Source: Dehalococcoidia bacterium (GTDB taxonomy: Bacteria; Chloroflexota; Dehalococcoidia; Lucifugimonadales; JAGWBF01). Taken from it: a DNA stretch of 64,000 nt. The DNA lies in the NCBI GenBank assembly GCA_965197405.1, contig OZ240206.1, positions 2,251,096 through 2,315,095 of the forward strand, read 5' to 3'. Below are positions 1-64,000 of this stretch, one piece after another. Made by a program: the position numbers and the translations under genes. The notes below the pieces were generated by a model. The model was given only the letters and a program-made list of their open reading frames with translations, ran no database searches and was not told the DNA's origin. How positions within the stretch are numbered: the first letter of the stretch is position 1; each line of letters begins with the position of its first letter.

Positions 1-572
1 AAGCTCAAACGGGTCTCGCCAAGCTGGGGACCATGTGGGCCTTCGAGCAGGAAGGAGTTATGCCCGACATATTGACCGTCTCCAAGCACCTGGGAGGTGG
101 CATCGCCGTCAGTGCCACGATCACCACCGAGGAGATCGAGAACAAGGTAGCCCAGACGGGCTATGTGGTGGGCCACTCCCACGCCAACGACCCCATTACG
201 TGCAACGCGGGCATCGCCAGCATTGACATAATTGAGGACGAAAACCTGGTGCAGAAGGCCAGGGAGCTGGGGGCGTACTGGAAGGGCCTACTGGCCCAGC
301 TCCAGGAAGACCACGAGATTATAGGCGACGTCCGTGGTAGGGGGATGATTCAGGGCATAGAGCTGGTGAAGAATCGAGAGACCAAAGAGCCAGCATATGA
401 TGAGGGCAACGAAATAGGCCGTGACTGCCTGGCAAACGGCCTGATCTTCAGCATCCGCAGGCGAGGCTCCGTCCTGCGCTTTGTACCGCCGTTCTCCACC
501 ACGAGGGAGCAGTTCGACCAGGCCGCGGAAATCCTGGACAGGGCCATCAGGCGGACCGTTTATGGCGAGTGA
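1..572 (+). CDS. class-III (acetylornithine/GABA/omega-type) aminotransferase, C-terminal ~190 aa; 5' end lies outside the window
   Basis: Frame is open from nt 3 (..QTGLAKLGTMWAFEQEGVMPDILTVSKHLGGG..). The DIxTxSKxLGGG block with the PLP lysine is typical of class-III aminotransferases. Stop at 570-572. Confidence 0.8.
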   Translation, partial: AQTGLAKLGTMWAFEQEGVMPDILTVSKHLGGGIAVSATITTEEIENKVAQTGYVVGHSHANDPITCNAGIASIDIIEDENLVQKARELGAYWKGLLAQLQEDHEIIGDVRGRGMIQGIELVKNRETKEPAYDEGNEIGRDCLANGLIFSIRRRGSVLRFVPPFSTTREQFDQAAEILDRAIRRTVYGE

Positions 573-618
573 CGGCGCCGGGTAGCGGTTCCGTTCATAT
601 GGTATGTCGTCGCAATGC

Positions 619-996
619 GTCATTCCGAACGGAGCGAAGCGGAGTGAGGAATCTAAGAGGGTGTGTGATAAGGCATGGTTACACTTCCTCTCCCGTCGAG
701 GGAGAGGATTGAGGTGAAGGTGATGCGATGGCGTCCCCCTCATCCCTTCGGCGGGATGAGGGCAGGCTCTGACCTTCTCCCGCCAGGGGAGAAGGGACTT
801 TCCACACACCCTCTAAGGCGTAGGCTTATTCGAGAGCATGGATTTTCAGATTCCTCGCTGCGCTCGGAATGACGAGATGGGGGTTCCAAGGCCACATAAG
901 AGGATGAAAAAGGCAGCCAGCCTTCTCCACCGTCACTCCGGCAAAGGCCAGAGTCCAGGGGCGGGGGTATGGATTCCGGCTCAAGGCGGGGATGAC
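619..996. repeat. intergenic cluster of nested hairpin-repeat modules
   Basis: 619-656 is GTCATTCCGAACGGAGCGAAGCGGAGTGAGGAATCTAA. 683-816 is a three-hairpin 'C' element (second copy at 26831-26938). 845-872 is an inverted module, TTCAGATTCCTCGCTGCGCTCGGAATGAC, whose leader GCTTATTCGAGAGCATGGATTTT recurs at about 40060. 932-996 is a degenerate inverted hairpin doublet. Confidence 0.85.
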
Positions 997-1084
997 AAGA
1001 TGAGGGTTGCAGGCTACTTCATGGTAAAGCCCAAACATCAAGGCTCCTGGAACACTCCAGGGGCCTTAACTTGGCTATGAAAGC

Positions 1085-1160
1085 TGGCGCGCCCGGCAGG
1101 ACTCGAACCCGCAACCACTGGGTCCGAAGCCCAGTGCTCTATCCATTGAGCTACGGGCGC
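1085..1160 (-). tRNA. tRNA-Arg (anticodon TCG), CCA encoded
   Basis: Reverse complement folds as a cloverleaf: GCGCCCG TA GCTC AATGGATA GAGC A CTGGG CTTCGGA CCCAG TGGTT GCGGG TTCGAGT CCTGC CGGGCGC G CCA. Confidence 0.9.
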
Positions 1161-1251
1161 ATTCTCACGCTAAACAAGCGGGACGGCTATCCGGAGAACC
1201 GGGGTTCCGAGAAGACCGTTGGCTATCCAGGGCCGCCTATTTCCGATGATG

Positions 1252-1326
1252 GGTGAGCGGTGGGATTCGAACCCACGATCTCCTGGGCCACAGCCAGGCG
1301 CCTTGGACCACTTGGCTACGCTCACC
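1252..1326 (-). tRNA. tRNA-His (anticodon GTG) with genome-encoded G-1; CCA not fully encoded
   Basis: Reverse complement: G(-1) GTGAGCG TA GCCAAGTGGTCCAAGGC G CCTGG CTGTGGC CCAGG AGATC GTGGG TTCGAAT CCCAC CGCTCAC C. The extra 5' G opposite C73 is the His identity element. Confidence 0.9.
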
Positions 1327-1404
1327 ATGACGCCCCCAATTCCATCTCCCGGAGCCGGAGGCTCTAATTAGGAGTCTATGGGAAACTGTCGCCGGAGTCA
1401 AGGA

Positions 1405-2946
1405 CTACTTATCCCCGGCAAGCTCCAACGTCAGGTTTATCAGCGTCCTGGTGGGGACCCCAGTGCCCCCCTTCACCACGTAGCCCTTTTCCTTATCGCT
1501 GAAGTAGGTCCCCGCAATATCCAAGTGTGCCCAGGGGGTATCCTCGCTGAACTCGGCCAGGAATTGGGCGGCGGTTATGGAGCCGGCGGCCCTTCCACCC
1601 GTGTTCTTGACGTCGGCCACGTTGCTTTTTATCTGCTCTTTGTAGTCGTCGTACATGGGCAGCTGCCATATCCGCTCGCCGGTGGACCCGCCGGCCTTTG
1701 TCACGCTATCTATTAGCTCCTGGTCGTTGCCCATCACCCCGCTACAGGCGTTGCCCAGGGCCACCACGACGGCGCCGGTCAGGGTGGCTATATCCACGAT
1801 GTGGGTAACGCCCGTCTGCCTGGCGTAGTAGATGGCGTCGGCGAGGACAAGCCTTCCCTCAGCATCGGTGTTTATCACTTCGATGGTCTTGCCGCTCATG
1901 CTGCGCACCACGTCTCCGGGACGCTGCGCGGAGCCGCCGGGCATATTTTCCGTGGCAGCAATGATGCCCGTCACATTTATCCTGGGCTTGAGACGCCCTA
2001 TGGCCTTCATAGCGCCGATAACCGAAGCCCCTCCTGCCATGTCCCCCTTCATGTCCTCCATTCCCCCGGCAGGCTTGATGGAGATGCCGCCCGTGTCAAA
2101 GGTAATTCCTTTACCGATAAGCCCCAGGTTCCTGGAGGGGTTGTCGGGTTCGCCTGAGTACTGGAGGACTATCATCTTGGGTGGCTGGTCGCTGCCTATG
2201 GCTACGCCCAAGAAGGCCCCCATACCCAGCTCCTCCATGTGCTCACGGTCGAGGACTTTTATCTCAAGCCCCTCCTCGTCAGCCACCTGCCGGGCGATGT
2301 CCGCCATCCTGGTGGGGGTCATGACGTTGGCGGGCTCGTTGACCATGTCCCGGGCGAGGATAGCGCACTCGGCCATGAGGCGGCCCTGCTCCACCCCCTT
2401 CTCCAACTCGCCGAGCTTGCCGGACTCTTGCTCCACTATGAGCAGCTCGTCAAGCTCTCCGGCGCCGTCCTCGTTTTTCGTCAGATAGTTCTTGAAGCGG
2501 TAAAGGCCCAGGATGCTTCCTTCGGCTATGCTCTGGCCCGAGGACCTGGCATCCAGGCCCGCTATTCCGGCGCCCTGGGCTATGGTAGCCACACGGTCCA
2601 TGCCAAGCTTCCGGAGATAGCGGACCGTGCCTGCCATCACCTCTCGCACGGTTTCTTGAGTGAAGCTCTCCTCTTTCCCAAGCCCCGCTATCACTACCCG
2701 TGACGGCCCTATCTTGCCGAAGGTATGGATAAGGGTATGCTCGCCCTTATTCCCCTTCACCTCACCTTCCGCGATTAGCTGGGTGATGGCGCCGTCCAGG
2801 GCACAGTCCACCGCACCGGTAGCGCCCCCCGGCTGCTCCACACCTTTGAACAGGTTGACGATGAGGGCTGGGACCTTCAACCGAGTCACGTCCTCTTGTA
2901 CTATCTTTATCTTCAAGATGCCTCCTTCACTACCATGAAAATACAC
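1405..2946 (-). CDS. pepA: leucyl aminopeptidase (M17 family)
   Basis: Contains GKGITFDTGGISIKP and the NTDAEGRL signature. The likely true start is TTG at 2916, preceded by GAAGGAGG; the ORF-track N-terminus runs into a repeat. Confidence 0.9.
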   Translation of the reverse strand: MYFHGSEGGILKIKIVQEDVTRLKVPALIVNLFKGVEQPGGATGAVDCALDGAITQLIAEGEVKGNKGEHTLIHTFGKIGPSRVVIAGLGKEESFTQETVREVMAGTVRYLRKLGMDRVATIAQGAGIAGLDARSSGQSIAEGSILGLYRFKNYLTKNEDGAGELDELLIVEQESGKLGELEKGVEQGRLMAECAILARDMVNEPANVMTPTRMADIARQVADEEGLEIKVLDREHMEELGMGAFLGVAIGSDQPPKMIVLQYSGEPDNPSRNLGLIGKGITFDTGGISIKPAGGMEDMKGDMAGGASVIGAMKAIGRLKPRINVTGIIAATENMPGGSAQRPGDVVRSMSGKTIEVINTDAEGRLVLADAIYYARQTGVTHIVDIATLTGAVVVALGNACSGVMGNDQELIDSVTKAGGSTGERIWQLPMYDDYKEQIKSNVADVKNTGGRAAGSITAAQFLAEFSEDTPWAHLDIAGTYFSDKEKGYVVKGGTGVPTRTLINLTLELAGDK

Positions 2947-2949
2947 TTC

Positions 2950-3070
2950 GTCATACCCGCCTGGCCTACTTCAGGCAGGCGGGTATCCACATCCTCGGCT
3001 TCTGGACTCCCTGCCTGCTTGGGCGTGCTGCTGCCAAGCATTTTAGATTCCTCGCTGCGCTCGGAATGAC
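2950..3070. repeat. hairpin-repeat cluster upstream of pepA
   Basis: 2950-2990 is GTCATACCCGCCTG..CAGGCGGGTATCCAC (10-bp stem). 3043-3070 is TTAGATTCCTCGCTGCGCTCGGAATGAC (inverted GTCA module). Confidence 0.8.
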
Positions 3071-3152
3071 AGGGATGGGCTGCGACTGGTTCCTTAGATA
3101 CCCTCTTCCGGCTGGCCGACCTGATAATTATGACACACTTATGGCGACTTTA

Positions 3153-3776
3153 CTAACGCGTCCAGCGCCTTATCTCACGCGCCACTTTAGCAATGGCCGG
3201 TGAGATGTCTCGAGAGGTATCTACTACGAAATGGTTGCGCTTGATAGGCTCGGCTGTCGAGCACATTTTCCGGTATACCTGCCAGTCTGCATCGGACTTG
3301 TCCTCCGGGTCCCTTCCCTCGGACCGGCCTTTAAGACGCTCGCGCACGACCTCCGGAGGGGCCTTCAAGTGTACAATGACCAGCCTGGCCCCCAGCCCGT
3401 CGGTGATGTGGTACAGACGCTCCCGGTTGGCTTCTATCAAGTTGGTGGCGTCCAGGAGGACCGGCACCCCTTGCCTCAGCAGGTCGGCAATCAGGGATTG
3501 GCACGCCTTAAACAGTCGCGCGCTCTCCGTGGCCGTGTAGTCCGGACTCGGAAACAGGACCTTGCGGAGCACGTCGGACTCCAGCGTTAGTAAAGGCACC
3601 TGCTCGACAAGCCTGCGGCTGAAGTAGGACTTGCCGGAGCAGGGGAGTCCGCTGACCATCACCATGACGGGCTTCGCGCCCGGAGGCGGCCCCTGGGGAA
3701 GACTGGCCCGCAGCCTCTGCACGTCGGCGGTATGTCGAGATGGGCGGGCCTGGGTCTCTTTCATAGTCGAAACCAT
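3153..3776 (-). CDS. P-loop kinase-like ATP-binding protein (AAA_33/zeta-toxin-like fold)
   Basis: Walker A GLPCSGKS near the N-terminus, small size (207 aa), and a LLDATN Walker-B-like strand. Substrate unknown. Confidence 0.6.
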   Translation of the reverse strand: MVSTMKETQARPSRHTADVQRLRASLPQGPPPGAKPVMVMVSGLPCSGKSYFSRRLVEQVPLLTLESDVLRKVLFPSPDYTATESARLFKACQSLIADLLRQGVPVLLDATNLIEANRERLYHITDGLGARLVIVHLKAPPEVVRERLKGRSEGRDPEDKSDADWQVYRKMCSTAEPIKRNHFVVDTSRDISPAIAKVAREIRRWTR

Positions 3777-3809
3777 ATTGAAGGACCGGCGAGGGGACTG
3801 GGGACGGAG

Positions 3810-4679
3810 CTATTCACTCGTGTAAAAGGCTATTCCCAGGAGGCCGGGGCCCAGGTGAGCGCCCATGACAGGGGTGAACTCACTGATGAAAAGCTCCTGG
3901 CAGTTGAACTCCGCCTCTATTCGCCGGTACAGATGTTCGGCGCCATCGGCGGCCTGGGCGTGCATCACGTTCACGTGTACCGGCCTATCCCGGACCCGGT
4001 CTTTCGTGACGCTCAGAAGCCTGTCCATAGCCTTGGCGCGGCTCCTGGGCTTGTCCACCATCCTGGCTTCTCCCAGCTTTAGCTCCGTCAGGGGCTTTAT
4101 CCCCAGGAGAGAACCGGCCCAGGCAGCTACCCTGGGCACTCTGCCGCTTCTCCTCAGATAGTAGAGAGTGTCCAGGAAGGCCAGCAGATTTACCTTGGGT
4201 ACAAGCTCTTCTATCCTGGACAACACCCGTTCCAGGTCTGCCCCTTCCTGGGCGGCCCTGGCAGCCTCCAGGGCGATAAGCCCCTCCGCCCCCGCGGCGG
4301 CCCTGCTGTCCACCACCTTGATTATGTGGCAACCGGCTAGCTCGTCTTCCGCCATACGAGCGGCGACGGAAGCGGAGCTGTAGGTGGAGCTGAAATTGGT
4401 GGAAAGGGTGATGCAGACGACGTTCTCGGCGACGGCGCTTGCGGAGCGGAATGCCTCCAGGAATACGTCGGGCTTGGGGGAGGAGGTGCTGGGTATTTTC
4501 TGGTTCTTCTGGAGGAGCTGGTAGAACTCGTCAGGCTCTATGTCAATGCCGTCCCTGAAAGACTGCTCATCAATTATCAACTCGTGGGGAACAACGTATA
4601 TATCCGACTCCTCCAGAAGGGCGCGTGGCAGACAACTGCTACTGTCCACCACCACGGCTACCTTGCGCTTGTGAACCAA
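3810..4679 (-). CDS. DegV family fatty-acid-binding protein
   Basis: VAVVVDSSSCLP N-terminus and the PSTSSPKP (TSxPSP-like) motif. 289 aa, typical DegV length. Confidence 0.85.
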   Translation of the reverse strand: MVHKRKVAVVVDSSSCLPRALLEESDIYVVPHELIIDEQSFRDGIDIEPDEFYQLLQKNQKIPSTSSPKPDVFLEAFRSASAVAENVVCITLSTNFSSTYSSASVAARMAEDELAGCHIIKVVDSRAAAGAEGLIALEAARAAQEGADLERVLSRIEELVPKVNLLAFLDTLYYLRRSGRVPRVAAWAGSLLGIKPLTELKLGEARMVDKPRSRAKAMDRLLSVTKDRVRDRPVHVNVMHAQAADGAEHLYRRIEAEFNCQELFISEFTPVMGAHLGPGLLGIAFYTSE

Positions 4680-5674
4680 TGGGTCACAACCTCGCTATTG
4701 CCTTCGCCTTCAATAGACGGATAAGGCTGTTCTTTTCTTTCCAGTCTCGACTGTATGATAGCAGGGCTGAGGAGAAATGCCACCGAGGCAAGGGTGATGA
4801 GTATCACGGAAAGAAGGCTAAAGCCGAATGGGATAGCCACTATGGTGAACACCACCAGCACGGCTGTGGAGCCTGTGAGCAGAGCGACCTTCAGGAGCCT
4901 GTGCCGGGCTTTCATAAAAACGCCGGTGGTCACCGCGAGGGCTAAGAACACCAGCGCTCTATCCGCATCAGCCGCCTTGACTTCAGCCGCATTGGCCGCC
5001 CAGAAACCGTCGCCGCGCCAATTGAGCAACAGCGCCCAGGAGGTCAGGAAGGGGAAGGGCAGCGCGGTGAGGGATGCCAGGAGCCAGTCCTGTCGCACTA
5101 CCTTGACGATTACATTGGCCATTATCCACAGGGAGAAGGGAATATAGGCTATGATGAGCAGGTATATGGGGAAGCTGAAGGGCAAGGCCCCCGTGGTGAA
5201 GTACGTCCACGCGCCATAGCCGAGGGCTCCCAGGGCCATAACCCAGGAGAGGGCGGGCGCCGCCATCGAGTACCCCAGCCAGGTGTAGGTCCACTTGGGC
5301 CTCCCGGACTTCCAGGCCCTGAGGGCGATGAAGGTGACGGCGATTATCAGCACTATCACCAGGAAGTACCGGGTCCAGAGGTGCAGGGCGAAGAGGGATG
5401 CGAGAAGAAGGTGGGGCAGCGCGGCCAGGAATATGTCTCGCCAGGAACCGACGCTATGCACCGAGTACATACTCTTGGCAACCAGGTCGGGATGCCCCAT
5501 GTCGCGCACGGCCTGGGAGAGGGCCTCATCGCGGGTTAGGCCTTCTTCCTCCAGGTCGTGGGTCTTTTCCTCAAGGTGGCCCTGAAGCTCGAGGGCTATC
5601 TCTCGGTTCGTGTTGGGATCGAGTTTGAGCTTCCTCGTCAAAGCCTGGAGGTAGCTCTGAAGCTCTCCATCCAC
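4658..5674 (-). CDS. polytopic membrane protein with N-terminal cytoplasmic helical domain (PadR-associated sensor/anchor type)
   Basis: An N-terminal ~75 aa soluble helical region is followed by at least 6 hydrophobic helices. It lies 21 nt downstream of the PadR gene and overlaps the DegV start by 22 nt. Confidence 0.55.
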   Translation of the reverse strand: MDGELQSYLQALTRKLKLDPNTNREIALELQGHLEEKTHDLEEEGLTRDEALSQAVRDMGHPDLVAKSMYSVHSVGSWRDIFLAALPHLLLASLFALHLWTRYFLVIVLIIAVTFIALRAWKSGRPKWTYTWLGYSMAAPALSWVMALGALGYGAWTYFTTGALPFSFPIYLLIIAYIPFSLWIMANVIVKVVRQDWLLASLTALPFPFLTSWALLLNWRGDGFWAANAAEVKAADADRALVFLALAVTTGVFMKARHRLLKVALLTGSTAVLVVFTIVAIPFGFSLLSVILITLASVAFLLSPAIIQSRLERKEQPYPSIEGEGNSEVVTHWFTSAR

Positions 5675-5695
5675 CGGGTTCTCCTTAACGGGGGT

Positions 5696-6028
5696 CTAGG
5701 GCGCGGGGGCCGGCATTATGGAGTTGACGGCCCTGGCGAAACGTTGCCATTCACTCAGACGTTCCTCCAGCACCTTCTGCCCTTTGGCCGTGATGTGGTA
5801 GTAACGCCGTGGGACGCTCGAGGCCTCATCTCCCCATTTCCCCTCCACCAGCCCCGCCTTCTCCAGCCGGTGCAGGGCGGGATAAAGGGTCCCCTCCTTG
5901 AACTGGAAGTACCCACTACTGCGCTTCTCCATCTCCTTGACTATCCTGTACCCATACATAGCTTCGCCGACCAGCAGCGAGAGGAGGAGGGTCTCGGTAT
6001 TTCCCTTCAGTAGCTCTTTGTGGTACAT
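5696..6028 (-). CDS. PadR family transcriptional regulator
   Basis: 110 aa winged-helix protein: LLLSLLVGEAMYGYRIVKEM...GTLYPALHRLEKAGLVEG. Confidence 0.85.
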   Translation of the reverse strand: MYHKELLKGNTETLLLSLLVGEAMYGYRIVKEMEKRSSGYFQFKEGTLYPALHRLEKAGLVEGKWGDEASSVPRRYYHITAKGQKVLEERLSEWQRFARAVNSIMPAPAP

Positions 6029-6061
6029 GATTTGAAATTACCCCTGAATGCTTGGTGAGAT

Positions 6062-6089
6062 TTTATAACGTGCAGCCGTGGGCGGTCAA
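6062..6089 (-). promoter_or_regulatory. sigma70-type promoter candidate for the padR operon
   Basis: On the minus strand: TTGACC (6089-6084), 16 nt spacer, TATAAA (6067-6062), about 35 nt upstream of the padR ATG. Confidence 0.4.
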
Positions 6090-6132
6090 GTTTGGGAATC
6101 AGATTATCAGATTTGCCAAGTCCTTTTCGAAG

Positions 6133-6743
6133 TTAGGGACGGTTGTAATCGGTCGTGTCAGCGACAGCATCATAGTCCGTCTTGCTCAACCAATGGCACC
6201 AGATATTGGAACCCAACAGGGATAGGCGGCGGTTGTTGCTGGGACTGCGCCAAGCGGCTACTTCAGCATAACGCATATTGGGATACCGTCGGTGCACGAA
6301 CTCAAGCGCTGGCAGGATGTCGGTATCCGTGGACATAATCACGCCGACGTCATAAGCAGCTTCAACGGCCAGGGTTACGAAGTCTATTGCCAGCGCAACG
6401 TCAACACCCTTTTCCTGAGCGCTTTGCTGGGGCCAGCTCGGCGGGTAGCGGAGCGGGCGATTACCTGCGCCCCGTCTGCCTCCCATCTGGCGCATTGTTT
6501 CATATGGGCGTCGTAAGTGATGAGAGCCTTTATCGGGTCGGGACGTCCAGTATAAACGCGGACGCCAGCCAGGACATACGCTGCTCCACCGGGGCCGCCT
6601 CTGGCTACAATAAGTTCCCCGAGCTTCATGGGGTCAAATTGGCCGTCAACACCGGAATAGCCGCCGGCGAAAAAGCTATCCCGGGCCCCTCTGTAGGTGT
6701 TCTGCGCGTCAATGAAAAGCACGAGTTTCCGAGGAGGCGTCAT
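6133..6743 (-). pseudogene. NYN/LabA-like domain gene split by a frameshift
   Basis: ORF 6384-6743 carries the N-terminal half (LVLFIDAQNTYRGARD...). ORF 6133-6495, in another frame, carries the C-terminal half (..EKGVDVALAIDFVTLAVEAAYDVGVIMSTDTDILPA..). The frames meet near 6445-6455 in a CGCCCGC run. Confidence 0.6.
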
Positions 6744-6955
6744 GAGAGTAAGCCCTAATTAACGCCAAAAATCAAGCCCCGCCAATTGGCAGGGTTGAGA
6801 AGACCAGACCAATAGCGGGGAACATTGATGCCAGTATAGTCGGACGGGCCGGGGATGTCAAGCTTTTGTGCAGGGATTTTTCAAAAGGCCTTGTCATGTT
6901 TGCGGTCGCGGGTTTGAACCTGAGCTACTAATCGAGGATGACCGGGCGAGGAAAG

Positions 6956-7210
6956 CTATAGCCTGTTGACCAGGACCTGGATTCCCCAAAGGATAAAGAT
7001 AGCGATCATGGGAGTGAGGTCGAACATGCCTATTCTTGGAATCACTCTCCGGAGAGGGGCCAGGACAGGCTCGGTTATCTGGTATATAACGGCCACCAGG
7101 GGATTGTTGGGGCCGCCTATGGGAAGCCAGGAGAGGATAGCACGAGCAATTATCGCTATCCAGAGCACGGTAATCAGGAGATTTACAAATGTCCTTATGA
7201 CCTCGCCCAC
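6956..7210 (-). CDS. YggT family membrane protein
   Basis: 84 aa with two hydrophobic helices. Contains the ITEPVLAPLRRVIP motif typical of YggT. Sits directly downstream of proC. Confidence 0.75.
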   Translation of the reverse strand: MGEVIRTFVNLLITVLWIAIIARAILSWLPIGGPNNPLVAVIYQITEPVLAPLRRVIPRIGMFDLTPMIAIFILWGIQVLVNRL

Positions 7211-7212
7211 CG

Positions 7213-8013
7213 CTATCCACCTAGCTCCACAGATTTTTCGTAAGCTGCGATAACGGCGTTGATGACGGAGGCTCGAAGACCGCCTTCCTCCAGGGCGAGC
7301 AGGGCCTCGACGGTAGTCCCGCCGGGGGAGGTGACCATGTCCTTCAGCTCAGCCGGGTGCCTTCCCGTCTCCTTCACCAGCTTCGTGCTGCCCAGCACCG
7401 TCTGCAAGGCCAGGGTCCGCGCCGTGTCCCTGGGAAGGCCCAGATGGACGCCCGCATCTATGAGCGACTCTATGAAAAGGAACACGTAGGCCGGCCCACT
7501 GGCGCTGAGGGCGGTGGCCATGTCCAGGTATTTCTCGTCGGAAACGTATATCTCTTCACCGATAGTCCTCAATATGGACCCGGTGAGCTGGCGCACCTCG
7601 TCTCGTACCTGGGCGGAGCACGTCCAGAGGCTCATGCCCTCGCCAATCTGGGCGGGGGTGTTGGGCATGACCCGGATGACGGAGGGGTGGCCCAGGCCCT
7701 CAACGATGGTGGACATCCTGGCTCCGGCAATGATGGAAAGGACGGTCTGGTCCTGTTGCAGGCCGGCGTTGACTTGCGACAGCGCCTCCGACAGGTTCTG
7801 AGGCTTGACGGAGAGGACTACTATATCGGCTCCCTCGGCGGCCTCGGGGTTGCTGCTGGTGGCGTGGACGCCGTAGCGCTCCTTGAGCGTATTGCAACGC
7901 TCTTCCAGCAGTTCTCCCACGGATATATCTTCCGGAGTGGCGACGCCTTTGGAGAGGATGCCTCCGATTATTGCCTCAGCCATAGTGCCGCCGCCGATAA
8001 AGGCTATCTTCAT
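7213..8013 (-). CDS. proC: pyrroline-5-carboxylate reductase
   Basis: Rossmann N-terminus IAFIGGGTMAEAII and C-terminal SPGGTT motif. 266 aa. Confidence 0.9.
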   Translation of the reverse strand: MKIAFIGGGTMAEAIIGGILSKGVATPEDISVGELLEERCNTLKERYGVHATSSNPEAAEGADIVVLSVKPQNLSEALSQVNAGLQQDQTVLSIIAGARMSTIVEGLGHPSVIRVMPNTPAQIGEGMSLWTCSAQVRDEVRQLTGSILRTIGEEIYVSDEKYLDMATALSASGPAYVFLFIESLIDAGVHLGLPRDTARTLALQTVLGSTKLVKETGRHPAELKDMVTSPGGTTVEALLALEEGGLRASVINAVIAAYEKSVELGG

Positions 8014-8043
8014 GACTCCCTTAAAGCCACAGGGTTATACCCT

Positions 8044-8052
8044 ATTATATCA
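8044..8052 (-). promoter_or_regulatory. extended -10 promoter element (TGATATAAT) upstream of proC
   Basis: Minus strand reads TGATATAAT about 30 nt upstream of the proC ATG. The -35 region is weak. Confidence 0.35.
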
Positions 8053-8165
8053 CTGGAAACCACCGGCGAAGCATTGGCTTTCAGGCGTTATTCCGCCAAA
8101 CCGGGTCCTATCGGCAGCGGCGGGGTCCATTGGAGTCCGCGATAGCCCTTCTGGCTGATAGACTT

Positions 8166-9191
8166 TCAGGACAAGCTTTTCCCCGTGCAGAGGGCGACGG
8201 CCATCTCTATGGCTGCCAACATGCTGTTGTGGTGGGCGACGCCCTTCCCGGCAATGTCGAAGGCTGTGCCGTGGTCCACCGAGGTGCGCACGAAGGGCAG
8301 CCCCAGGTTGGCGGTTATGCTTTGCTCAAACCCGTAGACCTTTACGGGGATGTGGCCCTGGTCGTGGTACATGGCCAGGACCACGTCATACGTTCCCTGG
8401 ATAGCCTGGTGAAAGACTATGTCGGCGGGTACGGGGCCATAGGCATCTATGCCCTTCCGGCGGGCCTCTTCCACCGCCGGCCCTATCTCCTCGGCCTCCT
8501 CGCTTCCCAGGAGACCCCCGTCGCTGCCGTGGGGGTTGAGGGCCGCCACTCCGACCCGGGGGTTGGATATGCCCCAGCGGATGAAGCTATCGCGGGTAAG
8601 CTCCAGCTTTGCCAGGACTCTGTCCCCGGTTACATGCTCGCAGGCCCGGCGCAGGGAGTGGTGAGTGGTGAGATGGACCACCCACAATCTCCCCGACATG
8701 AGCATTGTGGCCACTTCCGGGGCGCCGGATAGCTCCTGTAGAAGCTCCATGTGTCCTATGGCCTTGTACCCGGCCAGGCTTGCCGCCTCCTTGTTGAGCG
8801 GCGCGGTGGCCAGGGCGTCCACCTGGCCCGACAGGGCAAGCTCGGCAGCCTTCGTCACCCACTCCATAGCCGCCTTGCCGCAGGCCGGAGAGACCTCCCC
8901 TACAGTCACGTCGTTGGGGTCCAGGTTGTGAATATCCACTATGTCCACCGTATCGGGTGACATCCCTGCTTCTACGGGAGAAGCGATCTCTCGCACCTTG
9001 AGGGCCGCTCCCGTAAGGCTCACCGCTTGGCCCATAGACCAGGAGCTGCCCACGACCAGGGGCCGGCAGACATGATGCACCTCGCCGGAGGCCAGGGCTT
9101 TGGCAATTACCTCCGGCCCTATGCCGCAGGGGTCTCCCATAGTTATGGCTATGACCGGCTTCGAGGTGTCACCCATGTCTCCTCCCGGCAT
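8166..9191 (-). CDS. pdxA: 4-hydroxythreonine-4-phosphate dehydrogenase family (PdxA)
   Basis: Contains ITMGDPCGIGPEV, HMELL and VDHGTAFDIAGKG motifs. Confidence 0.85.
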   Translation of the reverse strand: MPGGDMGDTSKPVIAITMGDPCGIGPEVIAKALASGEVHHVCRPLVVGSSWSMGQAVSLTGAALKVREIASPVEAGMSPDTVDIVDIHNLDPNDVTVGEVSPACGKAAMEWVTKAAELALSGQVDALATAPLNKEAASLAGYKAIGHMELLQELSGAPEVATMLMSGRLWVVHLTTHHSLRRACEHVTGDRVLAKLELTRDSFIRWGISNPRVGVAALNPHGSDGGLLGSEEAEEIGPAVEEARRKGIDAYGPVPADIVFHQAIQGTYDVVLAMYHDQGHIPVKVYGFEQSITANLGLPFVRTSVDHGTAFDIAGKGVAHHNSMLAAIEMAVALCTGKSLS

Positions 9192-9230
9192 CTCAGCTTT
9201 TGTGCCAACCCTCGCGCGACCCTATTGCTA

Positions 9231-10265
9231 TCATTCCGGGGCGGTGGGGCGTCCCTGCTCTTTATTGTTCAACCTCCGCCCGTGGAACAAGTACAACTCG
9301 GCGTACCCTGCGTAGGGTCCGAAGTGCTCCAGCGCCCATTCCAGCATCACCCTGTCAGGGGGCGGCTTCTTCCCCTGGCCCGGCCCTGAGTCCGTGGAAG
9401 GGAAGTACCACTCGGCCAAGGCCCGCCGTACCCAAACGTCTATGGGAAAGGCCTCCAGCTTGTCCAGAGAGTGCAGGAGGACGCAGTCGGCTATCTTTGG
9501 GCCAACGCCGGGAAGCTCCATGAGCAGGTCTTTAGCATCCCGATAGGGCATGTGCCGCAGGGATTCCAGGTCCAACTCCCCTCGAGCTACTATGAGGGCG
9601 GCCTGTGCTACATAGGGTGCCCTGAAACCCAGGCCCAGCCCCCGGAGGGCGGCTTCCCCGGCCTCGGCGAGCCGCTCCGGGCTGGGGAAGGTGTAGCGGG
9701 TGTGCCCATCCAGGGTCAGGGGTTGGCCGAATGCCTCGGAGACGGCCTCGATGTTGGCGTGTATCCGTGGGATGTTGGAGTTGGCGGAGCATATGAAGGA
9801 TATGAGACACTCCCAGGGTTCCGTGCGCAGGAGTCTCAGGCCTGTGTACCGGCTGACCATCGCGGCTACCCGGGGGTCGCCGGTGATTTCGCGGTAAATG
9901 GCCTCTATGTCGTCGTCAAGGCGGAAGTAGCTCTGTAGAAGAGGCTCCAGGCACTCGGGACCGGCTCCGGGGGCCGAGTTGACTTCGAGGACGCAGGGGC
10001 AACCCGCCGGGTCGCCCTCCCTCTGTCGAATTTTAATCAGCCTAATCTTGATGAGATAGCCGTAAATCACGCCCAGGTGCCACAGGCCGTCCTCCGGCCC
10101 AAGGCCTGTCTCTCCGCCTCTACGCCAGCGGTGGGCCTGGCCGCTCTCCAGGCTGGAGACCAGGTCAAAGGGCTGCCGGATCTGTAGTCGCAAGGCCGGG
10201 TCCTCCGGGATAAAGGGTCTCTGCTTCGAGCTTCTACCTTTTTCTATCGTCCGCTCTTTGCCCAC
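9231..10265 (-). CDS. HhH-GPD DNA glycosylase (8-oxoguanine glycosylase/AlkA-like)
   Basis: Helix-hairpin-helix LPGVGPKIADCVLLHSL followed by the catalytic Asp region (PIDVWV). Confidence 0.75.
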   Translation of the reverse strand: MGKERTIEKGRSSKQRPFIPEDPALRLQIRQPFDLVSSLESGQAHRWRRGGETGLGPEDGLWHLGVIYGYLIKIRLIKIRQREGDPAGCPCVLEVNSAPGAGPECLEPLLQSYFRLDDDIEAIYREITGDPRVAAMVSRYTGLRLLRTEPWECLISFICSANSNIPRIHANIEAVSEAFGQPLTLDGHTRYTFPSPERLAEAGEAALRGLGLGFRAPYVAQAALIVARGELDLESLRHMPYRDAKDLLMELPGVGPKIADCVLLHSLDKLEAFPIDVWVRRALAEWYFPSTDSGPGQGKKPPPDRVMLEWALEHFGPYAGYAELYLFHGRRLNNKEQGRPTAPE

Positions 10266-13111
10266 TCGGCGGCCTGGCCGGGGACGGTGCTCAAAGGGGT
10301 CGTCCTGACGGTGCAGGGGGGTATAGAGTCGAGGAAGGCTTTGCCGTAGGACCTGGCGATGATGCGCTTGTCCAGTACCAGGATGGTCCCCCTGTCCTGG
10401 CTTCTGCGGATTAGCCTCCCGATGCCCTGGCGAAAGCGCAGCACTGCCTGGGGAAGGGCGTACTGGTGGAATGAGTCCTCAAACTGGCCGGACCGGGCGG
10501 CGAAGATAGGCTCGGTGGGGACATGGAAGGGCAGCCTGGCCAGGACCAGAGTCTTCAGGACGCCTCCCGACACGTCCACTCCTTCCCAGAAGCTGCTGGT
10601 GCCCAGAATTACGCTCCTGGGGTCCTCCGCGAAGCTCTGGAGTATCTGCCTTGGCGAACCGTCTATGCCCTGGGCAAGCAGCTGGATGCCCTCCGTTTCC
10701 AGGTGCCCGCGCAGGGCCCTGGCCACTCCCCTCAGGGCCGAGTGGGAGGTGAACAGTACCAGGGTATGCCCTCCCAGGGCTTTGCCCAGGGACGCAAGGA
10801 CCTGCTCCATAGCCTGCTGGTAGCCCCACGCGTCGGGCATGGGCATGTCCTCGGGTATCAGGAACAGGGCTGCTCGGCTGTAGTTGAAGGGCGAGCCTAC
10901 CAGTAGCTCCTTGCTTTCCGCCAGGCCCACTCGACCTCGGATGTAATCGAAATTGCCGCGAGTGCTCAGGGTGGCGCTGGTGAGAATCACCGAGCTTTTT
11001 CTGGAGAACAGCAGCGTCTCCAACTCCTGTCCCACGTTCAGAGGCGCCGAGTGGAAGACGATGTAAGAACGACCCGGCGGGTCTCCCCTGCTATCCCTGC
11101 TTTGGGTCACCCAGTCTATTCGCCCTTCCTCGACGGGGACTGCCAGCAGAGTCGTGAGCCGCTCCTGCATCTCCTGCACGCCGTCCTGCCAGGTGGACAA
11201 CTCGCTGAGCAGTGCGTCCGGGTCCACCGAGCCTCCAGGGGTGAGGGTTTCCAGGAAGCGGCGCAGCCTGTCCATGCGTCTTGTTCCATCCGTCAGGTTC
11301 ACGTCAACGTTTTCCCAGGCTATCTCCACGTCGGACCAGCCGGGCTGGGCACGGGTGATGTGAGTGATGCGCAGTTGGATCTGGTCCCCGCCCTCTTGGC
11401 GGTGCTGGCCCAGGAAGGCCTCGACCACGCCCCACAACCTGTCCCAGCTTTCCCTCATGCGCACGGGCCAGAGGGTCTCCATCTCGGACACCAGCTCTTC
11501 TCCTCGCTGTACCTGCGCGCCGGATATACCGGATATATCCGATGTATTAGGCCTCGGCCCGGCGGATGGCCCCCTGAGCATGACGCGGGTCTCTGTCAGC
11601 AGCCGCCCCAGGGTATCCATCTCCTCGGTGAGGTGGTTCTGGGACACCTGAAAACCCAGTTGGCGCGTGGCCTCCTCCTCCAAGTGCTGGGCCTCGTCTA
11701 TGATTAAATGCTGGTACTCCGGCAGTATCCCCCCTCCTCGAGCCAGGTCCGATAGGAGCAGCGCATGGTTGACGACGATGACGTGAGCGCCCTCGGCCCT
11801 ATCCCTGGCAGCGCGGAGGAAGCAGATTCCCTCCCCCCGCATACCGGGGCATTGCCCCTTGTCATCGGCGGAGATACGGCCCCAGACCTGGGCGTCCTTC
11901 CCCGACAGGTTAATCTCGCCCCTGTCTCCGGTGCTGGCGTCCTGAAGCCATATCAGGGTCTTACCCAAAAGGCGGGTCTCATCCGTGGACAGGCTCTCTC
12001 CCTTTGCCAGAAGGTTCCAGCGGCGAAGGCAGAGGTAGTTGGCCCGTCCCTTGAGGGGCACGGCCCTGAATTCGCCCTCCGGTATGACTCCTTCCCTTTC
12101 GAGCACACCCACCAGGGCGGGAATATCCTTTTGGAGAAGCTGCTCCTGGAGGTTGATCGTATTCGTTGATACCACCACCCTGGCGCCGTTCTTCATGGCG
12201 TAGACGATGGCCGGCAGGAGGTAGGCTATGGACTTGCCAACGCCCGTTCCACCTTCCACTATGAGATGCTCCCCGTTGTTGATGGCCCCGGCTAGCGAGC
12301 GCATCATCTCCACCTGCTGGGGCCTGTGCTCGAAGCCGGGGAAGGCCCGGGAGAGCAGACCACCAGGGGCGAGGTATGACGCCATATCTTCCTCGTCAAC
12401 CGGTCCCATGTCCTTGCTGGGTCTCAGAGACCTGTCCGTGCGCGCCAATCTCTGCCTGAGAGACTCGGTATCCAGGCCCGTGAGTCCCGCCTGAGAGCGG
12501 CTAGTGTTCGTGGGCGACAGAGCCGCGTCGAAGAGGCGTCCGAGGGGCCACCGGGAGCGAGAGGCCAGATGTTGGATATAGGCCGCCGTTGCGGGGTCGA
12601 GGGAGCCGGCCCGCTCCAGGAGGTTCAGGAAGACCTCGCGGGTGGCCTGGGCGTCGGGCAGCGCCCTGTGAGGGCGGGTATGTTCGGCTCCAAGCTCAAC
12701 GGACAGGTTGGATAGGGAGTAGCTGGTGAAGTAGGGCAGAAGCATGGATGCCAGGTCCCAGGTATCGTAGGAGTCGTTGTCCAGCTGAAGCCCATGCTTG
12801 GAGAGAAAGTTGAGGTCAAAGGGTATGTTGTGGCCCACCACGGGAAGAGGGCCTATAAAGTCTCGCAGCTCCCCCGCCACCGCGGCAAAGGGGGGCGCCC
12901 TATCCACATTCCTCTGGGCTATTCCGGTGAGTCTCTGTATGTACTCCGAGAGGTCCCGGTACGGGTTGACCAGGGTCTGGAGGGTATCGAGGACTTGCCG
13001 CCCCCGGAATTTGACCGCCCCTATCTCGATGATGGCGTCCTGCTCGGAGTTCAGGCCCGTGGTCTCCAGGTCCAGCGCCACGCAGGTAGGGAGGTGGTCT
13101 CGCTGCTCCAT
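10244..13111 (-). CDS. dinG: DinG-family helicase fused to an N-terminal DnaQ-like 3'-5' exonuclease
   Basis: N-terminus has VALDLETTGL (ExoI) and H..PDA (ExoIII). The helicase part has Walker A GGTGVGKS and a DEAQHLE box. 955 aa. Confidence 0.85.
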   Translation of the reverse strand: MEQRDHLPTCVALDLETTGLNSEQDAIIEIGAVKFRGRQVLDTLQTLVNPYRDLSEYIQRLTGIAQRNVDRAPPFAAVAGELRDFIGPLPVVGHNIPFDLNFLSKHGLQLDNDSYDTWDLASMLLPYFTSYSLSNLSVELGAEHTRPHRALPDAQATREVFLNLLERAGSLDPATAAYIQHLASRSRWPLGRLFDAALSPTNTSRSQAGLTGLDTESLRQRLARTDRSLRPSKDMGPVDEEDMASYLAPGGLLSRAFPGFEHRPQQVEMMRSLAGAINNGEHLIVEGGTGVGKSIAYLLPAIVYAMKNGARVVVSTNTINLQEQLLQKDIPALVGVLEREGVIPEGEFRAVPLKGRANYLCLRRWNLLAKGESLSTDETRLLGKTLIWLQDASTGDRGEINLSGKDAQVWGRISADDKGQCPGMRGEGICFLRAARDRAEGAHVIVVNHALLLSDLARGGGILPEYQHLIIDEAQHLEEEATRQLGFQVSQNHLTEEMDTLGRLLTETRVMLRGPSAGPRPNTSDISGISGAQVQRGEELVSEMETLWPVRMRESWDRLWGVVEAFLGQHRQEGGDQIQLRITHITRAQPGWSDVEIAWENVDVNLTDGTRRMDRLRRFLETLTPGGSVDPDALLSELSTWQDGVQEMQERLTTLLAVPVEEGRIDWVTQSRDSRGDPPGRSYIVFHSAPLNVGQELETLLFSRKSSVILTSATLSTRGNFDYIRGRVGLAESKELLVGSPFNYSRAALFLIPEDMPMPDAWGYQQAMEQVLASLGKALGGHTLVLFTSHSALRGVARALRGHLETEGIQLLAQGIDGSPRQILQSFAEDPRSVILGTSSFWEGVDVSGGVLKTLVLARLPFHVPTEPIFAARSGQFEDSFHQYALPQAVLRFRQGIGRLIRRSQDRGTILVLDKRIIARSYGKAFLDSIPPCTVRTTPLSTVPGQAAEWAKSGR

Positions 13112-13219
13112 GCTTTGTTTCAGGTCCTCTCTGGGGATTAAGACCCTCCCTGGCCGCCCTGCACCCTGTTCTAAGCTGCGGGGTCCGGCACAGGGGAGGT
13201 GGGGTGTAGATTGCCCGTC

Positions 13220-13984
13220 CTACGCCTTTTCGCCATCATTCCCATCATTCATTACGGAAGGCCCCGGTATTGCGAAAGGCTCCGGGACGTGTATCCATGA
13301 CCCGTTGGGGGAGCGATTATTGGCGGTCAGGGTAGCGGGATAGAAGCGCCCGGTGCGCAACGTATTCATGAACTCCTCTTCGGTGCTTATCTCGCCCTCG
13401 AAAACTGTAACACAACGTCCCAGTCCATGTTGAGAGTGGGCATCGCTTCCGCCGGTAACTTTGAGTCCCAGGTGCTGGGACACTTTCATAGCGAAGTGAT
13501 TTTCCTGGTCGGACGTGCCGCCATTGGCCACCTCAACGGCGTCCACCAGCCCGAATACGGGGTGCTCGGCTGCTTGCTCCACTGTAGAGGGTAGGGATGG
13601 CATATCTTTATAGATAAGAGGCTTGATGGATGGACGGGGGCTGTACAGTGCTCTGAAGGGATGGGCGCTGACGATGAACCCGCCAACGTCATCCACCGCG
13701 CGGCGCAGCTCCTGCGCCCTCGATATTCCCGGGAGGTAGCTATTGAGGCCGAAGGCCAGTATATGGCCCATGTCGGTCTCCACCTCCATAGCCCTTATGA
13801 GTACCAGGTTGTGCTGGGAGGCGAACCGCTGGAATTCGTGCTGGTCCCAGGGCCCGCTGTGCTCCGTGATGCACAGACCGAAAAAGCCCAGACGGTCCGC
13901 TTCCAGGACCATATCTTCAGGCGAAAGACTGCTGTCGCTGCTCCCCTTGGTGGTGTGGATGTGCATATCAAACAGGCGCGCCAT
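13220..13984 (-). CDS. PHP-domain metal-dependent phosphoesterase
   Basis: DMHIHT N-terminal His motif, CITEH, and a GGSDAHS motif. Confidence 0.75.
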   Translation of the reverse strand: MARLFDMHIHTTKGSSDSSLSPEDMVLEADRLGFFGLCITEHSGPWDQHEFQRFASQHNLVLIRAMEVETDMGHILAFGLNSYLPGISRAQELRRAVDDVGGFIVSAHPFRALYSPRPSIKPLIYKDMPSLPSTVEQAAEHPVFGLVDAVEVANGGTSDQENHFAMKVSQHLGLKVTGGSDAHSQHGLGRCVTVFEGEISTEEEFMNTLRTGRFYPATLTANNRSPNGSWIHVPEPFAIPGPSVMNDGNDGEKA

Positions 13985-14026
13985 GACCCCCTCTTCGCCA
14001 GGGAATTGGTAGTAGGCTCCCCCCGT

Positions 14027-14067
14027 CGGGCTTTCCCCTAGCGGGCTTTCCCCTAGCGGGCTTTCCC
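14027..14067. repeat. tandem 15-nt repeat, 2.7 copies (CGGGCTTTCCCCTAG)
   Basis: Read directly at 14027-14041, 14042-14056 and 14057-14067 (partial). Lies 43 nt upstream of the PHP gene start. Confidence 0.9.
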
Positions 14068-14167
14068 ATTGTATAGATGGCGGCTAACCTCGTCAATGCC
14101 ATAGCTGGCCGTCTAAGGGTCTTTTAATGATACGTGAAAGAATCACTAAAGCCTGGTGCTTCCCCAA

Positions 14168-14562
14168 CGTCACTCCCGCGAAAGCGCGAGTCCACCGCAG
14201 GGATTGGTGGACTCCTGCTTCCCCAGGAATTGCGGGTAGGACTGGTTTAGATATTTGCTCACGCGTCAGTAATTCTTGACTCTAGGCTAATACAGGCCCC
14301 GGAGCGTGTCATTCCGAACGGAGCCCTTCGACAAGCTCAGGATAAACTCCGCGACGAGGAATCTAGGGCGTGTTCACATAAAGGAGCGCAGGGCGTCCGA
14401 AATGCCCGCGTCATGTCATTCCGAATGTAGTGAGGAATCTAAAGAGCCTCTTCACGATCATGGCGCCATTCAGGCGACGGACACACGTAGCATTGCCAGG
14501 CCCGCTTTATGGACATGGACTTTAGATTCCTCAGTCGCTTCGCTCTTTCGGAATGACATTGT
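14168..14562. repeat. composite repeat region including a ~257-bp unit duplicated at 57292-57549
   Basis: 14170-14196 is GTCACTCCCGCGAAAGCGCGAGTCCAC. 14306-14562 is bounded by inverted GTCATTCCGAA... modules and is about 90% identical by eye to 57292-57549. Confidence 0.85.
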
Positions 14563-14863
14563 GGGTAGGGGGGACGAGGAAGGAACACGCCTTAATTCCA
14601 TCGCCCTGCTCAAGAAGACAGGGCCTTTTCAGGGTCCGATGGCAGGTGGAGAATATGGCGGCCGGTTGGGAGATACTCATCCGGAGTTGTTGGGCCTGCC
14701 GGGACTGAGTCGCAGTCCCTTCGTGGCCGCACTGTCTAGGCTGCTGCGGATGGTGCTGGTGTCTGGAGTGCGCCAGGCCCTGATGAGGTTCTCGGAGCAA
14801 CTCGCTGGGTTGCGCGGTTGTGGAGTTGAAGTGGCTGCTCCGCCGGTGCTCAGGAGACCATGC

Positions 14864-15316
14864 TCAGGCGCTCTTCCGGTCCCTCTTTTCCTCCATCGTC
14901 TTCTTTATAAACCCCACGATGTCTTGCGTGGATACGCCCGGGCCGAATATCGCCGTTATACCCGCCTGGAGCAGGGGTTCCCGGTCCTCCTCCGGTATGA
15001 TCCCTCCCGCCACCACCGTCACATCATCCATGCCCTTCTCCCGGAGGCCTCGCATTATTTCGGGGAAAATCTCCAGATGCGCGCCGGAGAGTATGCTGAG
15101 CCCTATCACGTCCACGTCTTCCTGGGCCGAGGCCTCCACGATCATCTGTGGGGTCTGGCGTATCCCCGTGTAAATGACCTCCATCCCCGCGTCCCTGAGC
15201 GCTCTCGCCACCACCTTCGCCCCCCGGTCATGGCCGTCGAGCCCGGGTTTGGCTACAAGCACCCGTATTGTGGTGTTTTGCTGTGCCATAGAATGACCAC
15301 CTCTTAGATTCCTCAC
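14864..15316 (-). CDS. methylmalonyl-CoA mutase, cobalamin-binding small subunit
   Basis: B12-binding DxHxxG motif ([12 protein letters not shown]). The probable true start is ATG 15289 (MAQQNTT.., SD AAGAGGTGG). The first 9 ORF-track codons are repeat sequence. Confidence 0.85.
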
Positions 15317-15412
15317 CCCGCGCAGTTTATCCTGAGATTGTCGAAGGGCTCCGTTCGGAATGACACGCGGCGGGGCCTGTGTTTACCTGACGCCAAGAAT
15401 GAAACGACCCTG
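15304..15412 (+). repeat. partial MITE-like element (long inverted GTCA module plus right terminal repeat)
   Basis: Reads TTAGATTCCTCACCCCGCGCAGTTTATCCTGAGATTGTCGAAGGGCTCCGTTCGGAATGAC..GCCTGTGTTTACCTGACGCCAAGAATGAAACGACCCTGG. Intercistronic within the mcm operon. Confidence 0.8.
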
Positions 15413-15428
15413 GCAAGTCCAGGGACGG

Positions 15429-15845
15429 CTAAGGCGTCTGTACCAACTCGGTAAGTATACCATGCACCGACCGGGGATGGATGAAGGCGATGATGCCTGA
15501 CAACCCATACCTTGGCTCCCGGTCCACCAGTTCCAACCCCTGGGCGCTCAGAATCTCCAGCTTTTCCGAGACGTTGTCCACGTGGAAGGCGAGGTGGTGA
15601 AGCCCTTCCCCCCTGCGCTCGATGAAACGGCCCACGGCGCTCTCGGCGGATAGGGGTTGAAGCAGCTCCAGCCGGGTCTGGCCCACGGGCAGAAGGGTCG
15701 CCCTGACGCCCTGGTCCGGTAGCTCTTTTATCTCCCCCGGGGAGATTTGGAAGACCTCCTGGAAGGTCTTGAGAGCGGCTTCCAGGTCGCGAACCGCTAC
15801 TCCTACGTGGTCTATGTAGTCCACCGTGCAGGCAGGCGTGTTCAT
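15429..15845 (-). CDS. mce: methylmalonyl-CoA epimerase (VOC/glyoxalase fold)
   Basis: IDHVGVAV and GLHHLAF metal-ligand motifs. 138 aa. Operon context with mcm subunits. Confidence 0.85.
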   Translation of the reverse strand: MNTPACTVDYIDHVGVAVRDLEAALKTFQEVFQISPGEIKELPDQGVRATLLPVGQTRLELLQPLSAESAVGRFIERRGEGLHHLAFHVDNVSEKLEILSAQGLELVDREPRYGLSGIIAFIHPRSVHGILTELVQTP

Positions 15846-15886
15846 TCCTCTTGCGCCTCCTCTTGTCGCTCTTTCTTAGCGACTTC

Positions 15887-17041
15887 TCATAGGGGGTACT
15901 GGGCCAGGAGCTGCCGGGCTATTATCAACCGCTGGACTTCCGAAGTCCCCTCGTAGATGGTGGTGACCCTGGCGTCACGAAAGAGGCGCTCCACCGGCGA
16001 GTCTTTGAAGTAGCCGTATCCCCCGTGGACCTGGAGGGCGTTGGAGGTGACTTTCACCGACATCTCCGAGGCCAGCAGCTTGGCCATGGAAGCCTCGTTT
16101 ATGAAGGGGAGGTCGTTATCTTTGAGGGTGGCGGCCTGCATGGTGGCGACCCGAGAGGCGTATACCTCCGCCGACATGTCGGCCAGCATAAACTGGATTG
16201 CCTGGTGCTGGGCAATGGGCCGGCCAAAGGACTCGCGCTGCTGGGCGTACCTCACGGCCTCCTCCAGCGCCGCTTGGCCTATCCCCACACATTGAGCGGC
16301 GATGATGATGCGGCTGGAGTCCAGTATATCCATAGCGTACTTGAAGCCGCGCCCCCCCTCTCCCAGGCGGTTGCCCGCCGGGACCGGCGCATTCTGGAAT
16401 GTCAGCTCCGTGGTGCTGGAGCCTCGCATCCCCATCTTCCCGTGCTGCTTGTGCGCCTGAAATCCGGGGACGCCCTTTTCCACCACAAAGGCGCCGATGC
16501 CACGAGAGCCAAGGCCCCTGTCCTCGGTGGCGAAGACCACGATATACTCCGCTACGTCGGCGTTGGTGATGAAAATCTTGCTGCCGTTGAGGTAGTAAGT
16601 CCCATCGCGGAGGGTGGCCGTGGTCTGGAGGGCGGCGGCATCCGAGCCGCTGCCCGGCTCGGTAAGCGCCCATCCGGCCAGCACGTCGCCCCGTGCCAGC
16701 GGGGGTACACATCGCAGCAACTGCTCCTCGTTGCCAAACTGGTAGATTGTCCGGGTGCCCAGGGACATATGAGCGACCAGGGTCACGCTGGCCGAGGCAT
16801 CTCCCCGCGCCACCTCCTCCTCGGCGATGGCCATCTGCCTGTAGCCGCCGCCGCTGCCGCCGTAGGCCGGCTCTATGCCGATACCCGGGAGGCCCAGGGC
16901 GGCCATCCCGTTCCAGTTCTCCCAGGAGAACTCCTCCTTCTCGTCTATTTCCCTGGACCGGGGGGCCAGCTCACGGTCGGCGAACTCCCGGACCGCCGTC
17001 TGTAGCATCCGCTCTTCTTCGTTCAGCAGCAGGTCTGCCAT
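15887..17041 (-). CDS. acyl-CoA dehydrogenase
   Basis: 384 aa with [10 protein letters not shown] and the C-terminal [15 protein letters not shown] signature. Confidence 0.9.
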
Positions 17042-17122
17042 TTTGCACCTCCGTCAAGCTGTCAAACTAATGATGTCAATACTATGAGTAAGCATGATAG
17101 CATTGCCGTGAAAATACCCTTC

Positions 17123-17189
17123 GTCATACCCGCGAAAGCGGGTATTCACATCCCCGGCGTCCCTGGACTCCCGCTTTCGCGGGAGTGAC
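17123..17189. repeat. inverted doublet of GTCA-prefixed GAAA-tetraloop hairpins (REPIN-like)
   Basis: 17123-17149 is GTCATACCCGC-GAAA-GCGGGTATTCAC. 17164-17189 is the reverse complement of GTCACTCCCGC-GAAA-GCGGGAGTCCAG. Confidence 0.85.
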
Positions 17190-17260
17190 GGTGAGAAAGC
17201 CCAGCCGCGATTTTCATCCCCTTGTCTGGCCTTGTAAATGCCATAGCCATGCAAACCCGG

Positions 17261-18922
17261 CTAAAACGTCATGAACTCGCCTTGCTCGCCGAAGACGTCC
17301 CGGAAGACGTCGCATATCTCTCCCAGGGTGCAGTAGCTCTCCACGCATTCCAGGACCGCCGGCACCGTGTTCTCGTCGGAGCGGGACACCTCCTCGAGGC
17401 GGGCCAAAGACATCCTTACCGACCCATCATCCCGGTCCCGGCGAAGCTGCCGGAGGCGCTCAATCTGGTGGTGCGTCAGCTCGGGGTCCACCTTCAGCAG
17501 CCCGGAGATAGGAGGGGTCTCGCCGACGTAGCGGTTCACCCCGACGATTATCCGTTTGCCGTTTTCCACCTCGTGCTGGTGCTCGTAGGCGGCGTCGTGT
17601 ATCTCCCGTATCTGGTAGCCCTGCTCCAGGGCGGCGATGGCGCCCCCCATATCCTCAATCTTTTCGATGTACCGGAAGGCCTCCTCTTCCAGACGGCTGG
17701 TGAGGCTCTCCACGTAGTAGGAGCCGCCCAGGGGGTCCACCACGTCGGCAACTCCGTTCTCGTAGGCCAAGACCTGCTGGGTGCGCAGGGAAAGCTGCAC
17801 CGACTCCTCGGAGGGCAGGGCCAGGGCCTCGTCCCGGGAGTTGACGTGGAGGGACTGGGTGCCGCCCAGAATTGCCGCCAGCGCCTGGATGGTGGTGCGT
17901 ATGACGTTGTTGTCGGGCTGCTGGGCCGTTAATGCGACCCCGGCTGTCTGTGTGTGGAAGCGGAGCATATAGGAGCGGGGATTCTTGGCCCCGAACTGGT
18001 CTCGGACGATCTTCGCCCACATGCGCCGGGCCGCGCGGTACTTGGCTACCTCCTCGAAGAGGTTGTTCTGAGAGACGAAGAAGAAGGAGAGGCGTCCGGC
18101 AAACTCGTCTATATCCAGGCCCGCGTCCACCGCCGCCTGCACGTAGGCTATGGCGTTGGCGAAGGTGAAGGCCAGCTCTTGCACGGCGGTGGCCCCGGCC
18201 TCCCGCATATGATAGCCGCTGATGCTGATGGTATTCCACCGGGGCACGCTCTGGGTGCAGTATTTGAACACGTCCACTATCAGACGCATGGATGGCCTGG
18301 GCGGGTAGCTGTAGGTGCCGCGCGCGATGTACTCCTTCAGGATGTCGTTCTGGATGGTCCCGTTGAGCTGCTCCAGGGGCACCCCTTGCTTTTTACCTAC
18401 GGCTATGTAGAGGCACAGAAGGATGGACGCCGTGGCGTTGATGGTCATGGAGGTGCTCACCTTGTCCAGGGGGATGCCGTCGAGGAGGGCTTCCATGTCC
18501 CGGAGGCTGCTTATGGGCACGCCCACCTTGCCGACCTCTCCCTGGGCCAAGGGGTGGTCCGAGTCGTAGCCTATCTGGGTGGGGAGGTCGAAGGCGACGG
18601 AGAGGCCGGTCTGCCCCTGCTCCAGGAGGTATTTGTAGCGGCGGTTGGACTCCTCGGCGGTGGCGTATCCCGAGTACTGGCGCATGGTCCACACCCGGCC
18701 CCGGTACATGTTGGGCTGCACCCCACGGGTATAGGGGTACTCACCAGGATAGCCAAGGTCTCTGTTGTAATCAAAGCCGGAGGATTCCAGGTCCTGGGGG
18801 GAATACAAGGGTTCCTGCTCAATGCCGGACTCGGTGCGGAACTGCTCCTCCCGCTCCGGGTGACGCTCGACGATGGGAGCAAGGGTGCTTTCCTGCCACT
18901 CCTCCTTGCTTCGGCTGGTCAT
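17261..18922 (-). CDS. methylmalonyl-CoA mutase, large (substrate-binding TIM-barrel) subunit
   Basis: 553 aa with [18 protein letters not shown] and [11 protein letters not shown]. It lacks a B12 domain, which is encoded separately at 14864-15289. Confidence 0.9.
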
Positions 18923-19170
18923 GGGGCCTCCTTTGGCGTATAGAATCGTTGGTTTTCAGCGACCCCTTGATGGAACGTCATTACTAATGCCATTCGCCAT
19001 TCGTGTATCTTACCATGTGAAGTCAAGCCAACCCCATTATAAACCCTTGCATCGTGCTGGACAAAGGAAGATACAGCCTGCCCGCAAATCCTCGCTTGCT
19101 ACCTTGGGGCCGATGGGGTAAACTAGAGGCTGCAATCCGGAGTGGGACCGCATAGATTCGGGGGCTAAGT

Positions 19171-20208
19171 GTGCAGACGCCAGACGTATCCCAATGGGGT
19201 GAGGCTGACTGGGGGATCAAAGTGCCTCTGGCCGACGGGCAGGGCTTGCGCCTGGACAACGCCCTCATAGGCAGCTATGGCGAGGTCCCGGATGAAGCCC
19301 TTGCCAGTCACGGGATGTCGCCCCGGGGCGCGGTGGCCGAACCCAACACGCCCGACTTCGGATTTCGCATAACCCGCAAGATAGACTGCTGGGCCGACGA
19401 CGTGCCGGAGCTTTACGAGCGGGCCAAGGCCGAGCAATGGGACGCTACCAGGGACATTCCCTGGCACAAGCTACCCGAACTCCATGAAGACCTGGAGCGG
19501 GCGGTGTGCCAGATAATGACCTTCCTGGTGGAGAACGAGTACGTTGCCCTCTATCTCCCCTCGAAGTTCATCTCACGCATAGACCCCCACTACACCGAGG
19601 TGTCCCTTCTCCTGGCGACCCAGGTCAAGGATGAGGCCCGCCATATCGAGGTCTACACCAAACGGGCGCTGGCAAATGGCGGCGGCCTCCAGTACGTGTC
19701 GGCCTCCACCCAGTGGGCCTTGAAGAGCCTCATCACCCAGGAGAACTACGTCAAGGCGTCTTTCCTCCTCCATGTCCTGGGAGAGGGGACGTTTCTCGAC
19801 ATGCTCAAGTTCATCGAGGATATAGCGCCCGACCCGGTCACCAGGGAAATCCTGGTCCGCACCCGCCAGGACGAGGCGAGGCACGTGGGCTACGGCGTCT
19901 CCCATGTCCGGTATCTGCTGCGAGAGGACCCCAGCCTGGGTGAAGAGTTGCTGGAGGCGGCTGAAGAGCGGGCCTCCTTCCTGCGGGCGACTTCTGGCGC
20001 CAACCCGTTCCTCCAGCGGTCGCTGGCCACCCTTGCGGGCGGTGGCGGCCAGGACGAGCAGCTGGAGCGAGGGGCGGAGAGGGTGAGAGAGTTCTACAAG
20101 AAGATGCACGAGACCCGGATTCACCGGCTGACGCTGGCGGGTCTGGACGAGCGCACGGCGCGAAAGATCGCCGAGCTTCATGGCGGCGGCGGCAAAGCCT
20201 ATATGTAG
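19171..20208 (+). CDS. ferritin-like di-iron carboxylate protein, function unknown
   Basis: Two E...ExxH pairs (VENEY..DEARHIEVY and LGEGT..DEARHVGYG). The start codon (GTG) is uncertain. Confidence 0.6.
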   Translation: MQTPDVSQWGEADWGIKVPLADGQGLRLDNALIGSYGEVPDEALASHGMSPRGAVAEPNTPDFGFRITRKIDCWADDVPELYERAKAEQWDATRDIPWHKLPELHEDLERAVCQIMTFLVENEYVALYLPSKFISRIDPHYTEVSLLLATQVKDEARHIEVYTKRALANGGGLQYVSASTQWALKSLITQENYVKASFLLHVLGEGTFLDMLKFIEDIAPDPVTREILVRTRQDEARHVGYGVSHVRYLLREDPSLGEELLEAAEERASFLRATSGANPFLQRSLATLAGGGGQDEQLERGAERVREFYKKMHETRIHRLTLAGLDERTARKIAELHGGGGKAYM

Positions 20209-20219
20209 TATGCAGGAGG

Positions 20220-20759
20220 TTGAACGTGGCACAGGTAAAGCTCAACGGGGTGGACATCGAGAAGATACAGGCCCTCGTGAAGGAGATGCAAGACAACCCG
20301 GAGAAGATGCAGGAGATGGCGACGTCGGGCTGGCGGACGCGAAACCAGTGGGTAGGTGGGTTTGAGCACTCAGTCTACGCCCGGGAGCTTGCTCCGACCA
20401 CCCTTGACGAGCCCCAGGATATAGCCGGCGGCGACCGGGGCCTGAGCCCCCACGAGGCCATTATGAGCGCGGTGGGCGCTTGCATAGCCACAGGCTTCGT
20501 GGCCCAGGCCACCGCACGCGGGGTAAAAGTGGATTCCCTGGAGGTGAGCGTGGACGGCAGTCTGAACCTCCCCGTGTTCTTCGGACTGGCTGACGGCAAT
20601 CCCGGGTACGATAGCATGGACGTGACCGTCTATGCCAAGACCGACGCCTCCCCGGAGGTGTTGCAGGAGATATGGGACATCGCCGTGGATAAATCGCCGG
20701 TAACGAACACGGTCAAGAGACCCGTTACCGTCAATACCACCCTGCGCAATATCGAGTAG
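20220..20759 (+). CDS. OsmC-family protein (single-Cys subtype)
   Basis: 179 aa with the SAVGACIATGF core. Paralog of 22221-22751. Confidence 0.7.
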   Translation: MNVAQVKLNGVDIEKIQALVKEMQDNPEKMQEMATSGWRTRNQWVGGFEHSVYARELAPTTLDEPQDIAGGDRGLSPHEAIMSAVGACIATGFVAQATARGVKVDSLEVSVDGSLNLPVFFGLADGNPGYDSMDVTVYAKTDASPEVLQEIWDIAVDKSPVTNTVKRPVTVNTTLRNIE

Positions 20760-20809
20760 CGTACATTTATCTTTAATACCTCTTATCTCTAACCCGTGAG
20801 GAGCGCCCA

Positions 20810-21985
20810 ATGCCTATCGCCGGACTGCCCCTGTTCCCCGTCACTGTAGTAGGTAGCTGGCCGAGACCCCCCTGGCTGCTGGAGGCTCTCAGGAATCGCC
20901 AGGCGGGCCGCACCACCTTCGAAGAGTTCAATCAGGTGGCCGATAAAGCCGTGCTGGAGTCCGTCAAGTACCAGGAGGACGCGGGCGTTGACATCGTGAG
21001 CGATGGCGAGCAGCGAAGGGACAATTTCTACTCCTTTGTGGTGGAGAAGCTGGACGGCGCCAAGCTCATGAGCTTGGCGGAGCTGATGAACTACGTAGAG
21101 GACAAGGAGGCCTTCGACGCCATACTGCGGGTCCGGGACGCGCCCGCCTTCGCCATTCATAACACAACGGTGGTGGGCAAGGTGGAGCGGCGCCAACCCC
21201 TGGCCCTCGACGAGTACGCGTTCCTGCGCCAGCACACCTCGAAGCCCATCAAGGTAGCGCTGCCCGGCCCCTACCTGCTCACTCGTTCCATGTGGGTCAA
21301 GGGCGTGTCTGACTCCGCGTACCCTACCATGGCAGACCTCGCCACGGACATCGTAGCCATCCTCCGGGAGGAGCTGATTGCCCTGCGCGACGCCGGGTGC
21401 GACTTCGTACAGTTCGACGAGCCGGTGCTGACCGACGTGGCCTTCAACCCGGAGGTGCAGGAGCGCACCTTTATGTGTGCTTCAATGGCTGCGTCCTCGG
21501 GGAACCCCATGCAGGAGCTGGTGTTTGCCCTCCGCCTGATGAACGAAATCCTCCGGGGCGTGGATGGGGTGGAAACCGGCATCCACGTCTGCCGCGGCAA
21601 CTTCAGCCGCAAGGAGGAAGCCCTGCTCCAGGGGGACTACGAGCCTCTCCTGCCCTATCTCTTGGCTATGCAGGCCGACCAGCTTGTTCTGGAATACGCC
21701 ACCCCCAGGGCCGGGGACATGGACGCCTTCGGCAAGCAAAGAGAGGTCCGGGAGATTGGCTTGGGAGTGGTCAATCCCAGGTCCGACGAGATAGAAGACG
21801 CGGACTCCGTCATAAGCAAGGTGGATGAAGCGCTCAAATACTTCTCCCCCGACAAGATATACCTCAACCCTGACTGCGGATTCGGGACCTTTGCCGAGCG
21901 GCCCATGAACACCCCGGAGGTCTCCTTCAAGAAGCTCCAGGTCATCACCGAGGCTGCCCAGAAGCTCAGGAAGACCTACGCCTAG
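20810..21985 (+). CDS. cobalamin-independent methionine synthase-like (MetE C-terminal domain family) Zn methyltransferase
   Basis: VTVVGSWPRP N-terminus and Zn-ligand motifs IHVCRGN and NPDCGF. 391 aa, a single domain. Confidence 0.75.
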   Translation: MPIAGLPLFPVTVVGSWPRPPWLLEALRNRQAGRTTFEEFNQVADKAVLESVKYQEDAGVDIVSDGEQRRDNFYSFVVEKLDGAKLMSLAELMNYVEDKEAFDAILRVRDAPAFAIHNTTVVGKVERRQPLALDEYAFLRQHTSKPIKVALPGPYLLTRSMWVKGVSDSAYPTMADLATDIVAILREELIALRDAGCDFVQFDEPVLTDVAFNPEVQERTFMCASMAASSGNPMQELVFALRLMNEILRGVDGVETGIHVCRGNFSRKEEALLQGDYEPLLPYLLAMQADQLVLEYATPRAGDMDAFGKQREVREIGLGVVNPRSDEIEDADSVISKVDEALKYFSPDKIYLNPDCGFGTFAERPMNTPEVSFKKLQVITEAAQKLRKTYA

Positions 21986-22034
21986 CGGAAAAGGCGAGCA
22001 AAGTTCCCCCATCCTGTCCAAAGAGAGTGAATAT

Positions 22035-22219
22035 CACGGTCGTTTCATTGTCACCCTGAGCGGTAGCGAAGGGTCTAAAGTCCTTCTCCCCAGTGTTGTT
22101 TCGCTTGCGAGGCATTTTAGATTCTTCGTCGCTCCGCTCCTCAGAATGACACGCGGTGGGGGCCTGCCTGCTGCAGGCAGGCCTGTATTCACCTGATGTC
22201 GAGAATGAAACGACCCTGG
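22035..22219 (+). mobile_element. MITE-like element, full copy (185 bp)
   Basis: The left end CACGGTCGTTTCATTGTCACCC is inverted at the right end GAGAATGAAACGACCCTGG. Internal GTCACCCTGAGCGGTAGCGAAGGGTCTAAA and TTAGATTCTTCGTCGCTCCGCTCCTCAGAATGAC modules form a long imperfect palindrome. Confidence 0.8.
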
Positions 22220-22220
22220 A

Positions 22221-22751
22221 GTGAGTATGGAGCAGCCGCGACAGTTGAACGGAATTGACCTGGACGCTCTGGATGAGGGACTGAAGGAGGTTGGGGAGCA
22301 GGAAGAGGCCCGCCACTCCAGGAAGAGGTCCCGCACCCAATGGCTGGGCGGCTTCAGGTTCAACGCCTTCGTGCGCAACAACACCTTCCTGGTCGAGGAA
22401 CCGGCCAGCCCGGCTGTCACGGAGCAGGTCCCAAACTCGATGGAGTACGTGCTGGGGGCCCTTGGGGCCTGTCTTGCCACGGGATTCGTCCTGAACGCCA
22501 CCCAGCGAGGCATAACCATTCACAACCTGGAGATAGCCTTGGACTCCAGCCAGGACAACGTCTTCACCTTTTTCGGTCTGAGCGAGGAAGGGCATCCGGG
22601 GTTTCAGGAAATCCGGGCGAAGCTGTACGTGCAGACCGAAGCCGCCGAGGAGACCGTTCGCGAGATATGGGACCGTGCCGTGAAGACCTCTCCCGTGGGC
22701 AACTCCCTGGGGCGAAGCGTGACCATCACACCGGAGCTATCGGTGCTGTGA
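22221..22751 (+). CDS. OsmC-family protein (single-Cys subtype)
   Basis: 176 aa with the GALGACLATGF core. Start is GTG 22221 or ATG 22227, immediately after the MITE end. Confidence 0.7.
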   Translation: MSMEQPRQLNGIDLDALDEGLKEVGEQEEARHSRKRSRTQWLGGFRFNAFVRNNTFLVEEPASPAVTEQVPNSMEYVLGALGACLATGFVLNATQRGITIHNLEIALDSSQDNVFTFFGLSEEGHPGFQEIRAKLYVQTEAAEETVREIWDRAVKTSPVGNSLGRSVTITPELSVL

Positions 22752-22761
22752 GGGCAACGGG

Positions 22762-24489
22762 CTAGGGTAAGACTGTCGTACCTGACTCGACGTTCAGCCC
22801 ATATCCCCCCACCCTCTCTGCCACCTCTTCCATTGGAACCAGCGCTGCCTCTTTCTCTGCCCGCAGCTTGATCTCCACCGAGCCTTTGCCCAGGTTGCGG
22901 GGGCTTACCACCATGCGCACGGGCAGGCCCAGCAGGTCGGCGTCGTTGAACTTCACCCCCGCCGCCTCCTCGGGCCGGTCGTCGTACAGCGTCTCGATCC
23001 CGTCCCGGCAGAGACGGGAGTACAGGTCATCGGCAGCCTGGGCTACGTTGGAATCAGTCAGGTTGAGTCCCACCAGGTGCACCTGGTACGGAGCTATGGG
23101 CGCGGGGAAGATGATGCCCTTGTCGTCGTGGTTCTGCTCGATTGCCGCGGCCAGGAGCCTGCCTACACCGATGCCGTAGCACCCCATCGTGATGGGGTGT
23201 TGCTCGCCCTCTCTGTCCAGGTAGTAGGCGCCCAGGGTCTCGCTGAAGAAGGTGCCCAGCTTGAAGATGTGGCCCACCTCGACGCCACGGGTAGACTCCA
23301 GGAGAGCGCCGCAATGCGTGCACCCGTGTCCTTCCCGGGTCAGCGCGATGTCCGCCAGGACATCCACCTGGAAGTCGCGGGGATAGTTGGCGTTGCGGAG
23401 ATGGGCATCGGGCATGTTGGCCCCAACCGCGAAGTTGGAGCCTAGCCGGATGGACTCGTCGCCGATGCGTCTTATATTCTCCAGGCCGATGGGAGACGCC
23501 GACCCCGCCACCAGACCTGCCGCCTCTACCTCCTCTTCACCGGCCAGCCGCAGGTCGTGGCAGTGCAGGATGTTCTTCAGCTTTACCTCGTTCACGTCCA
23601 GGTCTCCCCGGATGGCGACGAACACCACCTCGCCGTCGGCGGAGTAAAAGACGGCCTTGAGGGTCTTGCTGCTTGGGATGGACAGGTAGTCGCATAGCTC
23701 GGCTATGGTCTTGACCCCGGGTGTGGAGACCTCCTCCAATGGCAGCGGGGACTCCATAGGCGAGGGGGGAACAGTGCCACTGGACTTCTCGGCATTGGCG
23801 GCGTAGCCGCATTGGGGACACGTCAGGACTGTATCCTCGCCGCTGGGGGTGGGCAGGATGAACTCGTGGGAGTCCTTGCCGCCGATGGCGCCGCTGTCCG
23901 CCTCCACCATCAGCGCGGGCAGACCGCAACGCCTGTAGATGTTCCGGTATGCCTGGGCCATAGCCTGGTAGCTGTCTTCCAGGCTCTTCTCGTCCGTGTC
24001 AAAGCTGTAGGCGTCCTTCATATCGAACTCGCGGACCCGGATGAGGCCGGCCCGCGGCCTGGGTTCGTCACGAAACTTGGTCTGTATCTGGTACAGGATG
24101 GCGGGCAGGTCGCGGTAGCTCTGCACGTTGGCGCGGACTATATTCGTTATGACCTCCTCGTGGGTCGGGGCCAGCACCATAGGCCGTCCCCGGCGGTCCT
24201 GGAGGGTAAAGAGGTTGTCGCCGAAGGCGGCGCGGCGGTTTGTCTCCTCCCATAGCTCCACCGGCTGGAGGACGGGCAGCCGGACCTCCTGGCCTCCGGC
24301 CGCGTCCATCTCCTGGCGGATGATGTTCTCTATCTTCCGGAGGGAGCGCCAGGCCAGGGGTAGATAGCCGTAAATGCCGGATGCCACCTGGTACATCATG
24401 CCCGCCTTCAGCATGAGACGGTGGCTGTCCATCTCGGCCTCGGCGGGCTCGGTGCGCATGGTCTTGGAGAATAGCCTGGAGAACCTCAT
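22762..24489 (-). CDS. proS: prolyl-tRNA synthetase (bacterial type with editing insertion)
   Basis: Class II motifs FRDEPRPRAGLIRVREFDMKDAYSF and GCYGIGVGRL. The start was chosen at MRFSRLF (24489); the ORF is open to 24561. Confidence 0.9.
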   Translation of the reverse strand: MRFSRLFSKTMRTEPAEAEMDSHRLMLKAGMMYQVASGIYGYLPLAWRSLRKIENIIRQEMDAAGGQEVRLPVLQPVELWEETNRRAAFGDNLFTLQDRRGRPMVLAPTHEEVITNIVRANVQSYRDLPAILYQIQTKFRDEPRPRAGLIRVREFDMKDAYSFDTDEKSLEDSYQAMAQAYRNIYRRCGLPALMVEADSGAIGGKDSHEFILPTPSGEDTVLTCPQCGYAANAEKSSGTVPPSPMESPLPLEEVSTPGVKTIAELCDYLSIPSSKTLKAVFYSADGEVVFVAIRGDLDVNEVKLKNILHCHDLRLAGEEEVEAAGLVAGSASPIGLENIRRIGDESIRLGSNFAVGANMPDAHLRNANYPRDFQVDVLADIALTREGHGCTHCGALLESTRGVEVGHIFKLGTFFSETLGAYYLDREGEQHPITMGCYGIGVGRLLAAAIEQNHDDKGIIFPAPIAPYQVHLVGLNLTDSNVAQAADDLYSRLCRDGIETLYDDRPEEAAGVKFNDADLLGLPVRMVVSPRNLGKGSVEIKLRAEKEAALVPMEEVAERVGGYGLNVESGTTVLP

Positions 24490-24584
24490 AATTACCAACT
24501 CCGGTAACGGCGTAACATTTCCTGCCTGTTGCAGGCAGGTTAGATAGTATGGCAGTGGCAATAGGACGGAAGGCGCTAGTCGCC

Positions 24585-25715
24585 CTACACCTTTTCCACT
24601 TCCTCCATGAGGGCGGACAACATCTCGTCCGCGGCTACCACACGGGCCTTCTGGCCCTTGCGGAAGATGACCGCCCGGCCTGCGCCGGCCGCTATGCCCA
24701 CGTCGGCGTCCTTGGCCTCTCCCGGGCCGTTGACCTCGCAGCCCATGACGGCCACCTTGACATTCTTGTCCATCTTCTTCAGCATTTCATCCACAGTGTT
24801 GGACAGGCTTATCACGTCCACGTCGGCCCGCCCGCAGCTGGGGCAGGCCACCAGAGTGGTCCCCTTCTGTCTCAGGTTGAGGGACTTGAGAATGTCGTAT
24901 CCCGCTGCGACCTCATCCACCGGGTCGCTGCTGAGAGAGACGCGGATTGTGTCCCCAATGCCTTCGTAGAGGAGCAGCCCCAGGCCTATGGCGCTCCTGA
25001 TGGAGCCGGACTTTGCGGTGCCGGCTTCGGTGATGCCCAGGTGCAGGGGGTAGGGGACCATATCCGCGATCCGCTCGTAGGCTTCCACTGTGGTGGGTAC
25101 GTCAAAGGCTTTCAGGGATATTTTGATCAGGTCGAAGTCCAGAGCCTCCAGAATGCCTATCTCCCACAGGGCCGTTGCCACCATGTGGTCAACTATGGTG
25201 TACTCCCCCTCGGCGCTCTCTCCGGCCTTGGGAAGTTTATTCACCATGTCCAGGTGCCTGGAGAAGCCACGGGTCTTCCCTATGCCGCCGACGGGGGGCA
25301 GGCTGCCGAAGTTGACGCCTATGCGGATAGGTATCTGCCGCTCCTTGGCGGCCTGCACCACCAGCTTCACCTTTTCCTCGTCGCGTATGTTGCCGGGGTT
25401 GAGCCTGAGCATGTCCACCCCGCCATTTATGCACTCAAGGGCAAGCTGGTAGTGGAAGTGAATGTCGGCTACGAGGGGGATTTTTACCTGCTTTTTGATT
25501 TCGGGGATGGCCTTGGCCGCCTCCATATCTGGGACCGCCGACCTGATGATGTCGCATCCCGCCTCTTCCAACTCCTTTATCTGGCGGACGGTGGCTGCCA
25601 CGTCCCTGGTATCGGTCTTGGTCATGGACTGGACCGTCACCGGGGCGTCCCCGCCTACCTTGACGTCGCCCACGTATACCGGCTTGGTGACCCGGCGCTT
25701 AATCATATCTGCCAC
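24585..25715 (-). CDS. ispG: 4-hydroxy-3-methylbut-2-en-1-yl diphosphate synthase
   Basis: GcpE family with LRLNPGNI and Fe-S ligand motifs ACPSCGR and GCEVNGPGE. Confidence 0.9.
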   Translation of the reverse strand: MADMIKRRVTKPVYVGDVKVGGDAPVTVQSMTKTDTRDVAATVRQIKELEEAGCDIIRSAVPDMEAAKAIPEIKKQVKIPLVADIHFHYQLALECINGGVDMLRLNPGNIRDEEKVKLVVQAAKERQIPIRIGVNFGSLPPVGGIGKTRGFSRHLDMVNKLPKAGESAEGEYTIVDHMVATALWEIGILEALDFDLIKISLKAFDVPTTVEAYERIADMVPYPLHLGITEAGTAKSGSIRSAIGLGLLLYEGIGDTIRVSLSSDPVDEVAAGYDILKSLNLRQKGTTLVACPSCGRADVDVISLSNTVDEMLKKMDKNVKVAVMGCEVNGPGEAKDADVGIAAGAGRAVIFRKGQKARVVAADEMLSALMEEVEKV

Positions 25716-25737
25716 TCCTAGTTACAGGATAAGACCT

Positions 25738-26784
25738 TCAGCTTTGAAGTATCCTCATGATGTCGTTGTAGCCCAGGGCCACCGCGATTCCTATCATGAG
25801 CGCGATGCCCATGATGGCGAGCACGCCCTCCTTCTCCGGTGGGATGCGCTTGCCCCGGCGCACCCACTCGAGGCCGATGAAGAACAGCTTTCCGCCGTCC
25901 AGTGGAGGGATGGGCAGGATGTTTGCAATCCCCACGATTATGCTCAGGATTCCGGCCAGGGGCAGAAGGAAAATCAGGCCGCCTTCCCTGGTCGCCTCCC
26001 CGGTAGCCTGTGCGATGCCGATGTGGCCGGCGAACTCTGGGCTCCTGCCCTCTGAGATTGAGTTGCTAATCTCGTTTTTTGTGGACACGAGGACGTACTC
26101 GATGAACTGGAGGCCCATGGATGCCGCCTCCCAGGGGGTGCGGGTGGGGGTCCATCTCTGGACGCCCAGGAACTGCAAGTTTATCCCTGTCGCGCCCTCC
26201 CCCGGGGGAGGGTTGACGCGCGGCACCAGGTGTACGCTTTGCCGCTCGTTCTCCCGCTGGATGGTCCACTCAATCTCCTTGCCCCGGTTGGCGTCAATCT
26301 CGTTAGCCAAATCATCGTAGCCATTGACGGGCTTCCCGTTCACTTCGAGTATGAAGTCCCCGGGAAGGACGCCCGCCATCTCTGCGGGGGAGCCTGGAGC
26401 CACCTCTCCAACGCGGGTCCGGACTTCGTCGTCCACGGTGAACATGTAGAAAGCTGCCAGAAGGACGATGCCCAGCACCACGTTCATGACCACTCCCGCC
26501 ACCAACACGATGAAGCGGGTGCCGATTCCCTTGCTTGCGAGACTCCGGGGTTGGCTGGGGTCGTTTTCCCCCTCCGGCCTGACGAATCCGCCAAGGGGCA
26601 GCAGGTTAATGGTGTAGACCGTCTCGCCCTTCCGGAAGCCCAGCAGCCTCGGAGGGAATCCTACGCCGAACTCATGGACCTTTATTCCAAAGGCCTTGGC
26701 GGTGGCGAAGTGGCCGAACTCGTGCACCACTACCACCACCGTGAGGACGGCTAGAAACTCGACGGTGGTGATTAAAGCTTCCAC
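25738..26784 (-). CDS. rseP: RIP site-2 metalloprotease (M50, RseP-like)
   Basis: HEFGH zinc motif in TM1, a central PDZ-like region and a C-terminal NILPIPPLDGG motif. Confidence 0.85.
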   Translation of the reverse strand: MEALITTVEFLAVLTVVVVVHEFGHFATAKAFGIKVHEFGVGFPPRLLGFRKGETVYTINLLPLGGFVRPEGENDPSQPRSLASKGIGTRFIVLVAGVVMNVVLGIVLLAAFYMFTVDDEVRTRVGEVAPGSPAEMAGVLPGDFILEVNGKPVNGYDDLANEIDANRGKEIEWTIQRENERQSVHLVPRVNPPPGEGATGINLQFLGVQRWTPTRTPWEAASMGLQFIEYVLVSTKNEISNSISEGRSPEFAGHIGIAQATGEATREGGLIFLLPLAGILSIIVGIANILPIPPLDGGKLFFIGLEWVRRGKRIPPEKEGVLAIMGIALMIGIAVALGYNDIMRILQS

Positions 26785-26830
26785 GGCAGACCGCTTCTTC
26801 CCTCAGAGGATGTCTGGCAAGGTACAGGCG

Positions 26831-26938
26831 CACTTCCTCTCCCTCGACGGGAGAGGATTGAGGTGAGGGTGATGCGACGGCGCCCCCTCATCCTAACCTT
26901 CTCCCACCAGGGGAGAAGGGACTTCTTGAACACCCTCT
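26831..26938. repeat. second copy (deletion variant) of the 'C' hairpin element
   Basis: Reads CACTTCCTCTCCCTCGACGGGAGAGGATTGAGGTGAGGGTGATGCGACGGCGCCCCCTCATCC..CCTTCTCCCACCAGGGGAGAAGGGACTT. It aligns with 683-816 minus the second arm of the middle hairpin. Confidence 0.8.
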
Positions 26939-26957
26939 CAGATTCCATGTTGGAAAG

Positions 26958-28097
26958 CTAGCGTGGACTGGGCAGCGCTTCCGCCACTTCCCGGGCCCTC
27001 GCCCTGGCCCAGTCGTCCGCTGCCAGGATGTCCTCCAGATTTTCCCCGGGTGACGGGCTGTGGTCTTCCAGCACCCTCGCCATTGTCCTGTAGATGTCCA
27101 TGAACCCTATCTTGCCATCGAGGAAGAGCTTCACGGCCACCTCGTCGGCGGCGCTGAGCACGGCCGGATAGGTGCCTCCCTTTTTGCCTGCTTCCACCGC
27201 CAGGTTGAAGCAGGGATAGCGGTCGCTCTCCAGGGGCTGGAAGGTGAGGGAGTGGGCCATGCCGGTGTCCAGCCGGGGGATTTGCTGGTTCTGGAGGCGG
27301 GTTGGGTAAAACAGGGAATACTGTATCGGCAGGCGCATATCGGGCGGGCCGAGCTGTGCCTTCACCGAGCCGTCGGCCAACTCAACCATAGAATGGACAA
27401 TGCTCTGAGGGTGCACCACTACCTCTATTCTATCCCAGGGTGCGTCGAAAAGCCAGTGGGCCTCTATCACCTCGAAGGCCTTGTTCATCAACGTGGCCGA
27501 GTCTATCGTTATTTTTTGGCCCATGCTCCAGGTCGGGTGCTTCAGGGCCTCCTCCGGCGTGACCTTCTCCATTTCCTCCAGGGGAGTGGTGCGAAAGGGG
27601 CCCCCGGAGGCGGTTATTATGATGCGACGGATGGGGTCCTCCTCCCCTTGAAGGCACTGCCAGATGGCGCTGGGCTCGCTGTCCACGGGCAGAAGGGCGC
27701 CGCCGTTGGAGTCGGCCAGGGACCTCACCAGCCCTCCGGCCATGATGATAACCTCCTTGTTAGCCAGGGCCACAGTCTTTCCCTCTTCCAGGGCGCGGAC
27801 AGTCGGCACCAGGCCCACGCCGCCGATGGTAGCCGCCATTATTAGCTCGGCGTCGGGCTGGCAGACCATCTCCTCCATGGGGACGTAGGTTACACCTTCG
27901 GGAAGGTGTTCATTGCGCTCCTGGGAGATGCAGCAGGCGAAGCGAGGCTTGAACTCTTCTAGCTGCTCCCCGAAAAGCTCCAGGTTGAGTCCGGCAGCGA
28001 GGCCCACTACCTCGAACTCTCCTGGAAACGCCCTGACAACATCGAGGGTCTGGCGTCCTATGGACCCGGTTGACCCCAAGATTACCAATCTCTTCAT
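26958..28097 (-). CDS. dxr: 1-deoxy-D-xylulose 5-phosphate reductoisomerase
   Basis: ILGSTGSIG NADPH motif, LANKE, and a HPxWxMG-type motif (HPTWSMG). Confidence 0.9.
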   Translation of the reverse strand: MKRLVILGSTGSIGRQTLDVVRAFPGEFEVVGLAAGLNLELFGEQLEEFKPRFACCISQERNEHLPEGVTYVPMEEMVCQPDAELIMAATIGGVGLVPTVRALEEGKTVALANKEVIIMAGGLVRSLADSNGGALLPVDSEPSAIWQCLQGEEDPIRRIIITASGGPFRTTPLEEMEKVTPEEALKHPTWSMGQKITIDSATLMNKAFEVIEAHWLFDAPWDRIEVVVHPQSIVHSMVELADGSVKAQLGPPDMRLPIQYSLFYPTRLQNQQIPRLDTGMAHSLTFQPLESDRYPCFNLAVEAGKKGGTYPAVLSAADEVAVKLFLDGKIGFMDIYRTMARVLEDHSPSPGENLEDILAADDWARARAREVAEALPSPR

Positions 28098-28170
28098 GGC
28101 TCTAACACCTCACACCCCGCTGTAATACCAGCAGCCCATCAGGATGAAAGCACCAGCCTACTAAAATCTC

Positions 28171-28358
28171 CAGCGTCTCTTCATTGTCACCCCGAGCGAT
28201 AGCGAGGGGTCTAAAATCCTTTTCCTCGGTGTAGGTTTGTTCGTGAGGCATTTTAGATTCCTCACTCCGCTTCGCTCCGTTCGGAATGACGCGCGGTGGG
28301 CGCCTGTATTCACCTAACGTCCCTGCCTGACCGCAGGTAGGGAGAATGAGACGACCCT
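28171..28358 (+). mobile_element. MITE-like element, full copy (188 bp) between dxr and cdsA
   Basis: Left end is CAGCGTCTCTTCATTGTCACCCCGAGCGATAGCGAGGGGTCTAAAATCC. Right end is ..TTAGATTCCTCACTCCGCTTCGCTCCGTTCGGAATGAC..GGGAGAATGAGACGACCCT. Confidence 0.8.
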
Positions 28359-28381
28359 ATTAAGACCTCCGGGATAGACTG

Positions 28382-29386
28382 CTAGCCGGACGATTTCAAC
28401 ACCAGCGCGACAAGATAATACACCACCGGCAGGGTGAAGACAATCGAGTCCAGCCGGTCTAAAAACCCCCCGTGGCCTGGAAGGATACTTCCGGCGTCCT
28501 TGACCCCGGTGGCCCTCTTGAGACGAGACTCCGCCAGATCTCCCAGCTGGGCGAATACCCCTATGACCGCCCCCATCAAGGCGGCTTGCCAAAGGGGTAC
28601 TGACAATTGTAATGGAACTCCCAGGCCCACAGCAATGCCAACAGCCCACACAAATCCGCCAACTGCCCCCTCCCACGTCTTGTTGGGGCTTATGGAGGGG
28701 GCCATCGGGTGTCTCCCCACCATCCGGCCCGTGAAGAATGCCCCCGTATCGGTGGCAAAAGTCACCACCAGGGCGAAAAGGAGCCAGTCCCTACCGAAAT
28801 TGTCGGCGCCTCCCTCCAGCTCCCGGAGCATCAGGGCGTGGGCCAGGAGGAAGCCCAGGTATACCGGCCCGCCTACAGCGTAGGTCCACGCGGCGAGAGC
28901 GCCGTCCCTGTTGCGGTTGAGGATGAGCCAGGGGAGGGCTATCAGGAGGCCCGCGCCGAGGAGCACGTGGGGAGCGTAATCGTACCACTGGCCGGCGAGC
29001 TGTCCCGTGACGATGAACAGTATAGTCCACAGGCCCCCCAGGAACAGCCAGGGTCTTTTGATTGTCATCCTGAGGAGCGAAGCGACGAAGAATCTAAAGC
29101 TCTTAACTAGGGAATCGGCCTTGACTTGCAGGAGGGATTTTAGACCCCTCACTCCGTTCGGGGTGACAGTTAAACTGCTTGGGGTAACACTCGGACTGTG
29201 CGGGGTGACAATTGAATGGCCTTCCAGGAGGAGAGAGGGTTGGGGGGCGGGAGACATCCGGTAGAGTTCCCACAGTCCCAGCAGGGCTGCCAGGGCCACG
29301 ACAATGGGGAGCCAGGGGAAGCCTCCCCAGACGGCGCCAATGAGAAGGGGTACACCCACCAGGGCGGTAAGTATTCGCTTGATCAA
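28382..29386 (-). CDS. cdsA: phosphatidate cytidylyltransferase carrying a ~60-codon repeat-derived insertion
   Basis: Canonical N-terminus (KRILTALVGVPLLIGAVWGG..) and C-terminal signature SRLKRATGVKDAGSILPGHGGFLDRLDS. 334 aa against about 270 expected. The extra segment (aa ~53-113) is encoded by the MITE at 29048-29228. Confidence 0.85.
   Translation of the reverse strand: MIKRILTALVGVPLLIGAVWGGFPWLPIVVALAALLGLWELYRMSPAPQPSLLLEGHSIVTPHSPSVTPSSLTVTPNGVRGLKSLLQVKADSLVKSFRFFVASLLRMTIKRPWLFLGGLWTILFIVTGQLAGQWYDYAPHVLLGAGLLIALPWLILNRNRDGALAAWTYAVGGPVYLGFLLAHALMLRELEGGADNFGRDWLLFALVVTFATDTGAFFTGRMVGRHPMAPSISPNKTWEGAVGGFVWAVGIAVGLGVPLQLSVPLWQAALMGAVIGVFAQLGDLAESRLKRATGVKDAGSILPGHGGFLDRLDSIVFTLPVVYYLVALVLKSSG
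29048..29228 (-). mobile_element. MITE-like element inserted inside the cdsA reading frame
   Basis: Left end is CCAGGGTCTTTTGATTGTCATCCTGAGGAGCGAAGCGACGAAGAATCTAAAG. It continues ..ATTTTAGACCCCTCACTCCGTTCGGGGTGAC.. and ends GTGACAATTGAATGGCCTTCCAGG. Same module order as the intergenic copies. No stop codon in the cdsA frame. Confidence 0.8.
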
Positions 29387-29408
29387 TCCCCAGCCTTCGG
29401 GACCCCGC

Positions 29409-30161
29409 TCAGGCTGGGGGGCGCTCCGGTAGGAGGGTCCCGAAGCGTCTCTTTCGGCAGCTGAAAGACTCTATAGCTCTGTCTATGTCTGCCTCCCCTA
29501 CGTCCGGCCACGGGGTTGATGTGGGATAGTATTCACTGTAGGCGGACTGCCACAGGAGGAAGTTGCTCAGGCGCAACTCGCCGCCGGTACGGATTATGAG
29601 GTCCGGGTCGGGCATATGGGCGGTGTACAGATAGCGGCTGAAGGCGGCTTCATCCAGCTGCTCAAGCGGGGCACCCTCCCGTATTACCCGTTTTACGGCT
29701 TCCAGGATTTCAGACCGGCCACCGTAGTCGAAGGCCACGCTCAGGGTGATGACGCTGTTATCTTTGGTCAACTCCTGGGCGTAGGTTATAGACTGCTGTA
29801 GCTCGGGGGAGAGGCGGTCCGTTCTGCCCAGGTGAAGTATGCGGACGCCCATTTCGTGAAGGACCTGGGTCTCCTTATGGATGGCATCGTGCAGTATGGT
29901 CATCAGGCCTTCCACCTCTTCGGTGGGGCGGTTCCAGTTCTCGGTGGAAAAGGCATAGACGGTGACATATTCCACGCCATAATCCGACAGGCACTCGATT
30001 ATGGGACGTATATTATCAACGCCCGACCTGTGCCCTGCGAGGCGCGGCAGTCCACGCTGCATTGCCCACCGCCCGTTGCCATCCATGATGATAGCCACAT
30101 GGCGGGGGATTTGCAGGGCATCTTCCCTCACTTTAGCCTTGGGCTTACCCTTGAGTCCCAT
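29409..30161 (-). CDS. uppS: isoprenyl (undecaprenyl) diphosphate synthase
   Basis: HVAIIMDGNGRWA and RTGGELRLSNFLLWQSAYSE motifs. Confidence 0.9.
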   Translation of the reverse strand: MGLKGKPKAKVREDALQIPRHVAIIMDGNGRWAMQRGLPRLAGHRSGVDNIRPIIECLSDYGVEYVTVYAFSTENWNRPTEEVEGLMTILHDAIHKETQVLHEMGVRILHLGRTDRLSPELQQSITYAQELTKDNSVITLSVAFDYGGRSEILEAVKRVIREGAPLEQLDEAAFSRYLYTAHMPDPDLIIRTGGELRLSNFLLWQSAYSEYYPTSTPWPDVGEADIDRAIESFSCRKRRFGTLLPERPPA

Positions 30162-30184
30162 TTCCAGTCCAGACTCAGCCGTTC

Positions 30185-30772
30185 TTAGACCTGCATTATC
30201 TCGGTCTCCTTCTCTACGGAGACCTGGTCCATCTGGGCGATGTAGGAGTCAGTGGTTTTCTGGAGCCGCTCCTGGGCCCTGCGGTTGTTGTCCTGGGAGA
30301 GGACCTTGTTGCGCTCCATGCTTCGCAGGTGCTCCAGGGCGTCGCGACGCACGTTGCGAACGGCTATCTTCCCGTCTTCTATCCTCTTTTTCAGCACGCG
30401 CACCAGCTCTTTGCGGCGCTCCTGGCTCAGAAGTCCGATGGGTATCCTTATGATGGTCCCGTCATTGGAAGGGTTGAAGCCCATGTCCGACTTGAGCAGG
30501 CTTTTCTCTATCTCACGCAAGCTTTGCCTGTCCCAGGGCTGGACCATGATGAGCCTGGCCTCCGGAGCGGAGATGGTGGCCATCTGGTTCAGAGGGGTTG
30601 GGACGCCGTAGTAGTCTATCGTGATGTTCTCTATCAGGGCGGGGGTAGCCCGGCCCGTGCGGAGGGAGTTCAGGTCCCTTCGCATGACCTCTACGGCTTT
30701 GCCCATCCGTGAGTCCGCGCCGGATAGCACGTCGTCAACATTTGTATATTCGTCTTCTTTTTGAGCTGGCAT
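30185..30772 (-). CDS. frr: ribosome recycling factor
   Basis: LRTGRATPALIENI and IRIPIGLLSQERRKELVR motifs. The start may be internal. Confidence 0.9.
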   Translation of the reverse strand: MPAQKEDEYTNVDDVLSGADSRMGKAVEVMRRDLNSLRTGRATPALIENITIDYYGVPTPLNQMATISAPEARLIMVQPWDRQSLREIEKSLLKSDMGFNPSNDGTIIRIPIGLLSQERRKELVRVLKKRIEDGKIAVRNVRRDALEHLRSMERNKVLSQDNNRRAQERLQKTTDSYIAQMDQVSVEKETEIMQV

Positions 30773-30774
30773 GT

Positions 30775-31515
<741 letters not shown>

Positions 31516-32022
31516 TCATTCTCCCAGTGCGAATCTGGCAAACCGCCTGACCCTGACGTTTTCTCCTACTTTCGCTATCACATCCTGGACTACATCCCGC
31601 ACGGTACGAGAGGGGTCCTTTATGTAGGACTGGTCGAGAAGAGACACCTCCTCGATGGGGCGTGTCTCTTCGTGGTCCATCTCACTTTGATCAACGTAAG
31701 AAGTTGATGGCATAGCCGCCACCTGCATGGCCAAGTCGTGGGCAAGCTCCTTCAGGTCGGGTGTACGCGCCACGAAATCGGTCTCGCAGTCCAACTCTAT
31801 CAGAGCGCCCAGCCGCGCCCCTGTATGGATGTAGGCTTCCACGACCCCTTCTCGGGTCTCCCGGCTCACCCTCTTGGCGGCGTCGGCCAGCCCCTTCTCT
31901 CTCAGGAGTTCCGTTGCCCGCGCCTCGTCACCGTCCGCCTCTTCGAGGGCGCGCTTGCAGTCCATGATGCCTGCCCCGGTCTTCTGGCGGAGGTCCCTTA
32001 TCATGTCTACCGTTACCTCCAA
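31516..32022 (-). CDS. tsf: elongation factor Ts (short 168-aa form)
   Basis: UBA-like N-terminus IRDLRQKTGAGIMDCKRALEE and the TDFVA motif. Confidence 0.85.
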   Translation of the reverse strand: MEVTVDMIRDLRQKTGAGIMDCKRALEEADGDEARATELLREKGLADAAKRVSRETREGVVEAYIHTGARLGALIELDCETDFVARTPDLKELAHDLAMQVAAMPSTSYVDQSEMDHEETRPIEEVSLLDQSYIKDPSRTVRDVVQDVIAKVGENVRVRRFARFALGE

Positions 32023-32143
32023 GGCCGTCCTCCTGTTGCTCCTGATATTGACCGGAACAGCCTCAGTCCTGCGTCTCCTGCTGGGCTATGCGGTCCTCCT
32101 CCCGACTCTCTCCAAAGGCTTCTCCGACGCCAGTCGGCACGGC

Positions 32144-33076
32144 TTACGCAGGCCCCCCCGCGTTGGCGGACGGCCCTTCATCCACCGCCGTGAGGGGTCC
32201 CGGGTCCCTCGCCAGGAAGGCTTGGGATAGCTCTCCGCCGTCCCCCGGTGGGACCTCGGCCTCTCCCATATCCGCGAAGTCGTCGCCTATCATCAGGGAT
32301 GGCACGTCCTCTTCACCGACCTCATCAACGAACTCCTCTTCCGCTTTCATGGCGGCTTCCCTCAGCCGTTGTCCTTCGATGACTGCGTCGGCCATGCGTC
32401 CCGACATGAGCCGGACGGACCTTATGGCGTCATCGTTGCCCGGGATGGGGCATGTTATGAGCTCCGGGTCACAGTTGCTATCCACAACGGCGATTACCGG
32501 TATGCCTATGCGCCGGACCTCGGCCACGCATATGTCTTCCTTCTCGATGTCTATTACGAAGAGGGCGCCCGGCAGGGTTTTCATATCCCGCATCCCACCA
32601 AAATACTTCTCAAGGCGGGCCATCTCCTCGTCCAGCTTCAGGATTTCCCTCTTGGTAAGCGCGTTGAGTTGGCCTCTCTCCTTCTTCTCCTCCAGGGAGA
32701 TCATGTAGTCTATACGGGAGCGGATGGTCTGGAAATTGGTGAGGGTCCCCCCCAGCCAGCGTTGGTTCACATAAGGCATACCGCAGCGCTTGGCCTCCGT
32801 TTGTATGGCGTCCTGGGCCTGCTTTTTCGTCCCAACGAAAAGGATGTTGCCTCCATTGGCGACGATTTGGGTCACGGCTTTAGCCGCCTCTTCCAGCAGC
32901 ACCAGGGTCTTTTGCAGGTCTATAATGTGGATGCCATTGCGGTGGGTGAAGATGAACCGCTTCATGTGGGGGTTCCAACGACGGGTCTGGTGCCCGAAGT
33001 GGACTCCCGCTTCGAGAAGGGATTTCATAGTTATGGGGTCTCTGTGGGTGACTGTACCTCCTGTGGTCTGTACCAT
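32144..33076 (-). CDS. rpsB: 30S ribosomal protein S2 with an acidic C-terminal extension
   Basis: [17 protein letters not shown] and VDSNCDP motifs. About 60 extra acidic C-terminal residues. Confidence 0.9.
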
Positions 33077-33224
33077 AGGACCTGCCTTTCTTTCTGCTTA
33101 AGCCTGCATCCGGACACGGGCTATGCCATGACGTGAGACTGGAGTGGGCCTGCATCGCCCCATGTGCCGGTCCGGGCGTTCAGGGCTATAAGCCTTCTTA
33201 AACGCTATTTGGAATGCTAGGATG

Positions 33225-33253
33225 AGTATAGCACAGCCTTCATCTCCAGGCAA
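33225..33253 (-). promoter_or_regulatory. sigma70-type promoter candidate for rpsB-tsf-pyrH-frr
   Basis: Minus strand: TTGCCT (33253-33248), 17 nt spacer, TATACT (33230-33225), about 150 nt upstream of the rpsB ATG. Confidence 0.4.
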
Positions 33254-33275
33254 CCGCGTGATTATCGCGATTCCT

Positions 33276-34160
33276 CTACCGGAAAGCGGGCGCGACGTCC
33301 CGGGCTAGCATCTCTACCGAGGCCAGTATCTCCTGGGGGTCTCCTGTATTGGGGGAGACGACTATTTCCTCCACGCCGAGCTTCTCGAAGGCCCTGGCGT
33401 TCTGAAGGACCTCTTCCGGGCCTCTGCCCAGGGAGTATTGCCCGGGAGATCGGGGGATGCCTGTATCGAGTCTGATGGAGACGGGTATCTCCGATGCGTC
33501 CCTGCCGGCGGCCTGGGCGCGTTCCCGGAGGTAGCGTACCCTCTGGTCCAGCTCCTCCGGAGGAAGTGTAGAGGCGTGCCAGCCGTTGCCCATACGCACC
33601 GCCCGCCGGATTGCCGCGTAGCTGATTCCCCCGACCAGAAGGGGTATGTGGGGCTTCTGCCGGGGTTTCGGCGCGAATTTCATGCCCGAGAAGCTGTGGT
33701 ATTTCCCATGAAAGCTGGGGTCCTCCCGGGTCCATAGCTCCTTCATAATGGCGATGGCCTCGTTGCTCATGGCCCCTCTCTCGGCGAAGGGACTGCCCAT
33801 AGCCTGCAACTCCTGCTCTATTACGCCAACTCCCACGCCCAGCACCAGCCTGCCGCCGGACATGACGTCCAGGGTTGCCGCGGTCTTGGCCAGCCTTATG
33901 GGATTGTGGTAAGGGAGCACCAGGACAGAGGTGCCCAGGCGCACTCTTTTTGTTATTGCCGCTACATAGCTGAGAATCGTCAAAGGGTCGTAATAAGGCT
34001 TGTTCCCGATTCTGTCGAAGATATAGCTCACGTTGAAGACGTGCTCGCTGACCCATACGGAGTCGAACCCCAACTCCTCCGCCCTGGTGGCCACTTGAAA
34101 GATGGACTGCACGTCCTCGATGCCCCAGTTATTGGGTATGCAGATACCGAACTTCATCAT
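33276..34160 (-). CDS. luciferase-like (LLM class, probably F420/flavin-dependent) oxidoreductase
   Basis: MKFGICIP N-terminus, SVWVSEH, and a GGRLVLGVGVG motif. Start chosen at ATG 34160 behind GGAGGAAGG; the ORF track extends to 34283. Confidence 0.75.
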   Translation of the reverse strand: MMKFGICIPNNWGIEDVQSIFQVATRAEELGFDSVWVSEHVFNVSYIFDRIGNKPYYDPLTILSYVAAITKRVRLGTSVLVLPYHNPIRLAKTAATLDVMSGGRLVLGVGVGVIEQELQAMGSPFAERGAMSNEAIAIMKELWTREDPSFHGKYHSFSGMKFAPKPRQKPHIPLLVGGISYAAIRRAVRMGNGWHASTLPPEELDQRVRYLRERAQAAGRDASEIPVSIRLDTGIPRSPGQYSLGRGPEEVLQNARAFEKLGVEEIVVSPNTGDPQEILASVEMLARDVAPAFR

Positions 34161-34288
34161 GCCTTCCTCCGCCAGGGCATTTTGGAAAACCGGGAGTCCC
34201 CGAAGTCCCCGGAACTCCAATGAGTTCCAGGATCCCAAGAGGATTTTAACCGCAAAGCCTGGCAGTATCAATGCGCTGTCCAATGGGT

Positions 34289-34486
34289 CCAGTGTCTTCC
34301 AATTGTCACCCCGAGCGGAGTGAGGGGTCTAAAGTCCTAGTTGACCGCTGTGTTTTTCTGGCCGGTACGCCTTGATCCCGGTCCCTGTTAGGCGCCATTT
34401 CAGATTCCTCACTCCGCTTCGCTGTGTTCGGAATGACACGCCGCGAGGGCCTGTACTCGCCCAGCGTCGAGAATTGAATGACCCTG
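34289..34486 (+). mobile_element. MITE-like element, full copy (198 bp)
   Basis: Left end is CCAGTGTCTTCCAATTGTCACCCCGAGCGGAGTGAGGGGTCTAAAGTCC. Right end is ..TTCAGATTCCTCACTCCGCTTCGCTGTGTTCGGAATGAC..GTCGAGAATTGAATGACCCTG. Confidence 0.8.
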
Positions 34487-34576
34487 CTGAAGATATGGGC
34501 CGCTATGCCCCCGGCAGGGCCGGTGTGTTAGACTATACGAGATTCGTGAAATAAAGTCTCCGGAGCAGGAGCACGC

Positions 34577-35095
34577 ATGGACGGCGGGGTGCTTGATAGG
34601 GAGAGCATACTGGGGCTTATAAAGGCCCCGGAGCCGCTGATTGCGGGGTATCCGGACCTGGAGGCCCAGCTACAGCCCAACGGCTTCGACCTGACCTTGC
34701 GGGAGGTCCACGAGTTTACATCGGCGGGTGAGACGAGGCCGGGCGCGGGACCATCCACTCTCTCCCGGTCCACCCCGCTTTCCTTCGACGCCGATGACTG
34801 CCTGCACCTGCCGGCGGGCGCGTATATGATAACGCTCAACGAGATAGTGGGCCTGCCCCGCCACGTCATGGCCCTGGCGAGGCCGCGCTCCAGCCTCCTC
34901 CGCTGTGGCGTGGCCATTCATACCGCCGTTTGGGATGCGGGTTACCGGGGGCGCTCCCAGGCCCTCCTGACGGTGCACAACCCCTCCGGGCACCGTCTGT
35001 CGAAAGATGCCCGCCTGTTGCAGATGGTGTTCATCTACATGGCGAGGCCCGTAGAGGAGGGCTACCGGGGCAGGTTCTTGGGAGAGAATATCTAG
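34577..35095 (+). CDS. dCTP deaminase/dUTPase superfamily protein
   Basis: 172 aa. LQPNGFDLTL and ARPRSSLLRCGV..TAVWDAGYRG resemble the Dcd/Dut beta-barrel family. Confidence 0.7.
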   Translation: MDGGVLDRESILGLIKAPEPLIAGYPDLEAQLQPNGFDLTLREVHEFTSAGETRPGAGPSTLSRSTPLSFDADDCLHLPAGAYMITLNEIVGLPRHVMALARPRSSLLRCGVAIHTAVWDAGYRGRSQALLTVHNPSGHRLSKDARLLQMVFIYMARPVEEGYRGRFLGENI

Positions 35096-35120
35096 CTATG
35101 TATGCGGGGAGAAGATACCC

Positions 35121-35777
35121 ATGAGTGAAGGCTTCTCGGCGACGCTCCGGGCGGAGGCCGATGCCATATGGCACGAGATTTTCAACAACCCCTTCCTGAA
35201 GGAGGTCCAGCAGGGCACTCTGCCACTGGAAAAGTTTCGCTACTATCTGGCCCAGGACTATCTGTACCTGGAAGGCTTTGGGAGGGCGGTAGCTCTGGCC
35301 CTTGCCAAAGCCCCTGACTCTCGCAACCTGGAGCTTCTATCTCGCCGGGTCCTCACCCCTGTAGAGCGTCCCCTACATCAGAAGCTGATGGCCCTCGTGG
35401 ACCTATCGGTGGAGGATGTAGAAGAGTTGGGCCATTCTCCCACCAACCTGGCTTACGTCAATCACATGATCAAGACGGCAGCCCTGGGCGGGCTGGGGCA
35501 GACGGCGGCGGCCCTGCTCCCATGCCCCTGGAGCTATCACGAGATTGGCAGTCTGCTGGACCAGGTGGAGCACCCGGTGTACAGCCACTGGGGTTCTCCC
35601 TACAGAGAGGGTATGCTCGAGGAGAGCACCAACGCCTGGAGGTCGTTCCTGGACGAGGAGGCGGCCCTGGCCAGCCCCAGGGAGAGGCAAGCGATGCGCG
35701 AGGCCTTTCTCACCAGCAGCCGCTACGAGTACCTATTCTGGGATATGGCTTACACCCAGCAGGGCTGGCCCGTCTGA
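35121..35777 (+). CDS. tenA: TenA/thiaminase-II family protein
   Basis: 218 aa with F.YYLAQDYLYL and the C-terminal EYLFWDMAY motif. Confidence 0.8.
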   Translation: MSEGFSATLRAEADAIWHEIFNNPFLKEVQQGTLPLEKFRYYLAQDYLYLEGFGRAVALALAKAPDSRNLELLSRRVLTPVERPLHQKLMALVDLSVEDVEELGHSPTNLAYVNHMIKTAALGGLGQTAAALLPCPWSYHEIGSLLDQVEHPVYSHWGSPYREGMLEESTNAWRSFLDEEAALASPRERQAMREAFLTSSRYEYLFWDMAYTQQGWPV

Positions 35778-36145
35778 TGCCGACCCTCAAGGGATGGACC
35801 GGGCGGCATGAAGAAAGCCCAGAGGCCGGGGGCTAGGCCTCCTTGTCAGACCGCTTCTGCCACAGGTATCTGGCGACCAGGGCAATGGCAGCTACGATGA
35901 TAGCGATGAGGACCCATTGCTTCGGAGTTGGACTGTTCACGGTCTTATCCCCTTCCCATGAGTCGCCGGTCGGCGCTCCGGCCCCATGAGTGCGACTCTG
36001 TCTCCCTACCTTACATAATATCAGACGCCGCCCTTCTTGAAAACGGAGTAGCGCTATCAAAAACTTTGATGACAAGTTTCGGATAGATTGGGCGCTCGCC
36101 GTAATGTACTCTCAATATCAGGAATCCACCTAAGGAGTACAAAAA

Positions 36146-37249
36146 ATGGTTGCGACAGTAGACTTCCAAGCCAACACCGACGGACTTGTGGAAAAGGATA
36201 GCTGGTGCGCCGTCCTTGAACGAGATGCTCGCTTTGACGGGAAGTTCGTATATGCCGTTCGCTCCACGCGCGTTTACTGCAAGCCCTCGTGTCCAAGCCG
36301 GCGGCCGGACCGTAAGCAGGTGGCCTTCTTCTCGATGCCCGAGGCGGCAGAGCAGGCGGGTTTCCGCCCTTGCCGCCGCTGCCGTCCCCAGCTACACCCT
36401 TCCCACGATCCCCAGATAGAGATGGTGCGCCGGGTCTGCCAGCACATCAGAAACAATTCCAGGGACAACTCCGAAAGCTTCCCGACTCTGCCCCGGCTGA
36501 GCGCCGGCGTGGGTGTCAGCCCATACCATCTTCAGCGTACGTTCAAGCGGCTGATGGGTATTACACCGCGACAGTACGCCGACGCCTGCCGATTGGGAAC
36601 ACTCAAAGTCAACCTCAAGAACGGGAGAAGTGTGACCGACGCCCTCTATGAGGCTGGATATGGCTCCAGCAGTCGCCTTTATGAGCACTCGTCGGCCCAG
36701 CTTGGCATGACGCCAGCCGCCTACAGACGCGGCGGACCGAGCCTCCATATTGCATATACGTTTGCGGACAGTGCCCTGGGCCTTCTTCTGGTGGCGGCTA
36801 CCCAGCAAGGCGTATGCTCCGTTAGCCTCGGAGATGATGAGATGGCCCTGGAGGAAGCCCTGCGACGCGAGTATATGGCCTCGGAAGTCCGACGGGAAGA
36901 CACGGTCCTGAAAGAGTGGGTGGAAGCCATCCTCCACCACCTCTCCGGGCGGCTCCCCCACCTGGACCTGCCATTGGACATCCGGGCTACCGCCTTCGAA
37001 AGGCTGGTCTGGGAGCAACTCAAGCGCATCCCCTATGGCGAGACGCGCTCTTACGGCGAGATCGGCGCAGCTCTGGGCCGGCCCAAAGCGGCGCGGGCCG
37101 TTGCCAGGGCGTGCGGGGCAAACCCTGTCGCATTGTTGATTCCCTGCCACAGGGCTATCCGCAAAGACGGGAGCGCGGGTGGCTACCGGTGGGGCGCTGC
37201 CCGTAAGGAGGCTTTATTGGCTCGAGAGCGGACTTTGGCAGTAGTGTAA
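36146..37249 (+). CDS. ada: bifunctional Ada: methylphosphotriester-sensing AraC-type activator plus O6-methylguanine-DNA methyltransferase
   Basis: N-terminal Cys4 Zn site (FVYAVRSTRVYCKPSCPSRRP..PCRRC), a central HTH (YHLQRTFK), and the C-terminal active site IPCHRAI. Confidence 0.85.
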   Translation: MVATVDFQANTDGLVEKDSWCAVLERDARFDGKFVYAVRSTRVYCKPSCPSRRPDRKQVAFFSMPEAAEQAGFRPCRRCRPQLHPSHDPQIEMVRRVCQHIRNNSRDNSESFPTLPRLSAGVGVSPYHLQRTFKRLMGITPRQYADACRLGTLKVNLKNGRSVTDALYEAGYGSSSRLYEHSSAQLGMTPAAYRRGGPSLHIAYTFADSALGLLLVAATQQGVCSVSLGDDEMALEEALRREYMASEVRREDTVLKEWVEAILHHLSGRLPHLDLPLDIRATAFERLVWEQLKRIPYGETRSYGEIGAALGRPKAARAVARACGANPVALLIPCHRAIRKDGSAGGYRWGAARKEALLARERTLAVV

Positions 37250-37302
37250 TGGTCGCAATAGCCCCCTGTATCAGGGCCTGCCCATTATAGCGGGTCTTGG
37301 GG

Positions 37303-38979
37303 TTACATCCGCTCCGGCGCTTCCATCCCCATCAGGTCGAGGGTCCTTGAGAGGACTATTTGGGCCGCCTCCACCAGCTTCAGCCTTGCGAGGGTGAGGG
37401 GGTAGTCGGCGGGGTCGTTGGAGAGGACGCGGCAGTTCTCGTAGAACCAGTGGAGGGCCGTCGCCAAGTCCAGGGCGTAGTGGGGCAGGTGGTGAGGCTC
37501 CAGGGTGCGGGCCATGCTCTCCACCAACTCCGGCAGAAGGGCCATCTTGCGTATCAGCGCCAGCTCGGTGGGGTCTGCAAGGAGAGATACATCCCCTTGG
37601 CTCCACTCTATACCCCTCTCCCTAGCGTTGCCAAGGATGCCGAAGATACGCGCGTGGCCGTACTGTACATAGTACACCGGGTTTTCCGAAGACTCCTTTT
37701 TCGCCAGCTCCATGTCGAACTCCATCTGCGTCTCCGGGGTGCGCGACAGGAAGAAATAGCGGCAGGCATCGGCGCCGACCTCATCGGCCAGCTCGCGAAG
37801 GGTGATGAACTCCCCGGCCCGCTTGGACGCTCTGACCACCTCCTGGCCGCGCCTGAGAGTCACCATCTGGGAAATCATGATGGTAAGCCTCTTGGGGTCT
37901 ATGCCCAGGGCGGTAACCGCGGCCTTCATCCGGGGAACGTGCCCCTGGTGGTCCGCCCCCCAGATGTTTATGGCCTGGGCGTAGCCCCGTTGGAGGAACT
38001 TGTTGCGATGGTAGGCGATGTCCGAGGCGAAGTAGGTCGGGGCGCCCGTTGAGCGCACCAGCACGTTGTCCTTGTCCTCTCCCAATGCCGTGGAGGCAAA
38101 CCACTGAGCGCCCTCGCGTTCCAGGATATATTCCCCCTGGCGCAGCATGCTCATGGCCCTCTCGTACTCCCCGTCGTCGTAGAGGGTCCCCTCGCTGAAC
38201 CAGTTGTCGAACTCCACCCGTATGTGGCGCAGGTCATCTCGTATGAGCCGGACCATCTTCTCGCGTCCTATCCTGCCCAGCTCTCGCAGCGCGTCTTCCT
38301 CCCTCATGGCGAGGAACCGGTCTCCCTCTTCGTCCACCACCTCTTGTGCCAGGTTCAGGATGTAAGAACCCATGTAGCCGTTGGAGGGCAACTCCGCCTC
38401 GTGACCGAGGACCTGCTTGTAGCGAGCGTAGACCGAGCCGTAGAAGGCCTCCATCTGGCTGCCCGCATCGTTGATGTAATACTCGCGGGTCACGGAGTAG
38501 CCGGCCGCCTCCAGCACCCTGGACAGGGCGCTGCCCAGTACCGCGCCCCTGGTGTGGCCCACGTGCACCGGCCCGGTGGGATTGACGCTCACGAACTCGA
38601 CTATGACCGTCTCTCCGGCCCCGACCTGCAAGTCTCCGTAGCTTTGCCCCGCCTCGCGAATGGCCTCCACCTGCCCCGCAAGCCACTCCTCCCTCAGCCG
38701 GAAGTTAATGAAGCCGGGCGCCGCCGCCCAGACCTGTTCTATTTCCTCTCCTAGAGAGACGAACTTCACCAGCTCCTCAGCTATCTTCATGGGATTTATG
38801 CGAGTGGCGCGGGCCAATCGCAGGGGGAGGCTGGTGGCGAAGTCCCCGTGCTGGGGGTTAGAGGGATGTTCCACTGCGACCGGCGGCAGGGTGTCCAGGT
38901 GAAGGATACCCTCTCTGCGGGCATCCTCCACCGCATTCTGGATTTTTTCCACGATGAAGTCTCGAATAATCCGTCCCAC
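37303..38979 (-). CDS. argS: arginyl-tRNA synthetase
   Basis: Class I HIGH-type motif PTGPVHVGHTRGA and a DALR anticodon-binding C-terminus. 558 aa. Confidence 0.9.
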   Translation of the reverse strand: MGRIIRDFIVEKIQNAVEDARREGILHLDTLPPVAVEHPSNPQHGDFATSLPLRLARATRINPMKIAEELVKFVSLGEEIEQVWAAAPGFINFRLREEWLAGQVEAIREAGQSYGDLQVGAGETVIVEFVSVNPTGPVHVGHTRGAVLGSALSRVLEAAGYSVTREYYINDAGSQMEAFYGSVYARYKQVLGHEAELPSNGYMGSYILNLAQEVVDEEGDRFLAMREEDALRELGRIGREKMVRLIRDDLRHIRVEFDNWFSEGTLYDDGEYERAMSMLRQGEYILEREGAQWFASTALGEDKDNVLVRSTGAPTYFASDIAYHRNKFLQRGYAQAINIWGADHQGHVPRMKAAVTALGIDPKRLTIMISQMVTLRRGQEVVRASKRAGEFITLRELADEVGADACRYFFLSRTPETQMEFDMELAKKESSENPVYYVQYGHARIFGILGNARERGIEWSQGDVSLLADPTELALIRKMALLPELVESMARTLEPHHLPHYALDLATALHWFYENCRVLSNDPADYPLTLARLKLVEAAQIVLSRTLDLMGMEAPERM

Positions 38980-38997
38980 AGCTAGTGTGCTACCTCT

Positions 38998-39891
38998 TTA
39001 GCTAATATTCAGGCGGTCGTATTGGGAGTCCGTTGATGAGGACGAGAAAGGAGGCCTCGGAGGACCGCCTCTCCGGGCATCGGTGAGATTCTCTTCCACT
39101 TTCGGGGAAGCAGCCTGGTCCAATGCCATCCCGCAGGACCTGCAGAGTTTCCAGGCTCCTTCGTTGTCCGCCATGCAATGGGGACAAGCCTTCCGTACCA
39201 CCCTTGACTCTCTGACCAGCCCCCTGCCCAGAGGAGGTTGATTGTTGTTAGGGTCGAACTTAATCTCGAAGAACCGGTTTACCAGCCTATGCACATCTTC
39301 GCCGGCCCTGGCGCTTTTGTATGGAAAGGAGAGCTCGTAGCTGCCTCCTTGGAATGTGACGTTGCCCTCCGTCTCCCAGAAGAAGTGCTTGGCTATAAAA
39401 AACACTCCTATGAATATGATCGCGGCCCCCAACGCTGAGGCTATGGTTATCCCGTCCAGGATGTAGCCCACTATGAAGTACGCAAGGATGCCTACAAGTA
39501 TCAGCGCCAAGCCCTGGGATAGGTTCTTGACGCCCCTCGTGCTCGACTTCACCGACACCGCCTTCAAGTCCTCCACCGAGGCAAGCAACATCTCCTTGTT
39601 GCCATTGCTCGCAGCAAAGGACATTATCCGGCGGTTCGTGAGCACCATCAACTGGCCCTTCTGCGGAGTATTCGCCACTAGGCCGTCATAGGGCACAAAC
39701 CGCTCTTCTATCCGCTCTCCCTCGAGGAGCGGGAGCTCCCTTATGGAGTATTGGTCTGTCGTCGTCTGTTGTTGCCGGTAAAGCATTCCCTTATCGCTAA
39801 TGCCGGTCCTGGAGTCCCGTTGTGAAGCCCTGAAGGGCCACAGGCTAATGGGGGCCGGACGCCTCAGAATTGGAACGTCGGACATTGCCAA
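38998..39891 (-). CDS. hypothetical membrane protein with C-terminal zinc ribbon
   Basis: 297 aa. Two central hydrophobic helices and CPHC..x11..CRSC near the C-terminus. Lies 18 nt upstream of argS. No family recognised. Confidence 0.5.
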   Translation of the reverse strand: MAMSDVPILRRPAPISLWPFRASQRDSRTGISDKGMLYRQQQTTTDQYSIRELPLLEGERIEERFVPYDGLVANTPQKGQLMVLTNRRIMSFAASNGNKEMLLASVEDLKAVSVKSSTRGVKNLSQGLALILVGILAYFIVGYILDGITIASALGAAIIFIGVFFIAKHFFWETEGNVTFQGGSYELSFPYKSARAGEDVHRLVNRFFEIKFDPNNNQPPLGRGLVRESRVVRKACPHCMADNEGAWKLCRSCGMALDQAASPKVEENLTDARRGGPPRPPFSSSSTDSQYDRLNIS

Positions 39892-39962
39892 GGGTGAAGG
39901 CCCCTGGTAGAATTATACTACCACAATCCCCCGAAATCTGCCCACTGCAACGAGCCTTCCCG

Positions 39963-40148
39963 CCAGGGCCTTTTGATTCTCGACGCTGGGCGAATATCGG
40001 CCCCCGTCGTGAGTCATTCCGAACGGAGCGAAGCGGAGTGAGGAATCTCAGAAGCGGGGGCTTATTCGAGAGCATGGATTTTTAGATTCCTCGCTGCGCT
40101 CGGAATGACATGAGAGGGGGTGCAGGGTATTTTTATGATAAGCCCTGG
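39963..40148 (-). mobile_element. MITE-like element, inverted orientation (186 bp), ending 2 nt before the SD of the next gene
   Basis: Reads CCAGGGCCTTTTGATTCTCGAC..GTCATTCCGAACGGAGCGAAGCGGAGTGAGGAATCTCAG..TTTAGATTCCTCGCTGCGCTCGGAATGAC..TATGATAAGCCCTGG. Confidence 0.75.
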
Positions 40149-40165
40149 AGAAAGGAGCATTCCTG

Positions 40166-41653
40166 ATGGCCACAAAGAGGTCCTTTGTAGGTAACGTCAA
40201 CGCGCCCGACTTTCCGGTCGGTCTCGACTGGGTGAATACGGATAGGCCCCTCAGCCTTCAAGACCTGCGGGGCAAGCTGGTTATCCTCGACTTCTGGACC
40301 TACTGTTGAGTCAACTGTATGCACGTATTTCCGCAGTTGCGGGAACTGGAGCACAAATACAGGGACGAGCTTGTCGTGATAGGGGTGCACTCGGCTAAGT
40401 TCACCTCGGAGCGGGACACGGATAACCTTCGCAAGGCCGTGCTGCGCTATGAGCTGGAGCACCCGGTGATAAACGACGGCGAGTTCAACGTCTGGAAGCA
40501 GTACTACTGCCGCGCCTGGCCCACGCTGATATTCATAGACCCCCATGGCAAGATTATAGGGAAGCACGAGGGAGAGATTACCTTCGAGGACTTTGACCCC
40601 CTCATTCAGCAGATGGTGGAGGAGTTCGACGAGCAGGGCATGGTTGACCGCGCCCCTTTGGACTACAAGGTGGAGGAAGAGAGAAAGTCGCTGCTATCCT
40701 TCCCCGGTAAGCTGCTGGCCGACGAGACTTCGGGCAGGCTGTTCATATCGGACTCCAATCACAATCGCATCATAGTCGCCACGCTGGACGGAGAAATCCG
40801 GCAGACCATCGGCAGCGGAGAGATAGGCCTGGAGGATGGCGACTTCCGGAGCGCCCGGTTCGATCACCCCCAGGGCATGGCGCTGGACGGGGATGTGCTT
40901 TACATAGCCGACACCGAGAATCACGCGATCCGCAGGGCAGACCTGGCCCGTGGGACGGTGGAGACGGTGGCGGGCACGGGGCAGCAGGCCAGGGCGCACC
41001 GCCAGGGCGGCGAGGCCTCCTCCTCGGACCTCAGCTCTCCCTGGGACCTGACGCTGTACGACGGGACCCTCTACATAGCGATGGCCGGTATCCACCAGCT
41101 CTGGGCACTGGACTTGAAGGAGAAACAGGTGCGCCCATACGCGGGCAATGGGCGGGAGGCCCCGGTGGACGGGCCCCTGCTCTCGGCGTCCCTGGACCAG
41201 CCAAGCGGCATAACCACCGACGGGCAGAAGCTCTACTTCGCCGACAGCGAGGCCAGCGCCATCCGTTCCGCCGACCTCAGAGGGGACGGGCGCGTCAGCA
41301 CGATAGTGGGCCTTGATCTCTTCGTCTTTGGCGACGTTGACGGCACGGGGGACGCGGTCCGTCTGCAACACCCCCTGGCGGTACACTTTCACGACGGCGT
41401 CCTCTACGTGGCTGATACCTACAACAACAAGGTCAAGCGGCTATTCCCCCAGACCAGAAGCGTCCTTACCTTTGTCGGCGACGGCCAGCCGGGCTACGAG
41501 GACGGCGATGGGAGCCAGGCCCTCTTTCACGAGCCGGGCGACGTCAGCATAGCCGCCGGCAAGGCGTACATAGCGGACACCAACAACCACGCGGTGAGGG
41601 TGGCGGACCTGGATACGGGGGAGGTAAGCACCCTGGAGCTCAAGGGGCTGTAG
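40166..41653 (+). CDS. thioredoxin-like (UxxC) plus NHL-repeat beta-propeller protein; in-frame TGA 40307-40309 proposed as selenocysteine
   Basis: ATG 40166 sits behind AAAGGAG (40151-40157). 47 open codons encode the Trx-fold start ..[25 protein letters not shown]. Downstream are NHL repeats ([46 protein letters not shown]). The ORF track calls only 40319-41653. Confidence 0.65.
40310..40345 (+). promoter_or_regulatory. candidate bacterial SECIS hairpin(s) immediately 3' of the UGA
   Basis: Two mutually exclusive stems are possible. One is CAACUG (40312-17) with CAGUUG (40334-39). The other is UUUCCGC (40328-34) with GCGGGAA (40339-45), closing an AGUU loop. Confidence 0.35.
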
Positions 41654-41678
41654 GCGAAGATTCGAGTAGCAAGATAGG

Positions 41679-42932
41679 ATGAGTGGAGTGAACAACGGCC
41701 AGCCAGCCCCATTGTCCCCGGAAGAGGCGCTGCAAGCCCTCATCCGCGACCAGGACTTGGAACGCTTGGAAGACCTGCTCGCCGAATTCAATCTGTTCGA
41801 CGTACTGGGCATCGCGCGACGCGAACTCCAGCATTCGGCGCTCCTCGCGTGGCTTCTTGACCCTCGTGGCTCCCACGGGCTGCGGGACTACTTTCTTCGT
41901 AGATTTCTCTCAGAAGCAGCGGCGGAGGCGAGCGAACGGGGAATCGCGGACGTTACACCGCTCGACGTGGACGGCTGGAAGCTCAGCGACATCGAGGTCG
42001 CGACCGAGCGCCATAACATGGATATCATGCTCATAGACGAGGCCGATGAGTTCGTCTGCCTCATAGAGAACAAGATTGGGGCCGGAGAGCACTCCGGTCA
42101 ACTCAGCCGCTATCTGAAGAAGGTCGAAAGCGAGTACGAAGGTCTCACGCCGTTCCCAATATTCCTGACGCCGGATGCTATGGAGCCGGAAGCTGAGGAT
42201 GATGTCGAACGCTACGTCACCCTCGACTATGGTAAGGTCGCTGACCTCGTCAATCGGACGCTAGAGACGCGACGCTCGACCATCAGCGCCAGCGTTGCCG
42301 GCTTCTTGGAGCAGTACGTCCGTACCTTGCGGAGGCATGTGTTGGACAACGCCGATAACATTGACGAGTTGGCTCTGCGGATATACAACAACCATCAGGC
42401 TGCCATTGACCTCATCATCAACGCCAAGCCGGCCCTGGAGGCCAAGGGCTGGGATGTCATCGAAGCCGCGATAGCAAGCTACGCGCCTGGCCTGCAGTAC
42501 AAAGCCCACAGCAAGTCACTTCGCCAATTCTTTTCCCTCTCCCTGGACGAGGTGCCACAGTTAAAGCAGGACCACATGGTTACGTTCGATTTTCGGCGCG
42601 ACAGTGGTATGACACTTCACCTATATGTGCAACCGGGTCCGGAGGAAGTACGCGAGAGCCTCCTCCAACTCGCTCGGAATACCAAGCCCTTTCATGTGGC
42701 AAGGAAGTCTAGTAAGAAGTATAGCAGGATATATCGAAAGCCCATCCTCAGCCAACAGGACTACAACCCGTTTGATCCTGATGAAGCCAGGCCAAAGGTA
42801 GAGAAGGCCATTGACGAGTTCTACGACAACGACTACTGGACGATAGTGAATGCCATACGCGGGGAGTTTGGCTTGTCTGCCACTTCTCGCCCGGGCGCCC
42901 GGGCCCATCACCCACTGTATGAACGGCTCTGA
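41679..42932 (+). CDS. PD-(D/E)XK nuclease superfamily protein (orphan)
   Basis: N-terminal FNLFDVLGIARRELQHSALLAWLLDPRGSHG block and the D..(E)xK core MDIMLID-x9-LIENK (about 42021-42074). 417 aa. Confidence 0.65.
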   Translation: MSGVNNGQPAPLSPEEALQALIRDQDLERLEDLLAEFNLFDVLGIARRELQHSALLAWLLDPRGSHGLRDYFLRRFLSEAAAEASERGIADVTPLDVDGWKLSDIEVATERHNMDIMLIDEADEFVCLIENKIGAGEHSGQLSRYLKKVESEYEGLTPFPIFLTPDAMEPEAEDDVERYVTLDYGKVADLVNRTLETRRSTISASVAGFLEQYVRTLRRHVLDNADNIDELALRIYNNHQAAIDLIINAKPALEAKGWDVIEAAIASYAPGLQYKAHSKSLRQFFSLSLDEVPQLKQDHMVTFDFRRDSGMTLHLYVQPGPEEVRESLLQLARNTKPFHVARKSSKKYSRIYRKPILSQQDYNPFDPDEARPKVEKAIDEFYDNDYWTIVNAIRGEFGLSATSRPGARAHHPLYERL

Positions 42933-42950
42933 TTTGGATAACAAGCAGGG

Positions 42951-44144
42951 TCACAGCCCGGACCGCTTCGCCGCTGCCGCGAACCCCTCCATAGCCCCTT
43001 CCAGGACCCGGTCCTCCAGGCAGTAGGAGATGCGGAAGTAGCCCGGCGAGCCGAATCCCCGGCCCGGCACGGCGAGCACGTTGTATTCCTGTAGCTCTTC
43101 CACGAAGGCCACGTCGTCTTCCACGGGCGACTTGGGAAACATGTAGAAAGCGCCCCGGGGCTTGAATGTGGAGTAACCCATCTCTGTGAGCTGGCCGTAA
43201 AGATAGTCTCTCTTGCGCTGGTAGTCCCCCACGTCCACGCTGACGCCCTGGAGCGCGCGAACGGCGTGCTGCATCAGCGCCGGCGCGTTCACGAACCCCA
43301 GGATGCGGTTGCAGAACGTGAGGCCGTCCACAAGTTCCGCGCTCGCCTCATACGCCGGGTTCACGGCTATGTAGCCAATGCGCTCCCCCGGCAGGGCCAG
43401 GTCCTTGGCGTGGGAGTAGACGACCAGTGAGGCTTCATAGTGGGGAAAGACCTGGGGGTAGGTGAGGCCGTCGTAGATAATCCGGCGATACGGCTCGTCG
43501 CTTACGAGGAATATCTCCGTCCCGTACTGCGCCCCTTTCCGGCGCAGCAGTTCCCCCATAGCCTCAAGCCGCTCCGGGCTGTAGACCGCCCCCGAGGGGT
43601 TGTTGGGGGAGTTAATCAGCACGGCTTTGGTGCGCGGCGTTATCAGCCCCTCCAGTGCGCCGAGGTCCGGCTGGAAGCCCTCGTCGGTGGGGGCGATTAC
43701 CGGGACGCCCCCGTGGTTGTCGGTATAGTAGCCGTACTCCACGAAATAGGGGGCGAAGAACACCACTTCCTCCCCCGGATTGAGAATGGTCTTCAGGACC
43801 ACGTTGAGGGCCGCCGCCGCGCCGCAGGTCATGACGATCTCCCCCGTGCTGAAAGGGATGCCCGTCTCCTCCGCCAGCCCGGCTGCGACAGCCTCCCTCG
43901 TTTCGCGATAGCCGGCGTTGGGCATATACCGGTGCATACCCCTGATGGGGTCCTGGGCCAGCCTCCTGAGCTCCTGGTGGAACTCGGGTGGGGGCTCGAC
44001 TACAGGATTGCCCAGGGAGAGGTCGAAGACCTTGTCTTCGCCATACTGCTGCTTCAGGGCAATGCCGGCCTCAAACATGCGGCGAATCCATCCCCCTTCT
44101 TCCACGAAACGCTTTACTTTCTCTGATACCGCCATTTTCGCCAC
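42951..44144 (-). CDS. class I/II PLP-dependent aminotransferase (aspartate/alanine type)
   Basis: 397 aa with LINSPNNPSG and the YSHAKDLALPGERIGY (PLP-Lys region) motif. Confidence 0.85.
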   Translation of the reverse strand: MAKMAVSEKVKRFVEEGGWIRRMFEAGIALKQQYGEDKVFDLSLGNPVVEPPPEFHQELRRLAQDPIRGMHRYMPNAGYRETREAVAAGLAEETGIPFSTGEIVMTCGAAAALNVVLKTILNPGEEVVFFAPYFVEYGYYTDNHGGVPVIAPTDEGFQPDLGALEGLITPRTKAVLINSPNNPSGAVYSPERLEAMGELLRRKGAQYGTEIFLVSDEPYRRIIYDGLTYPQVFPHYEASLVVYSHAKDLALPGERIGYIAVNPAYEASAELVDGLTFCNRILGFVNAPALMQHAVRALQGVSVDVGDYQRKRDYLYGQLTEMGYSTFKPRGAFYMFPKSPVEDDVAFVEELQEYNVLAVPGRGFGSPGYFRISYCLEDRVLEGAMEGFAAAAKRSGL

Positions 44145-44322
44145 CCCCCAAGTGCTTCTAACTTACCTCTAATGTACTTTCGCGCCTACGTGCTTGCTAT
44201 GGAATATACCCCCACCCCGAGCCGATGTCCATCGTTGAATACGAAATAGGGGCTGGCAGGGGACCAAGACCTGATGTGAGGGGTGTCCGGGCCGTTATCG
44301 GGTGTCCGGGCTATTGTACCCG

Positions 44323-44351
44323 TTGACAGGCAAATCGTATCTGAGTATATT
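44323..44351 (+). promoter_or_regulatory. near-consensus sigma70 promoter upstream of tRNA-Met
   Basis: TTGACA (44323-28), 17 nt spacer, TATATT (44346-51). The tRNA starts about 85 nt downstream. Confidence 0.45.
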
Positions 44352-44435
44352 ACATGATGAGCGGGGAGATAGCCCCGGCCTGCCTGAAGCCCCTCGGCTG
44401 CAATTCAGGCCAGGGCCTCACCCGTCTGGAAAGAC

Positions 44436-44510
44436 GGCAACGTAGCTCAGGGGTAGAGCGGGCGCTTCATAAGCGCTAGGTCGTTGGTTCGAACCCAACC
44501 GTTGCCACCA
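44436..44510 (+). tRNA. tRNA-Met (anticodon CAT; elongator-type, or Ile2 if lysidinylated), CCA encoded
   Basis: GGCAACG TA GCTC AGGGGTA GAGC G GGCGC TTCATAA GCGCT AGGTC GTTGG TTCGAAC CCAAC CGTTGCC A CCA. The 1-72 pair is G-C, so it is not an initiator. Confidence 0.9.
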
Positions 44511-44808
44511 ATTTGCCCCGTATCGGTCCCAGCAGTACATGCTTCCCATCGGAATGTCTGCCTCGGCGTTATTCCTGGACTTCCAGAAAGACTATCTGGG
44601 GATAAGGCTTCGGGGAGTCGCAGGTATAGGTAATCCGCCACTGCGAGCAAAGACCCGTGCATTTCGTCTAGAAGAGACCATCGCTCATCTGTCCGCCCAA
44701 CCCCTCTGACTTCGCAATTGCCCTGGGATAACTCAGGCCGGATTGCCTCCCACGGACTGAAACTGTACAATTGGAGTGCTCAAGTAACTGTTTGAAGGAG
44801 GCCCGCAA

Positions 44809-45198
44809 ATGGCACTTACACTAGCAGAGGCAAACCGGATGATTCAGGCGACTATAGCAAAGGCAGAGGAACTCAACGTCACCCTTAGCATTGCAGTATG
44901 CGACGCAGGCGGGAATCTCCTGGCCTTCAGCCGCATGGAGGGCGCCAGCGCAGTTACCGCTATCGTTGCACAGGGCAAGGCAGCGGCCTCAGCTGGCTTT
45001 GGACGGGCCAGCGGCACTTTGCAGGCGGACTCCCCGGTTATACAGGCTATCATAGGTGCTATGGGGGGTCGGATGCTTGCCGCACGGGGAGCGGTGCCCG
45101 TATATAAGGATGGTGAACTCGCGGGGGCGATAGGTGGCAGTGGGGCCACCGCTGAACAGGACGAGGAGTGTGCCCAGGTTGGGGCGGCTGCCCTCTAA
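44809..45198 (+). CDS. GlcG/HbpS-like (DUF336) heme-binding family protein
   Basis: 129 aa with SIAVCDAGGNLLAFSRMEGA and GAIGGSGA motifs. Confidence 0.7.
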   Translation: MALTLAEANRMIQATIAKAEELNVTLSIAVCDAGGNLLAFSRMEGASAVTAIVAQGKAAASAGFGRASGTLQADSPVIQAIIGAMGGRMLAARGAVPVYKDGELAGAIGGSGATAEQDEECAQVGAAAL

Positions 45199-45280
45199 AT
45201 AAGCACTTCCTGAGGAAGAAATTGCCAGAGAGTATTGCCGATGCCAACGTACTGCGTACAATCTGAGGAGTATCTTGGCT

Positions 45281-45377
45281 CACCGTCTTGCAAGACCTGG
45301 TAGCAGTGCTTGCACACAAATGCTAGCGCCAGGGGCCTCTTCATGGCTGGCGATGCTTCCGCGCTGGGGTACCCGGT
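45281..45377 (-). pseudogene. decayed 3' fragment of a second copy of the zinc-ribbon gene (compare 46337-46437)
   Basis: About 95 nt align with the 3' part of ORF 46337-46549 (..GACCTGGTAGCAGTGCTTGCACACAAAT..). A 1-nt insertion (GAGGCCCCTGG against GAGGCCCTGG) breaks the frame. Confidence 0.5.
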
Positions 45378-45413
45378 GTATCGTTCATAGATTGTCAGAT
45401 GAAGGGCTATCTA

Positions 45414-45845
45414 TCAGCCCGCAGTCACTGACCCCGGCTCGGTCAGGGGTTGCAGTATGTCCAGGACAGTCTCTATCTGATCAAGTCCTCTACCAATGGC
45501 GTCGGGGCGCAAGAGCATCTTGCGGGTGTAAAAGAACCCGTGCAGTGTGTTAGCAACGTGCCACAGGCCGGGCAGTCGGGCATCGGGAGACAGGTCTTCG
45601 GCTTGGTACATCACTTTGAAAAACTCGTCGTGGGCCTTATATTGCCAGTCCTGGGCTTCCGCGACGGCCTTGGCCATCCAGGCAGCGGCGCCCCAACCCT
45701 TTTCCGACGCCTGGTGCAAGTCGCCATCGGCCAGGTACTCCCGCGCCTTGGCTAGGAAAACCCTGGACTGCCGACGGTAGTCGGCCACGGCGTTGCCATC
45801 CTGCTCATACGGTTCCATTGTGGACATTTGACTCATCCGGTGCAT
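45414..45845 (-). CDS. helical protein, PaREP1/HEPN-like by motif memory (paralog 1)
   Basis: About 140 aa with AREYLADGDLHQASEKGWGAAAW and LHGFFY motifs. Start is ATG 45836 or 45845. Confidence 0.5.
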   Translation of the reverse strand: MHRMSQMSTMEPYEQDGNAVADYRRQSRVFLAKAREYLADGDLHQASEKGWGAAAWMAKAVAEAQDWQYKAHDEFFKVMYQAEDLSPDARLPGLWHVANTLHGFFYTRKMLLRPDAIGRGLDQIETVLDILQPLTEPGSVTAG

Positions 45846-45902
45846 CCTCTCCCTGATGTGGGAAGCTAAACACCTCCACCTGTCAGATAAAGGGGCTATC
45901 TA

Positions 45903-46325
45903 TCAGCCCGCAGCCACTGACCCCGGCTCGGTCAGGGGTTGCAGTATGTCCAGCAGGACCTCGACTTTATCAAGGTCTTGACCGATGGCATCTGGGATCA
46001 GGAACATCTTGCGGGTGTAGAAGAACCCGTGCAGTGCGTTCGCGACATACCCCAGATCATGCACTCTGGCATCACGCGACAGGTTTTCGGCTTGGTACAT
46101 CACCCTGAAAAACTCTTCGTGAGCTTTGTATCGCCAGCCTTGGGCTTCCGCGACGGCCTTGGCTATCCAGGCAGCCGCGCCCCAACCCTTTTCCGACGCC
46201 TGATGCAAGTCGCCATCGGCCAGGTACTCCCGCGCCTTGGCTAGGAAAACCCTGGACTGCCGACGGTAGTCGGCTACGGCGTTGCCATCCTGCTCATACG
46301 GTTCCATTGTGGACATTTGACTCAT
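45903..46325 (-). CDS. helical protein, PaREP1/HEPN-like by motif memory (paralog 2)
   Basis: 140 aa. The first 53 aa are identical to paralog 1. Start chosen at MSQMSTM (46325); the ORF-track extension to 46424 overlaps the upstream gene. Confidence 0.5.
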   Translation of the reverse strand: MSQMSTMEPYEQDGNAVADYRRQSRVFLAKAREYLADGDLHQASEKGWGAAAWIAKAVAEAQGWRYKAHEEFFRVMYQAENLSRDARVHDLGYVANALHGFFYTRKMFLIPDAIGQDLDKVEVLLDILQPLTEPGSVAAG

Positions 46326-46336
46326 CCAAGCTATCC

Positions 46337-46549
46337 TTACTCGCCATCTTCCAGGACCTGGTAGCAGTGCTTGCACACAAATACCAGCGCCAGGGCCTCC
46401 TCGTGGCTGGCGATGCGCCCGCACTGGGGCACCTGGGCGTCAACGCTCCAGGGTTGGTGAAACTTCCTGCCGCACATCTGGCAGGAGGCCTGATGGACCT
46501 CGTCCAGAGGCCCATCACATACTACGCACAGCTCCTCCGGCTCCGTCAA
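46337..46549 (-). CDS. small Cys-rich zinc-ribbon protein (70 aa)
   Basis: CVVC..x13..CQMC..x16..C..x16..CKHC. TTG start 8 nt after an AAAGGAGG that lies inside the end of cca. Confidence 0.5.
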   Translation of the reverse strand: MTEPEELCVVCDGPLDEVHQASCQMCGRKFHQPWSVDAQVPQCGRIASHEEALALVFVCKHCYQVLEDGE

Positions 46550-46553
46550 ATCG

Positions 46554-47954
46554 TCAGCCTCCTTTCACCGCAATGCGATCTTTAATACAATCCTTTGCCA
46601 GTTGTATCTCCTCTTCTCGGCTGGCGATCCTTCCCTCAATCCTGGCAGTCTTCAGCTCTCGGAGGACCTCTCCTACCAGGGGACCCTGGGCTGCTCCCAG
46701 GGAGATGAGGTCCCTCCCGCTCAGAAAAGGCTTTACATAACGCAGCCTGGTCAGGTATAGCTCCAGAGCCTCTCTGGCCGCTGGCGAGTCCGATAGCAGG
46801 GCATTGACCTGCACGCTCGTGAAGGAGAATTGGTCCAGGATGCCATACAGCCGGCCGGGTGAAAGGCCAGGCTCTCCTATGTGGGGGCGACTCGCCGGAT
46901 CTCCTCCGCACTTCAACCTCACGGCGATGGTATCCCGTACCACCTTCGCCCATCGAGAGGGCATCCGAAGGCGGTGAATGAAGCCCTCCCCCTGCTGGGC
47001 CGTGAGGGGATGGGACAGGGCTGCCAGGTATGCCAGGGGAGCGCTCCCTAAATCGTGGCCTGCCAGCCCTTTAACGCCCGCTCCGTCTCCCAAGGGGGGA
47101 TAGATGGCCCTGAGTATGCCCAGGTCTCCGCACCGGGACAAGGGAAGGTGTGGGTGCGCCTCTTCAAAAATAAGCTCCAGCTCTCGCCTTGTGCGGTCCC
47201 CGCTCACAGTATCCAGCATACCGCCTTCCACCGCCTCCAGCAGGAGCCCGTGAGTCTTCTCCTCCAGCCGGAAATCCAGCCGCTGCTCGTAGCGGACCGC
47301 CCGGAGGATGCGGGTGGCGTCATCCACGAAGCTCCTGTCGTGGAGGACGCGTACCAGTCCAAGCTTCAGGTCGCCGCCGCCTCCGCAGAAGTCGAGAAGG
47401 CGGCCCGGCTGACGTCCCGAAAGGGCTATGGCCATCGCATTGATAGAGAAGTCACGCCGCCCCAGGTCCTGCCGGATAGTGCTGGGGGTAACTCTGGGCA
47501 GAGCGCCGGGCTTCAGGTAGGTCTCCTGCCTCGCCGTAGCCAGGTCGAAGCGCTGCCCCTCCAGCTTGACAGTGGCAGTGCCAAACTGGGAGTAGGCCAG
47601 GACATCTCCGCTGAGGGCCTTGGACACCTCAAAGGCCAGCAGTGAAGCGTTGCCCTCGACCACCATGTCCAGGTCTTTCACCGGCGCTTCTCCGGACTCA
47701 CCAAGTCCGTACTTGGTCGAGCCGGAGGCCTCACCGTGCAGCAGCATATCCCGCACTGAGCCACCCACCAGGTACAGGGGCATATTGGTCTCAGAGGCCT
47801 TTCCGGCGATGGCCTTCAGAAGGGCGAAGGTATTGGGTGGCAGAGAACCCTCCAGGGTGGAAAGCAGGTTGGTTGTTTTCTGAGGCATGGGTTGGCGTAC
47901 CGTCCAGGACGTTATTATAGCACAAGGCGGAGGCCAAGTTACCCCGCTGGTCAA
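46554..47954 (-). CDS. cca: CCA-adding enzyme/poly(A) polymerase family nucleotidyltransferase
   Basis: LYLVGGSVRDMLL..DLDMVVEG and RRDFSINAMA motifs. The probable start is ATG 47888 (MPQKTTN). Confidence 0.8.
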   Translation of the reverse strand: MTSGVTWPPPCAIITSWTVRQPMPQKTTNLLSTLEGSLPPNTFALLKAIAGKASETNMPLYLVGGSVRDMLLHGEASGSTKYGLGESGEAPVKDLDMVVEGNASLLAFEVSKALSGDVLAYSQFGTATVKLEGQRFDLATARQETYLKPGALPRVTPSTIRQDLGRRDFSINAMAIALSGRQPGRLLDFCGGGGDLKLGLVRVLHDRSFVDDATRILRAVRYEQRLDFRLEEKTHGLLLEAVEGGMLDTVSGDRTRRELELIFEEAHPHLPLSRCGDLGILRAIYPPLGDGAGVKGLAGHDLGSAPLAYLAALSHPLTAQQGEGFIHRLRMPSRWAKVVRDTIAVRLKCGGDPASRPHIGEPGLSPGRLYGILDQFSFTSVQVNALLSDSPAAREALELYLTRLRYVKPFLSGRDLISLGAAQGPLVGEVLRELKTARIEGRIASREEEIQLAKDCIKDRIAVKGG

Positions 47955-47975
47955 GGGCGCAGCCGTTGGTGGAGA

Positions 47976-47993
47976 GCGTAAATTTTTTCACAA
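47976..47993 (+). promoter_or_regulatory. possible Rex operator half-conserved site
   Basis: GCGTAAATTTTTTCACAA against the recalled Rex box TTGTGAA-N4-TTCACAA. The right half is perfect and the left half matches 4/7. It ends 6 nt before the -35 of the rex promoter. Confidence 0.3.
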
Positions 47994-47998
47994 ATTTC

Positions 47999-48027
47999 TT
48001 GACTACGAAAATCCATCATACTACAAT
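47999..48027 (+). promoter_or_regulatory. near-consensus sigma70 promoter upstream of rex
   Basis: TTGACT (47999-48004), 17 nt spacer, TACAAT (48022-27), about 230 nt upstream of the rex ATG. Confidence 0.45.
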
Positions 48028-48067
48028 GTAGCCACCACAGCATGTTCTTTCACGAATCTTTTAGAAA

Positions 48068-48179
48068 GTGTCTCCTGACTGAGCGGAGCGAAGAAGCTCA
48101 GTTACATGGGAGATACCCTTCGTCGCGCTCAGGGCCTGCCCCTGGCTTGAACAGGGGGGTGACAATGAAAAAGCCCTGC
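48068..48179 (-). repeat. partial repeat modules in the rex 5' leader
   Basis: 48068-48105 is GTGTCTCCTGACTGAGCGGAGCGAAGAAGCTCAGTTAC. 48116-48179 is ..GCCTGCCCCTGGCTTGAACAGGGGGGTGACAATGAAAAAGCCCTGC, which matches 57665-57719. Confidence 0.75.
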
Positions 48180-48258
48180 TCCTGATAGCATAGGGAGCTA
48201 CTCATCTCTGTCGCGTCAGCCTCTTCAATCCCCTCGCCTCTCAAGGAGGGAATCCAAG

Positions 48259-48924
48259 ATGATAGCGAAGCCAGCGCCCCAGCAGACTGACCAGGGAGAA
48301 GTACCTCAAGTAGTCATAATGAGGGTGCCCCAGTACATCCGAATCCTTGGCGCGCTTCTGGCGGAACACGCAGAGATAGTAAGCTCCCAACAGTTGGGGG
48401 AGATGCTCCAGGTGACTCCGGCCCAGATACGGAAGGACCTGAGCTATTTTGGGAGGTTCGGCAAGCAGGGCCGGGGGTATAGCGTAAGGCATCTCCTGGC
48501 GGAGTTGAAGGAGATCATGGGCCTGGACCAGCACTGGAACGTGGGCCTGGTGGGGGTAGGCAGGCTGGGAAAGGCCATCCTGAGCTATCCCGGGTTTGCT
48601 CCGGAGGGATTTCAGATAGTGGCCGCCTTCGAGGCGAACCGCAGGATGGTAGGCCGGACCGTAGCCGATCTGAAAGTGCAGTCAATGGACGAGTTGGACG
48701 TGACCGTGACGGACCTGAACATAAGTATAGGCATCGTCGCCGTGCCCGGCCAGCATGCCCAGGGGGTCATAGACCGTTTAATGCAGTGCGGCGTGAAAGC
48801 TATCCTGAACTATGCCCCCATATCCCCCCAGTCCCAGCACGGGGTTACAATCAGGAACATTGACCCTGTCCTCTCCCTCCAGACCATGACCTTCTACCTG
48901 TTGAACGACGAGGGCCATTCCTAG
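48259..48924 (+). CDS. rex: redox-sensing transcriptional repressor Rex
   Basis: RVPQYIRIL..VSSQQLGEMLQVTPAQIRKDLSYFG winged helix plus the Rossmann motif VGLVGVGRLG. SD is AAGGAGG. Confidence 0.85.
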   Translation: MIAKPAPQQTDQGEVPQVVIMRVPQYIRILGALLAEHAEIVSSQQLGEMLQVTPAQIRKDLSYFGRFGKQGRGYSVRHLLAELKEIMGLDQHWNVGLVGVGRLGKAILSYPGFAPEGFQIVAAFEANRRMVGRTVADLKVQSMDELDVTVTDLNISIGIVAVPGQHAQGVIDRLMQCGVKAILNYAPISPQSQHGVTIRNIDPVLSLQTMTFYLLNDEGHS

Positions 48925-49137
48925 CCAGGGTCGTTTCATTGTCACCCTGAGCGGTAGCGAAGGGTCTAAAGTCCTTTCCCTGGGTGTCGGTTTGCTCGTG
49001 AGACATTTCAGGTTCTTCGTCGCTCCGATCCTCAGAATGCCGCATGGTGGAGGGTCTGTCTGCTGCCAGGCAGAAGCAGGTCTGTATTCACCCCTGCCTG
49101 GCGGCAGACAGGTAGTGTCAAGGATTAAACGATCCTG
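48925..49137 (+). mobile_element. MITE-like element, full copy (213 bp) starting at the nucleotide after the rex stop codon
   Basis: Left end is CCAGGGTCGTTTCATTGTCACCCTGAGCGGTAGCGAAGGGTCTAAAGTCC. It continues ..TTCAGGTTCTTCGTCGCTCCGATCCTCAGAATGCC.. and ends GTCAAGGATTAAACGATCCTG. Confidence 0.8.
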
Positions 49138-49143
49138 CCATTC

Positions 49144-49578
49144 CTAGCCGGAAGAAGGAGGTTGGACCTCGCGGCTCCGCCTCCGCCGCGCCACTCGCAG
49201 CCGCGTCTCCGCTCGTCTCAGGGCCGTTGCTGCCCGCTCCAGGTCCAGATCGGCGGTACGGCTGGCTAACCTCTCCTGGGCACGCTGCACCGCTACCCGC
49301 GCTCGCTCCTCGTCTATCTCATCGGAATGCTCGCAGGCATCGGAGAGGATAGTGACCCGGTTTCCCATCACTTCCAGGAAGCCGCCGGTCACCGCCAGGT
49401 AGCTCTCCTGGCCGTCCTTGCGAATCACTATCTCGCCCGGTTGAAGGGCGGTCATAAGGGGAGCGTGATGTGGCAGAATGCCCAACTCCCCGTCTATACC
49501 CGGTGCTACCAGGACTTCCACGTCGTCGGAGAATACCCGGCGCTCCGCCGTTATTATCTCAAGCCGCATAGTTACCAT
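49144..49578 (-). CDS. atpC: F1 ATP synthase epsilon subunit
   Basis: 144 aa. Position after atpD and the LEIITAERRVFSD..V.APG..GELGILPHHAPL motif. Confidence 0.9.
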   Translation of the reverse strand: MVTMRLEIITAERRVFSDDVEVLVAPGIDGELGILPHHAPLMTALQPGEIVIRKDGQESYLAVTGGFLEVMGNRVTILSDACEHSDEIDEERARVAVQRAQERLASRTADLDLERAATALRRAETRLRVARRRRSREVQPPSSG

Positions 49579-49637
49579 AGCCGTATTCCCTCACAGGTGA
49601 ATCGAGTAGCCGCATCCCTTCTTGCAGACCATCTAAT

Positions 49638-51924
<2,287 letters not shown>

Positions 51925-52003
51925 CGCTTCGCCTCATCCCTTCATGCGTAGGTCCAGTTCAGATTACGACCGATCAGGAGCTCGTCCATATTCGCGTGAT
52001 GCT

Positions 52004-53530
52004 TTAAGTTCCCGCCTCGTCGTAGGTGAAGGTCGCCTTGAACTCCTGGATGGCTGCCTTCAGGGACTCCTCCGTGTCCTCTTTCAGGTCCCTGGTCTCG
52101 ATGATTGCGCGGCCAATGTCGGGATAGGCCGTTTCCATATAGCGCAGCAGGCCCTCCTCGAACTCCTGGGACCGGCTGATGGGCACGTCGTCCAGGTCCC
52201 CGTTATTTACGGCGTAGAGGATCAATACTTCCTTGTCGAGGCTCATGGGCTGGTACTGGAGCTGCTTCAGTATCTCCGTGCTGCGCTGGCCTCGCTCAAG
52301 CTGGGCCCTGGTAGCCCGGTCCAGGTCCGCGGTGCCAAACTGGGCGAAGGTAGCTAGCTCGCGGTACTGGGCCAAGTCCAGCCGCAATCTTCCCGCCACG
52401 CGCCTGACGGCCCGGGTCTGGGCTGCTCCGCCCACCCTGGACACCGAGAGGCCCACGTTCACGGCCGGCCGGATGCCGGAGTTGAATAGCTCAGGCTCAA
52501 GGTATATCTGACCATCGGTGATGGAGATGACGTTTGTGGGGATGTAGGCGGACACGTCCCCGGCCTGGGTCTCAATGATGGGAAGGGCGGTAATGGAGCC
52601 GCCGCCGAAGTCGGGGTCCAGCTTGGCCGCTCGCTCCAGGAGCCTGCTGTGGAGGTAGAAAACGTCGCCGGGGTATGCCTCGCGTCCGGCGGGGCGCCGT
52701 AGAAGGAGGGATAGCTGGCGGTAGGCCCAGGCGTGCTTTGTGAGGTCGTCATAGATAATCAGGGCGTCTTTGCCCTGCCCCATGAACTCCTCGGCTATGG
52801 CGCACCCGGCGTAGGGAGCGATGTATTGCAGGGGTGCCGGGTCCGAGGCGTTGGCGGCCACGACCAAGGTGTGGTCCATAGCGCCGTTTTCCTGCAAGCT
52901 GGCCAATACCTGGGCCACTTTGCCCTGCTTCTGGCCTATGGCCACGTAGATGCACACGAGGTCCTGGCCCTTCTGGTTGATAATCGTGTCTATCGCGATG
53001 GCTGTCTTGCCCGTGGACCGGTCGCCGATGATAAGCTCTCGCTGGCCTCTGCCGATGGGTATCATGGAGTCTATGGCTTTGATGCCCGTCTGCACTGGCG
53101 TGTCTATAGACTGGCGGGTCACCACGTTGGGGGCTATACGCTCTACGGGGCGAGTCCTGGCTGAGTTGATGGGGCCTCTGCCGTCAATAGGTCGCCCCAA
53201 GGGGTCTACCACCCGGCCAATAAGCCCGTCACCAACGGGGACCTCGATGATGCGCCCTGTGGAGCGCACGGAGTCGCCCTCTCTGACGGCGTTGGCGTCG
53301 CCCATGATGGCGGCGCCGACCGTGTCCTCTTCCAGGTTGAGCGCCAGCCCCATGACGGCGTTGGGGAACTCCAGAATCTCATTGTATTGGGCTCCTTGAA
53401 GGCCCTGGATGCGGGCTATGCCGTCGCCGACCTCCACCACTGTCCCCACGTCCACAAGGCTCAGCTCGGCCCCGAACTCCTCTATCTGGCGCCTTATAAC
53501 CGAGACTATATCCTGGCCTCGGGTGGCCAT
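52004..53530 (-). CDS. atpA: F1 ATP synthase alpha subunit
   Basis: Walker A GDRSTGKT. 508 aa. Confidence 0.95.
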
Positions 53531-53565
53531 ATCCCCTACCTCCTAAAGGTCTATTACCGCTATGT

Positions 53566-54117
53566 CTAAACCTCCGCTCCGACGCGGCCCCTTTGCAGTT
53601 CCTTGCCAAGCTCTTCCAGCTTTGTGCGGGTGCTTCCGTCAATCAGCCGGTCGCCGACTTTGATGACGAGGCCGCCCAAAATGGAGGGGTCTACCTGGCT
53701 GTCGAGCACGATCTCTTTATTCATCAAGGCGGTCAGGAACCCGGCAATCCGATTCCTCTCCGAGGTTTCCAGGGCCACCGCGGAGAGGACTTCGACCTGC
53801 TCCCGGCCCCTGAACTCGTTCAGCAGCTGCGAGTACTCATTTTCGACTTCAAGGGCCAGGTCAACGAGACCTCGCGATACCAGGAGGGAGAGCAGGTTTT
53901 GCACCAGCGGGTCTGCCTCCGGGAAGACTTCCGCTATTGTCTGTACCTTTTGAGGGAGAGGAATCTTGGCGTGCTCCAAGAATGTCTTGAGCTCGGGGTT
54001 CTGCAACCCCTCGTTGATGAGCCGCAGGTCCCCGGCCCACCGGTCAAGCCGATCTTGCTGGACTGCTAGCTCGAAGGTCGCTTGAGCGTATCTTTTGGCT
54101 GAGGCTCTTCCAGGCAT
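53566..54117 (-). CDS. atpH: F1 ATP synthase delta subunit
   Basis: 183 aa OSCP-like protein (AKRYAQATFELA..). Operon position. Confidence 0.85.
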   Translation of the reverse strand: MPGRASAKRYAQATFELAVQQDRLDRWAGDLRLINEGLQNPELKTFLEHAKIPLPQKVQTIAEVFPEADPLVQNLLSLLVSRGLVDLALEVENEYSQLLNEFRGREQVEVLSAVALETSERNRIAGFLTALMNKEIVLDSQVDPSILGGLVIKVGDRLIDGSTRTKLEELGKELQRGRVGAEV

Positions 54118-54137
54118 GGTCTACTTACCCTCTTAAC

Positions 54138-54638
54138 TTACCTTCTGCTGAGGGTATCGCCCTCCTCCAGGACTTGGGCAATGAGCTCGCTATGGGTGTC
54201 GCGGTCCAGGGAGCGTTCGATCACCCTTTCTGCGGCAGCGATAGCCAGCCCGGCGAAGTGGCCCCGCACCTCCTGGATGGCGGCGTCCCTCTCCCTCTGA
54301 ATATCTTCCCTGGCCCTGGCGATGAAGGTCTCTGCCTCTTGTCTGGCCCTATCCCTCTCATCGCTGCGGTAGCGCTCCGCCATCTCCCTGGCCTGCTCGA
54401 TGAGTCGCTGACCCTCCGCCCTGGCTTCGTTGAGCTGGCGCTGGGTATCCTGCTGGGAGCGTCCCGCGTCTTCCCTGGCCCTGTCCGCCGCTTCGAGGCT
54501 CTCCCGTATCCTGTCGGAGCGCTGGTCCATGACGCGGAGGATGGGCTTGTAAGCGAAGATGTAGAGTATGCCCAGCAGTATGAGGAAGTTCACCAAGAAA
54601 ATTATCAAGCTGGGGATGTTGAGTCCCAGGTCTTGCAC
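54138..54638 (-). CDS. atpF: Fo ATP synthase b subunit
   Basis: A single N-terminal TM helix followed by a long charged coiled coil. Operon position. Confidence 0.85.
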   Translation of the reverse strand: MQDLGLNIPSLIIFLVNFLILLGILYIFAYKPILRVMDQRSDRIRESLEAADRAREDAGRSQQDTQRQLNEARAEGQRLIEQAREMAERYRSDERDRARQEAETFIARAREDIQRERDAAIQEVRGHFAGLAIAAAERVIERSLDRDTHSELIAQVLEEGDTLSRR

Positions 54639-54686
54639 GGTTCACCCCTCGAAATCTTAGACTCTTGATTTTTGCCGCCGGCCCGC

Positions 54687-54983
<297 letters not shown>

Positions 54984-55009
54984 TTAGTATAGATAATATA
55001 GCTTACCCT

Positions 55010-55105
55010 TTAGTCGTGGCGTATCAGACCGGCGCTGGCTACCCCAAGGGCCGCAGCGCTTAGGGCGATGGACACCACCAGTAACCCGATTATTACGATC
55101 TCCAT
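55010..55105 (-). CDS. possible 31-aa hydrophobic micro-protein between atpB and atpE
   Basis: ATG 55105 lies behind AAGGAGAGG. Product is MEIVIIGLLVVSIALSAAALGVASAGLIRHD, a single TM helix. No homology claim is possible. Confidence 0.25.
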   Translation of the reverse strand: MEIVIIGLLVVSIALSAAALGVASAGLIRHD

Positions 55106-55148
55106 GTTTCCCCTCTCCTTTGCTCGCTCATAGCTTCGTTTACGTACT

Positions 55149-56156
55149 TCAGTGTTCCTCTTCAGCCGGGGTGATGGCCACAGTAACGAAGACGAGGGTG
55201 AGGCCGGCGAAGATGAGGGCCTGGACGCCTCCCACGAGAATCTCCAGCCCATACACGGCTACCGCCGCGACGAAGGGCACCAGGAAGGCTGTGGTTAGCA
55301 CCAGCACTTCACCGGCAGTCATGTTGCCGAAAAGCCTGAAGGTGAAGCTGACAATGCGGACCACCTCACTGGTGCCTTCCAGGAAGCCCACAAAGAGGCC
55401 GACAAGGCCCTGGAATACCTGGCCCCTCCTGACGTTCCGCACGAACTCGCCGATGGGTATGAATTTGCCCAGGTATCCGAACCCCCTCATCCGTAGTCCC
55501 CAGAACTCCACGAATACGAATGCCACAAGGGCCAGGGCCAGGGGCATGTTGAGGTCCGTACCGGCAGAACGCAGGAAGTGGGCTATTATAACCCCGTCGT
55601 CGTTCTTGAACCCCAGGGAGGGGTATATAGGTATGAGGGCCATCCAGGCGTTGAAGGCTACGAAGAGGAAGATGGTCGCTATCAGAGGGAAGACCTTGCG
55701 CCCAATTTCTCTCCCTATCACGCCGTCCACGAAGCCGACAAGGGCTTCAACGATTATCTCGACCAGGTTCTGGAGCCTGCCGGGCACCATCTTGGCCTTT
55801 CTGACGCCGAGGACGAAAATGAGGATGATCACTATAGTGGTGAGCCATGCGGAGAGCATCGTGTTGGTGATGGCGAACTCGAGTATACCCAGGGGCTCGA
55901 AATGGTCCTCTCCCTCTGCCGCGTCATGGTCGGCATCATGGGGGACCTCGGGAAACAGGTGCTCGGTCCTCGTGCTGGCGGGAAACACGGGCTGTGGCGG
56001 GAGGTGGACCTGGGGCTGGGGAAGGAGGGACTCTTCATCCTCTCCCTGGATGATGGCGGTGCCAATGGCGCCAGTGATGAGGCCAGCGATGAAGAGGGCT
56101 GCAAGGGCTAAGGCTCCCAGCAGCAGGAGCCGTCTGGCTCCAGTTCCCTGTGGCAC
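55149..56156 (-). CDS. atpB: Fo ATP synthase a subunit with a ~100-aa N-terminal extension
   Basis: Essential Arg motif FRLFGNMTAGE. The N-terminal extra TM helix plus a His/Asp/Glu-rich linker makes 335 aa. Confidence 0.9.
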   Translation of the reverse strand: MPQGTGARRLLLLGALALAALFIAGLITGAIGTAIIQGEDEESLLPQPQVHLPPQPVFPASTRTEHLFPEVPHDADHDAAEGEDHFEPLGILEFAITNTMLSAWLTTIVIILIFVLGVRKAKMVPGRLQNLVEIIVEALVGFVDGVIGREIGRKVFPLIATIFLFVAFNAWMALIPIYPSLGFKNDDGVIIAHFLRSAGTDLNMPLALALVAFVFVEFWGLRMRGFGYLGKFIPIGEFVRNVRRGQVFQGLVGLFVGFLEGTSEVVRIVSFTFRLFGNMTAGEVLVLTTAFLVPFVAAVAVYGLEILVGGVQALIFAGLTLVFVTVAITPAEEEH

Positions 56157-56410
56157 TAGCTGTTCCTCCCCTTCCGTGTTTTCCTGTGTTTCCCCAAGCT
56201 ATCGTTGTTGCCGCCGAACAGTGGGACGACCATCCGGTATGTCCCGCAGAACGCTGACGTACAGCCGACGAACAGGCCCACCAGGAGGAAGACGATGCGC
56301 GTCTCGAAGACTCTATCCAGCCAGACCCCCAGCGCGATGCCGCCCACGACGCAGGTCGCTATGTAGAAGCCCAGGCCCGACAGCCGTAGAGCCAGCACCC
56401 ACCAGGCCAT
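56156..56410 (-). CDS. AtpZ/AtpI-like small membrane protein
   Basis: 84 aa, two TM helices (LSGLGFYIATCVVGGIALGVWLD). Its stop overlaps the atpB start. Confidence 0.6.
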   Translation of the reverse strand: MAWWVLALRLSGLGFYIATCVVGGIALGVWLDRVFETRIVFLLVGLFVGCTSAFCGTYRMVVPLFGGNNDSLGKHRKTRKGRNS

Positions 56411-56496
56411 TCCCTACCTCAAGGTTACTGAATCCTATCATCAATCCCGTCAGAAAGTCAACTTTCATTCGTTGGCGGAAATCCGCATTCGTGGCA

Positions 56497-56523
56497 AGCC
56501 CCGGCCAAGGCGGAGCCGGGGCT
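56497..56523 (-). terminator. stem-loop after the BFN gene (9-bp GC stem, no U-tract)
   Basis: AGCCCCGGC (56497-505) pairs with GCCGGGGCT (56515-523). A possible attenuator or processing site upstream of the atp genes. Confidence 0.3.
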
Positions 56524-56564
56524 TCTCTGGTATCGTGTGCCGGGAGATGCCAGGAGATACAGGG

Positions 56565-57125
56565 CTAGGTCTGCTGTTGCCTGCCGAAGTCTTCCAGGTC
56601 CAACTCGTTGATGAAGTCGGTGAAAGCGGACATCCGCCGTAGCTCCTCTTCTTTGACCTCGGGGGACTTCTCCTCGTCTCCCGGGCCAGAGACGTCCTCC
56701 GGTAGAAGGGGCTTCCCGGTTTCCTTGTCCAGCAGTATGCCGGCCTTGCCAAGGACCTGCTCCTCGGCGTAGATGGGCACTTTGGCCCGCACCGCCAGAG
56801 CTATGGCGTCGCTGGGCCGGGAGTCTATCTCCAGGTTTTTCCCGTTGACGTTCATGAATATCTTGGCGTAGAAGGTGTCGCTTTCCAGGTCGTTTACCAG
56901 TATGTGGCTGATGGATGCGCCCAGGGTGTCAATGACGGAGCGCAGCAAGTCATGGGTGAGGGGCCGGGGCACGGAGATGTCCTGGAGCTTGACAGCGATA
57001 GCGTCGGCCTCTGCCGGGCCTATCCAGATAGGCAGATAGCGGTCCGATTCCTTTTCCTTCAGGATGACCACCCGCTGATAGTTCATCAGACTCACCCGTA
57101 TGCTATCTATCACCATCTCCGGCAT
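56565..57125 (-). CDS. bifunctional nuclease (BFN/DUF151) family protein
   Basis: VILKEKESDRYLPIWIGPAEADAIA..RPLTHDLL motif. 186 aa. Confidence 0.8.
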   Translation of the reverse strand: MPEMVIDSIRVSLMNYQRVVILKEKESDRYLPIWIGPAEADAIAVKLQDISVPRPLTHDLLRSVIDTLGASISHILVNDLESDTFYAKIFMNVNGKNLEIDSRPSDAIALAVRAKVPIYAEEQVLGKAGILLDKETGKPLLPEDVSGPGDEEKSPEVKEEELRRMSAFTDFINELDLEDFGRQQQT

Positions 57126-57160
57126 GTCCCTGGCCTCCCTCCGTGGTATCTGACCAGCCT

Positions 57161-57190
57161 ATTGTAGACCTCGCTAAAGAAGCATGTCAA
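57161..57190 (-). promoter_or_regulatory. consensus sigma70 promoter upstream of the BFN gene and atp operon
   Basis: Minus strand: TTGACA (57190-85), 18 nt spacer, TACAAT (57166-61), about 36 nt upstream of the ATG at 57125. Confidence 0.5.
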
Positions 57191-57246
57191 CAACATTCTG
57201 CCCGGCCTTCTGCCCGTCCGTATCTATACTACGCTCCCGGACCTCA

Positions 57247-57718
57247 CAGTCTTTTCATTCTCGACGTTACTCGCTGTCAGGCCCCCGCCGCGTGTCATTT
57301 CGAACGGAGTCCTTCGACAAGCTCAGGATAAACTCCGCGACGAGGAATCTAGGGCGTGTTCACGCAAAGGAGCGCAAGGCGTCCCGGAATGCCCGCGTCA
57401 TATCATTCCGAACGCAGTGAGGAATCTAAAGAGCCTCTTCACGGTCACGGCGCCATTCCGGCGACGGACACGCATAGCATTGCCAAACCGGCTTTATGGG
57501 CATGGACTTTAGATTCCTCAGTCGCTTCGCTCTTTCGGAATGACAGTGTGGGGGGCGACGAGAAAGTGTGAACACTACCTAGAATGGCGCTTAACAAAAA
57601 CCTGAATCAAAGCAGCGCCAGCCAGAACAAGACCGCGATCAGCCAGGACTTTTAGACCTCTTGCTTCGCTCGGAGCCTGCCCCTGGCTTGAACAGGAGGT
57701 GACAATCAAAAGACCCTG
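57247..57718 (-). mobile_element. composite (nested) MITE-like element, ~470 bp
   Basis: The ends CAGTCTTTTCATTCTCGAC.. and ..GTGACAATCAAAAGACCCTG are inverted repeats of the family termini. The interior carries the 257-bp unit 57292-57549 (copy of 14306-14562) plus further modules. Confidence 0.75.
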
Positions 57719-57727
57719 CTCCGGACA

Positions 57728-59944
57728 TCACCCGGGGACATCCACGGACGTATAGGCGAAAAATTTCGAGTCCCACCACTTCGCGTCCAACTCGCGGAAG
57801 AGAAAGTACCCGACCGAATCCTCCCAGGTCTCCGCTCCGGTGATTTTGTCTTTGATATACCCGAAGTCCTTCTTGAGCTGTGTTCCGAGGCCTTCAACCT
57901 TCCGGTCCGCCCCGGGGCGCTTGTAACTTTCGGGGAACCAGATCAGGTTCTTGAAGGGGCCGGACTTTTCAAAACGACTTAGGTGCCTCCCGTCCCGGTT
58001 GGAGTGGGACTCCACTAGCAGGACGGCCCGGACGGACGGCTGCTCCTCCAGGGGAGTACACCACGCGGCGTATCCCTCTTCGTTTTTGTCCTTGTAGCAT
58101 CGAAACCTTAGGTTGCCGTCCTTCTGCTCGTGGCGCACGTGCCAGTTGATGGGGTACCACATCTCGTAGTCCACGTTCACCACCTCCTGCTCCCCCGCGT
58201 CATTTATCACTCGATTGCTCAGGGTGTTTACCACCTCGGATATATCAGCGCTTCCCTGGGCGTACACCAACATCTCTACGGGCGTGTCGTCGTAGCTGTA
58301 GCTCGCCCGGAAGGCCACGAAGGCGCTGAACCCCAACATCAGGGCTGCTATGCCCAGACCTGCCAGCCTCACGCTCAGCCTCCTTGGGCGGGTCCGGAGG
58401 ATGAGGAAGGCCGACGCCGCGGCGATGACGACAATGGCCGCCAACAGGCCCCAGTCCCGCCAGGACTCCATACCTCCCGCCTCAAGAAAGTGATAGACCA
58501 CGTACGCGCCCGCCAGCAATATCAGGGGCGGCAGTACCAGGAGGGCTGAGGAGGTCCTTCGCAATACTCTCCGCCAGCTGACTCCCTCTATGTTGTCGCC
58601 GATGAACTTGCCCGCCAGGAGTATGAAGGGCAGGGCCAGGTTTACCAGGAGCCAGGGCATCTTCTCCGCTGCGATGGTGTAGGCCGCAAGGGTCAGAACG
58701 GCCCAGAAGCCCAGCATCATCCCGAACAGGTCGCCCTTCTTGAAATAGTAGATGATGGCGATGGCGCCGAAGACCAGGGGCAGGAACTCGTAGACGGAGC
58801 CGAGGATCAGGTGGTAATACAAAGGCTGCTCACCCCGTGCCACCCCCTGCTGGGCTATCCAGTAGCCAAGTCCTTGCCATATGCCGGTGTATAGCCCGTC
58901 CACGCAGGAACCCAGCTCCACCGGGAAATCCTCCGTAAAGGTGGAGGGGTGGATGATTGACGCAAACATGCCCGCGCACCGGGTGAAGGCGGTGGTGTAG
59001 AAGGTAATCCACACGCCATAGAAGATGCCCGCACACAGGAGCCACACCTTCCACCGCCATAACAGGCCCAGGACTATGGTTACGAGGATGGTGCCCGCGA
59101 TTATGCCCACGGACCAGGTCCAGCCCGAGTCCTCGGGGAGACCCACTTCCCCCGTGCCGCCTTCGGTGGTAATCAGCACCGCTCCGATGGTATCCTGAAA
59201 CATGCCGGCAAGGGCCGACCACTGGGGCAGCGTCAGGGTCGCCAGCAGGATGAGGAAGGCCGGGGCCGGCGACCTCATCATCTCCGACGTCTTTATCCGG
59301 CCCAGCAGCCAGGGAATGATTTCCGTGAGCGACATCAGGAGCAGGGCGGCGCCGAAGATGACCACCATGATGTAGCTGGTCTCCTTGGTGGCGAATGCCA
59401 GGGCCAGCACAGCCGAGGCCATATAGAGATAGCGGTTCTTGCCCTCGTTGAGGTATCGCCACATCAGGACCAGCAGCGCCAATGCCCAGAAGGCCATCAG
59501 TATGTCGTTTCGCCCGAAGCGGCTGAAATATATCATGGAAGGTGACAGGGCAAGGAGGATGGAGGTCACCACGGCGCCCGTCCTTCCCAGGTAGGTCCGC
59601 AGGAAGAAGGGCAGCGCAACCAGGGCGGTCCCGAAAAGAGCGTAGAGCAGGCGGGCCGTGAAGTCGGTGTCGGAAAATATCTTGAACATCAGGGCTGTCA
59701 GGTGTATCTGGAAGGGGCCGTGCATCCAGGGGCTGTGGACGTAGCCGTCTCCGATGGCCAAACGCCAGGAGTAGTGCACATGGATGCCCTCATCGTAGTT
59801 CATGGTGCGCCCGTCCAGCTCCCACAGTCGTAGGGCCAGGGCCGCCATGACCAGACCGGCGAAAATAGCCATGTCCCAGCTTGGACTTATCCTGAAAGGG
59901 GCCGATAGACCGTGGCCCATCAGCCTTTTAGCCTGCGCCTTCAT
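57728..59944 (-). CDS. GT-C-fold (PMT/ArnT-like) polytopic membrane protein, TIGR03663-like
   Basis: 738 aa with more than 12 hydrophobic helices. N-terminal loop motif NYDEGIHVHYSW..WMHGPFQIH. Overlaps the upstream DUF2298 gene by 17 nt. Confidence 0.65.
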   Translation of the reverse strand: MKAQAKRLMGHGLSAPFRISPSWDMAIFAGLVMAALALRLWELDGRTMNYDEGIHVHYSWRLAIGDGYVHSPWMHGPFQIHLTALMFKIFSDTDFTARLLYALFGTALVALPFFLRTYLGRTGAVVTSILLALSPSMIYFSRFGRNDILMAFWALALLVLMWRYLNEGKNRYLYMASAVLALAFATKETSYIMVVIFGAALLLMSLTEIIPWLLGRIKTSEMMRSPAPAFLILLATLTLPQWSALAGMFQDTIGAVLITTEGGTGEVGLPEDSGWTWSVGIIAGTILVTIVLGLLWRWKVWLLCAGIFYGVWITFYTTAFTRCAGMFASIIHPSTFTEDFPVELGSCVDGLYTGIWQGLGYWIAQQGVARGEQPLYYHLILGSVYEFLPLVFGAIAIIYYFKKGDLFGMMLGFWAVLTLAAYTIAAEKMPWLLVNLALPFILLAGKFIGDNIEGVSWRRVLRRTSSALLVLPPLILLAGAYVVYHFLEAGGMESWRDWGLLAAIVVIAAASAFLILRTRPRRLSVRLAGLGIAALMLGFSAFVAFRASYSYDDTPVEMLVYAQGSADISEVVNTLSNRVINDAGEQEVVNVDYEMWYPINWHVRHEQKDGNLRFRCYKDKNEEGYAAWCTPLEEQPSVRAVLLVESHSNRDGRHLSRFEKSGPFKNLIWFPESYKRPGADRKVEGLGTQLKKDFGYIKDKITGAETWEDSVGYFLFRELDAKWWDSKFFAYTSVDVPG

Positions 59945-62420
59945 CTCCCTCTACGACACCTTGCTGACTGCCCTGCACTCTTTCATAGATTACTACGCCG
60001 CTTCTCCGGAAAACGGGTTGCACCAGCGAGGGGAATCTGTCGAAGTTGCCAGGTCCGTAGGCCGTGCGCTCCCTTCTACCCACGTAGACGTACCTTATGT
60101 CGTAGGTGTCCAACACCTGCCGCACCTCCTCGGCATCGTCGCTGCGGTAGATCCGGGCCACCTGCTCCTCCCTGCCTCTGAAGGGGGCCTTGGAGCCTCG
60201 CCACTGGTGCTCGTGGCCTTTCCAGCCCAGGATGGTGGGCAGCCCCGTGCCGGCCGAGATGCGCCCGTATTCCGAGTAGTCGTCTCCGACCGCCTCCACG
60301 ATACGCCCCCAGGGGGCCTCATCCCGGAGCCACTGTATGGCCTCGTACTCGCCGGAATCGCCGCTGCTCCGGAGGAAAGCCAGCCCGTCCAGAGTGCGGT
60401 CGCCGGGGGCCTGGGTCTTGTCCAGGGCCGCCGCTACGGGGTAATAGACGGAGGCCAGCAGCAGGACCGCCACCAGGCTCAACCAGCCGTAGCCCAGGGT
60501 CCTGCCGAATGCCGCGAGTCGCCGCCGCACCGGTCCGCCGAGGCTCTCCGGGGGGCCTGTTGTTCCTATTGGCCCTATTGCCCCTATTACCAATGAGGGC
60601 ATGGGCCGTGAGCAACAGTAGTATAGGCCGTAGGCGGAAACGATGGCAAGGAGCAGCCATGCCTGGTAGTAGACCTTGAAAACCGTGTTCATCCTGTTGC
60701 CAAAGAGGTCCAGCAGGTAGAAAAGCTCCGCCCCCACCAGCAGGTATAGGGCCAGGGCCAATGGGAGCAGGGAAAACGCCGTCGCCCTTTCTTCACCATG
60801 CTTTACCCTCAGAAGCATGGTGTATGAGGCCACACCCACGATAGCCATGCCGGGTAGAAGTTTGGCGAACCTGGTCCCCACCGTACCCGCGTCCTTCACG
60901 GCGTTGCTGTCGAAGAGACCTATAAGCGACTCCCAGCCGGTCCACAGCGCGAGCAGCTCCCAGCCCGCCCACAGCAGGAAGGGCAGGACCGTTATCACCA
61001 GCACAATTGACAGGGGGCCGGGGTTCCTTTCCCTCAACCCGGGCACGGTCCATAGCTGCCTTAGCAGAAAGGAACCACTCAGCAAAAGCAGTGGCCCCCA
61101 TATCAGGAAGAAGAACAGCGGCCTGGTGCTGACCTCGCCGAGGGCCCTTATGCCGGAAGCCTGGCTTCCGAAGTTCGAGTAAAAGGGGATATACAGCGCC
61201 ACCGCCCCCACCAGCACGGGTGCCAGCAGCGCGAGAGAAGACAGCAGGACGTCGCGGACTCTGCACCCCGAGTCGCCGTAGCTTTTGACCAGGACCAGGA
61301 CTGCCAACAGCACGGCGAATACCGGAAAGTCCCAGGCGTTGATGAAGGCCAGCGACCCCAGGGCCAGCATTATGGCAAAGACCTCCCACGGGTGACGAAA
61401 AAGCCAGCGAAGCCCCAACCGCTCCTTGCAGACGAAGAGGTTCAGCCCCAGGGCCAAGACGAGTACCAGGAAGGGCAGGGAGGACACGTGAGCGTGGAGG
61501 TCTCCCAGGTAGAAGCTGAAGAAGGGGAACTCGGTGATGGTGTAGTCCAGGCTGGCCCCGTCCACCACGGTATCTATGACCCTGGTGGCGCGCCACCACC
61601 ACAGATAGTCGGTCGGGAAGACGCCGGGGACGGCCCCCGCGTCCATGCCCTCCAGACCCTTTATCGAGACCGACTCCCAGAACCCTTCCGACCCCAGGCC
61701 CCTGGCGTGCACCAGCTCCAACACGCCCTCCAGGTTCCCTATGAGGACCAGGAAGAAGGGCGCTGACAGGGCAAAGATGACGGCGCTTCTCATTCTCGCC
61801 CCGGACAGCCTTATCAGGTTGTAGACCAGGCTGAAGGCCGCAGCCCCCACCAGGGCCGGAATCAGCGCCATGGAGAGGTTATAGGAGACGTTGGACGGGA
61901 TGGCCGTGAGCTTGGTGAGGAAGGCCATCGCCAGGTGGCCGAAGTAGTAGTAGCTTATGGAATGACCGGCGAGCCACGGGTCCTCGGGCGGGAAATAGTC
62001 GCTCCTGAGTATGGAGTTGAGGAACGCGAAGTCCATGGGCTGCTCTGTATGGTTTATGGCCGGGGTGAAGGAGGTCAGCGAGAGCCATAGGAAGTAAAGC
62101 CCGAGGAAGACCATCTCGGATACGAGCAGGGCGGGCCATTCCCTGCGCAGGAAGGACGCTATATCCGGCAGCTTGCGCCACAGCACCAGCGATGAGGCCA
62201 GGGCCGCCACAGCCAGTATGGCGATGATGGTGTAGAGGGTGTTGGGCAGCAGGTGGGTGGAACCCAGCAGCCATAGAACATAGGAGAATAGAAGGAGAGC
62301 CAGGACCTTGGAGAGGCCCAGACCCCTATCGGGCAGACGGCGGAAGAGGATGAAGGCGAGGGGAAGGAGCACCAGCCCCAGGACTTCAACGATGAGGAGC
62401 CAGATCAAGGCGTGGTACAC
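59928..62420 (-). CDS. DUF2298/TIGR03662 'Chlor_Arch_YYY' membrane protein
   Basis: 830 aa and very hydrophobic. EQPMDFAFLNS and the hallmark YYYxG (SISYYYFGH, codons at about 61944-61952). Confidence 0.75.
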   Translation of the reverse strand: MYHALIWLLIVEVLGLVLLPLAFILFRRLPDRGLGLSKVLALLLFSYVLWLLGSTHLLPNTLYTIIAILAVAALASSLVLWRKLPDIASFLRREWPALLVSEMVFLGLYFLWLSLTSFTPAINHTEQPMDFAFLNSILRSDYFPPEDPWLAGHSISYYYFGHLAMAFLTKLTAIPSNVSYNLSMALIPALVGAAAFSLVYNLIRLSGARMRSAVIFALSAPFFLVLIGNLEGVLELVHARGLGSEGFWESVSIKGLEGMDAGAVPGVFPTDYLWWWRATRVIDTVVDGASLDYTITEFPFFSFYLGDLHAHVSSLPFLVLVLALGLNLFVCKERLGLRWLFRHPWEVFAIMLALGSLAFINAWDFPVFAVLLAVLVLVKSYGDSGCRVRDVLLSSLALLAPVLVGAVALYIPFYSNFGSQASGIRALGEVSTRPLFFFLIWGPLLLLSGSFLLRQLWTVPGLRERNPGPLSIVLVITVLPFLLWAGWELLALWTGWESLIGLFDSNAVKDAGTVGTRFAKLLPGMAIVGVASYTMLLRVKHGEERATAFSLLPLALALYLLVGAELFYLLDLFGNRMNTVFKVYYQAWLLLAIVSAYGLYYCCSRPMPSLVIGAIGPIGTTGPPESLGGPVRRRLAAFGRTLGYGWLSLVAVLLLASVYYPVAAALDKTQAPGDRTLDGLAFLRSSGDSGEYEAIQWLRDEAPWGRIVEAVGDDYSEYGRISAGTGLPTILGWKGHEHQWRGSKAPFRGREEQVARIYRSDDAEEVRQVLDTYDIRYVYVGRRERTAYGPGNFDRFPSLVQPVFRRSGVVIYERVQGSQQGVVEGDEGAG

Positions 62421-62518
62421 AGTCTACTCTACTGTGCTGTCCGGAAGCGCTTCATATCAGGGTGGGCGGCACATGACGCTTCATTCACTCTGCATGGAAC
62501 TACATGGAAGCCGGTCCG

Positions 62519-62736
62519 GTGGATCTCAAATGATTGTCACCCCGAGCGGAGCGGAGGGGTCTAAAATGCTGGCTGGCCGCGGTCTTGTTCTGCCGGTACG
62601 GCTTGATCCCGATTTTTGTTAGGCGCTATTTCAGATTCCTCACTCCGCTTCGCTCCATTCGGAATGACACGCGGCGGGGTCTGTATTCGTCTAACGTCCC
62701 TGTCTGACGCCAGGCAGGGAGAATCAAACAGGCCTG
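62519..62736 (+). mobile_element. MITE-like element, full copy (~218 bp)
   Basis: Left end is ..CAAATGATTGTCACCCCGAGCGGAGCGGAGGGGTCTAAAATGC. Right end is ..TTCAGATTCCTCACTCCGCTTCGCTCCATTCGGAATGAC..GGGAGAATCAAACAGGCCTG. Confidence 0.8.
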
Positions 62737-62762
62737 AACTGTTAGCCCCGGCCCGGGCCCTG

Positions 62763-63737
62763 CTATTCACGCTGGGGAGAGGGTACTGGCTCCAGCAGCA
62801 TCTCCACGAACTCCCTCGAATCGAAGGGGGCCATGTCCTGGAGCTTCTCCCCCGTGCCCATGAAGAGTATGGGAAGCCCAAGCTCGCTCTTTATGGCCAG
62901 GACGATGCCACCCTTCGCCGTGCCGTCCAGCTTCGCCAGGATGATGCCGGTGCAGTCCACCGCTTCGGTGAAGTGCCTGGCCTGAGTGAGGCCATTATGG
63001 CCTGTGGTGGCGTCCAGTATCAGGAGCACCTGGTGGGGGGCCGAGGGGTCGAGGCGGCTGAGCACCCGCCGTATCTTCTTGAGCTCTTCCATCAGGTTGG
63101 ACTTGGTGTGGAGGCGGCCTGCCGTGTCTATTATCAGCACGTCGGCCCCCCGGGCTTTGCTCGCCTCGTAGGCGTCGTAAGCCACCGCGCCCGGGTCGGC
63201 GCCTGGCTGGTGGCTCACCACCTCTACGCCCGCCCTCTGGCCCAACACCTCCAGCTGGTCTATGGCAGCCGCCCGGAAGGTGTCTGCGGCCCCGATAACG
63301 ACCTTTTTCCTCTCTTCCTTGAACTGGTAAGCCAGCTTGGCGATGCTGGTGGTCTTGCCCGCGCCGTTTACGCCCACCACCAATATGACGAAGGGCGAAG
63401 CGCCGTTGTCGGACTCCAGCCATGCGTCTGCCCTGTCGTTGGACTCCAGGCTGGATACCAGCTCCTCTTTGAGGGTCTCAATTACCTGCTCGGGCCGGTC
63501 TAGACGTTCTTCCCTCGCCCGTGTTTTCATGCGCTCTATGAGCTTCAGCGAGATGTCCACGCCCAAGTCGGCGGAGATGAGTATCTCCTCCAACTGCTCC
63601 CATACGCTGTCATCCAGGCGGGGCGAACCCCGCAGGACCCCCACTATGCGTCCGAACCAGGTCTCGCGGCTCCGGCGCACACCCTCCTGGGTCTTCTCTC
63701 TGTTCTTCTCCCTGTTTCTCTTGAGCAGTCTTAGCAT
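62763..63737 (-). CDS. ftsY: signal recognition particle receptor FtsY
   Basis: [22 protein letters not shown] and [11 protein letters not shown] motifs. Confidence 0.9.
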
Positions 63738-63767
63738 GACGTCTCAGCGCCGTGTCTTTGGCGAGAT

Positions 63768-64000
63768 TCATGTCCTCGTAGCGGTCTCCAGCCGGCGAAG
63801 GGCTTCCTCAGCCGCCTGCTTCTCGGCGTCCAGCTTTCGCTTCCCCCGGCCCCTGCCCATTACCTGGCCGTCCATGACGACTTCTATGTCGAAGCTCTTG
63901 TTATGGTCGGGGCCGTCTACTTCCACGAGCCGGTAGTATGGAGTCTCGCCACCCATGCTCTGCGCCAGTTCCTGGAGGCGAGACTTGGGGTCCTCGGGCA
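63768..64000 (-). CDS. rnc: ribonuclease III, C-terminal dsRBD part; 5' end is outside the window
   Basis: The frame is open to the window edge (..DPKSRLQELAQSMGGETPYYRLVEVDGPDHNKSFDIEVVMDGQVMGRGRGKRKLDAEKQAAEEAL). Confidence 0.8.
   Translation of the reverse strand, partial: PEDPKSRLQELAQSMGGETPYYRLVEVDGPDHNKSFDIEVVMDGQVMGRGRGKRKLDAEKQAAEEALRRLETATRT

Follow-up and report, generated by a model that had tools for sequence, protein, structure and literature searches.

The window analysed here, the whole stretch of 64,000 nucleotides (64 kb), contains genuine copies of a non-coding mobile element of about 180 bases with inverted ends and 10-12-bp target duplications. We consider it about 85% probable that they form a family of non-autonomous MITEs that are about 175-215 bp long or, if nested, as long as 472 bp, have no coding capacity, possess inverted ends of about 15 bp, generate 10-11-bp duplications by means of a DDE transposase acting in trans and carry a hairpin dimer as cargo. 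This is a new MITE family with an unusual and widely shared hairpin core, and the core dimer is separable from the inverted ends. The cargo is a head-to-head dimer of REP-like hairpins of about 30 nt, each composed of a TGTC tag, a stem starting from AT with a tandem G.A and a GNA loop, and a CTA(AA) tail, and selection keeps each hairpin as a stem-loop of its own.

Copies of the element in the window

Eight bounded copies of 175-472 bp, plus fragments, are present in the window. The simple copies measure 175-212 bp, the 472-bp copy is nested, and a conserved open reading frame is absent from all of them. Their boundaries were refined from the inverted ends and the target duplications, and the copies diverge pairwise by 15-30%. 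The hairpin head GTCAYYCYGA occurs 22 times in the window compared to 1.1 expected occurrences (0 of 100 shuffles reached 22), and the end motif CAGGGTCKTTTSATT, with up to three mismatches, 23 times compared to 3.6.

The reference copy (22035-22218, 184 bp) has a Meth_synt_2 gene on one side and an OsmC gene on the other, with its right end 8 nt upstream of the OsmC ATG, and terminates in CACGGTCGTTTCATT and, as reverse complement, CAGGGTCGTTTCATT. As single-stranded DNA, it folds with -42.2 kcal/mol (z -5.8). Its left core hairpin (22050-22079, plus strand; GTCA-CCCT-GAGCGGTAGCGA-AGGG-TCTAAA) has the stem ACCCT/AGGGT, a tandem G.A and a small loop, and its right core hairpin is inverted (22117-22150, minus strand; GTCA-TTCT-GAGGAGCGGAGCGACGA-AGAA-TCTAAA). 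Since the two stems differ, this pair is a heterodimer. The long right end (22151-22218; repeat families D13, D19 and D20) is made up of a GC-rich segment, an optional CCTGCCTGCTGCAGGCAGG hairpin, GCCTGTATTCACCT and the terminal GTCGAGAATGAAACGACCCTG.

Among the other bounded copies, one is found in the dxr-cdsA spacer (28171-28358, 188 bp) and one in frame within cdsA (29049-29223, 175 bp). The copies at 34290-34486 (197 bp) and 62525-62736, the latter with a degenerate left end, have a longer-spacer subfamily (D10) in common. The copy at 39964-40147 (184 bp) carries its long end on the left, contains a homodimer of ATTCC/GGAAT hairpins and shares its spacer subfamily (D12) with 811-891, and the copy at 48926-49137 (212 bp) sits at the stop codon of a gene ending at 48924. 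The composite copy with nested modules (57247-57718, 472 bp) is polymorphic between strains and has the ends CAGTCTTTTCATT and CAGGGTCTTTTGATT.

The fragments comprise a half element consisting of an extra-long hairpin and a long right end (15304-15412; families D4 and D13), a solo right-end fragment (48116-48178) and a mosaic of long end, extra-long hairpin and hairpin dimer (14270-14557, the dimer at 14415-14557; D3 and D7), which is 87-93% identical to 57283-57575. An old hairpin dimer of the 39964 type (619-873; families D11 and D12) has its spacer split by a second MITE family member at 657-813, and a solo core hairpin (3006-3070, minus strand) has kept a conserved remnant of its spacer and is 84% identical to the dimer of locus L023. 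A possible further end, CAGGGCCTTTTCAGG at 14619, is considered a coincidence.

The initial annotation had listed seven full copies, all of which exist, to within 1-6 nt of the coordinates given there. It had further listed partial or nested versions, and those at 15304-15412 and 48116-48178 are real, but 57247-57718 turned out to be a complete, bounded composite of 472 bp. Contrary to the order of parts that it described, the 39964 and 57247 copies have the long, right-type end on the left. Its estimate of about 5% of the window is about right, the sum being about 4-5% when other small-repeat families are included.

Inverted ends and target-site duplications

The element has the ends CAGGGTC(G/T)TTT(C/G)ATT ... 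CCCTG. Six of the eight bounded copies have inverted ends of 15-18 bp (CAGGGTCKTTTSATT) on both sides; the other two each have one degenerate end, the left one in 62525 and the right one in 29049. The inverted ends of about 19 bp proposed at first are present but somewhat shorter, at about 15-18 bp, and the outer C and G of the proposed termini 'CCAGGG...CCCTGG' belong to the flank, the element itself running CAG...CTG.

Target-site duplications were found both in the window and in other Dehalococcoidia genomes. Those in the window are 10-12 bp long. At the 48926 copy, the duplication is perfect (11/11; CCATTCCTAGC at 48915-48925 and 49138-49148), and the reference copy is flanked by GAGTGAATAT (22025-22034) and GAGTGAGTAT (22219-22228), which match at 9 of 10 positions. 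Matches of 8/11 were obtained for the copies at 28171 (ACTAAAATCTC and ATTAAGACCTC) and 29049 (CCAGGAACAGC and CCAGGAGGAGA), and of about 9/12 for the 57247 copy (CTCCCGGACCTCA and CTCCGGACATCA), while no recognisable duplication was seen at three of the eight bounded copies (34290, 39964 and 62525). In the other Dehalococcoidia genomes, 10/10 duplications were detected four times (L004, L088 and two in L117) and a 10/11 duplication once (L063). A soil-metagenome MITE with the same ends has a 9-bp duplication.

Occupied and empty sites in related genomes

Empty sites were found in two relatives. A related strain that is 92-95% identical (L123) lacks the copy at 57247-57718 and has a single copy of the target, ...CTCCGGGCCTCA..., although this could reflect precise loss instead of gain in the lineage of the window. 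A related species (L135) lacks the 29049 copy in cdsA, with an empty site visible in the DNA; in its cdsA-dxr spacer, the place of the 28171 copy is taken by another, smaller hairpin dimer that lacks CAGGG ends. Orthologous loci in relatives hence do not all carry identical copies.

Assemblies made independently from other samples (L001-L003, L119-L123 and L125-L127) have the same copies at the same sites, and the family is also present in the genomes of other species, i.e. it is not restricted to this region. The closest strain (L119, 98.8% identical) has the 22035 and 34290 copies and shares all bounded copies covered by its contig (7/8; 22035 to 48926). Since all seven covered copies are shared with this strain, nothing points to very recent activity. 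In the same strain, the region of 14270-14557 is replaced by other sequence. A 90% identical strain (L125) has the same 48926 insertion with a nested insert of about 150 bp, and the 62525 site of L123 is occupied by another small element. Short-read metagenome contigs of the lineage break inside the element, including the 22035 copy. Taken together, the duplications, the empty sites and the presence in other species and independent assemblies bear out the initial reading of the repeats as a mobile, MITE-like family.

A copy in frame within cdsA

The copy at 29049-29223 had not been recognised initially as an insertion into cdsA (28382-29386, minus strand; 334 aa), a gene of lipid synthesis that we take to be essential. 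Element and duplication add up to 186 nt (175 + 11), i.e. 62 codons, by which about 61 residues are added in frame. The Pfam CTP_transf_1 match spans residues 3-328 and thereby extends across the insert, which is situated in a loop after the first two predicted membrane helices of CdsA. The 119 other homologues listed are 230-312 aa in length, none of them long enough for the insert, and all seven aligned homologues lack it.

Structure and selection of the core hairpin

The interior of the element consists of a head-to-head pair of hairpins of about 30 nt, TGTC-A-YYCY-GA-RC-GNA-GY-GA-RGRR-T-CTAAA, with a spacer of 35-85 nt between them, which each subfamily conserves. The 'palindromic modular interior' of the initial annotation is present as far as its modules are concerned; they are, however, not mere halves of a palindrome, but each is a hairpin in its own right, and the head-to-head dimer of these REP-like hairpins is common to several phyla and separable from the ends.

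That each module is a hairpin kept by selection is borne out by covariation, using a search pattern that did not demand pairing at the variable stem positions. At each of the four variable stem pairs, 62-68 of the 69 unique sequences, which come from many phyla, have Watson-Crick partners (Fisher p 4e-11 to 3e-18), and in 229 of 241 modules all three variable stem pairs are Watson-Crick. Among 62 dimers with outward tags, 34 are heterodimers; in these, 203 of 204 pairs within modules are Watson-Crick, but only 97 of 204 pairs between modules. Single hairpins have weak nearest-neighbour stability (z about -2 to +0.6), and because this thermodynamic support is weak, the reality of the single hairpin rests on covariation. 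The hairpins may act in single-stranded DNA or in RNA.

Of 242 modules, 218 have a TGTC tag and 11 a CGTC tag. The stem starts with A, followed by T in 216 of 242 modules (about 89%), and comprises nine positions (5 bp, tandem G.A and 2 bp), two of which are non-canonical. The tail is CTA in 143, CTG in 54 and CCA in 3 modules; hairpins with CCA tails also occur in the window at 932-960, 2951-2992, 14169-14195 and 17117-17149 (family D17). The commonest loop is a 3-nt GNA, a count partly constrained by the search pattern, which permitted a variable centre of 1-3 nt only. Variants in the window have loops of 11-40 nt, some of which hold nested hairpins, and the extra-long hairpin contains an inverted hairpin within its loop.

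Rfam 15 yielded three tRNAs only at the gathering threshold in the whole window, and for 21990-22260, searched up to E = 10, only a chance SAH match at E = 7. A hammerhead ribozyme, considered for one module on the basis of GUC and CUGAGGA, was rejected, as the generic form of the module has no CUGANGA/GAAA core.

Spread of the hairpin and diversity of the outer ends

In a scan of a genome collection, the hairpin pattern matched at least seven phyla, including Chloroflexota, Firmicutes, Cyanobacteria, Acidobacteria, Verrucomicrobia and Patescibacteria, often within units with quite different inverted ends. No matches to the pattern were obtained in viral contigs. The hairpin dimer was found with at least six unrelated types of outer inverted repeats in different phyla, one example being L058, where it lies within a 24-bp TIR with an 8-bp duplication. 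CAGGG ends, in turn, occur with a different interior in soil contigs. Nesting is reciprocal: the element at 657-813, which lies inside a dimer, is of a GAGG...CCTC type, and the L023 dimer lies inside ends of this same type. In other genomes, tandem partial 'heads' are found upstream of full hairpins.

Search for a transposase

The absence of a transposase from the window, as stated initially, was confirmed by Pfam annotation of selected large ORFs, and no transposase was found in the related loci read either. An autonomous element with matching ends was detected neither in the window nor in about 1 Mb of other loci. When 2,969 ORFs of 110 hairpin-bearing loci were clustered all against all, no gene family proved to be linked with the hairpins; six cluster representatives were annotated with Pfam and are ordinary proteins of metabolism or transport, namely an ABC transporter, a short-chain dehydrogenase, a luciferase-like monooxygenase, a 2-hydroxyacid dehydrogenase and two FAD oxidases. 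A gene of L117 flanked by inverted copies, considered as a transposase candidate, is an FAD oxidase. A crude regex for the HUH/Y1 signature (Y..NP preceded by an H.H stretch) gave no convincing match in the 2,969 ORFs. Pairs of inverted ends 0.8-2.5 kb apart and enclosing an ORF yielded no convincing case, and none of the 7 matches of a metagenome scan with the long end was a full-length IS.

In the mechanism that we propose, a DDE transposase supplied from elsewhere in the genome would act in trans, and a staggered cut at the target followed by fill-in would give rise to the 10-11-bp target duplication. The ISAs1 family would be the best fit for CAGGG ends combined with a duplication of about 10 bp. 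According to the ISfinder family table, ISAs1 elements have CAGGG ends and direct repeats of 8-10 bp, and the ends of the E. coli yhhI H-rpt, CAGGGAAAGAT.../...CTTGCCCTG, follow the same CAGGG...CCCTG pattern as the MITE. With regard to duplication length, the five clean cases elsewhere and the 22035 copy have 10 bp, within the 8-10 bp of ISAs1, whereas two copies in the window have 11 and about 12 bp; the 10-13-bp duplications produced by groups of the IS4 family also fit. Since no transposase was found, we only infer the assignment to an ISAs1-like enzyme, from the ends and the duplication length.

Alternative explanations

The mostly intergenic position of the copies near gene ends, the strong conservation of the hairpin structure across phyla and the good folding of the whole element would also suit cis-acting RNA or DNA structures that are kept by the host as transcript stabilisers, terminators or protein-binding sites, like REPs and BIMEs, and are not mobile; REPs bind gyrase and IHF and stabilise mRNA, as summarised in PMC3733652. 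We regard such an explanation as very improbable, given that insertion is evident from the target duplications, the inverted ends and the empty sites. Moreover, the copies occur in both orientations and in convergent, divergent and co-directional contexts, one of them inside a coding sequence, the Rfam searches gave no family for the element, at the gathering threshold in the window or up to E = 10 on the reference copy, and no T-run was seen 3' of the hairpins. A host role after insertion would add to mobility, not replace it. Practically no chance is left for a local duplication or assembly artefact confined to the region, for which nothing speaks except the clustering of copies in one 64-kb window, whereas the same sites are occupied in independent assemblies from other samples, the family occurs in the genomes of other species and the copies differ by 15-30%. 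It is conceivable, but improbable in our view, that mobility is of the REPIN/RAYT type, i.e. that the inverted hairpin pair itself is moved as single-stranded DNA by a single-copy HUH tyrosine transposase via the tag at the hairpin foot and that the outer ends are incidental. HUH/Y1 transposition generates no target duplication, but here the TIR-bounded unit as a whole lies between 10-11-bp duplications, and the empty site agrees with its outer boundaries. Furthermore, the crude HUH/Y1 screen of the ORFs was without convincing match, no transposase is present in the window, and systems of this type are lineage-specific and vertically inherited, whereas the hairpin occurs in at least seven phyla; according to Di Nocera et al. 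(PMC3733652), CGTC-tagged REPs never adjoin a tyrosine transposase gene. The architecture, with inverted hairpins, 5' tag, 3' tail and subfamily spacer, nevertheless resembles that of REPINs and of head-to-head REP dimers as described by Bertels and Rainey (PMC3116915) and Di Nocera et al. (PMC3733652), and the nearly pure Watson-Crick pairs, with G.T no commoner than A.C at the variable stem positions, fit a DNA hairpin. The occurrence of the same pair within quite different outer repeats in other phyla, the CAGGG ends around a different interior in soil contigs and the hairpins nested in the loops of other hairpins also count in favour of this explanation.

A further possibility, which we entertain without expecting it to hold, is that the hairpin dimer forms a small module of its own, mobile or recombining, that lodges in the centres of palindromes and MITEs and is carried passively by DDE-type MITEs, which would amount to two layers of mobility. 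We know of no enzyme for such a module. Its existence would agree with the unrelated outer repeats of at least six types, including the 24-bp TIR and 8-bp duplication of L058, with the other interiors of the CAGGG-end family, with the reciprocal nesting at 657-813 and in L023, with the inverted hairpin in the loop of the extra-long hairpin and with the tandem partial 'heads' of other genomes; dimers of the CGTC-1 and GTAG-15 types within longer palindromes are described by Di Nocera et al. (PMC3733652). However, no insertion polymorphism of a bare dimer was seen, and the pattern could equally be explained by one ancient MITE superfamily in which the ends co-evolved with transposases while the core was conserved, or by recombination between elements. 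Rather unlikely, too, is the broader notion that the TGTC-tagged dimer is a pan-bacterial module without a transposase of its own, which persists in MITE cores with exchangeable inverted ends, namely CAGGG here and at least five other types in Bacteroidota, Chloroflexia and others. If it were true, CGTC/TGTC REPs would hitch-hike on DDE-type MITEs, which would explain the absent link to a transposase, and the hairpin would return some benefit, candidates being an aid to transposition, protection against the host and tolerance inside genes.

Implications

The non-autonomous MITE family described above provides a concrete and well-bounded mobile element for Dehalococcoidia and SAR202-like Chloroflexota, in which short-read contigs end inside the element. 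It joins classical MITEs with TIRs and target-site duplications to REP-like hairpin dimers of the CGTC/TGTC type, which have been described as lacking a dedicated transposase. The conservation of the core across at least seven phyla while the ends change is the opposite of what a MITE would be expected to show and calls for a testable function. The in-frame copy in cdsA indicates that the element can add about 60 residues to a conserved and, as we assume, essential membrane enzyme and persist, as in Rickettsia RPEs.

Comparison with known systems

Bacterial MITEs such as Correia/NEMIS of Neisseria, RUP, ERIC, Nezha and MITEAba12 are, like the present elements, non-coding, shorter than 300 bp and bounded by TIRs and target-site duplications; they likewise occur in many, mostly intergenic copies, fold into long hairpins, form nested or mosaic copies and are presumed to use an IS transposase in trans. 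Unlike in the named families, the interior here is no random IS remnant but a dimer whose hairpin is conserved across phyla, and the host is a Dehalococcoidia (Chloroflexota) MAG lineage. To our knowledge, CAGGGTCKTTTSATT ends combined with a 10-11-bp duplication match none of the named MITE families, and literature searches by sequence and by topic retrieved no description of the MITE or of the hairpin. ISAs1 elements (E. coli H-rpt/YhhI, IS1358) share the CAGGG...CCCTG ends, as checked on yhhI, and their direct repeats are about 8-10 bp long, but further inward the MITE ends bear no relation to those of E. coli yhhI, the duplication is 11-12 bp in some copies and no ISAs1 transposase was found near any copy. 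Membership is suggested by ends and duplication length only.

A close parallel to the hairpin is the superfamily of CGTC-tagged REPs (Di Nocera et al. 2013, PMC3733652), which includes dRS3 of Neisseria and RPE-4 and RPE-6 of Rickettsia. Common to both are a (C/T)GTC-type tag at the hairpin foot (TGTC is a common variant there and CCTC another, and T precedes GTCA in 218 of 242 modules here), an A-T stem start (about 89% of modules here; in the paper, T-A comes next), a short unpaired tail, the predominance of head-to-head dimers with frequent heterodimers, the lack of an associated transposase gene, the presence in several phyla and the location of some copies inside genes; for the dimers, our 'tags outward' class was equated by assumption with the HH class of that paper. 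In contrast, the tail is CTA/CTG(AA) here and CCA there, and tandem G.A with a GNA triloop or longer loops replaces the perfect 8-9-bp stem and 4-5-nt loop given in that paper, whose CGTC list does not contain six of the phyla found here (Chloroflexota, Firmicutes, Cyanobacteria, Acidobacteria, Verrucomicrobia and Patescibacteria). A text search of PMC3733652 and its supplements retrieved none of the hairpin sequences, and the dimers here differ from CGTC REPs in that inverted ends and target duplications enclose them. REPINs and RAYTs (Bertels and Rainey 2011, PMC3116915) resemble the present elements in that two inverted REP hairpins and a spacer, with the tags outside, make up the unit; unlike here, REPINs have no TIRs beyond the REPs and no target duplication, and they are lineage-specific, with a flanked single-copy RAYT gene and a GTAG tag instead of TGTC.

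The cdsA copy is reminiscent of Rickettsia palindromic elements (RPEs), small palindromic repeats in frame within conserved genes that stay open. Yet only one of the eight bounded copies in the window is intragenic, clear inverted ends and target duplications are present, and the host is a free-living or symbiotic member of the Chloroflexota and not Rickettsia. Finally, BIMEs and NIMEs of E. coli and Neisseria are also small repeat families that combine and nest in intergenic regions, where one spacer can hold different elements in different strains; the mosaics described here, by comparison, break down for the most part into nested transposon insertions that have ends and duplications of their own.

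Repeats in the window and their target site duplications

All seven full copies claimed in the initial annotation align with each other and were independently recovered as repeat families. The partial or nested versions it listed are likewise present, 57247-57718 being a complete composite copy. As read from the sequence, a copy starts with the left end CAGGGTC(G/T)TTT(C/G)ATT and continues with a hairpin module (GTCA-YYCY-GA...RGRR-TCTAAA), a spacer and a second module of this kind in inverted orientation. A GC-rich segment with GCCTGTATTCACCT comes next, in some copies along with a CCTGCCTG...CAGGCAGG hairpin, and the copy closes with the right end ...GAGAATGAAACGACCCTG. In the window there are 22 occurrences of the hairpin head GTCAYYCYGA, compared to 1.1 expected, and 23 of the end motif (up to three mismatches), compared to 3.6 expected. 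The source contig measures 3,377,400 bp, and the nearest named relatives of the window proteins belong to Dehalococcoidia/SAR202-cluster MAGs. Pfam searches on selected large ORFs returned only housekeeping genes, including ATP synthase, rpsB-tsf-pyrH-frr-uppS-cdsA-dxr, tRNA synthetases and methylmalonyl-CoA mutase, in line with the claim that the window encodes no transposase. Three tRNA genes are located at 1088-1160, 1252-1325 and 44436-44507, the first two adjoining a repeat-rich spacer (573-1087).

For the comparison of flanks, the element ends were set as CAG...CTG. The copy at 48926-49137 is flanked by CCATTCCTAGC on both sides (11/11) and the copy at 22035-22218 by GAGTGAATAT on the left and GAGTGAGTAT on the right (9/10). 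The left and right flanks of the copies starting at 28171 (ACTAAAATCTC and ATTAAGACCTC) and 29049 (CCAGGAACAGC and CCAGGAGGAGA) agree at 8/11 positions each, and those of 57247-57718, of about 12 bp, at about 9/12; no duplication remains at three of the bounded copies in the window. In other Dehalococcoidia genomes, perfect 10-bp duplications were found around family members of 180 bp (GGCACAAATC; L004), 184 bp (CTTCGACCGA; L088), 325 bp (GGAGGTTGTT; L117) and, nested in another copy at the latter locus, 337 bp (GTTCTTGGCG), and a member at L063 has a duplication of 10/11. Two insertions in the window lie exactly on a gene boundary: the duplication of the 22035 copy (22219-22229) includes the first two bases of the ATG of an OsmC gene, whose Shine-Dalgarno-like GGAG now arises at the element/duplication junction, and that of the 48926 copy (48915-48925) takes in the TAG stop codon of the gene upstream.

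Empty sites in related strains

Related strains were obtained via near-identical proteins. A 98.8% identical strain has the copies at 22035, 28171, 29049, 34290, 39964 and 48926 in common with the window. Another strain (92-95% identical) carries only ...GCGCTCCGGGCCTCACCCGGGG... in place of 57247-57718, i.e. the target just once, which in the window flanks the element on either side as a duplication; in this strain, the site corresponding to 62525-62736 is occupied by another small element. In a related species (CdsA 79% identical), the 29049 copy is missing, the DNA of this species showing an empty site in cdsA, and the cdsA-dxr spacer is occupied by a different and smaller hairpin dimer instead of the 28171 copy. 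The repeats are thus neither confined to this region nor present as identical copies at all orthologous loci, the two situations in which the initial annotation would have regarded its reading as refuted. Since inverted ends, target duplications and empty sites, which together define a MITE, were all found, the repeats are a transposon and represent a new family of this known kind of element.

All short-read metagenome contigs with an identical upstream gene stop within the 22035 copy, as expected for the assembly of a genome-wide repeat. In a Logan contig (L003, 1930-2033, compared to window 22060-22150), the flanking gene is identical and the element spacer differs at many positions, resembling the 28171/48926 subfamily; either different copies were joined into a chimera during assembly, or gene conversion took place between them.

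An unusual member of the family is the copy at 29049-29223, an in-frame insertion in the 334-aa cdsA ORF, whose product matches Pfam CTP_transf_1 from residue 3 to 328. Element plus 11-bp duplication amount to 186 nt, or 62 codons, and are stop-free in the cdsA frame. The other 119 listed CdsA homologues range from 230 to 312 aa, with about 273 aa for the nearest (73-79% identical), and all seven aligned homologues lack a block of 61 aa that here follows the first two hydrophobic segments. The 98.8% identical strain has kept the same 334-aa cdsA open.

The core hairpin

A scan of 185,579 species genomes with a degenerate hairpin pattern, in which base pairing was not demanded, yielded at least 115 matching stretches. 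The matches listed come from Dehalococcoidia, Chloroflexia, Bacteroidales, Chitinophagales and other Bacteroidota, Ignavibacteria, Ruminococcaceae and other Clostridia, Terriglobia, Patescibacteria, Calothrix, Opitutus, Victivallales, and Alpha- and other Proteobacteria. The four variable position pairs were Watson-Crick in 62-68 of 69 unique hairpins (Fisher p 4e-11 to 3e-18); in shifted control pairings the association was far weaker or absent, and G.T was not commoner than A.C. We infer the fold TGTC / A-YYCY / tandem G.A / R-C / GNA loop / G-Y / G.A / RGRR-T / CTAAA. When modules were parsed more loosely, 229 of 241 were Watson-Crick at all three outer variable pairs. Among 62 dimers with outward tags, 34 were heterodimers, in which within-module pairs were Watson-Crick in 203/204 cases compared to 97/204 for the corresponding pairs between modules, which argues that each module is selected as its own hairpin. 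The whole element, previously described as a long imperfect palindrome, can indeed fold as one (z -5.8), but is not simply one palindrome, as its modules are separate hairpins.

Hairpin variants in the window have longer loops, and one extra-long hairpin holds an inverted hairpin of related type within its loop. No Rfam family matches. At five loci in other genomes (L026, L114, L101, L111 and L006), the full hairpin follows two or three partial repeats of its 5' half, arranged in tandem about every 20-21 nt (e.g. GTCATCCTGAACGAAGTACCT repeated); they could have been left behind by repeated insertion, or by slippage.

Other small elements and neighbouring features

A second MITE family (657-813 and 26806-26937) is characterized by GAGG(G/A)TGT...ACACCCTC ends and a TNA duplication of 3 bp (TAA at 654-656/814-816, TCA at 26803-26805/26938-26940), as fits an origin from the IS5/IS1031 group. 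One of its copies sits within a hairpin-dimer spacer, and the 98.8% identical strain has an extra partial copy (L119, 4939-5066) where the window has 15850-15886. Further small repeat families occur at about 880-1050 and 14113-14268 in the window and in other loci (L125, 5185-5345; L119, 3593-3650; L117, 4410-4597). One starts with ATGGCCTTGCC(A/G)GGCCAC..GATGAAAA and the ends of another are ACTGATGCGTGAATAAG...; CGTC-type hairpins with the classic CCA tail, e.g. GTCATTCCGGCGAAGGCCGGAATCCA, are present in both, and both nest within CAGGG-ended MITEs, always at one inverted-end point (TTTT^AATT). A short tandem repeat (GGGCTTTCCCCTAGC x3, the last imperfect) at 14016-14066 lies just upstream of a repeat-rich spacer.

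Between two convergent genes, 41654-42969 encodes a 417-aa PD-(D/E)XK nuclease (Pfam PDDEXK_4), at which neither inverted ends nor a duplication were seen; the 98.8% identical strain has 79 nt of unrelated sequence in its place. Two tandem PaREP1/PaREP8-family paralogues (45404-46424) are 84% identical over 300 nt, and their copy number differs in a more distant strain (L125).

Mobilization and separability of ends and core

No transposase for the family was found among the selected large ORFs of the window or in the fetched loci. The ends of the family begin with CAGGG, and a duplication of 10 bp is typical. In the ISfinder family table, ISAs1 has CAGGG ends and 8-10-bp repeats, and we confirmed CAGGG...CCCTG ends for the E. 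coli yhhI/H-rpt element; past these five bases, however, the ends of our family are unrelated. An ISAs1-like DDE transposase acting in trans, suggested by ends and duplication length, is therefore a tentative candidate with somewhat less than even odds, and the 11-12-bp duplications would fit IS4-family groups, too. Much more firmly, we hold to a general DDE mechanism, be it cut-and-paste or copy-and-paste.

Scanning metagenomes for the long end yielded seven matches, two of them soil MITEs (about 165 bp) that combine the same ends with a different interior; one of these has a 9-bp duplication (CGTCATACC), which falls within a CGTC-type hairpin. CAGGG ends thus also occur with other interiors. 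Conversely, units from other phyla enclose the same dimer in outer inverted repeats of a quite different kind, e.g. 24-bp ends with an 8-bp duplication (CATTTTTA) at L058, and others at L091, L099, L015 and L078 and in the L097/L006/L050 type. Ends and core are therefore separable, which leaves room for a two-layer model, in our view less likely than not, with various MITEs carrying the hairpin dimer along as a hitch-hiker. No gene family was tied to the hairpins in the fetched hairpin-bearing loci, and a crude regular-expression screen of the fetched loci gave no HUH/Y1 signature. It is unusual for the ends of a transposon to vary around a core hairpin that is conserved across phyla.

Comparison with known repeat superfamilies

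REPIN/RAYT membership was rejected based on tag, duplication and, as far as the window and the fetched loci go, transposase. The closest known system to the core hairpin is the CGTC-tagged REP superfamily (Di Nocera et al., PMC3733652, 2013), whose units have a CGTC, often TGTC, tag, a stem starting with AT and a short tail, form predominantly head-to-head dimers, frequently heterodimers, and occur in several phyla, some of them intragenic, with no associated transposase. A text search of this article and its supplements returned none of the sequences of the present family. As in the superfamily, the tag is TGTC in 218/242 of our modules and the stem begins with AT in about 89%; in contrast, the tail is CTA/CTG instead of CCA, and loop and stem design also differ from those in that account, on which grounds we rejected membership in one of the four families of the superfamily. 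Classic CCA-tailed units also occur in the window. The hairpin works like the superfamily and is probably related to it, and it is unusual that the core of a MITE is linked to REPs without known means of spread. RPE-4 and RPE-6 of Rickettsia, placed in this superfamily by Di Nocera et al., offer a further likeness, as Rickettsia palindromic elements insert in frame within genes in the same way as the copy in cdsA.

Follow-up and report, generated by a model that had tools for sequence, protein, structure and literature searches.

A MITE-like repeat inserted in frame in the cdsA gene of a Dehalococcoidia bacterium

We identify a MITE-like repeat inside the coding sequence of cdsA, the gene for phosphatidate cytidylyltransferase, in a 64-kb stretch of a Dehalococcoidia chromosome (hereafter the window). 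The block of residues that it contributes is an insertion of repeat origin, located in the M2-M3 loop of the CdsA fold and present in several assemblies, and the host gene around it has not decayed. We propose, as the probable course of events, that the element entered cdsA in frame and is read through, giving a working CdsA with about 60 extra loop residues. Judged from sequence, the insert would be translated, and would be tolerated as a passenger without adding a function. cdsA is a gene of phospholipid synthesis and its enzyme is needed by most bacteria; the gene is presumably essential in the source bacterium too.

Table 1. Features of the cdsA locus and of selected repeat copies in the window
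Feature	Position	Strand	Details
cdsA (phosphatidate cytidylyltransferase) ORF	28382..29386	-	334 aa, TTG start, TAG stop
Codons 1-44, helices M1 and M2, upstream of insert	29255..29386	-	Model helices at residues 2-21 and 25-44
MITE-like element in cdsA	29049..29223	-	~175-177 nt, boundaries +/- ~6 nt; read in gene orientation
Putative target-site duplication, upstream copy in gene orientation	29224..29234	.	CCAGGAGGAGA (+ strand); CCAGGAAGAGG in allele L003
Putative target-site duplication, downstream copy in gene orientation	29038..29048	.	CCAGGAACAGC (+ strand); encodes L114-F115-L116
Hairpin module TGTCATCCTGAGGAGCGAAGCGACGAAGAATCTAA	29063..29097	+	Gene strand encodes FRFFVASLLRMT
Hairpin module TGTCACCCCGAACGGAGTGAGGGGTCTAA	29140..29168	-	Encodes VTPNGVRGLK; from module pattern
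Extra ~42 nt, outer terminus to first hairpin module	29169..29209	-	From alignment of copies
Internal ATG (Met107), alternative start	29066..29068	-	Upstream sequence GCTTCGCTCCTCAGG
Intergenic copy, cdsA-dxr spacer, directly downstream of cdsA	28171..28358	+	nhmmer E=1.5e-40
Best-preserved intergenic copy	22035..22218	+	Termini CACGGTCGTTTCATT...AATGAAACGACCCTG; 10-bp duplication GAGTGAATAT/GAGTGAGTAT
Intergenic copy	48925..49136	+	Perfect direct duplication CCATTCCTAG(C), both flanks
Intergenic copy, spacer between dCTP-deaminase-like and luciferase-like genes	34290..34486	+	nhmmer

An insertion in a conserved cdsA

The product of the open reading frame matches Pfam PF01148 (CTP_transf_1) at E=9.7e-57, with residues 3-328 covering profile positions 2-263 of 264, and keeps all 36 columns that are invariant across 83 sequences, catalytic-signature positions included. 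The C-terminal signature K-D-x-G...P-G-H-G-G-x-x-D-R-x-D-S is present, and an earlier note, which had recognised cdsA by a canonical N-terminus and this signature, is borne out. A profile search with the protein matches the TmCdsA structure 4Q2G at E=7.6e-37, and its AlphaFold2 model (pLDDT 87.2, pTM 0.81) has TmCdsA 4Q2G/4Q2E as top Foldseek matches (E~1e-7, target-normalised TM-score 0.78). The Pfam match and the predicted model together identify the product as a full-length CdsA with the nine-helix CdsA fold. The gene stands in a cluster, rpsB-tsf-pyrH-frr-uppS-cdsA-dxr-rseP-ispG-proS, that is conserved by synteny across related loci. From its sequence, the insert-bearing protein is most likely a working enzyme that converts CTP and phosphatidate into CDP-diacylglycerol.

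Orthologues are ~273 aa long, and a 60-aa block corresponding to residues 54-113 of the window protein is absent from all 82 that were aligned; the 13 nearest orthologues are likewise ~273 aa and lack residues ~54-113. A homologous 60-aa segment, named beforehand as the observation that would speak against an insertion, was found in none of the 82. The earlier note had put the surplus at about 60 codons and at residues ~53-113, in close agreement with these alignments: the net gain is 60 aa (180 nt), and the 61st surplus residue comes from another site, a single-residue indel near aa 197 (ADNFGRD vs ADS-SRD). Nucleotide alignment places the junctions between ...CTC CTC CTG and CTG TTC CTG GGG, and the cdsA site is unoccupied in the aligned sequences of all orthologues; no unoccupied allele was found inside the same species. 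A direct repeat with a period of 186 nt flanks the element, and the DNA added is therefore probably ~186 nt or 62 codons, made up of an element of ~175-177 nt and a diverged duplication. Counting against this estimate, a 186-nt event would imply an ancestral loop of 9 aa, compared with 11-12 aa in all relatives.

The insert-bearing allele is present in the window and in three further ENA metagenome assemblies (source-sample assemblies ERZ25067183, ERZ25072076 and ERZ25072670), at 97-99% identity. All four alleles have 334 codons, are stop-free and carry no indel in the insert, and the recurrence of the same intact allele in four assemblies rules out an assembly artefact. Five substitutions, three non-synonymous and two synonymous, separate the inserts of these alleles, too few for dN/dS. 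Measured to outgroups, the window CdsA lies at a mean distance of 0.426, and insert-free relatives span 0.420-0.452; for the N-terminal 44 residues the value is 0.416 against 0.349-0.394, a difference of about one or two substitutions. By these sequence comparisons, the host gene outside the insert shows no decay.

The repeat family and its copy in cdsA

In the window, nhmmer finds 20 matches to the family at ~13 loci, roughly one locus per 5 kb, and the copy in cdsA is the only one that is intragenic. Copies are 160-215 nt long, mostly not a multiple of three, and carry no transposase gene; most of their frames contain stops, open frames are not conserved, and only short spurious ORFs overlap them. 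Gene callers make such small ORFs out of family copies, and three ORFs overlapping other repeat copies (14306-15307, 291-812 and 21966-22595), which have no Pfam domain, were judged spurious. Matches to the hairpin-module pattern number 18 in the window, against a mean of 0.06 in shuffles, and small G+C-rich hairpin blocks of ~30 nt stand in spacers singly, as inverted pairs and in mosaics.

Terminal inverted repeats of the family are imperfect (CAGGGTC...GACCCTG), with termini CA(G/C)GGTCGTTTCATTGTC ... GAGAATGAAACGACCCTG at the copies at 22035, 48925 and 34290 and in L088, L091 and L093 outside the window. Target duplications measure 9-11 bp; the duplication is perfect in L093 (GCGCCGGAC), is also seen in L091 (TCAGTTCC), and matches at nine of ten positions (one mismatch) at the 22035 copy. 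Inverted termini together with duplications of this length in full-length copies point to transposase-type insertion, and on the sequence features of small size, multiple copies, termini, duplications and unoccupied sites the family can be classed as MITE-like and non-autonomous. It is apparently undescribed. Rfam holds no family for the element, with just three tRNAs in the window above gathering thresholds, and an lncRNA-family match in 28100-29300 (E=0.5) was set aside as chance. No transposase with the family ends was seen in the window, and DDE_Tnp_1 family transposase genes beside L004-L006 gave no match to the repeat-family model.

Searched with nhmmer, the sister-species loci L004-L007 contain no member of the family. 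The copy in the cdsA-dxr spacer is found in L001-L003, with a 5-nt deletion in L002, and is missing from the syntenic spacer of L007; in L004 and L009 that spacer holds other short palindromes. In L004 and L007, both without the element, the spacer at 34290 is shorter by ~200 nt. Empty sites in relatives, which the earlier note had proposed as a check, are thus found in cdsA itself, and syntenic spacers lack other copies too. A scan of JGI metagenomes with the hairpin-module pattern returned five copies, all of them intergenic and on unrelated contigs, with no copy in a gene; a scan of the same data with the subfamily spacer pattern returned nothing, and the metagenome contigs that hold the module differ widely in base composition.

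The earlier note's attribution of the surplus residues to this family withstands comparison with chance, which the shared 27-mer, the hairpin modules and the core identity all exceed by far. The 27-mer from the cdsA insert recurs at 22124-22150 with two mismatches (shuffles gave 0 matches), and the 111-nt core is 86.6% identical to intergenic copy L088 on another contig and 74% identical to the 22035 copy. The family model matches the cdsA copy at E=2.5e-32, the copy itself being among the model seeds. Its module at 29063-29097 makes inverted pairs with 22116-22151 (I12) and 49007-49039 (I17), and the one at 29140-29168 pairs with 34301-34337 at 92% complementarity (I13).

The cdsA copy is collinear with L088, L091 and the window copies, and the earlier note had given it the same termini and module order as intergenic copies. 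This description stands for the termini and the two collinear hairpin modules, but the copy is without the G+C-rich tail module, has 42 nt extra and carries a spacer of another subfamily than the window's intergenic copies. One terminus is good (CAGGGTCTTTTGATTGTCA) and the other degenerate (TGACAATTGAATGGCCTTC). The extra segment, missing from L088, L091 and the intergenic copies of the window, is built of two degenerate units of 21 nt, which begin with GTCACCCC and GTTACCCC and yield VTPHSPS/VTPSSLT; an origin of the VTP motifs by tandem duplication was rejected, as Tandem Repeats Finder scores no tandem repeat. The two putative target duplications agree at 8-9 of 11 positions, so that the element boundaries are uncertain by ~6 nt, and in allele L003 the period-186 repeat matches at 11 of 12 positions in a shifted register. 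RNA folding of the cdsA copy does not exceed shuffles (z=-0.02), compared with z=-7.8 at -91.1 kcal/mol for the 22035 copy. The frame of cdsA is open through the element, as the earlier note had read it, with zero stops in that frame and two of six frames open, and the element encodes roughly aa 55-113 (EGHSIVTPHSPSVTPSSLTVTPNGVRGLKSLLQVKADSLVKSFRFFVASLLRMTIKRPW).

We propose that a non-autonomous MITE-like element, with imperfect termini, two hairpin modules in opposite orientation and target duplications of 9-11 bp, transposed into the codons of the short, variable M2-M3 loop. Element and duplication together would have made up a multiple of three (~186 nt) in a stop-free landing frame, so the downstream catalytic part would have been kept in frame. 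The insert-bearing allele would then have been fixed in a species-level lineage, with the gene translated straight through and the cytoplasmic M2-M3 loop gaining ~60 residues.

The insert in the protein fold and rival readings

Orthologue alignments, the AlphaFold2 model of the 334-aa product and the match to TmCdsA agree with the earlier note in placing the insert between the second and third helices, and confidence in the predicted core fold is high even with the insert present. TmCdsA has a cytoplasmic N-terminus and nine helices (PMC4083444), so the M2-M3 loop is cytoplasmic. The model gives residues 51-80 as coil (pLDDT ~57) and residues 81-110 as a helix (pLDDT ~80) that continues into M3, a helix predicted although no alignment row covers the insert. 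With 8 Lys/Arg and 2 Asp/Glu the insert has a net charge of +6; the helix has a hydrophobic moment of 0.4-0.55, and no membrane-like segment was found in the insert (top 19-residue Kyte-Doolittle average 0.89). One half of the insert, rich in Ser/Thr/Pro, is thus predicted to be disordered, and a basic amphipathic helix to lengthen M3 on the cytoplasmic side. Predicted tryptic peptides of the 334-aa product are ADSLVK, FFVASLLR, SLLQVK and a long junction peptide, MSPAPQPSLLLEGHSIVTPHSPSVTPSSLTVTPNGVR.

No other genuine host protein carrying the insert peptide was found among 1.84 billion representatives. A word-indexed search returned two small ORFs, and an exhaustive HMMER search returned 16 matches, three of them small ORFs in element copies (P0125-P0127). 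The remaining matches, mostly short ORFs without Pfam domains, were rejected as short low-complexity or hairpin/CRISPR-repeat-like stretches, together with one Cys-rich repeat protein and one giant secreted repeat protein. The CdsA proteins of L013, L023, L025, L027 and L041, from other Dehalococcoidia/SAR202, have M2-M3 loop inserts of 130-150 aa and of low complexity; the nhmmer family matches of L027 fall outside its cdsA. In L056 (MAG CBDANP01), a different hairpin repeat (GTCATTCCCGC...GCGGGAATC) lies in frame in another CdsA loop.

We consider it unlikely that the insertion inactivated or impaired this cdsA copy and that CDP-diacylglycerol synthesis depends on another gene of the genome. 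The location of cdsA in a conserved housekeeping cluster, the unaccelerated overall rate, the retention of all catalytic-signature positions and the intact frame in four diverged alleles argue for a gene in use, although divergence of the N-terminal part is slightly above that seen in relatives. No second cdsA lies within the 64-kb window, and this reading gains from the fact that the search covered that portion of a chromosome of ~3.4 Mb; in related genome records, one cdsA locus per record was found among the best 80 of 493 matches, which is weak evidence against it.

Restart of translation at the ATG inside the element, raised as an alternative in the earlier note, is very unlikely. The product would be a 228-aa CdsA without M1 and M2, leaving the first 106 codons as a remnant. 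An in-frame ATG does exist at the site, and a product begun there would, as native M3 does, start from the cytoplasm and so could keep its topology, to judge from PMC4083444. Nothing resembling a Shine-Dalgarno motif precedes Met107, however, although GGAGG/GAGG-type motifs are present at neighbouring genes, and in none of the four alleles is the frame closed within the 106 codons upstream. None of the invariant or nearly invariant family columns has been lost from the N-terminal 44 residues, whose divergence barely exceeds that seen in relatives; in TmCdsA, M1 is part of the substrate-cavity wall and M2, at the dimer interface, is a helix of the middle domain (PMC4083444). Entries for 'short' CdsA proteins of 230 aa are start-codon miscalls; P0053, for example, is the L008 gene, whose open frame spans M1-M2.

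Co-option of the predicted basic amphipathic helix (aa 81-110) for a function such as binding to the membrane surface or a partner, or regulation, has little probability. The 30-residue helix in the AlphaFold2 model, its charge and hydrophobic moment, and the lineage-specific expansion of the M2-M3 loop in relatives would suit it, but helix predictions are common for amphipathic single sequences and the four alleles with their five substitutions give no sign of selection on the peptide. Moreover, the closest relatives function without the insert, and the peptide is merely the element's own frame, found also in small ORFs of intergenic copies (P0125-P0127). A self-splicing intron or intein is ruled out by the absence of an Rfam match, the length of only 60 aa and the lack of any such Pfam domain.

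Meaning and relation to known repeats

Rickettsia and a small number of other bacteria already provide cases of in-frame repeat insertion, but such cases are seldom documented so cleanly. The cdsA insertion offers no new mechanism. It is a clean natural experiment, in which a selfish repeat inside a nine-helix membrane enzyme can be compared with orthologues that lack it and across several alleles. It suggests that ~60 foreign residues can be accommodated in the cytoplasmic M2-M3 loop of CdsA, of use when tags or fusions are to be engineered into the enzyme, and it extends the Rickettsia 'protein-coding palindrome' phenomenon to an uncultured, free-living Chloroflexota lineage. A broader proposal, and a doubtful one, is that repeat DNA is a recurrent source of loop segments in essential membrane enzymes of free-living Dehalococcoidia, with CdsA loops as hot spots and the helix possibly co-opted; if true, this would be a process like that of the Rickettsia elements (RPEs) outside obligate intracellular bacteria. 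The MITE-derived 60 aa, the L056 hairpin repeat and the SAR202-type inserts of 130-150 aa are pointers in this direction, none of them proof.

The closest parallel is with the RPEs (Ogata et al. 2000, 2002), which, in the account given in PMC10969869, have a conserved ORF and are very often intragenic, with 44 insertions in R. conorii genes. As far as that account goes, both are short (~150-180 nt) palindromic mobile repeats that lie in frame in housekeeping genes and add a peptide where the fold can accommodate it, here the variable M2-M3 loop. The Rickettsia likeness drawn by the earlier note thus extends to the outcome but not to the habit: unlike RPEs as described there, the cdsA family has one of ~13 window loci inside a gene, mostly non-triplet lengths and open frames that are not conserved, and its peptide occurs in no other host protein among the 1.84 billion representatives. 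The cdsA insertion looks like a single event, unlike those of RPEs. No sequence relationship is apparent, and the two are set apart by host phylum and by the relatives of the peptide, which here are three small ORFs; the host is a free-living Dehalococcoidia and the host protein a polytopic membrane enzyme.

Other bacterial MITEs, among them Coxiella QMITE1/2, cyanobacterial families and ERIC elements found inside genes, are mostly intergenic, with occasional in-frame ORF fusions or extensions (PMC10969869, PMC5896051). Of the Coxiella cases quoted, most extend a protein at its C-terminus, introduce a stop codon or fall in hypothetical proteins (PMC5896051), whereas the cdsA insertion is internal to a well-characterised enzyme, with unoccupied-site orthologues and four independent alleles. 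REP/BIME sequences share with the cdsA family their ~30-nt G+C-rich hairpins, set in intergenic spacers singly, paired or in mosaics; full-length copies of the cdsA family differ from them in having terminal inverted repeats and 9-11 bp duplications. The SAR202-type CdsA inserts are 130-150 aa long, rich in Pro/Ala/Ser/Asp/Glu and of no detected relation to the repeat family, yet they resemble the cdsA insert in lying in the M2-M3 loop and in being large, probably disordered and evidently tolerated.

A repeat-encoded insert in cdsA

The phosphatidate cytidylyltransferase gene cdsA (minus strand, 28382-29386) starts at TTG and encodes 334 aa, nearly all spanned by a Pfam match to PF01148 (CTP_transf_1; E=9.7e-57). 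It lies between a group of genes comprising rpsB, tsf, pyrH, frr, and uppS and another comprising dxr, rseP, ispG, and proS. An earlier note described an in-frame MITE-like repeat inside this gene; the repeat is real and that interpretation was essentially right. Among 5.8 billion proteins searched we recovered thousands of CdsA homologues, the nearest insert-free ones being ~273 aa long and at most 79% identical across the aligned part. Residues ~54-113 of the window protein lack a counterpart in alignments of 13 and of 82 orthologues. The surplus noted previously is thus borne out, but its size is corrected to 60 aa net at the insertion site; the 61st residue comes from a one-residue indel elsewhere (near aa 197) that has nothing to do with it. 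The DNA gained is probably 62 codons, including a duplication.

The insert-bearing allele is genuine, occurs in several assemblies, and shows no decay. Clustering of proteins at 90% identity groups four variants of 334 aa (97-99% identical), three of which are encoded on contigs from additional ENA assemblies that preserve the gene order. Within the insert the four alleles show 5 substitutions (3 non-synonymous, 2 synonymous), too few for a selection test, with 0 indels and 0 stops. In allele L002, by contrast, the intergenic copy 130 nt downstream (L002:1581-1764) has lost 5 nt from one of its hairpins. With the insert excluded, the outgroup distance of the window CdsA is 0.426, versus 0.420-0.452 for insert-free relatives, and 36/36 family-invariant positions are kept. 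The N-terminal 44 residues are marginally more diverged (0.416 versus 0.349-0.394 in insert-free relatives), a difference of one or two substitutions.

The element family and its copy in cdsA

Hairpin modules of ~30 nt, of the type (T)GTCAYYCNGA...TCTAA, match 18 times in the window, against 0.06 expected from shuffles, and are arranged into longer elements. Five full-length intergenic copies (table) share a left end CAGGGTCGTTTCATTGTC, forward hairpin, spacer, reverse hairpin, G+C-rich tail, and right end GAGAATGAAACGACCCTG, the last being the left end inverted. Direct duplications, perfect in the first two cases, flank the 48925 copy (CCATTCCTAG(C)), a copy on the JGI metagenome locus L093 (GCGCCGGAC), the 22035 copy (GAGTGAATAT/GAGTGAGTAT), and a copy at locus L091 (TCAGTTCC). 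Syntenic comparison shows the cdsA-dxr spacer of the sister-species contig L007 without an element, and the spacers of L007 and a second sister-species locus, L004, without the 34290 copy. A family profile gave 20 matches, spread over about 13 loci of the 64-kb window, and 0 in four sister-species loci. Rfam held no matching family, and none of the best-ranked matches in a literature search for MITE with Dehalococcoidia/Chloroflexi contained the MITE term. Because other copies mostly have lengths that are not multiples of three and stops in most frames, the family is not built for coding. Small ORFs of 49-106 aa are called inside intergenic copies (L001:7136-7285, L002:1683-1832, and L003:6444-6593 on the allele-bearing contigs; P0125, P0126, and P0127), and these enter protein databases as domain-less small proteins.

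Element copies, relatives' cdsA genes with low-complexity inserts, and sister-species transposases
Feature	Location	Remark
Full-length intergenic copy	22035-22218	
Full-length intergenic copy	28171-28358	cdsA-dxr spacer
Full-length intergenic copy	34290-34486	
Full-length intergenic copy	48925-49136	
Full-length intergenic copy	62531-62735	
cdsA with M2-M3 low-complexity insert	L013:9926-11146	
cdsA with M2-M3 low-complexity insert	L023:9905-11206	
cdsA with M2-M3 low-complexity insert	L025:9902-11206	
cdsA with M2-M3 low-complexity insert	L027 about 4557-5714	
cdsA with M2-M3 low-complexity insert	L041:9926-11224	
Sister-species transposase	L004:11739-12822	intact
Sister-species transposase	L005:11704-12822	split into pieces
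Sister-species transposase	L006:10650-11764	split into pieces

In gene orientation the parts of the cdsA copy line up in order with those of the intergenic copies (alignment A5). The module composition given for it in the earlier note needs correcting, however: unlike typical copies, it lacks the G+C-rich tail and has 42 additional nt beside one end. Over its 111-nt core of hairpin, spacer, and hairpin, identity is 86.6% to the intergenic copy at L088, a different contig from the same metagenome samples, versus 74% to the 22035 copy, so the cdsA copy belongs to a subfamily with a spacer unlike that of the window's intergenic copies. Folded as RNA, it does not exceed shuffled sequence in structure (z=-0.02); intergenic copies score z=-7.8 (22035) and z=-1.45 (L088). 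A scan for direct repeats found a period of 186 flanking the copy which, given the 9-11 bp family duplication, suggests an element of ~175-177 nt at about 29049-29223, between putative duplications at 29038-29048 and 29224-29234. In allele L003 the upstream TTCCTGGGAGGC and downstream TTCCTGGGGGGC are equal at 11/12 positions. These boundaries are uncertain by ~6 nt because the outer end resembles its flank and no unoccupied allele was found within the species.

The region holds further repeats. Two ~300-nt composite blocks (14270-14588 and 57249-57575; 87-93% identical) combine several hairpin modules with unique spacers in a mosaic larger than the ~190-nt elements; ORF 14306-15307, starting inside one block, has no Pfam domain. 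A 300-nt direct repeat (45404-45703 and 45893-46192; 84% identity, spacing 489 nt) coincides with adjacent minus-strand ORFs 45414-45845 and 45903-46424, probably tandem paralogues. Unrelated intergenic repeats comprise an 86-nt sequence with a CTCTCCC...GGGAGAG hairpin (653-738 and 26802-26887) and GTCAYWCCCGCGAAAGCGGG-type hairpins (926-958, 14163-14195, and an inverted pair at 17117-17200). At L091 (2880-3085; 4435-5766), ~33-nt units, CCTATGCAAGCAGGAGACAAnnGAAGCC, are repeated in tandem directly upstream of the element copy, and an MFS transporter predicted as two neighbouring ORFs (246 + 193 aa) may be disrupted. Within a few kb of its cdsA, the sister species has the transposase of an insertion sequence (DUF772 + DDE_Tnp_1 + DDE_Tnp_1_6); the element family model had no match in these loci (L004, L005, L006).

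Position in the protein and translation

An AlphaFold2 model built from an 83-sequence alignment (pLDDT 87.2, pTM 0.81) has helices at 2-21, 25-44, 81-110, 112-129, and onward. Foldseek strongly matches only two structures, 4Q2G and 4Q2E, both of TmCdsA (target-normalised TM-score 0.78), and the family profile aligns with them from the first helix. Model and structures place the insert in the M2-M3 loop, between the second and third helices as previously proposed. TmCdsA has nine helices and a periplasmic C-terminus, with M2-M5 forming the dimer-interface domain (PMC4083444); the N-terminus, and therefore the M2-M3 loop, is cytoplasmic. Residues 51-80 are modelled as low-confidence coil and 81-110 as a helix continuing into M3 (pLDDT about 80). 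The insert has 8 Lys/Arg versus 2 Asp/Glu, a moderate hydrophobic moment (0.4-0.55), and no 19-residue stretch reaching membrane-helix hydrophobicity (maximum 0.89). These predicted properties fit a cytoplasmic location with unchanged topology.

The M2-M3 loop is short and variable among close relatives. Other Dehalococcoidia/SAR202 MAGs carry 130-150-aa inserts rich in Pro/Ala/Ser/Asp/Glu there (table), so the loop is demonstrably permissive. In L041 the motif FYRFHPPA(L/V)STP is duplicated at the loop start. In a different loop, L056:10304-10423 (MAG contig CBDANP010000007.1) encodes 35 aa, GPYPLEDDKRRPFPSFPRSLFSWKRGAGIHTNTVP, inserted in-frame by comparison with L043; its DNA holds a hairpin, GTCATTCCCGCGAAGC...GCGGGAATC, whose arm is found many times over elsewhere in Dehalococcoidia (loci L024, L031, L053), and it looks like a second, independent case of a repeat in cdsA. 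L043 itself (10397-10492) has a 28-aa CdsA insertion, DSWLISEGPSLFVRVEVGQVFRSLDSWS, between duplicated LDSW motif copies and partly common to L047, in which no repeat family was detected.

We consider it likely that cdsA is translated from its TTG straight through the element, and that the product would be an active CdsA with a lengthened cytoplasmic loop, the insert a tolerated passenger. We infer that this copy happened to fit the frame, a gene this important letting only a fitting copy persist. Co-option of the insert's amphipathic helix is possible but unsupported. Restart at Met107, the internal ATG raised in the earlier note, is disfavoured: no Shine-Dalgarno-like motif was found there, the 106 upstream codons stay open and conserved, and M1, the N-terminal domain of TmCdsA, helps shape its cytoplasmic substrate cavity and contributes to the active-site cavity (PMC4083444). 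Apparent natural short forms, the 230-aa database entries (P0052, P0053, and P0071; 230-242 aa), are start miscalls, at least for P0053, as the frame at its locus, L008, is open upstream through M1-M2 with a non-ATG start. Inactivation of this gene with a second cdsA elsewhere in the genome is improbable, since the gene shows no decay, although the search for a second copy covered the window only.

Comparison with known intragenic MITEs

In-frame intragenic MITEs are already documented as Rickettsia RPEs, intragenic ERIC, and QMITE1 (PMC10969869), and QMITE insertions are documented in Coxiella (PMC5896051). RPEs occupy dozens of genes and have a conserved element ORF (PMC10969869). The Rickettsia analogy drawn earlier holds for the in-frame outcome but was overstated, as the cdsA copy is the only intragenic one among about 13 window loci. 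When the insert peptide was searched exhaustively with HMMER against 1.84 billion representative proteins, the element-derived matches were three small ORFs in other copies, the other matches being unrelated repeat or low-complexity sequence. The case is clear-cut and rests on good evidence; its mechanism is not new, and on present evidence it is not recurrent. Since it shares its outcome with the RPEs but not their habit, the kind of event is known; what this case adds is an apparently undescribed repeat family, a further phylum in the form of an uncultured Dehalococcoidia (Chloroflexota) lineage, and, as the host protein, a polytopic membrane enzyme.

Follow-up and report, generated by a model that had tools for sequence, protein, structure and literature searches.

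The in-frame UGA at codon 48 of a plus-strand gene at 40166-41653 is, on the evidence of sequence comparison, very probably decoded as selenocysteine (Sec) in a 495-residue protein of the NHLRC2/SOQ1 family. The codon stands in a thioredoxin-like (Trx-like) active-site motif, where relatives from other phyla carry cysteine. It is accompanied by a conserved and covarying hairpin, and is preceded by 47 coding triplets that are missed by annotation. All coordinates refer to the window, that is, the whole 64-kb stretch of DNA that was analysed.

Gene structure and family membership

The features of the gene are displayed below, with the support for each in brackets.

40166-41653, plus strand: predicted selenoprotein gene of 495 codons including Sec48, with the stop TAG at 41651-41653 (translation, Pfam, structure alignments)
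40151-40157, plus strand: Shine-Dalgarno-like (SD-like) AAAGGAG, with an 8-nt spacer to the true start codon (read in the sequence)
40166-40168, plus strand: upstream start codon ATG (read in the sequence)
40166-40306, plus strand: 47 N-terminal codons missed by annotation, from the start of the Trx-like domain to active-site Cys47 (dN/dS, codon entropy)
40202-40615, plus strand: Trx-like domain of TlpA / Thioredoxin_8 type, residues ~13-150 (Pfam; DipZ, ResA and TlpA-type structure matches)
40304-40318, plus strand: active-site motif C47-U48-V49-N50-C51, TGT TGA GTC AAC TGT (family counterpart CC(I/V)NC)
40307-40309, plus strand: UGA predicted to be read as selenocysteine, Sec48 (TGA in 55/55 stop-type genes)
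40319-40321, plus strand: ATG of Met52, the wrong start in ORF and gene callers (SD-like motif in 0/55)
40328-40345, plus strand: candidate SECIS hairpin UUUCCGC-AGUU-GCGGGAA, with arms 40328-40334 and 40339-40345 and loop 40335-40338 (fold, bSECIS criteria, co-occurrence with TGA, covariation)
40688-41647, plus strand: NHL-repeat beta-propeller, residues ~175-494 (Pfam NHL and TEN_NHL; NHL-only crystal constructs)

Translation gives 47 sense codons, the TGA at 40307-40309, and then the same frame as far as the TAG at 41651-41653. The first-pass annotation had described a frame open back to ATG 40166 with this TGA as its sole break, which is exactly what is observed. It had also placed the start of the ORF track at ATG 40319, and the ORF list indeed gives a 444-aa ORF from that position. 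The AAAGGAG that it had noticed in front of ATG 40166 is present, but the spacer is 8 nt and not the 9 nt given there. In the window TGA serves as the ordinary stop of other genes, so UGA has not been reassigned genome-wide.

Positions 40166-41653 encode one 495-residue protein of the NHLRC2/SOQ1 family. The Trx-like models of Pfam cover residues 13-130 and bridge the TGA; the individual matches are PF13905 (Thioredoxin_8) at 36-130, PF00578 (AhpC-TSA) at 13-130, and PF08534 (Redoxin) at 24-138. As these models run through the TGA, the earlier proposal that the extra codons form the start of a thioredoxin fold is borne out. The C-terminal propeller is matched by NHL and TEN_NHL. Among solved structures, SOQ1 (PDB 7DJJ) aligns over its full length with residues 12-494 (E=1e-129), and NHLRC2 (6GC1) is collinear with residues 10-491 (E=3.5e-109). 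The NHL-only constructs of the same two proteins, 7DJM of SOQ1 and 6G7W of NHLRC2, match residues 175-494, and the structures of DipZ, ResA and TlpA type cover residues 12-153. It can be seen that a Trx-like domain is followed directly by an NHL-repeat beta-propeller, which is the NHLRC2/SOQ1 order. The family motif CC(I/V)NC is present as C-U-V-N-C, with U replacing the second Cys.

The C-terminal beta-stranded, DsbD-N-like domain is absent from the Sec forms, which end 447-462 residues past U, as against 580-637 past Cys in most Cys forms. This domain was called non-conserved by the authors of the NHLRC2 structure, and it is not strictly defining for the family. A HAD domain and a transmembrane helix are absent from the gene, whose start lies 12 residues ahead of the Trx-like domain. 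As judged by eye, the N-terminus has no evident hydrophobic signal segment; therefore, the protein is probably cytoplasmic. No NCBIfam model reaches its cut-off, the best being ResA with 64.1 bits against 170, followed by StoA (35.8 against 210) and TlpA (25.6 against 230).

The in-frame TGA and the codons upstream of it

At this position, 54 other species-representative genomes of Dehalococcoidia/SAR202 have TGA without a single TAA or TAG, and TGA recurs in at least 119 metagenome contigs that stem from many projects. A strain of 98.6% identity, assembled independently, shares both the TGA and the hairpin. Given this recurrence in 54 genomes, an independently assembled strain and about 119 contigs, the TGA observation is far beyond chance. 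The genuine terminators of the Sec-type genes are TAG in 26, TAA in 16 and TGA in 12. All 25 Cys-type relatives, which belong to other phyla, have TGC or TGT at the TGA position; 22 of these genomes encode the motif DFWTYCCINC and the other 3 DFWTYGCINC. The solved SOQ1 structure also has Cys there. The earlier expectation that Cys would be found opposite the TGA was thus correct, as was the placement of the TGA at the first position of CxxC, confirmed as C47-U48-V-N-C51. The NHLRC2-type motif F(W/F)TYCCINC given in the first-pass annotation is correct.

The segment upstream of the TGA is coding, and the upstream start is real. Purifying selection acts on both sides of the TGA: dN/dS, taken over 44 codons upstream, is 0.227 there and 0.225 downstream. 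The entropies at the 3 codon positions are 0.61/0.37/1.34 upstream and 0.57/0.40/1.20 downstream. Across 54 species, the N-terminal 47-codon segment retains 57-89% amino-acid identity. An ATG is found 46-47 codons 5' of U in 47/55 Sec-type genes, and an SD-like motif lies at -18 to -4 of the equivalent upstream start in 40/54. No SD-like motif precedes the annotated Met (+4, equal to Met52) in any of the 55 genes, and in 10 of these the equivalent codon is GCC, CTG, GTC or ATT, which is no start. Additionally, the tblastn and PDB alignments begin at residues 1-12, and in this way homologues do include the 47-codon N-terminus, a point that the first-pass annotation had singled out for checking.

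An alternative reading is that TGA 40307 is a true stop, that the functional product is the 444-aa protein from ATG 40319, and that the 47-codon ORF is a remnant or a small peptide. The databases appear to speak for it, as the ~55 closest proteins are all called from the Met equivalent to 40319 and the 47-aa ORF is called as a separate gene in one assembly. Such a uniform start had been named in advance as a finding that would count against selenocysteine; the homologues are indeed annotated so, but in every one of them the upstream DNA is conserved as coding sequence. Because of this, and because the Met codon is no start in 10/55 genes, the uniform Met52 start is an annotation artefact and not a refutation of the Sec reading. 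A product starting at Met52 would also lack the first beta-strands and its own active-site nucleophile, while the codons left outside experience purifying selection equal to that on the remainder, and no SD-like motif stands before Met52. Moreover, a plain terminator is not required to be always TGA and never TAA or TAG. A split gene is therefore regarded as extremely unlikely. A pseudogene, or a sequencing or assembly error at a codon that is truly TGT or TGC, would need a single base change, and the window comes from a metagenome-type assembly. Against this stand the same TGA in 54 other species' genomes, in a second, independently assembled genome of this species and in ~119 metagenome contigs, and a frame that is intact with dN/dS of about 0.23 on either side. 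A pseudogene or such an error is extremely improbable.

The downstream hairpin and the selenocysteine machinery

Folding places the beginning of a 7-bp stem 18 nt, and an AGUU loop 25 nt, after the UGA. The loop has 4 nt with G at position 2 and then U, and the energy is -8.5 kcal/mol. The published model of the bacterial SECIS (bSECIS) asks for an apical loop of 3-9 nt, a stem of 4-16 bp, G within the first two loop positions, a UGA-to-loop distance of 16-37 nt, and an MFE <= -7.5 kcal/mol (PMC13188914). The hairpin at 40328-40345 lies within every one of these published limits (PMC13188914). With 55/55 TGA genes and 0/25 Cys genes carrying it, its co-occurrence with the TGA is perfect. The earlier suggestion that the AGUU hairpin is a plausible SECIS has thus been strengthened.

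The codons of the hairpin are restrained at synonymous sites, with an entropy of 0.087 bit compared to a mean of 1.12 bit over 66 other conserved degenerate codons. CCG, CAG, TTG and CGG are invariant in 54/54 sequences. Among 81 distinct sequences, compensatory two-sided changes occur in 5/7 pairs, a value that 0/500 shuffles reach. In the same 81 sequences, 98.2% of cells are paired, where shuffles give 90.9% and slid registers 35-70%; the percentage is inflated by selection of the set on >= 6/7 pairs in the same register. In the genome set alone the hairpin is nearly invariant, and structure and primary sequence are not separable there.

Two alternative hairpins after the UGA had been proposed originally. 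The 7-bp AGUU hairpin is conserved, but the proximal one is not, and the latter was rejected since the stretch of codons that separates the UGA from the 7-bp hairpin is free to vary at synonymous sites. An extended fold in the window is no better than shuffles (z = -1.15). Rfam, at gathering and relaxed thresholds, matched no family at the hairpin, neither SECIS nor any other.

The search for genes of Sec synthesis and insertion employed ARAGORN as well as tblastn with the SelA, SelB and SelD proteins of E. coli, and covered the window along with 80 genome and 120 metagenome loci. None of selA, selB, selD or tRNA-Sec is found in the 64-kb window of this 3.38-Mb genome, and about 1.3 Mb of related loci hold none of them except for one selD. 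This selD is on a marine metagenome contig (L191), 4.6 kb from a gene of the present family (TIGR00476, 393.9 bits, cut-off 125). Within it, an in-frame TGA likewise occupies the catalytic UxxK position, and it has a hairpin of its own. The Sec-containing SelD is likewise a UGA-plus-hairpin gene and follows the same recoding logic as the NHLRC2/SOQ1-type gene, but it differs in fold and function, and its hairpin has an 8-bp stem, a GGU loop and an unrelated sequence. A weak 'SelB' match at the end of the same contig proved to be EF-Tu. BSepDB records 49 selenoprotein genes for Dehalococcoidia bacterium UBA1141 and classes it among the Sec users (PMC13326102); its genome bears an orthologous gene (locus L028, DCAE01000079.1:17294-24760).

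The window yielded no further selenoprotein gene: its TGA-joined ORF pairs with redox motifs are frame-shadow noise. The flanks of Sec-type loci, scanned in the same way, gave frame-shadow noise only. As for the gene neighbourhood, a convergent aminotransferase is shared by the 7 closest loci with no conservation further, and no operon-based functional clue emerged from it.

A further possibility is that the UGA is recoded to a residue other than Sec (Cys, Trp or another), through a suppressor tRNA or through a SelB-type factor with a non-Sec cargo. Sequence evidence proves recoding and not the identity of the inserted residue, and the 64-kb window is devoid of Sec machinery; both points leave room for this reading. 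However, the position is the redox nucleophile, in line with the known pattern of Sec/Cys exchange (PMC13188914, Table 1), and the hairpin agrees with the SelB-type bSECIS model. A SelD that is itself a UGA-containing selenoprotein is encoded on a related contig, and one genome with the orthologous gene is that of a documented Sec user. For Cys insertion in particular, there would be no reason to keep a costly UGA and hairpin over TGY across deep divergence. Recoding to another residue is thus very unlikely, and decoding of UGA-48 as selenocysteine is the preferred reading.

Proposed mechanism, known relatives and significance

For the insertion of Sec and for the catalytic cycle, with its reductant and substrate, we infer the following course from canonical bacterial decoding and from solved relatives. 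The hairpin beginning 18 nt past the UGA would recruit SelB-GTP with Sec-tRNA(Sec), which would outcompete release factor 2. In the CxxC redox centre C47-U48-V-N-C51, Sec48 would be the attacking residue, at the N-terminal position. In the solved relatives this centre is located at a helix N-terminus, in a cleft facing the propeller. The propeller would likely hold an oxidised substrate, which the selenolate would attack as a nucleophile; a selenenylsulfide with Cys51 (or with the vicinal Cys47) would form next, and a reductant of thioredoxin type would finally reduce it again. Going by the analogy of SOQ1 (preprints), an oxidised protein may serve as the substrate, such as one that contains methionine sulfoxide. 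Against this analogy, the activity of SOQ1 needs the C-terminal domain, which the Sec forms do not have.

The lumenal region of Arabidopsis SOQ1 (SUPPRESSOR OF QUENCHING 1; 7DJJ) is the best solved relative. Its motif DFWTYCCINCMH aligns residue by residue to C47-U48-V-N-C51, and the Sec falls on C431; C431 and C434 are a redox-active pair required for function. Unlike the Sec forms, SOQ1 possesses a HAD domain, a transmembrane helix and a DsbD-like C-terminal domain. The latter takes electrons from the Trx-like domain, and SOQ1 depends on it for its function; methionine sulfoxide reductase (Msr) activity was measured on a Trx-NHL-CTD construct (preprints). Human NHLRC2 shares the two-domain order, a Trx-like domain and then a six-bladed NHL propeller. 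The Sec aligns with Cys90 of C89-C90-I-N-C93, situated in the inter-domain cleft. The present gene product differs from NHLRC2 in being bacterial and without an evident signal peptide, in having Sec for the nucleophilic Cys of CxxC, and in lacking the beta-stranded domain at the C-terminus. Human NHLRC2 was inactive in an insulin-reduction assay, from which its authors infer that thiol-disulfide exchange is absent.

The closest stand-alone Trx-like structure is DipZ of Mycobacterium tuberculosis (PDB 2HYX, 5CYY; E=7e-22, residues 12-153), with the related motif SCINC. DipZ has no NHL propeller, uses Cys and not Sec, and is part of a membrane electron transporter of DsbD type. The catalogued Trx-like UxxC selenoproteins have in common with the present gene the Trx fold, first-position Sec, Cys homologues and a downstream SECIS within the coding region. 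They are entered as cd02966 'thiol-disulfide isomerase-like', PF08534 'redoxin family' and PF00578 'Prx-like', with MGB1650493.1, HEU0032618.1 and WP_010940744.1 as representatives. The present gene would differ from them in its NHL propeller; the family descriptions consulted mention neither such a propeller nor NHLRC2/SOQ1. Also, the NHLRC2/SOQ1 family is not listed as a selenoprotein in the literature searched.

NHLRC2 is an essential human protein whose mutations cause the fatal FINCA disease, and SOQ1 controls a plant photoprotection pathway. The presence of Sec in place of the active-site Cys argues that this Cys does redox chemistry family-wide, because the natural Sec-for-Cys swap recurs at a single residue. 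If this is true, the N-terminal cysteine of CxxC (Cys90 of human NHLRC2, Cys431 of SOQ1) would be marked as a catalytic redox nucleophile, which would contradict the published inference that NHLRC2 does no thiol-based redox chemistry. The small Sec enzymes without the C-terminal domain would then be a natural minimal model in the hunt for substrates such as oxidised methionine in proteins, and the Sec variants would offer more reactive natural forms for substrate trapping. All public protein entries examined for the Sec form are cut to 444 residues and lack their own active site. No fewer than 54 species, together with many metagenome contigs, are affected by this mis-annotation, with no NCBIfam model to rescue them. 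A widespread gene would also be added to the large selenoproteomes of Dehalococcoidia/SAR202.

More broadly, these genes may constitute an abundant and previously unrecognised selenoprotein family, the Sec form of NHLRC2/SOQ1, occurring in Dehalococcoidia/SAR202 as well as in two or more further lineages, with no fewer than three origins at one and the same residue. This wider proposal is tentative, with doubt and belief nearly in balance. Sec forms are found in at least three separate clades, each with a different hairpin. A single origin of Sec fitted the 80 genome loci and was rejected once the metagenome diversity was added. Turnover of the SECIS can also be seen, with three hairpin designs downstream of one codon.

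Reading frame and the codon at position 48

The elements of the gene are listed below in window coordinates.

40151-40157, plus strand: Shine-Dalgarno-like AAAGGAG ahead of ATG 40166, read from the sequence
40166, plus strand: upstream start ATG, opening 47 sense codons, read from the sequence
40307-40309, plus strand: in-frame TGA, directly after the 47 codons
40319, plus strand: ATG, start of the 444-aa ORF in the ORF listing
40328-40345, plus strand: hairpin UUUCCGC-AGUU-GCGGGAA, beginning 18 nt past the UGA
41651-41653, plus strand: terminator TAG in the same frame as the TGA-interrupted ORF, read from the sequence

The upstream start with its AAAGGAG, the 47 open codons, the TGA, the continued frame and the listed start at ATG 40319 are all as described in the first-pass annotation, which proposed a selenoprotein of thioredoxin-like plus NHL architecture. 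Translation of 40166-41653 through the TGA yields 495 residues, and this architecture was recovered with Pfam. The Trx-like models start well 5' of the TGA and span it (AhpC-TSA, residues 13-130; Thioredoxin_8, 36-130; Redoxin, 24-138), and the C-terminal two thirds consist of NHL repeats. The 444-residue annotated protein would therefore lack the first strands of the Trx fold and the first CxxC residue.

In a protein search, the approximately 55 closest relatives (66-100% identity) were almost all called at 444 aa with query coverage of only 90%, while farther relatives (60-66% identity) reached 97-100%. The DNA at the Sec48 position was then read in 80 loci taken from species-representative genomes. 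A stop exactly at the position of the window's TGA, within DFWTYC*[VI]NC, was found in 54 of the 80, all labelled Dehalococcoidia, SAR202 or Chloroflexi. This stop is TGA in 54 of 54 loci and in the window, and never TAA or TAG. The other 25 genome loci covering the position, from Planctomycetota, Acidobacteriota, Armatimonadota, Binatia and Anaerolineae-type MAGs, have TGC or TGT (DFWTYCCINC or DFWTYGCINC), and Cys thus aligns with the TGA, as the proposed Sec/Cys swap implies.

The N-terminus of 47 codons is also present in homologues. Among Sec-type genes, which carry TGA at this position, the 44 codons 5' of the TGA show 57-89% protein identity and a dN/dS of 0.227, compared to 0.225 downstream; codon-position variability is 0.61/0.37/1.34 bit upstream versus 0.57/0.40/1.20 bit in the downstream coding sequence. 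Of 55 genes, 47 have an ATG 46-47 codons before the U codon. The upstream start has an SD-like motif ahead of it in 40 genes of 54, the annotated Met in none of 55. In 10 of the 55, the annotated-Met codon is GCC, CTG, GTC or ATT, which rules out a start there. The annotated start (the equivalent of ATG 40319) is an artefact, and the uniform truncation in databases is explained by the fact that no NCBIfam model reaches its cut-off on the 495-residue protein.

An in-frame stop could also reflect a sequencing error, a pseudogene or a split gene, and the gene caller gave the same split into 47 aa and 444 aa in the 98.6%-identical strain L083 (ENA ERZ25067183). These explanations are excluded because the stops are exclusively TGA, the upstream codons are coding, the start is conserved, L083 has the same TGA in an independent assembly, and TGA is ordinary elsewhere. 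In the window, it is the usual terminator of other genes, with no genome-wide reassignment, and in 12 species it also terminates the Sec-type gene itself.

The hairpin downstream of the UGA

According to a 2026 review of prokaryotic selenoproteomes, a bacterial SECIS (bSECIS) has a loop of 3-9 nt with a G among its first two nucleotides, usually then G or U, a stem of 4-16 bp, a UGA-to-loop distance of 16-37 nt and an MFE <= -7.5 kcal/mol (PMC13188914). The window hairpin lies within all of these limits (4-nt AGUU loop, 7 bp, 25 nt, -8.5 kcal/mol). The AGUU loop occurs in 55 of 55 TGA genes, with 7/7 pairs in 54 and 6/7 in one (median -8.8 kcal/mol). In the same register, the Cys genes (n=25) form 1-5 pairs with a median of 0.0 kcal/mol, and their peptide is LPDLKK-like versus FPQLRK. 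The first-pass annotation had offered two alternative hairpins; the 7-bp AGUU stem stands, and the more proximal one was dropped, as it is not conserved. No matching family for the hairpin was found in Rfam. At 40342 in the 3' arm, and at the L083 equivalent, G replaces A (AAA to GAA, Lys to Glu). A U-A pair thereby becomes U-G, and the protein is altered while the pairing is kept.

Synonymous entropy of the six hairpin codons averages 0.087 bit, compared with 1.12 bit (minimum 0.38) for 66 other conserved degenerate codons. All 54 sequences share the codons CCG, CAG, TTG and CGG without variation, despite the six-fold degeneracy of Leu and Arg. Because the genome set was too invariant for covariation, metagenome contigs were scanned by the active-site DNA motif alone, with the hairpin unspecified, which gave at least 120 contigs. 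Among the genome and metagenome matches listed, the hairpin was found in the same register in 130 of 162 distinct Sec-type sequences, with stem variants that include CUUCCGC/GCGGAAG, CUCCCGC/GCGGGAG, CUGCCGC/GCGGCAG and CUCGCGC/GCGCGAG. Covariation was examined in 81 distinct 30-mers, the class being defined by at least 6/7 pairs. Paired cells amounted to 98.2%, a value inflated by this preselection, versus 90.9 ± 0.5% in shuffles and 35-70% in slid registers; compensatory substitutions are not created by such preselection. Two-sided changes were seen at 5/7 pairs versus 1.5 ± 0.7 in shuffles, and none of 500 shuffles reached the observed value on any covariation measure.

Decoding capacity and evolutionary history

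No tRNA-Sec, selA, selB or selD was found within the 64-kb window. On marine-metagenome contig L191 (UPTF01000132.1), selD starts 4.6 kb from a Sec-type gene that belongs to the main clade.

L191 5622-6668, minus strand: selD, 393.9 bits on TIGR00476 (cut-off 125)

An in-frame TGA falls at residue 17 of this selD (6618-6620, SHCAG-U-AAK), in agreement with the UxxK motif given for SelD proteins that contain Sec (PMC13188914), and 19 nt past the UGA comes a hairpin of 8 bp with a GGU loop. In the ORF listing it is cut to 326 aa. BSepDB, in which a Sec user has at least two Sec-pathway genes found per species, lists Dehalococcoidia bacterium UBA1141 as a Sec user with 49 selenoprotein genes and another Dehalococcoidia MAG with 46 (PMC13326102). 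UBA1141 is the genome of locus L028, which carries the same TGA. The combination seen here, with TGA as the only stop, a hairpin of the SelB type and Cys-carrying relatives, is the accepted computational signature of a selenoprotein gene (PMC13188914). Sec decoding of the gene is thus backed indirectly by this pattern, the linked selD and the Sec-user status of UBA1141. The reading of the UGA at the first CxxC Cys as Sec is supported by the TGA-only codon, the bSECIS hairpin and the Cys homologues, and 40166-41653 is very probably a genuine selenoprotein gene.

In the 80 genome loci alone, the Sec forms made up one clade. This was not upheld after metagenome sequences were added: in the extended NJ tree of 169 sequences, built on 241 aligned residues and with Planctomycetota Cys forms as the root, Sec forms were monophyletic in 0 of 30 bootstrap replicates. 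The main Sec clade holds 124 sequences, almost all of which have the canonical AGUU hairpin, and its sister group is the Anaerolineae-type GCINC forms. A clade of 11 (…FPDLVRLE…; e.g. L177, L099, L147) adjoins Phycisphaerae-type Cys forms, and a clade of 8 (…LPELEALE…; e.g. L156, L110, L095) adjoins a third Cys group. These two minor clades differ from the main one in the peptide after UxxC and in their candidate hairpins, which include CCGGAGCU-GGA-AGCUCUGG with 8 bp and -10.9 kcal/mol, and CCGACCU-GGUC-AGGUUGG with 7 bp and -8.3 kcal/mol. The positions of the clades of 11 and 8 beside different Cys lineages suggest independent Cys/Sec switches. Since Sec forms fall in three separate clades with different hairpins, Cys and Sec may provisionally be taken, from short-alignment NJ trees, to have been exchanged at position 48 at least three times, with a different SECIS each time.

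Protein family and genomic neighbourhood

The best solved match is the lumenal region of Arabidopsis SOQ1 (7DJJ, E=1e-129, query residues 12-494), followed by human NHLRC2 (6GC1, E=3.5e-109, residues 10-491), both full-length and collinear. SOQ1 DFWTYCCINCMH matches the query residue for residue. According to this alignment and the published CxxC pairs (C431/C434 in SOQ1, C90/C93 in NHLRC2), Sec48 is the counterpart of Cys431 in SOQ1 and of Cys90 in NHLRC2, the N-terminal CxxC residue. The NHLRC2 motif marks the N-terminal end of a helix and lies in the propeller-facing cleft. In SOQ1, single mutants C431S or C434S lose function, and C431 was proposed to exchange with the C-terminal domain (bioRxiv 10.1101/2021.03.16.435614). 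A 2024 preprint describes C431-C434 as redox-active, handing electrons to the C-terminal domain, and reports methionine sulfoxide reductase activity of the lumenal region (10.1101/2024.11.01.621559). Unlike SOQ1, all Sec forms among loci L001-L080 lack this C-terminal (DsbD-N-like) domain of ~150 residues, which is needed for SOQ1 function; they end 447-462 residues past U, versus 580-637 past Cys in most Cys forms. The link between Sec and domain loss is not exclusive, because two Cys forms (L032, L033) also lack the domain. Judged by eye, no hydrophobic signal segment is evident at the N-terminus of the 495-residue protein.

In mechanism the gene is ordinary: it follows the canonical bacterial selenoprotein pattern in its most common form (UxxC in a Trx fold). 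The novelty seems to lie in the family, an NHLRC2/SOQ1-like protein with an NHL propeller, although a catalogued generic Trx-like UxxC family may already contain it. None of the 119 families and subfamilies in Table 1 of the 2026 review is described as NHL, NHLRC2 or SOQ1-like (PMC13188914), and neither "NHL" nor "propeller" occurs in the BSepDB text or in the Sargasso Sea, GOS, Peng 2016, deep-Sep and 2022 review papers. Literature searches gave only incidental co-mention of NHLRC2 with selenocysteine, and nothing for SAR202 with selenoprotein. The family includes the essential human disease protein NHLRC2 and the plant photoprotection regulator SOQ1, and the repeated natural occurrence of Sec at a single residue points strongly, and in a way that is cheap to test, to catalytic redox chemistry there.

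In the genome loci, the Sec-type gene has no conserved neighbours, as likewise noted for bacterial NHLRC2 homologues. Its immediate upstream neighbour in the window, ORF 38998-39891 (minus, 297 aa), is also present in L083 and has no significant Pfam or NCBIfam match, as is the case for 19171-20208 (plus, 345 aa) and 14306-15307 (plus, 333 aa). An Ada-type fusion at 36146-37249 (plus) joins Ada zinc-binding, AraC HTH and O6-methylguanine-DNA methyltransferase domains and has no in-frame TGA; Sec forms of the methyltransferase family are known (PMC13188914). Two tandem PaREP1-family genes (~45390-46330, minus; L083 13858-14769), ~88% identical to each other in DNA, surfaced as cross-matches between the window and L083. 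Right past the stop codon, a segment of ~1.3 kb (41655-42968) with a PD-(D/E)XK nuclease gene (PDDEXK_4, E=2.5e-30; ORF 41679-42932, plus) sits between the selenoprotein gene and a convergent aminotransferase. L083 has only 78 nt in its place, and the aminotransferase is directly adjacent also in L001, L006 and L009; judging from these loci, the segment is a strain-specific insertion.
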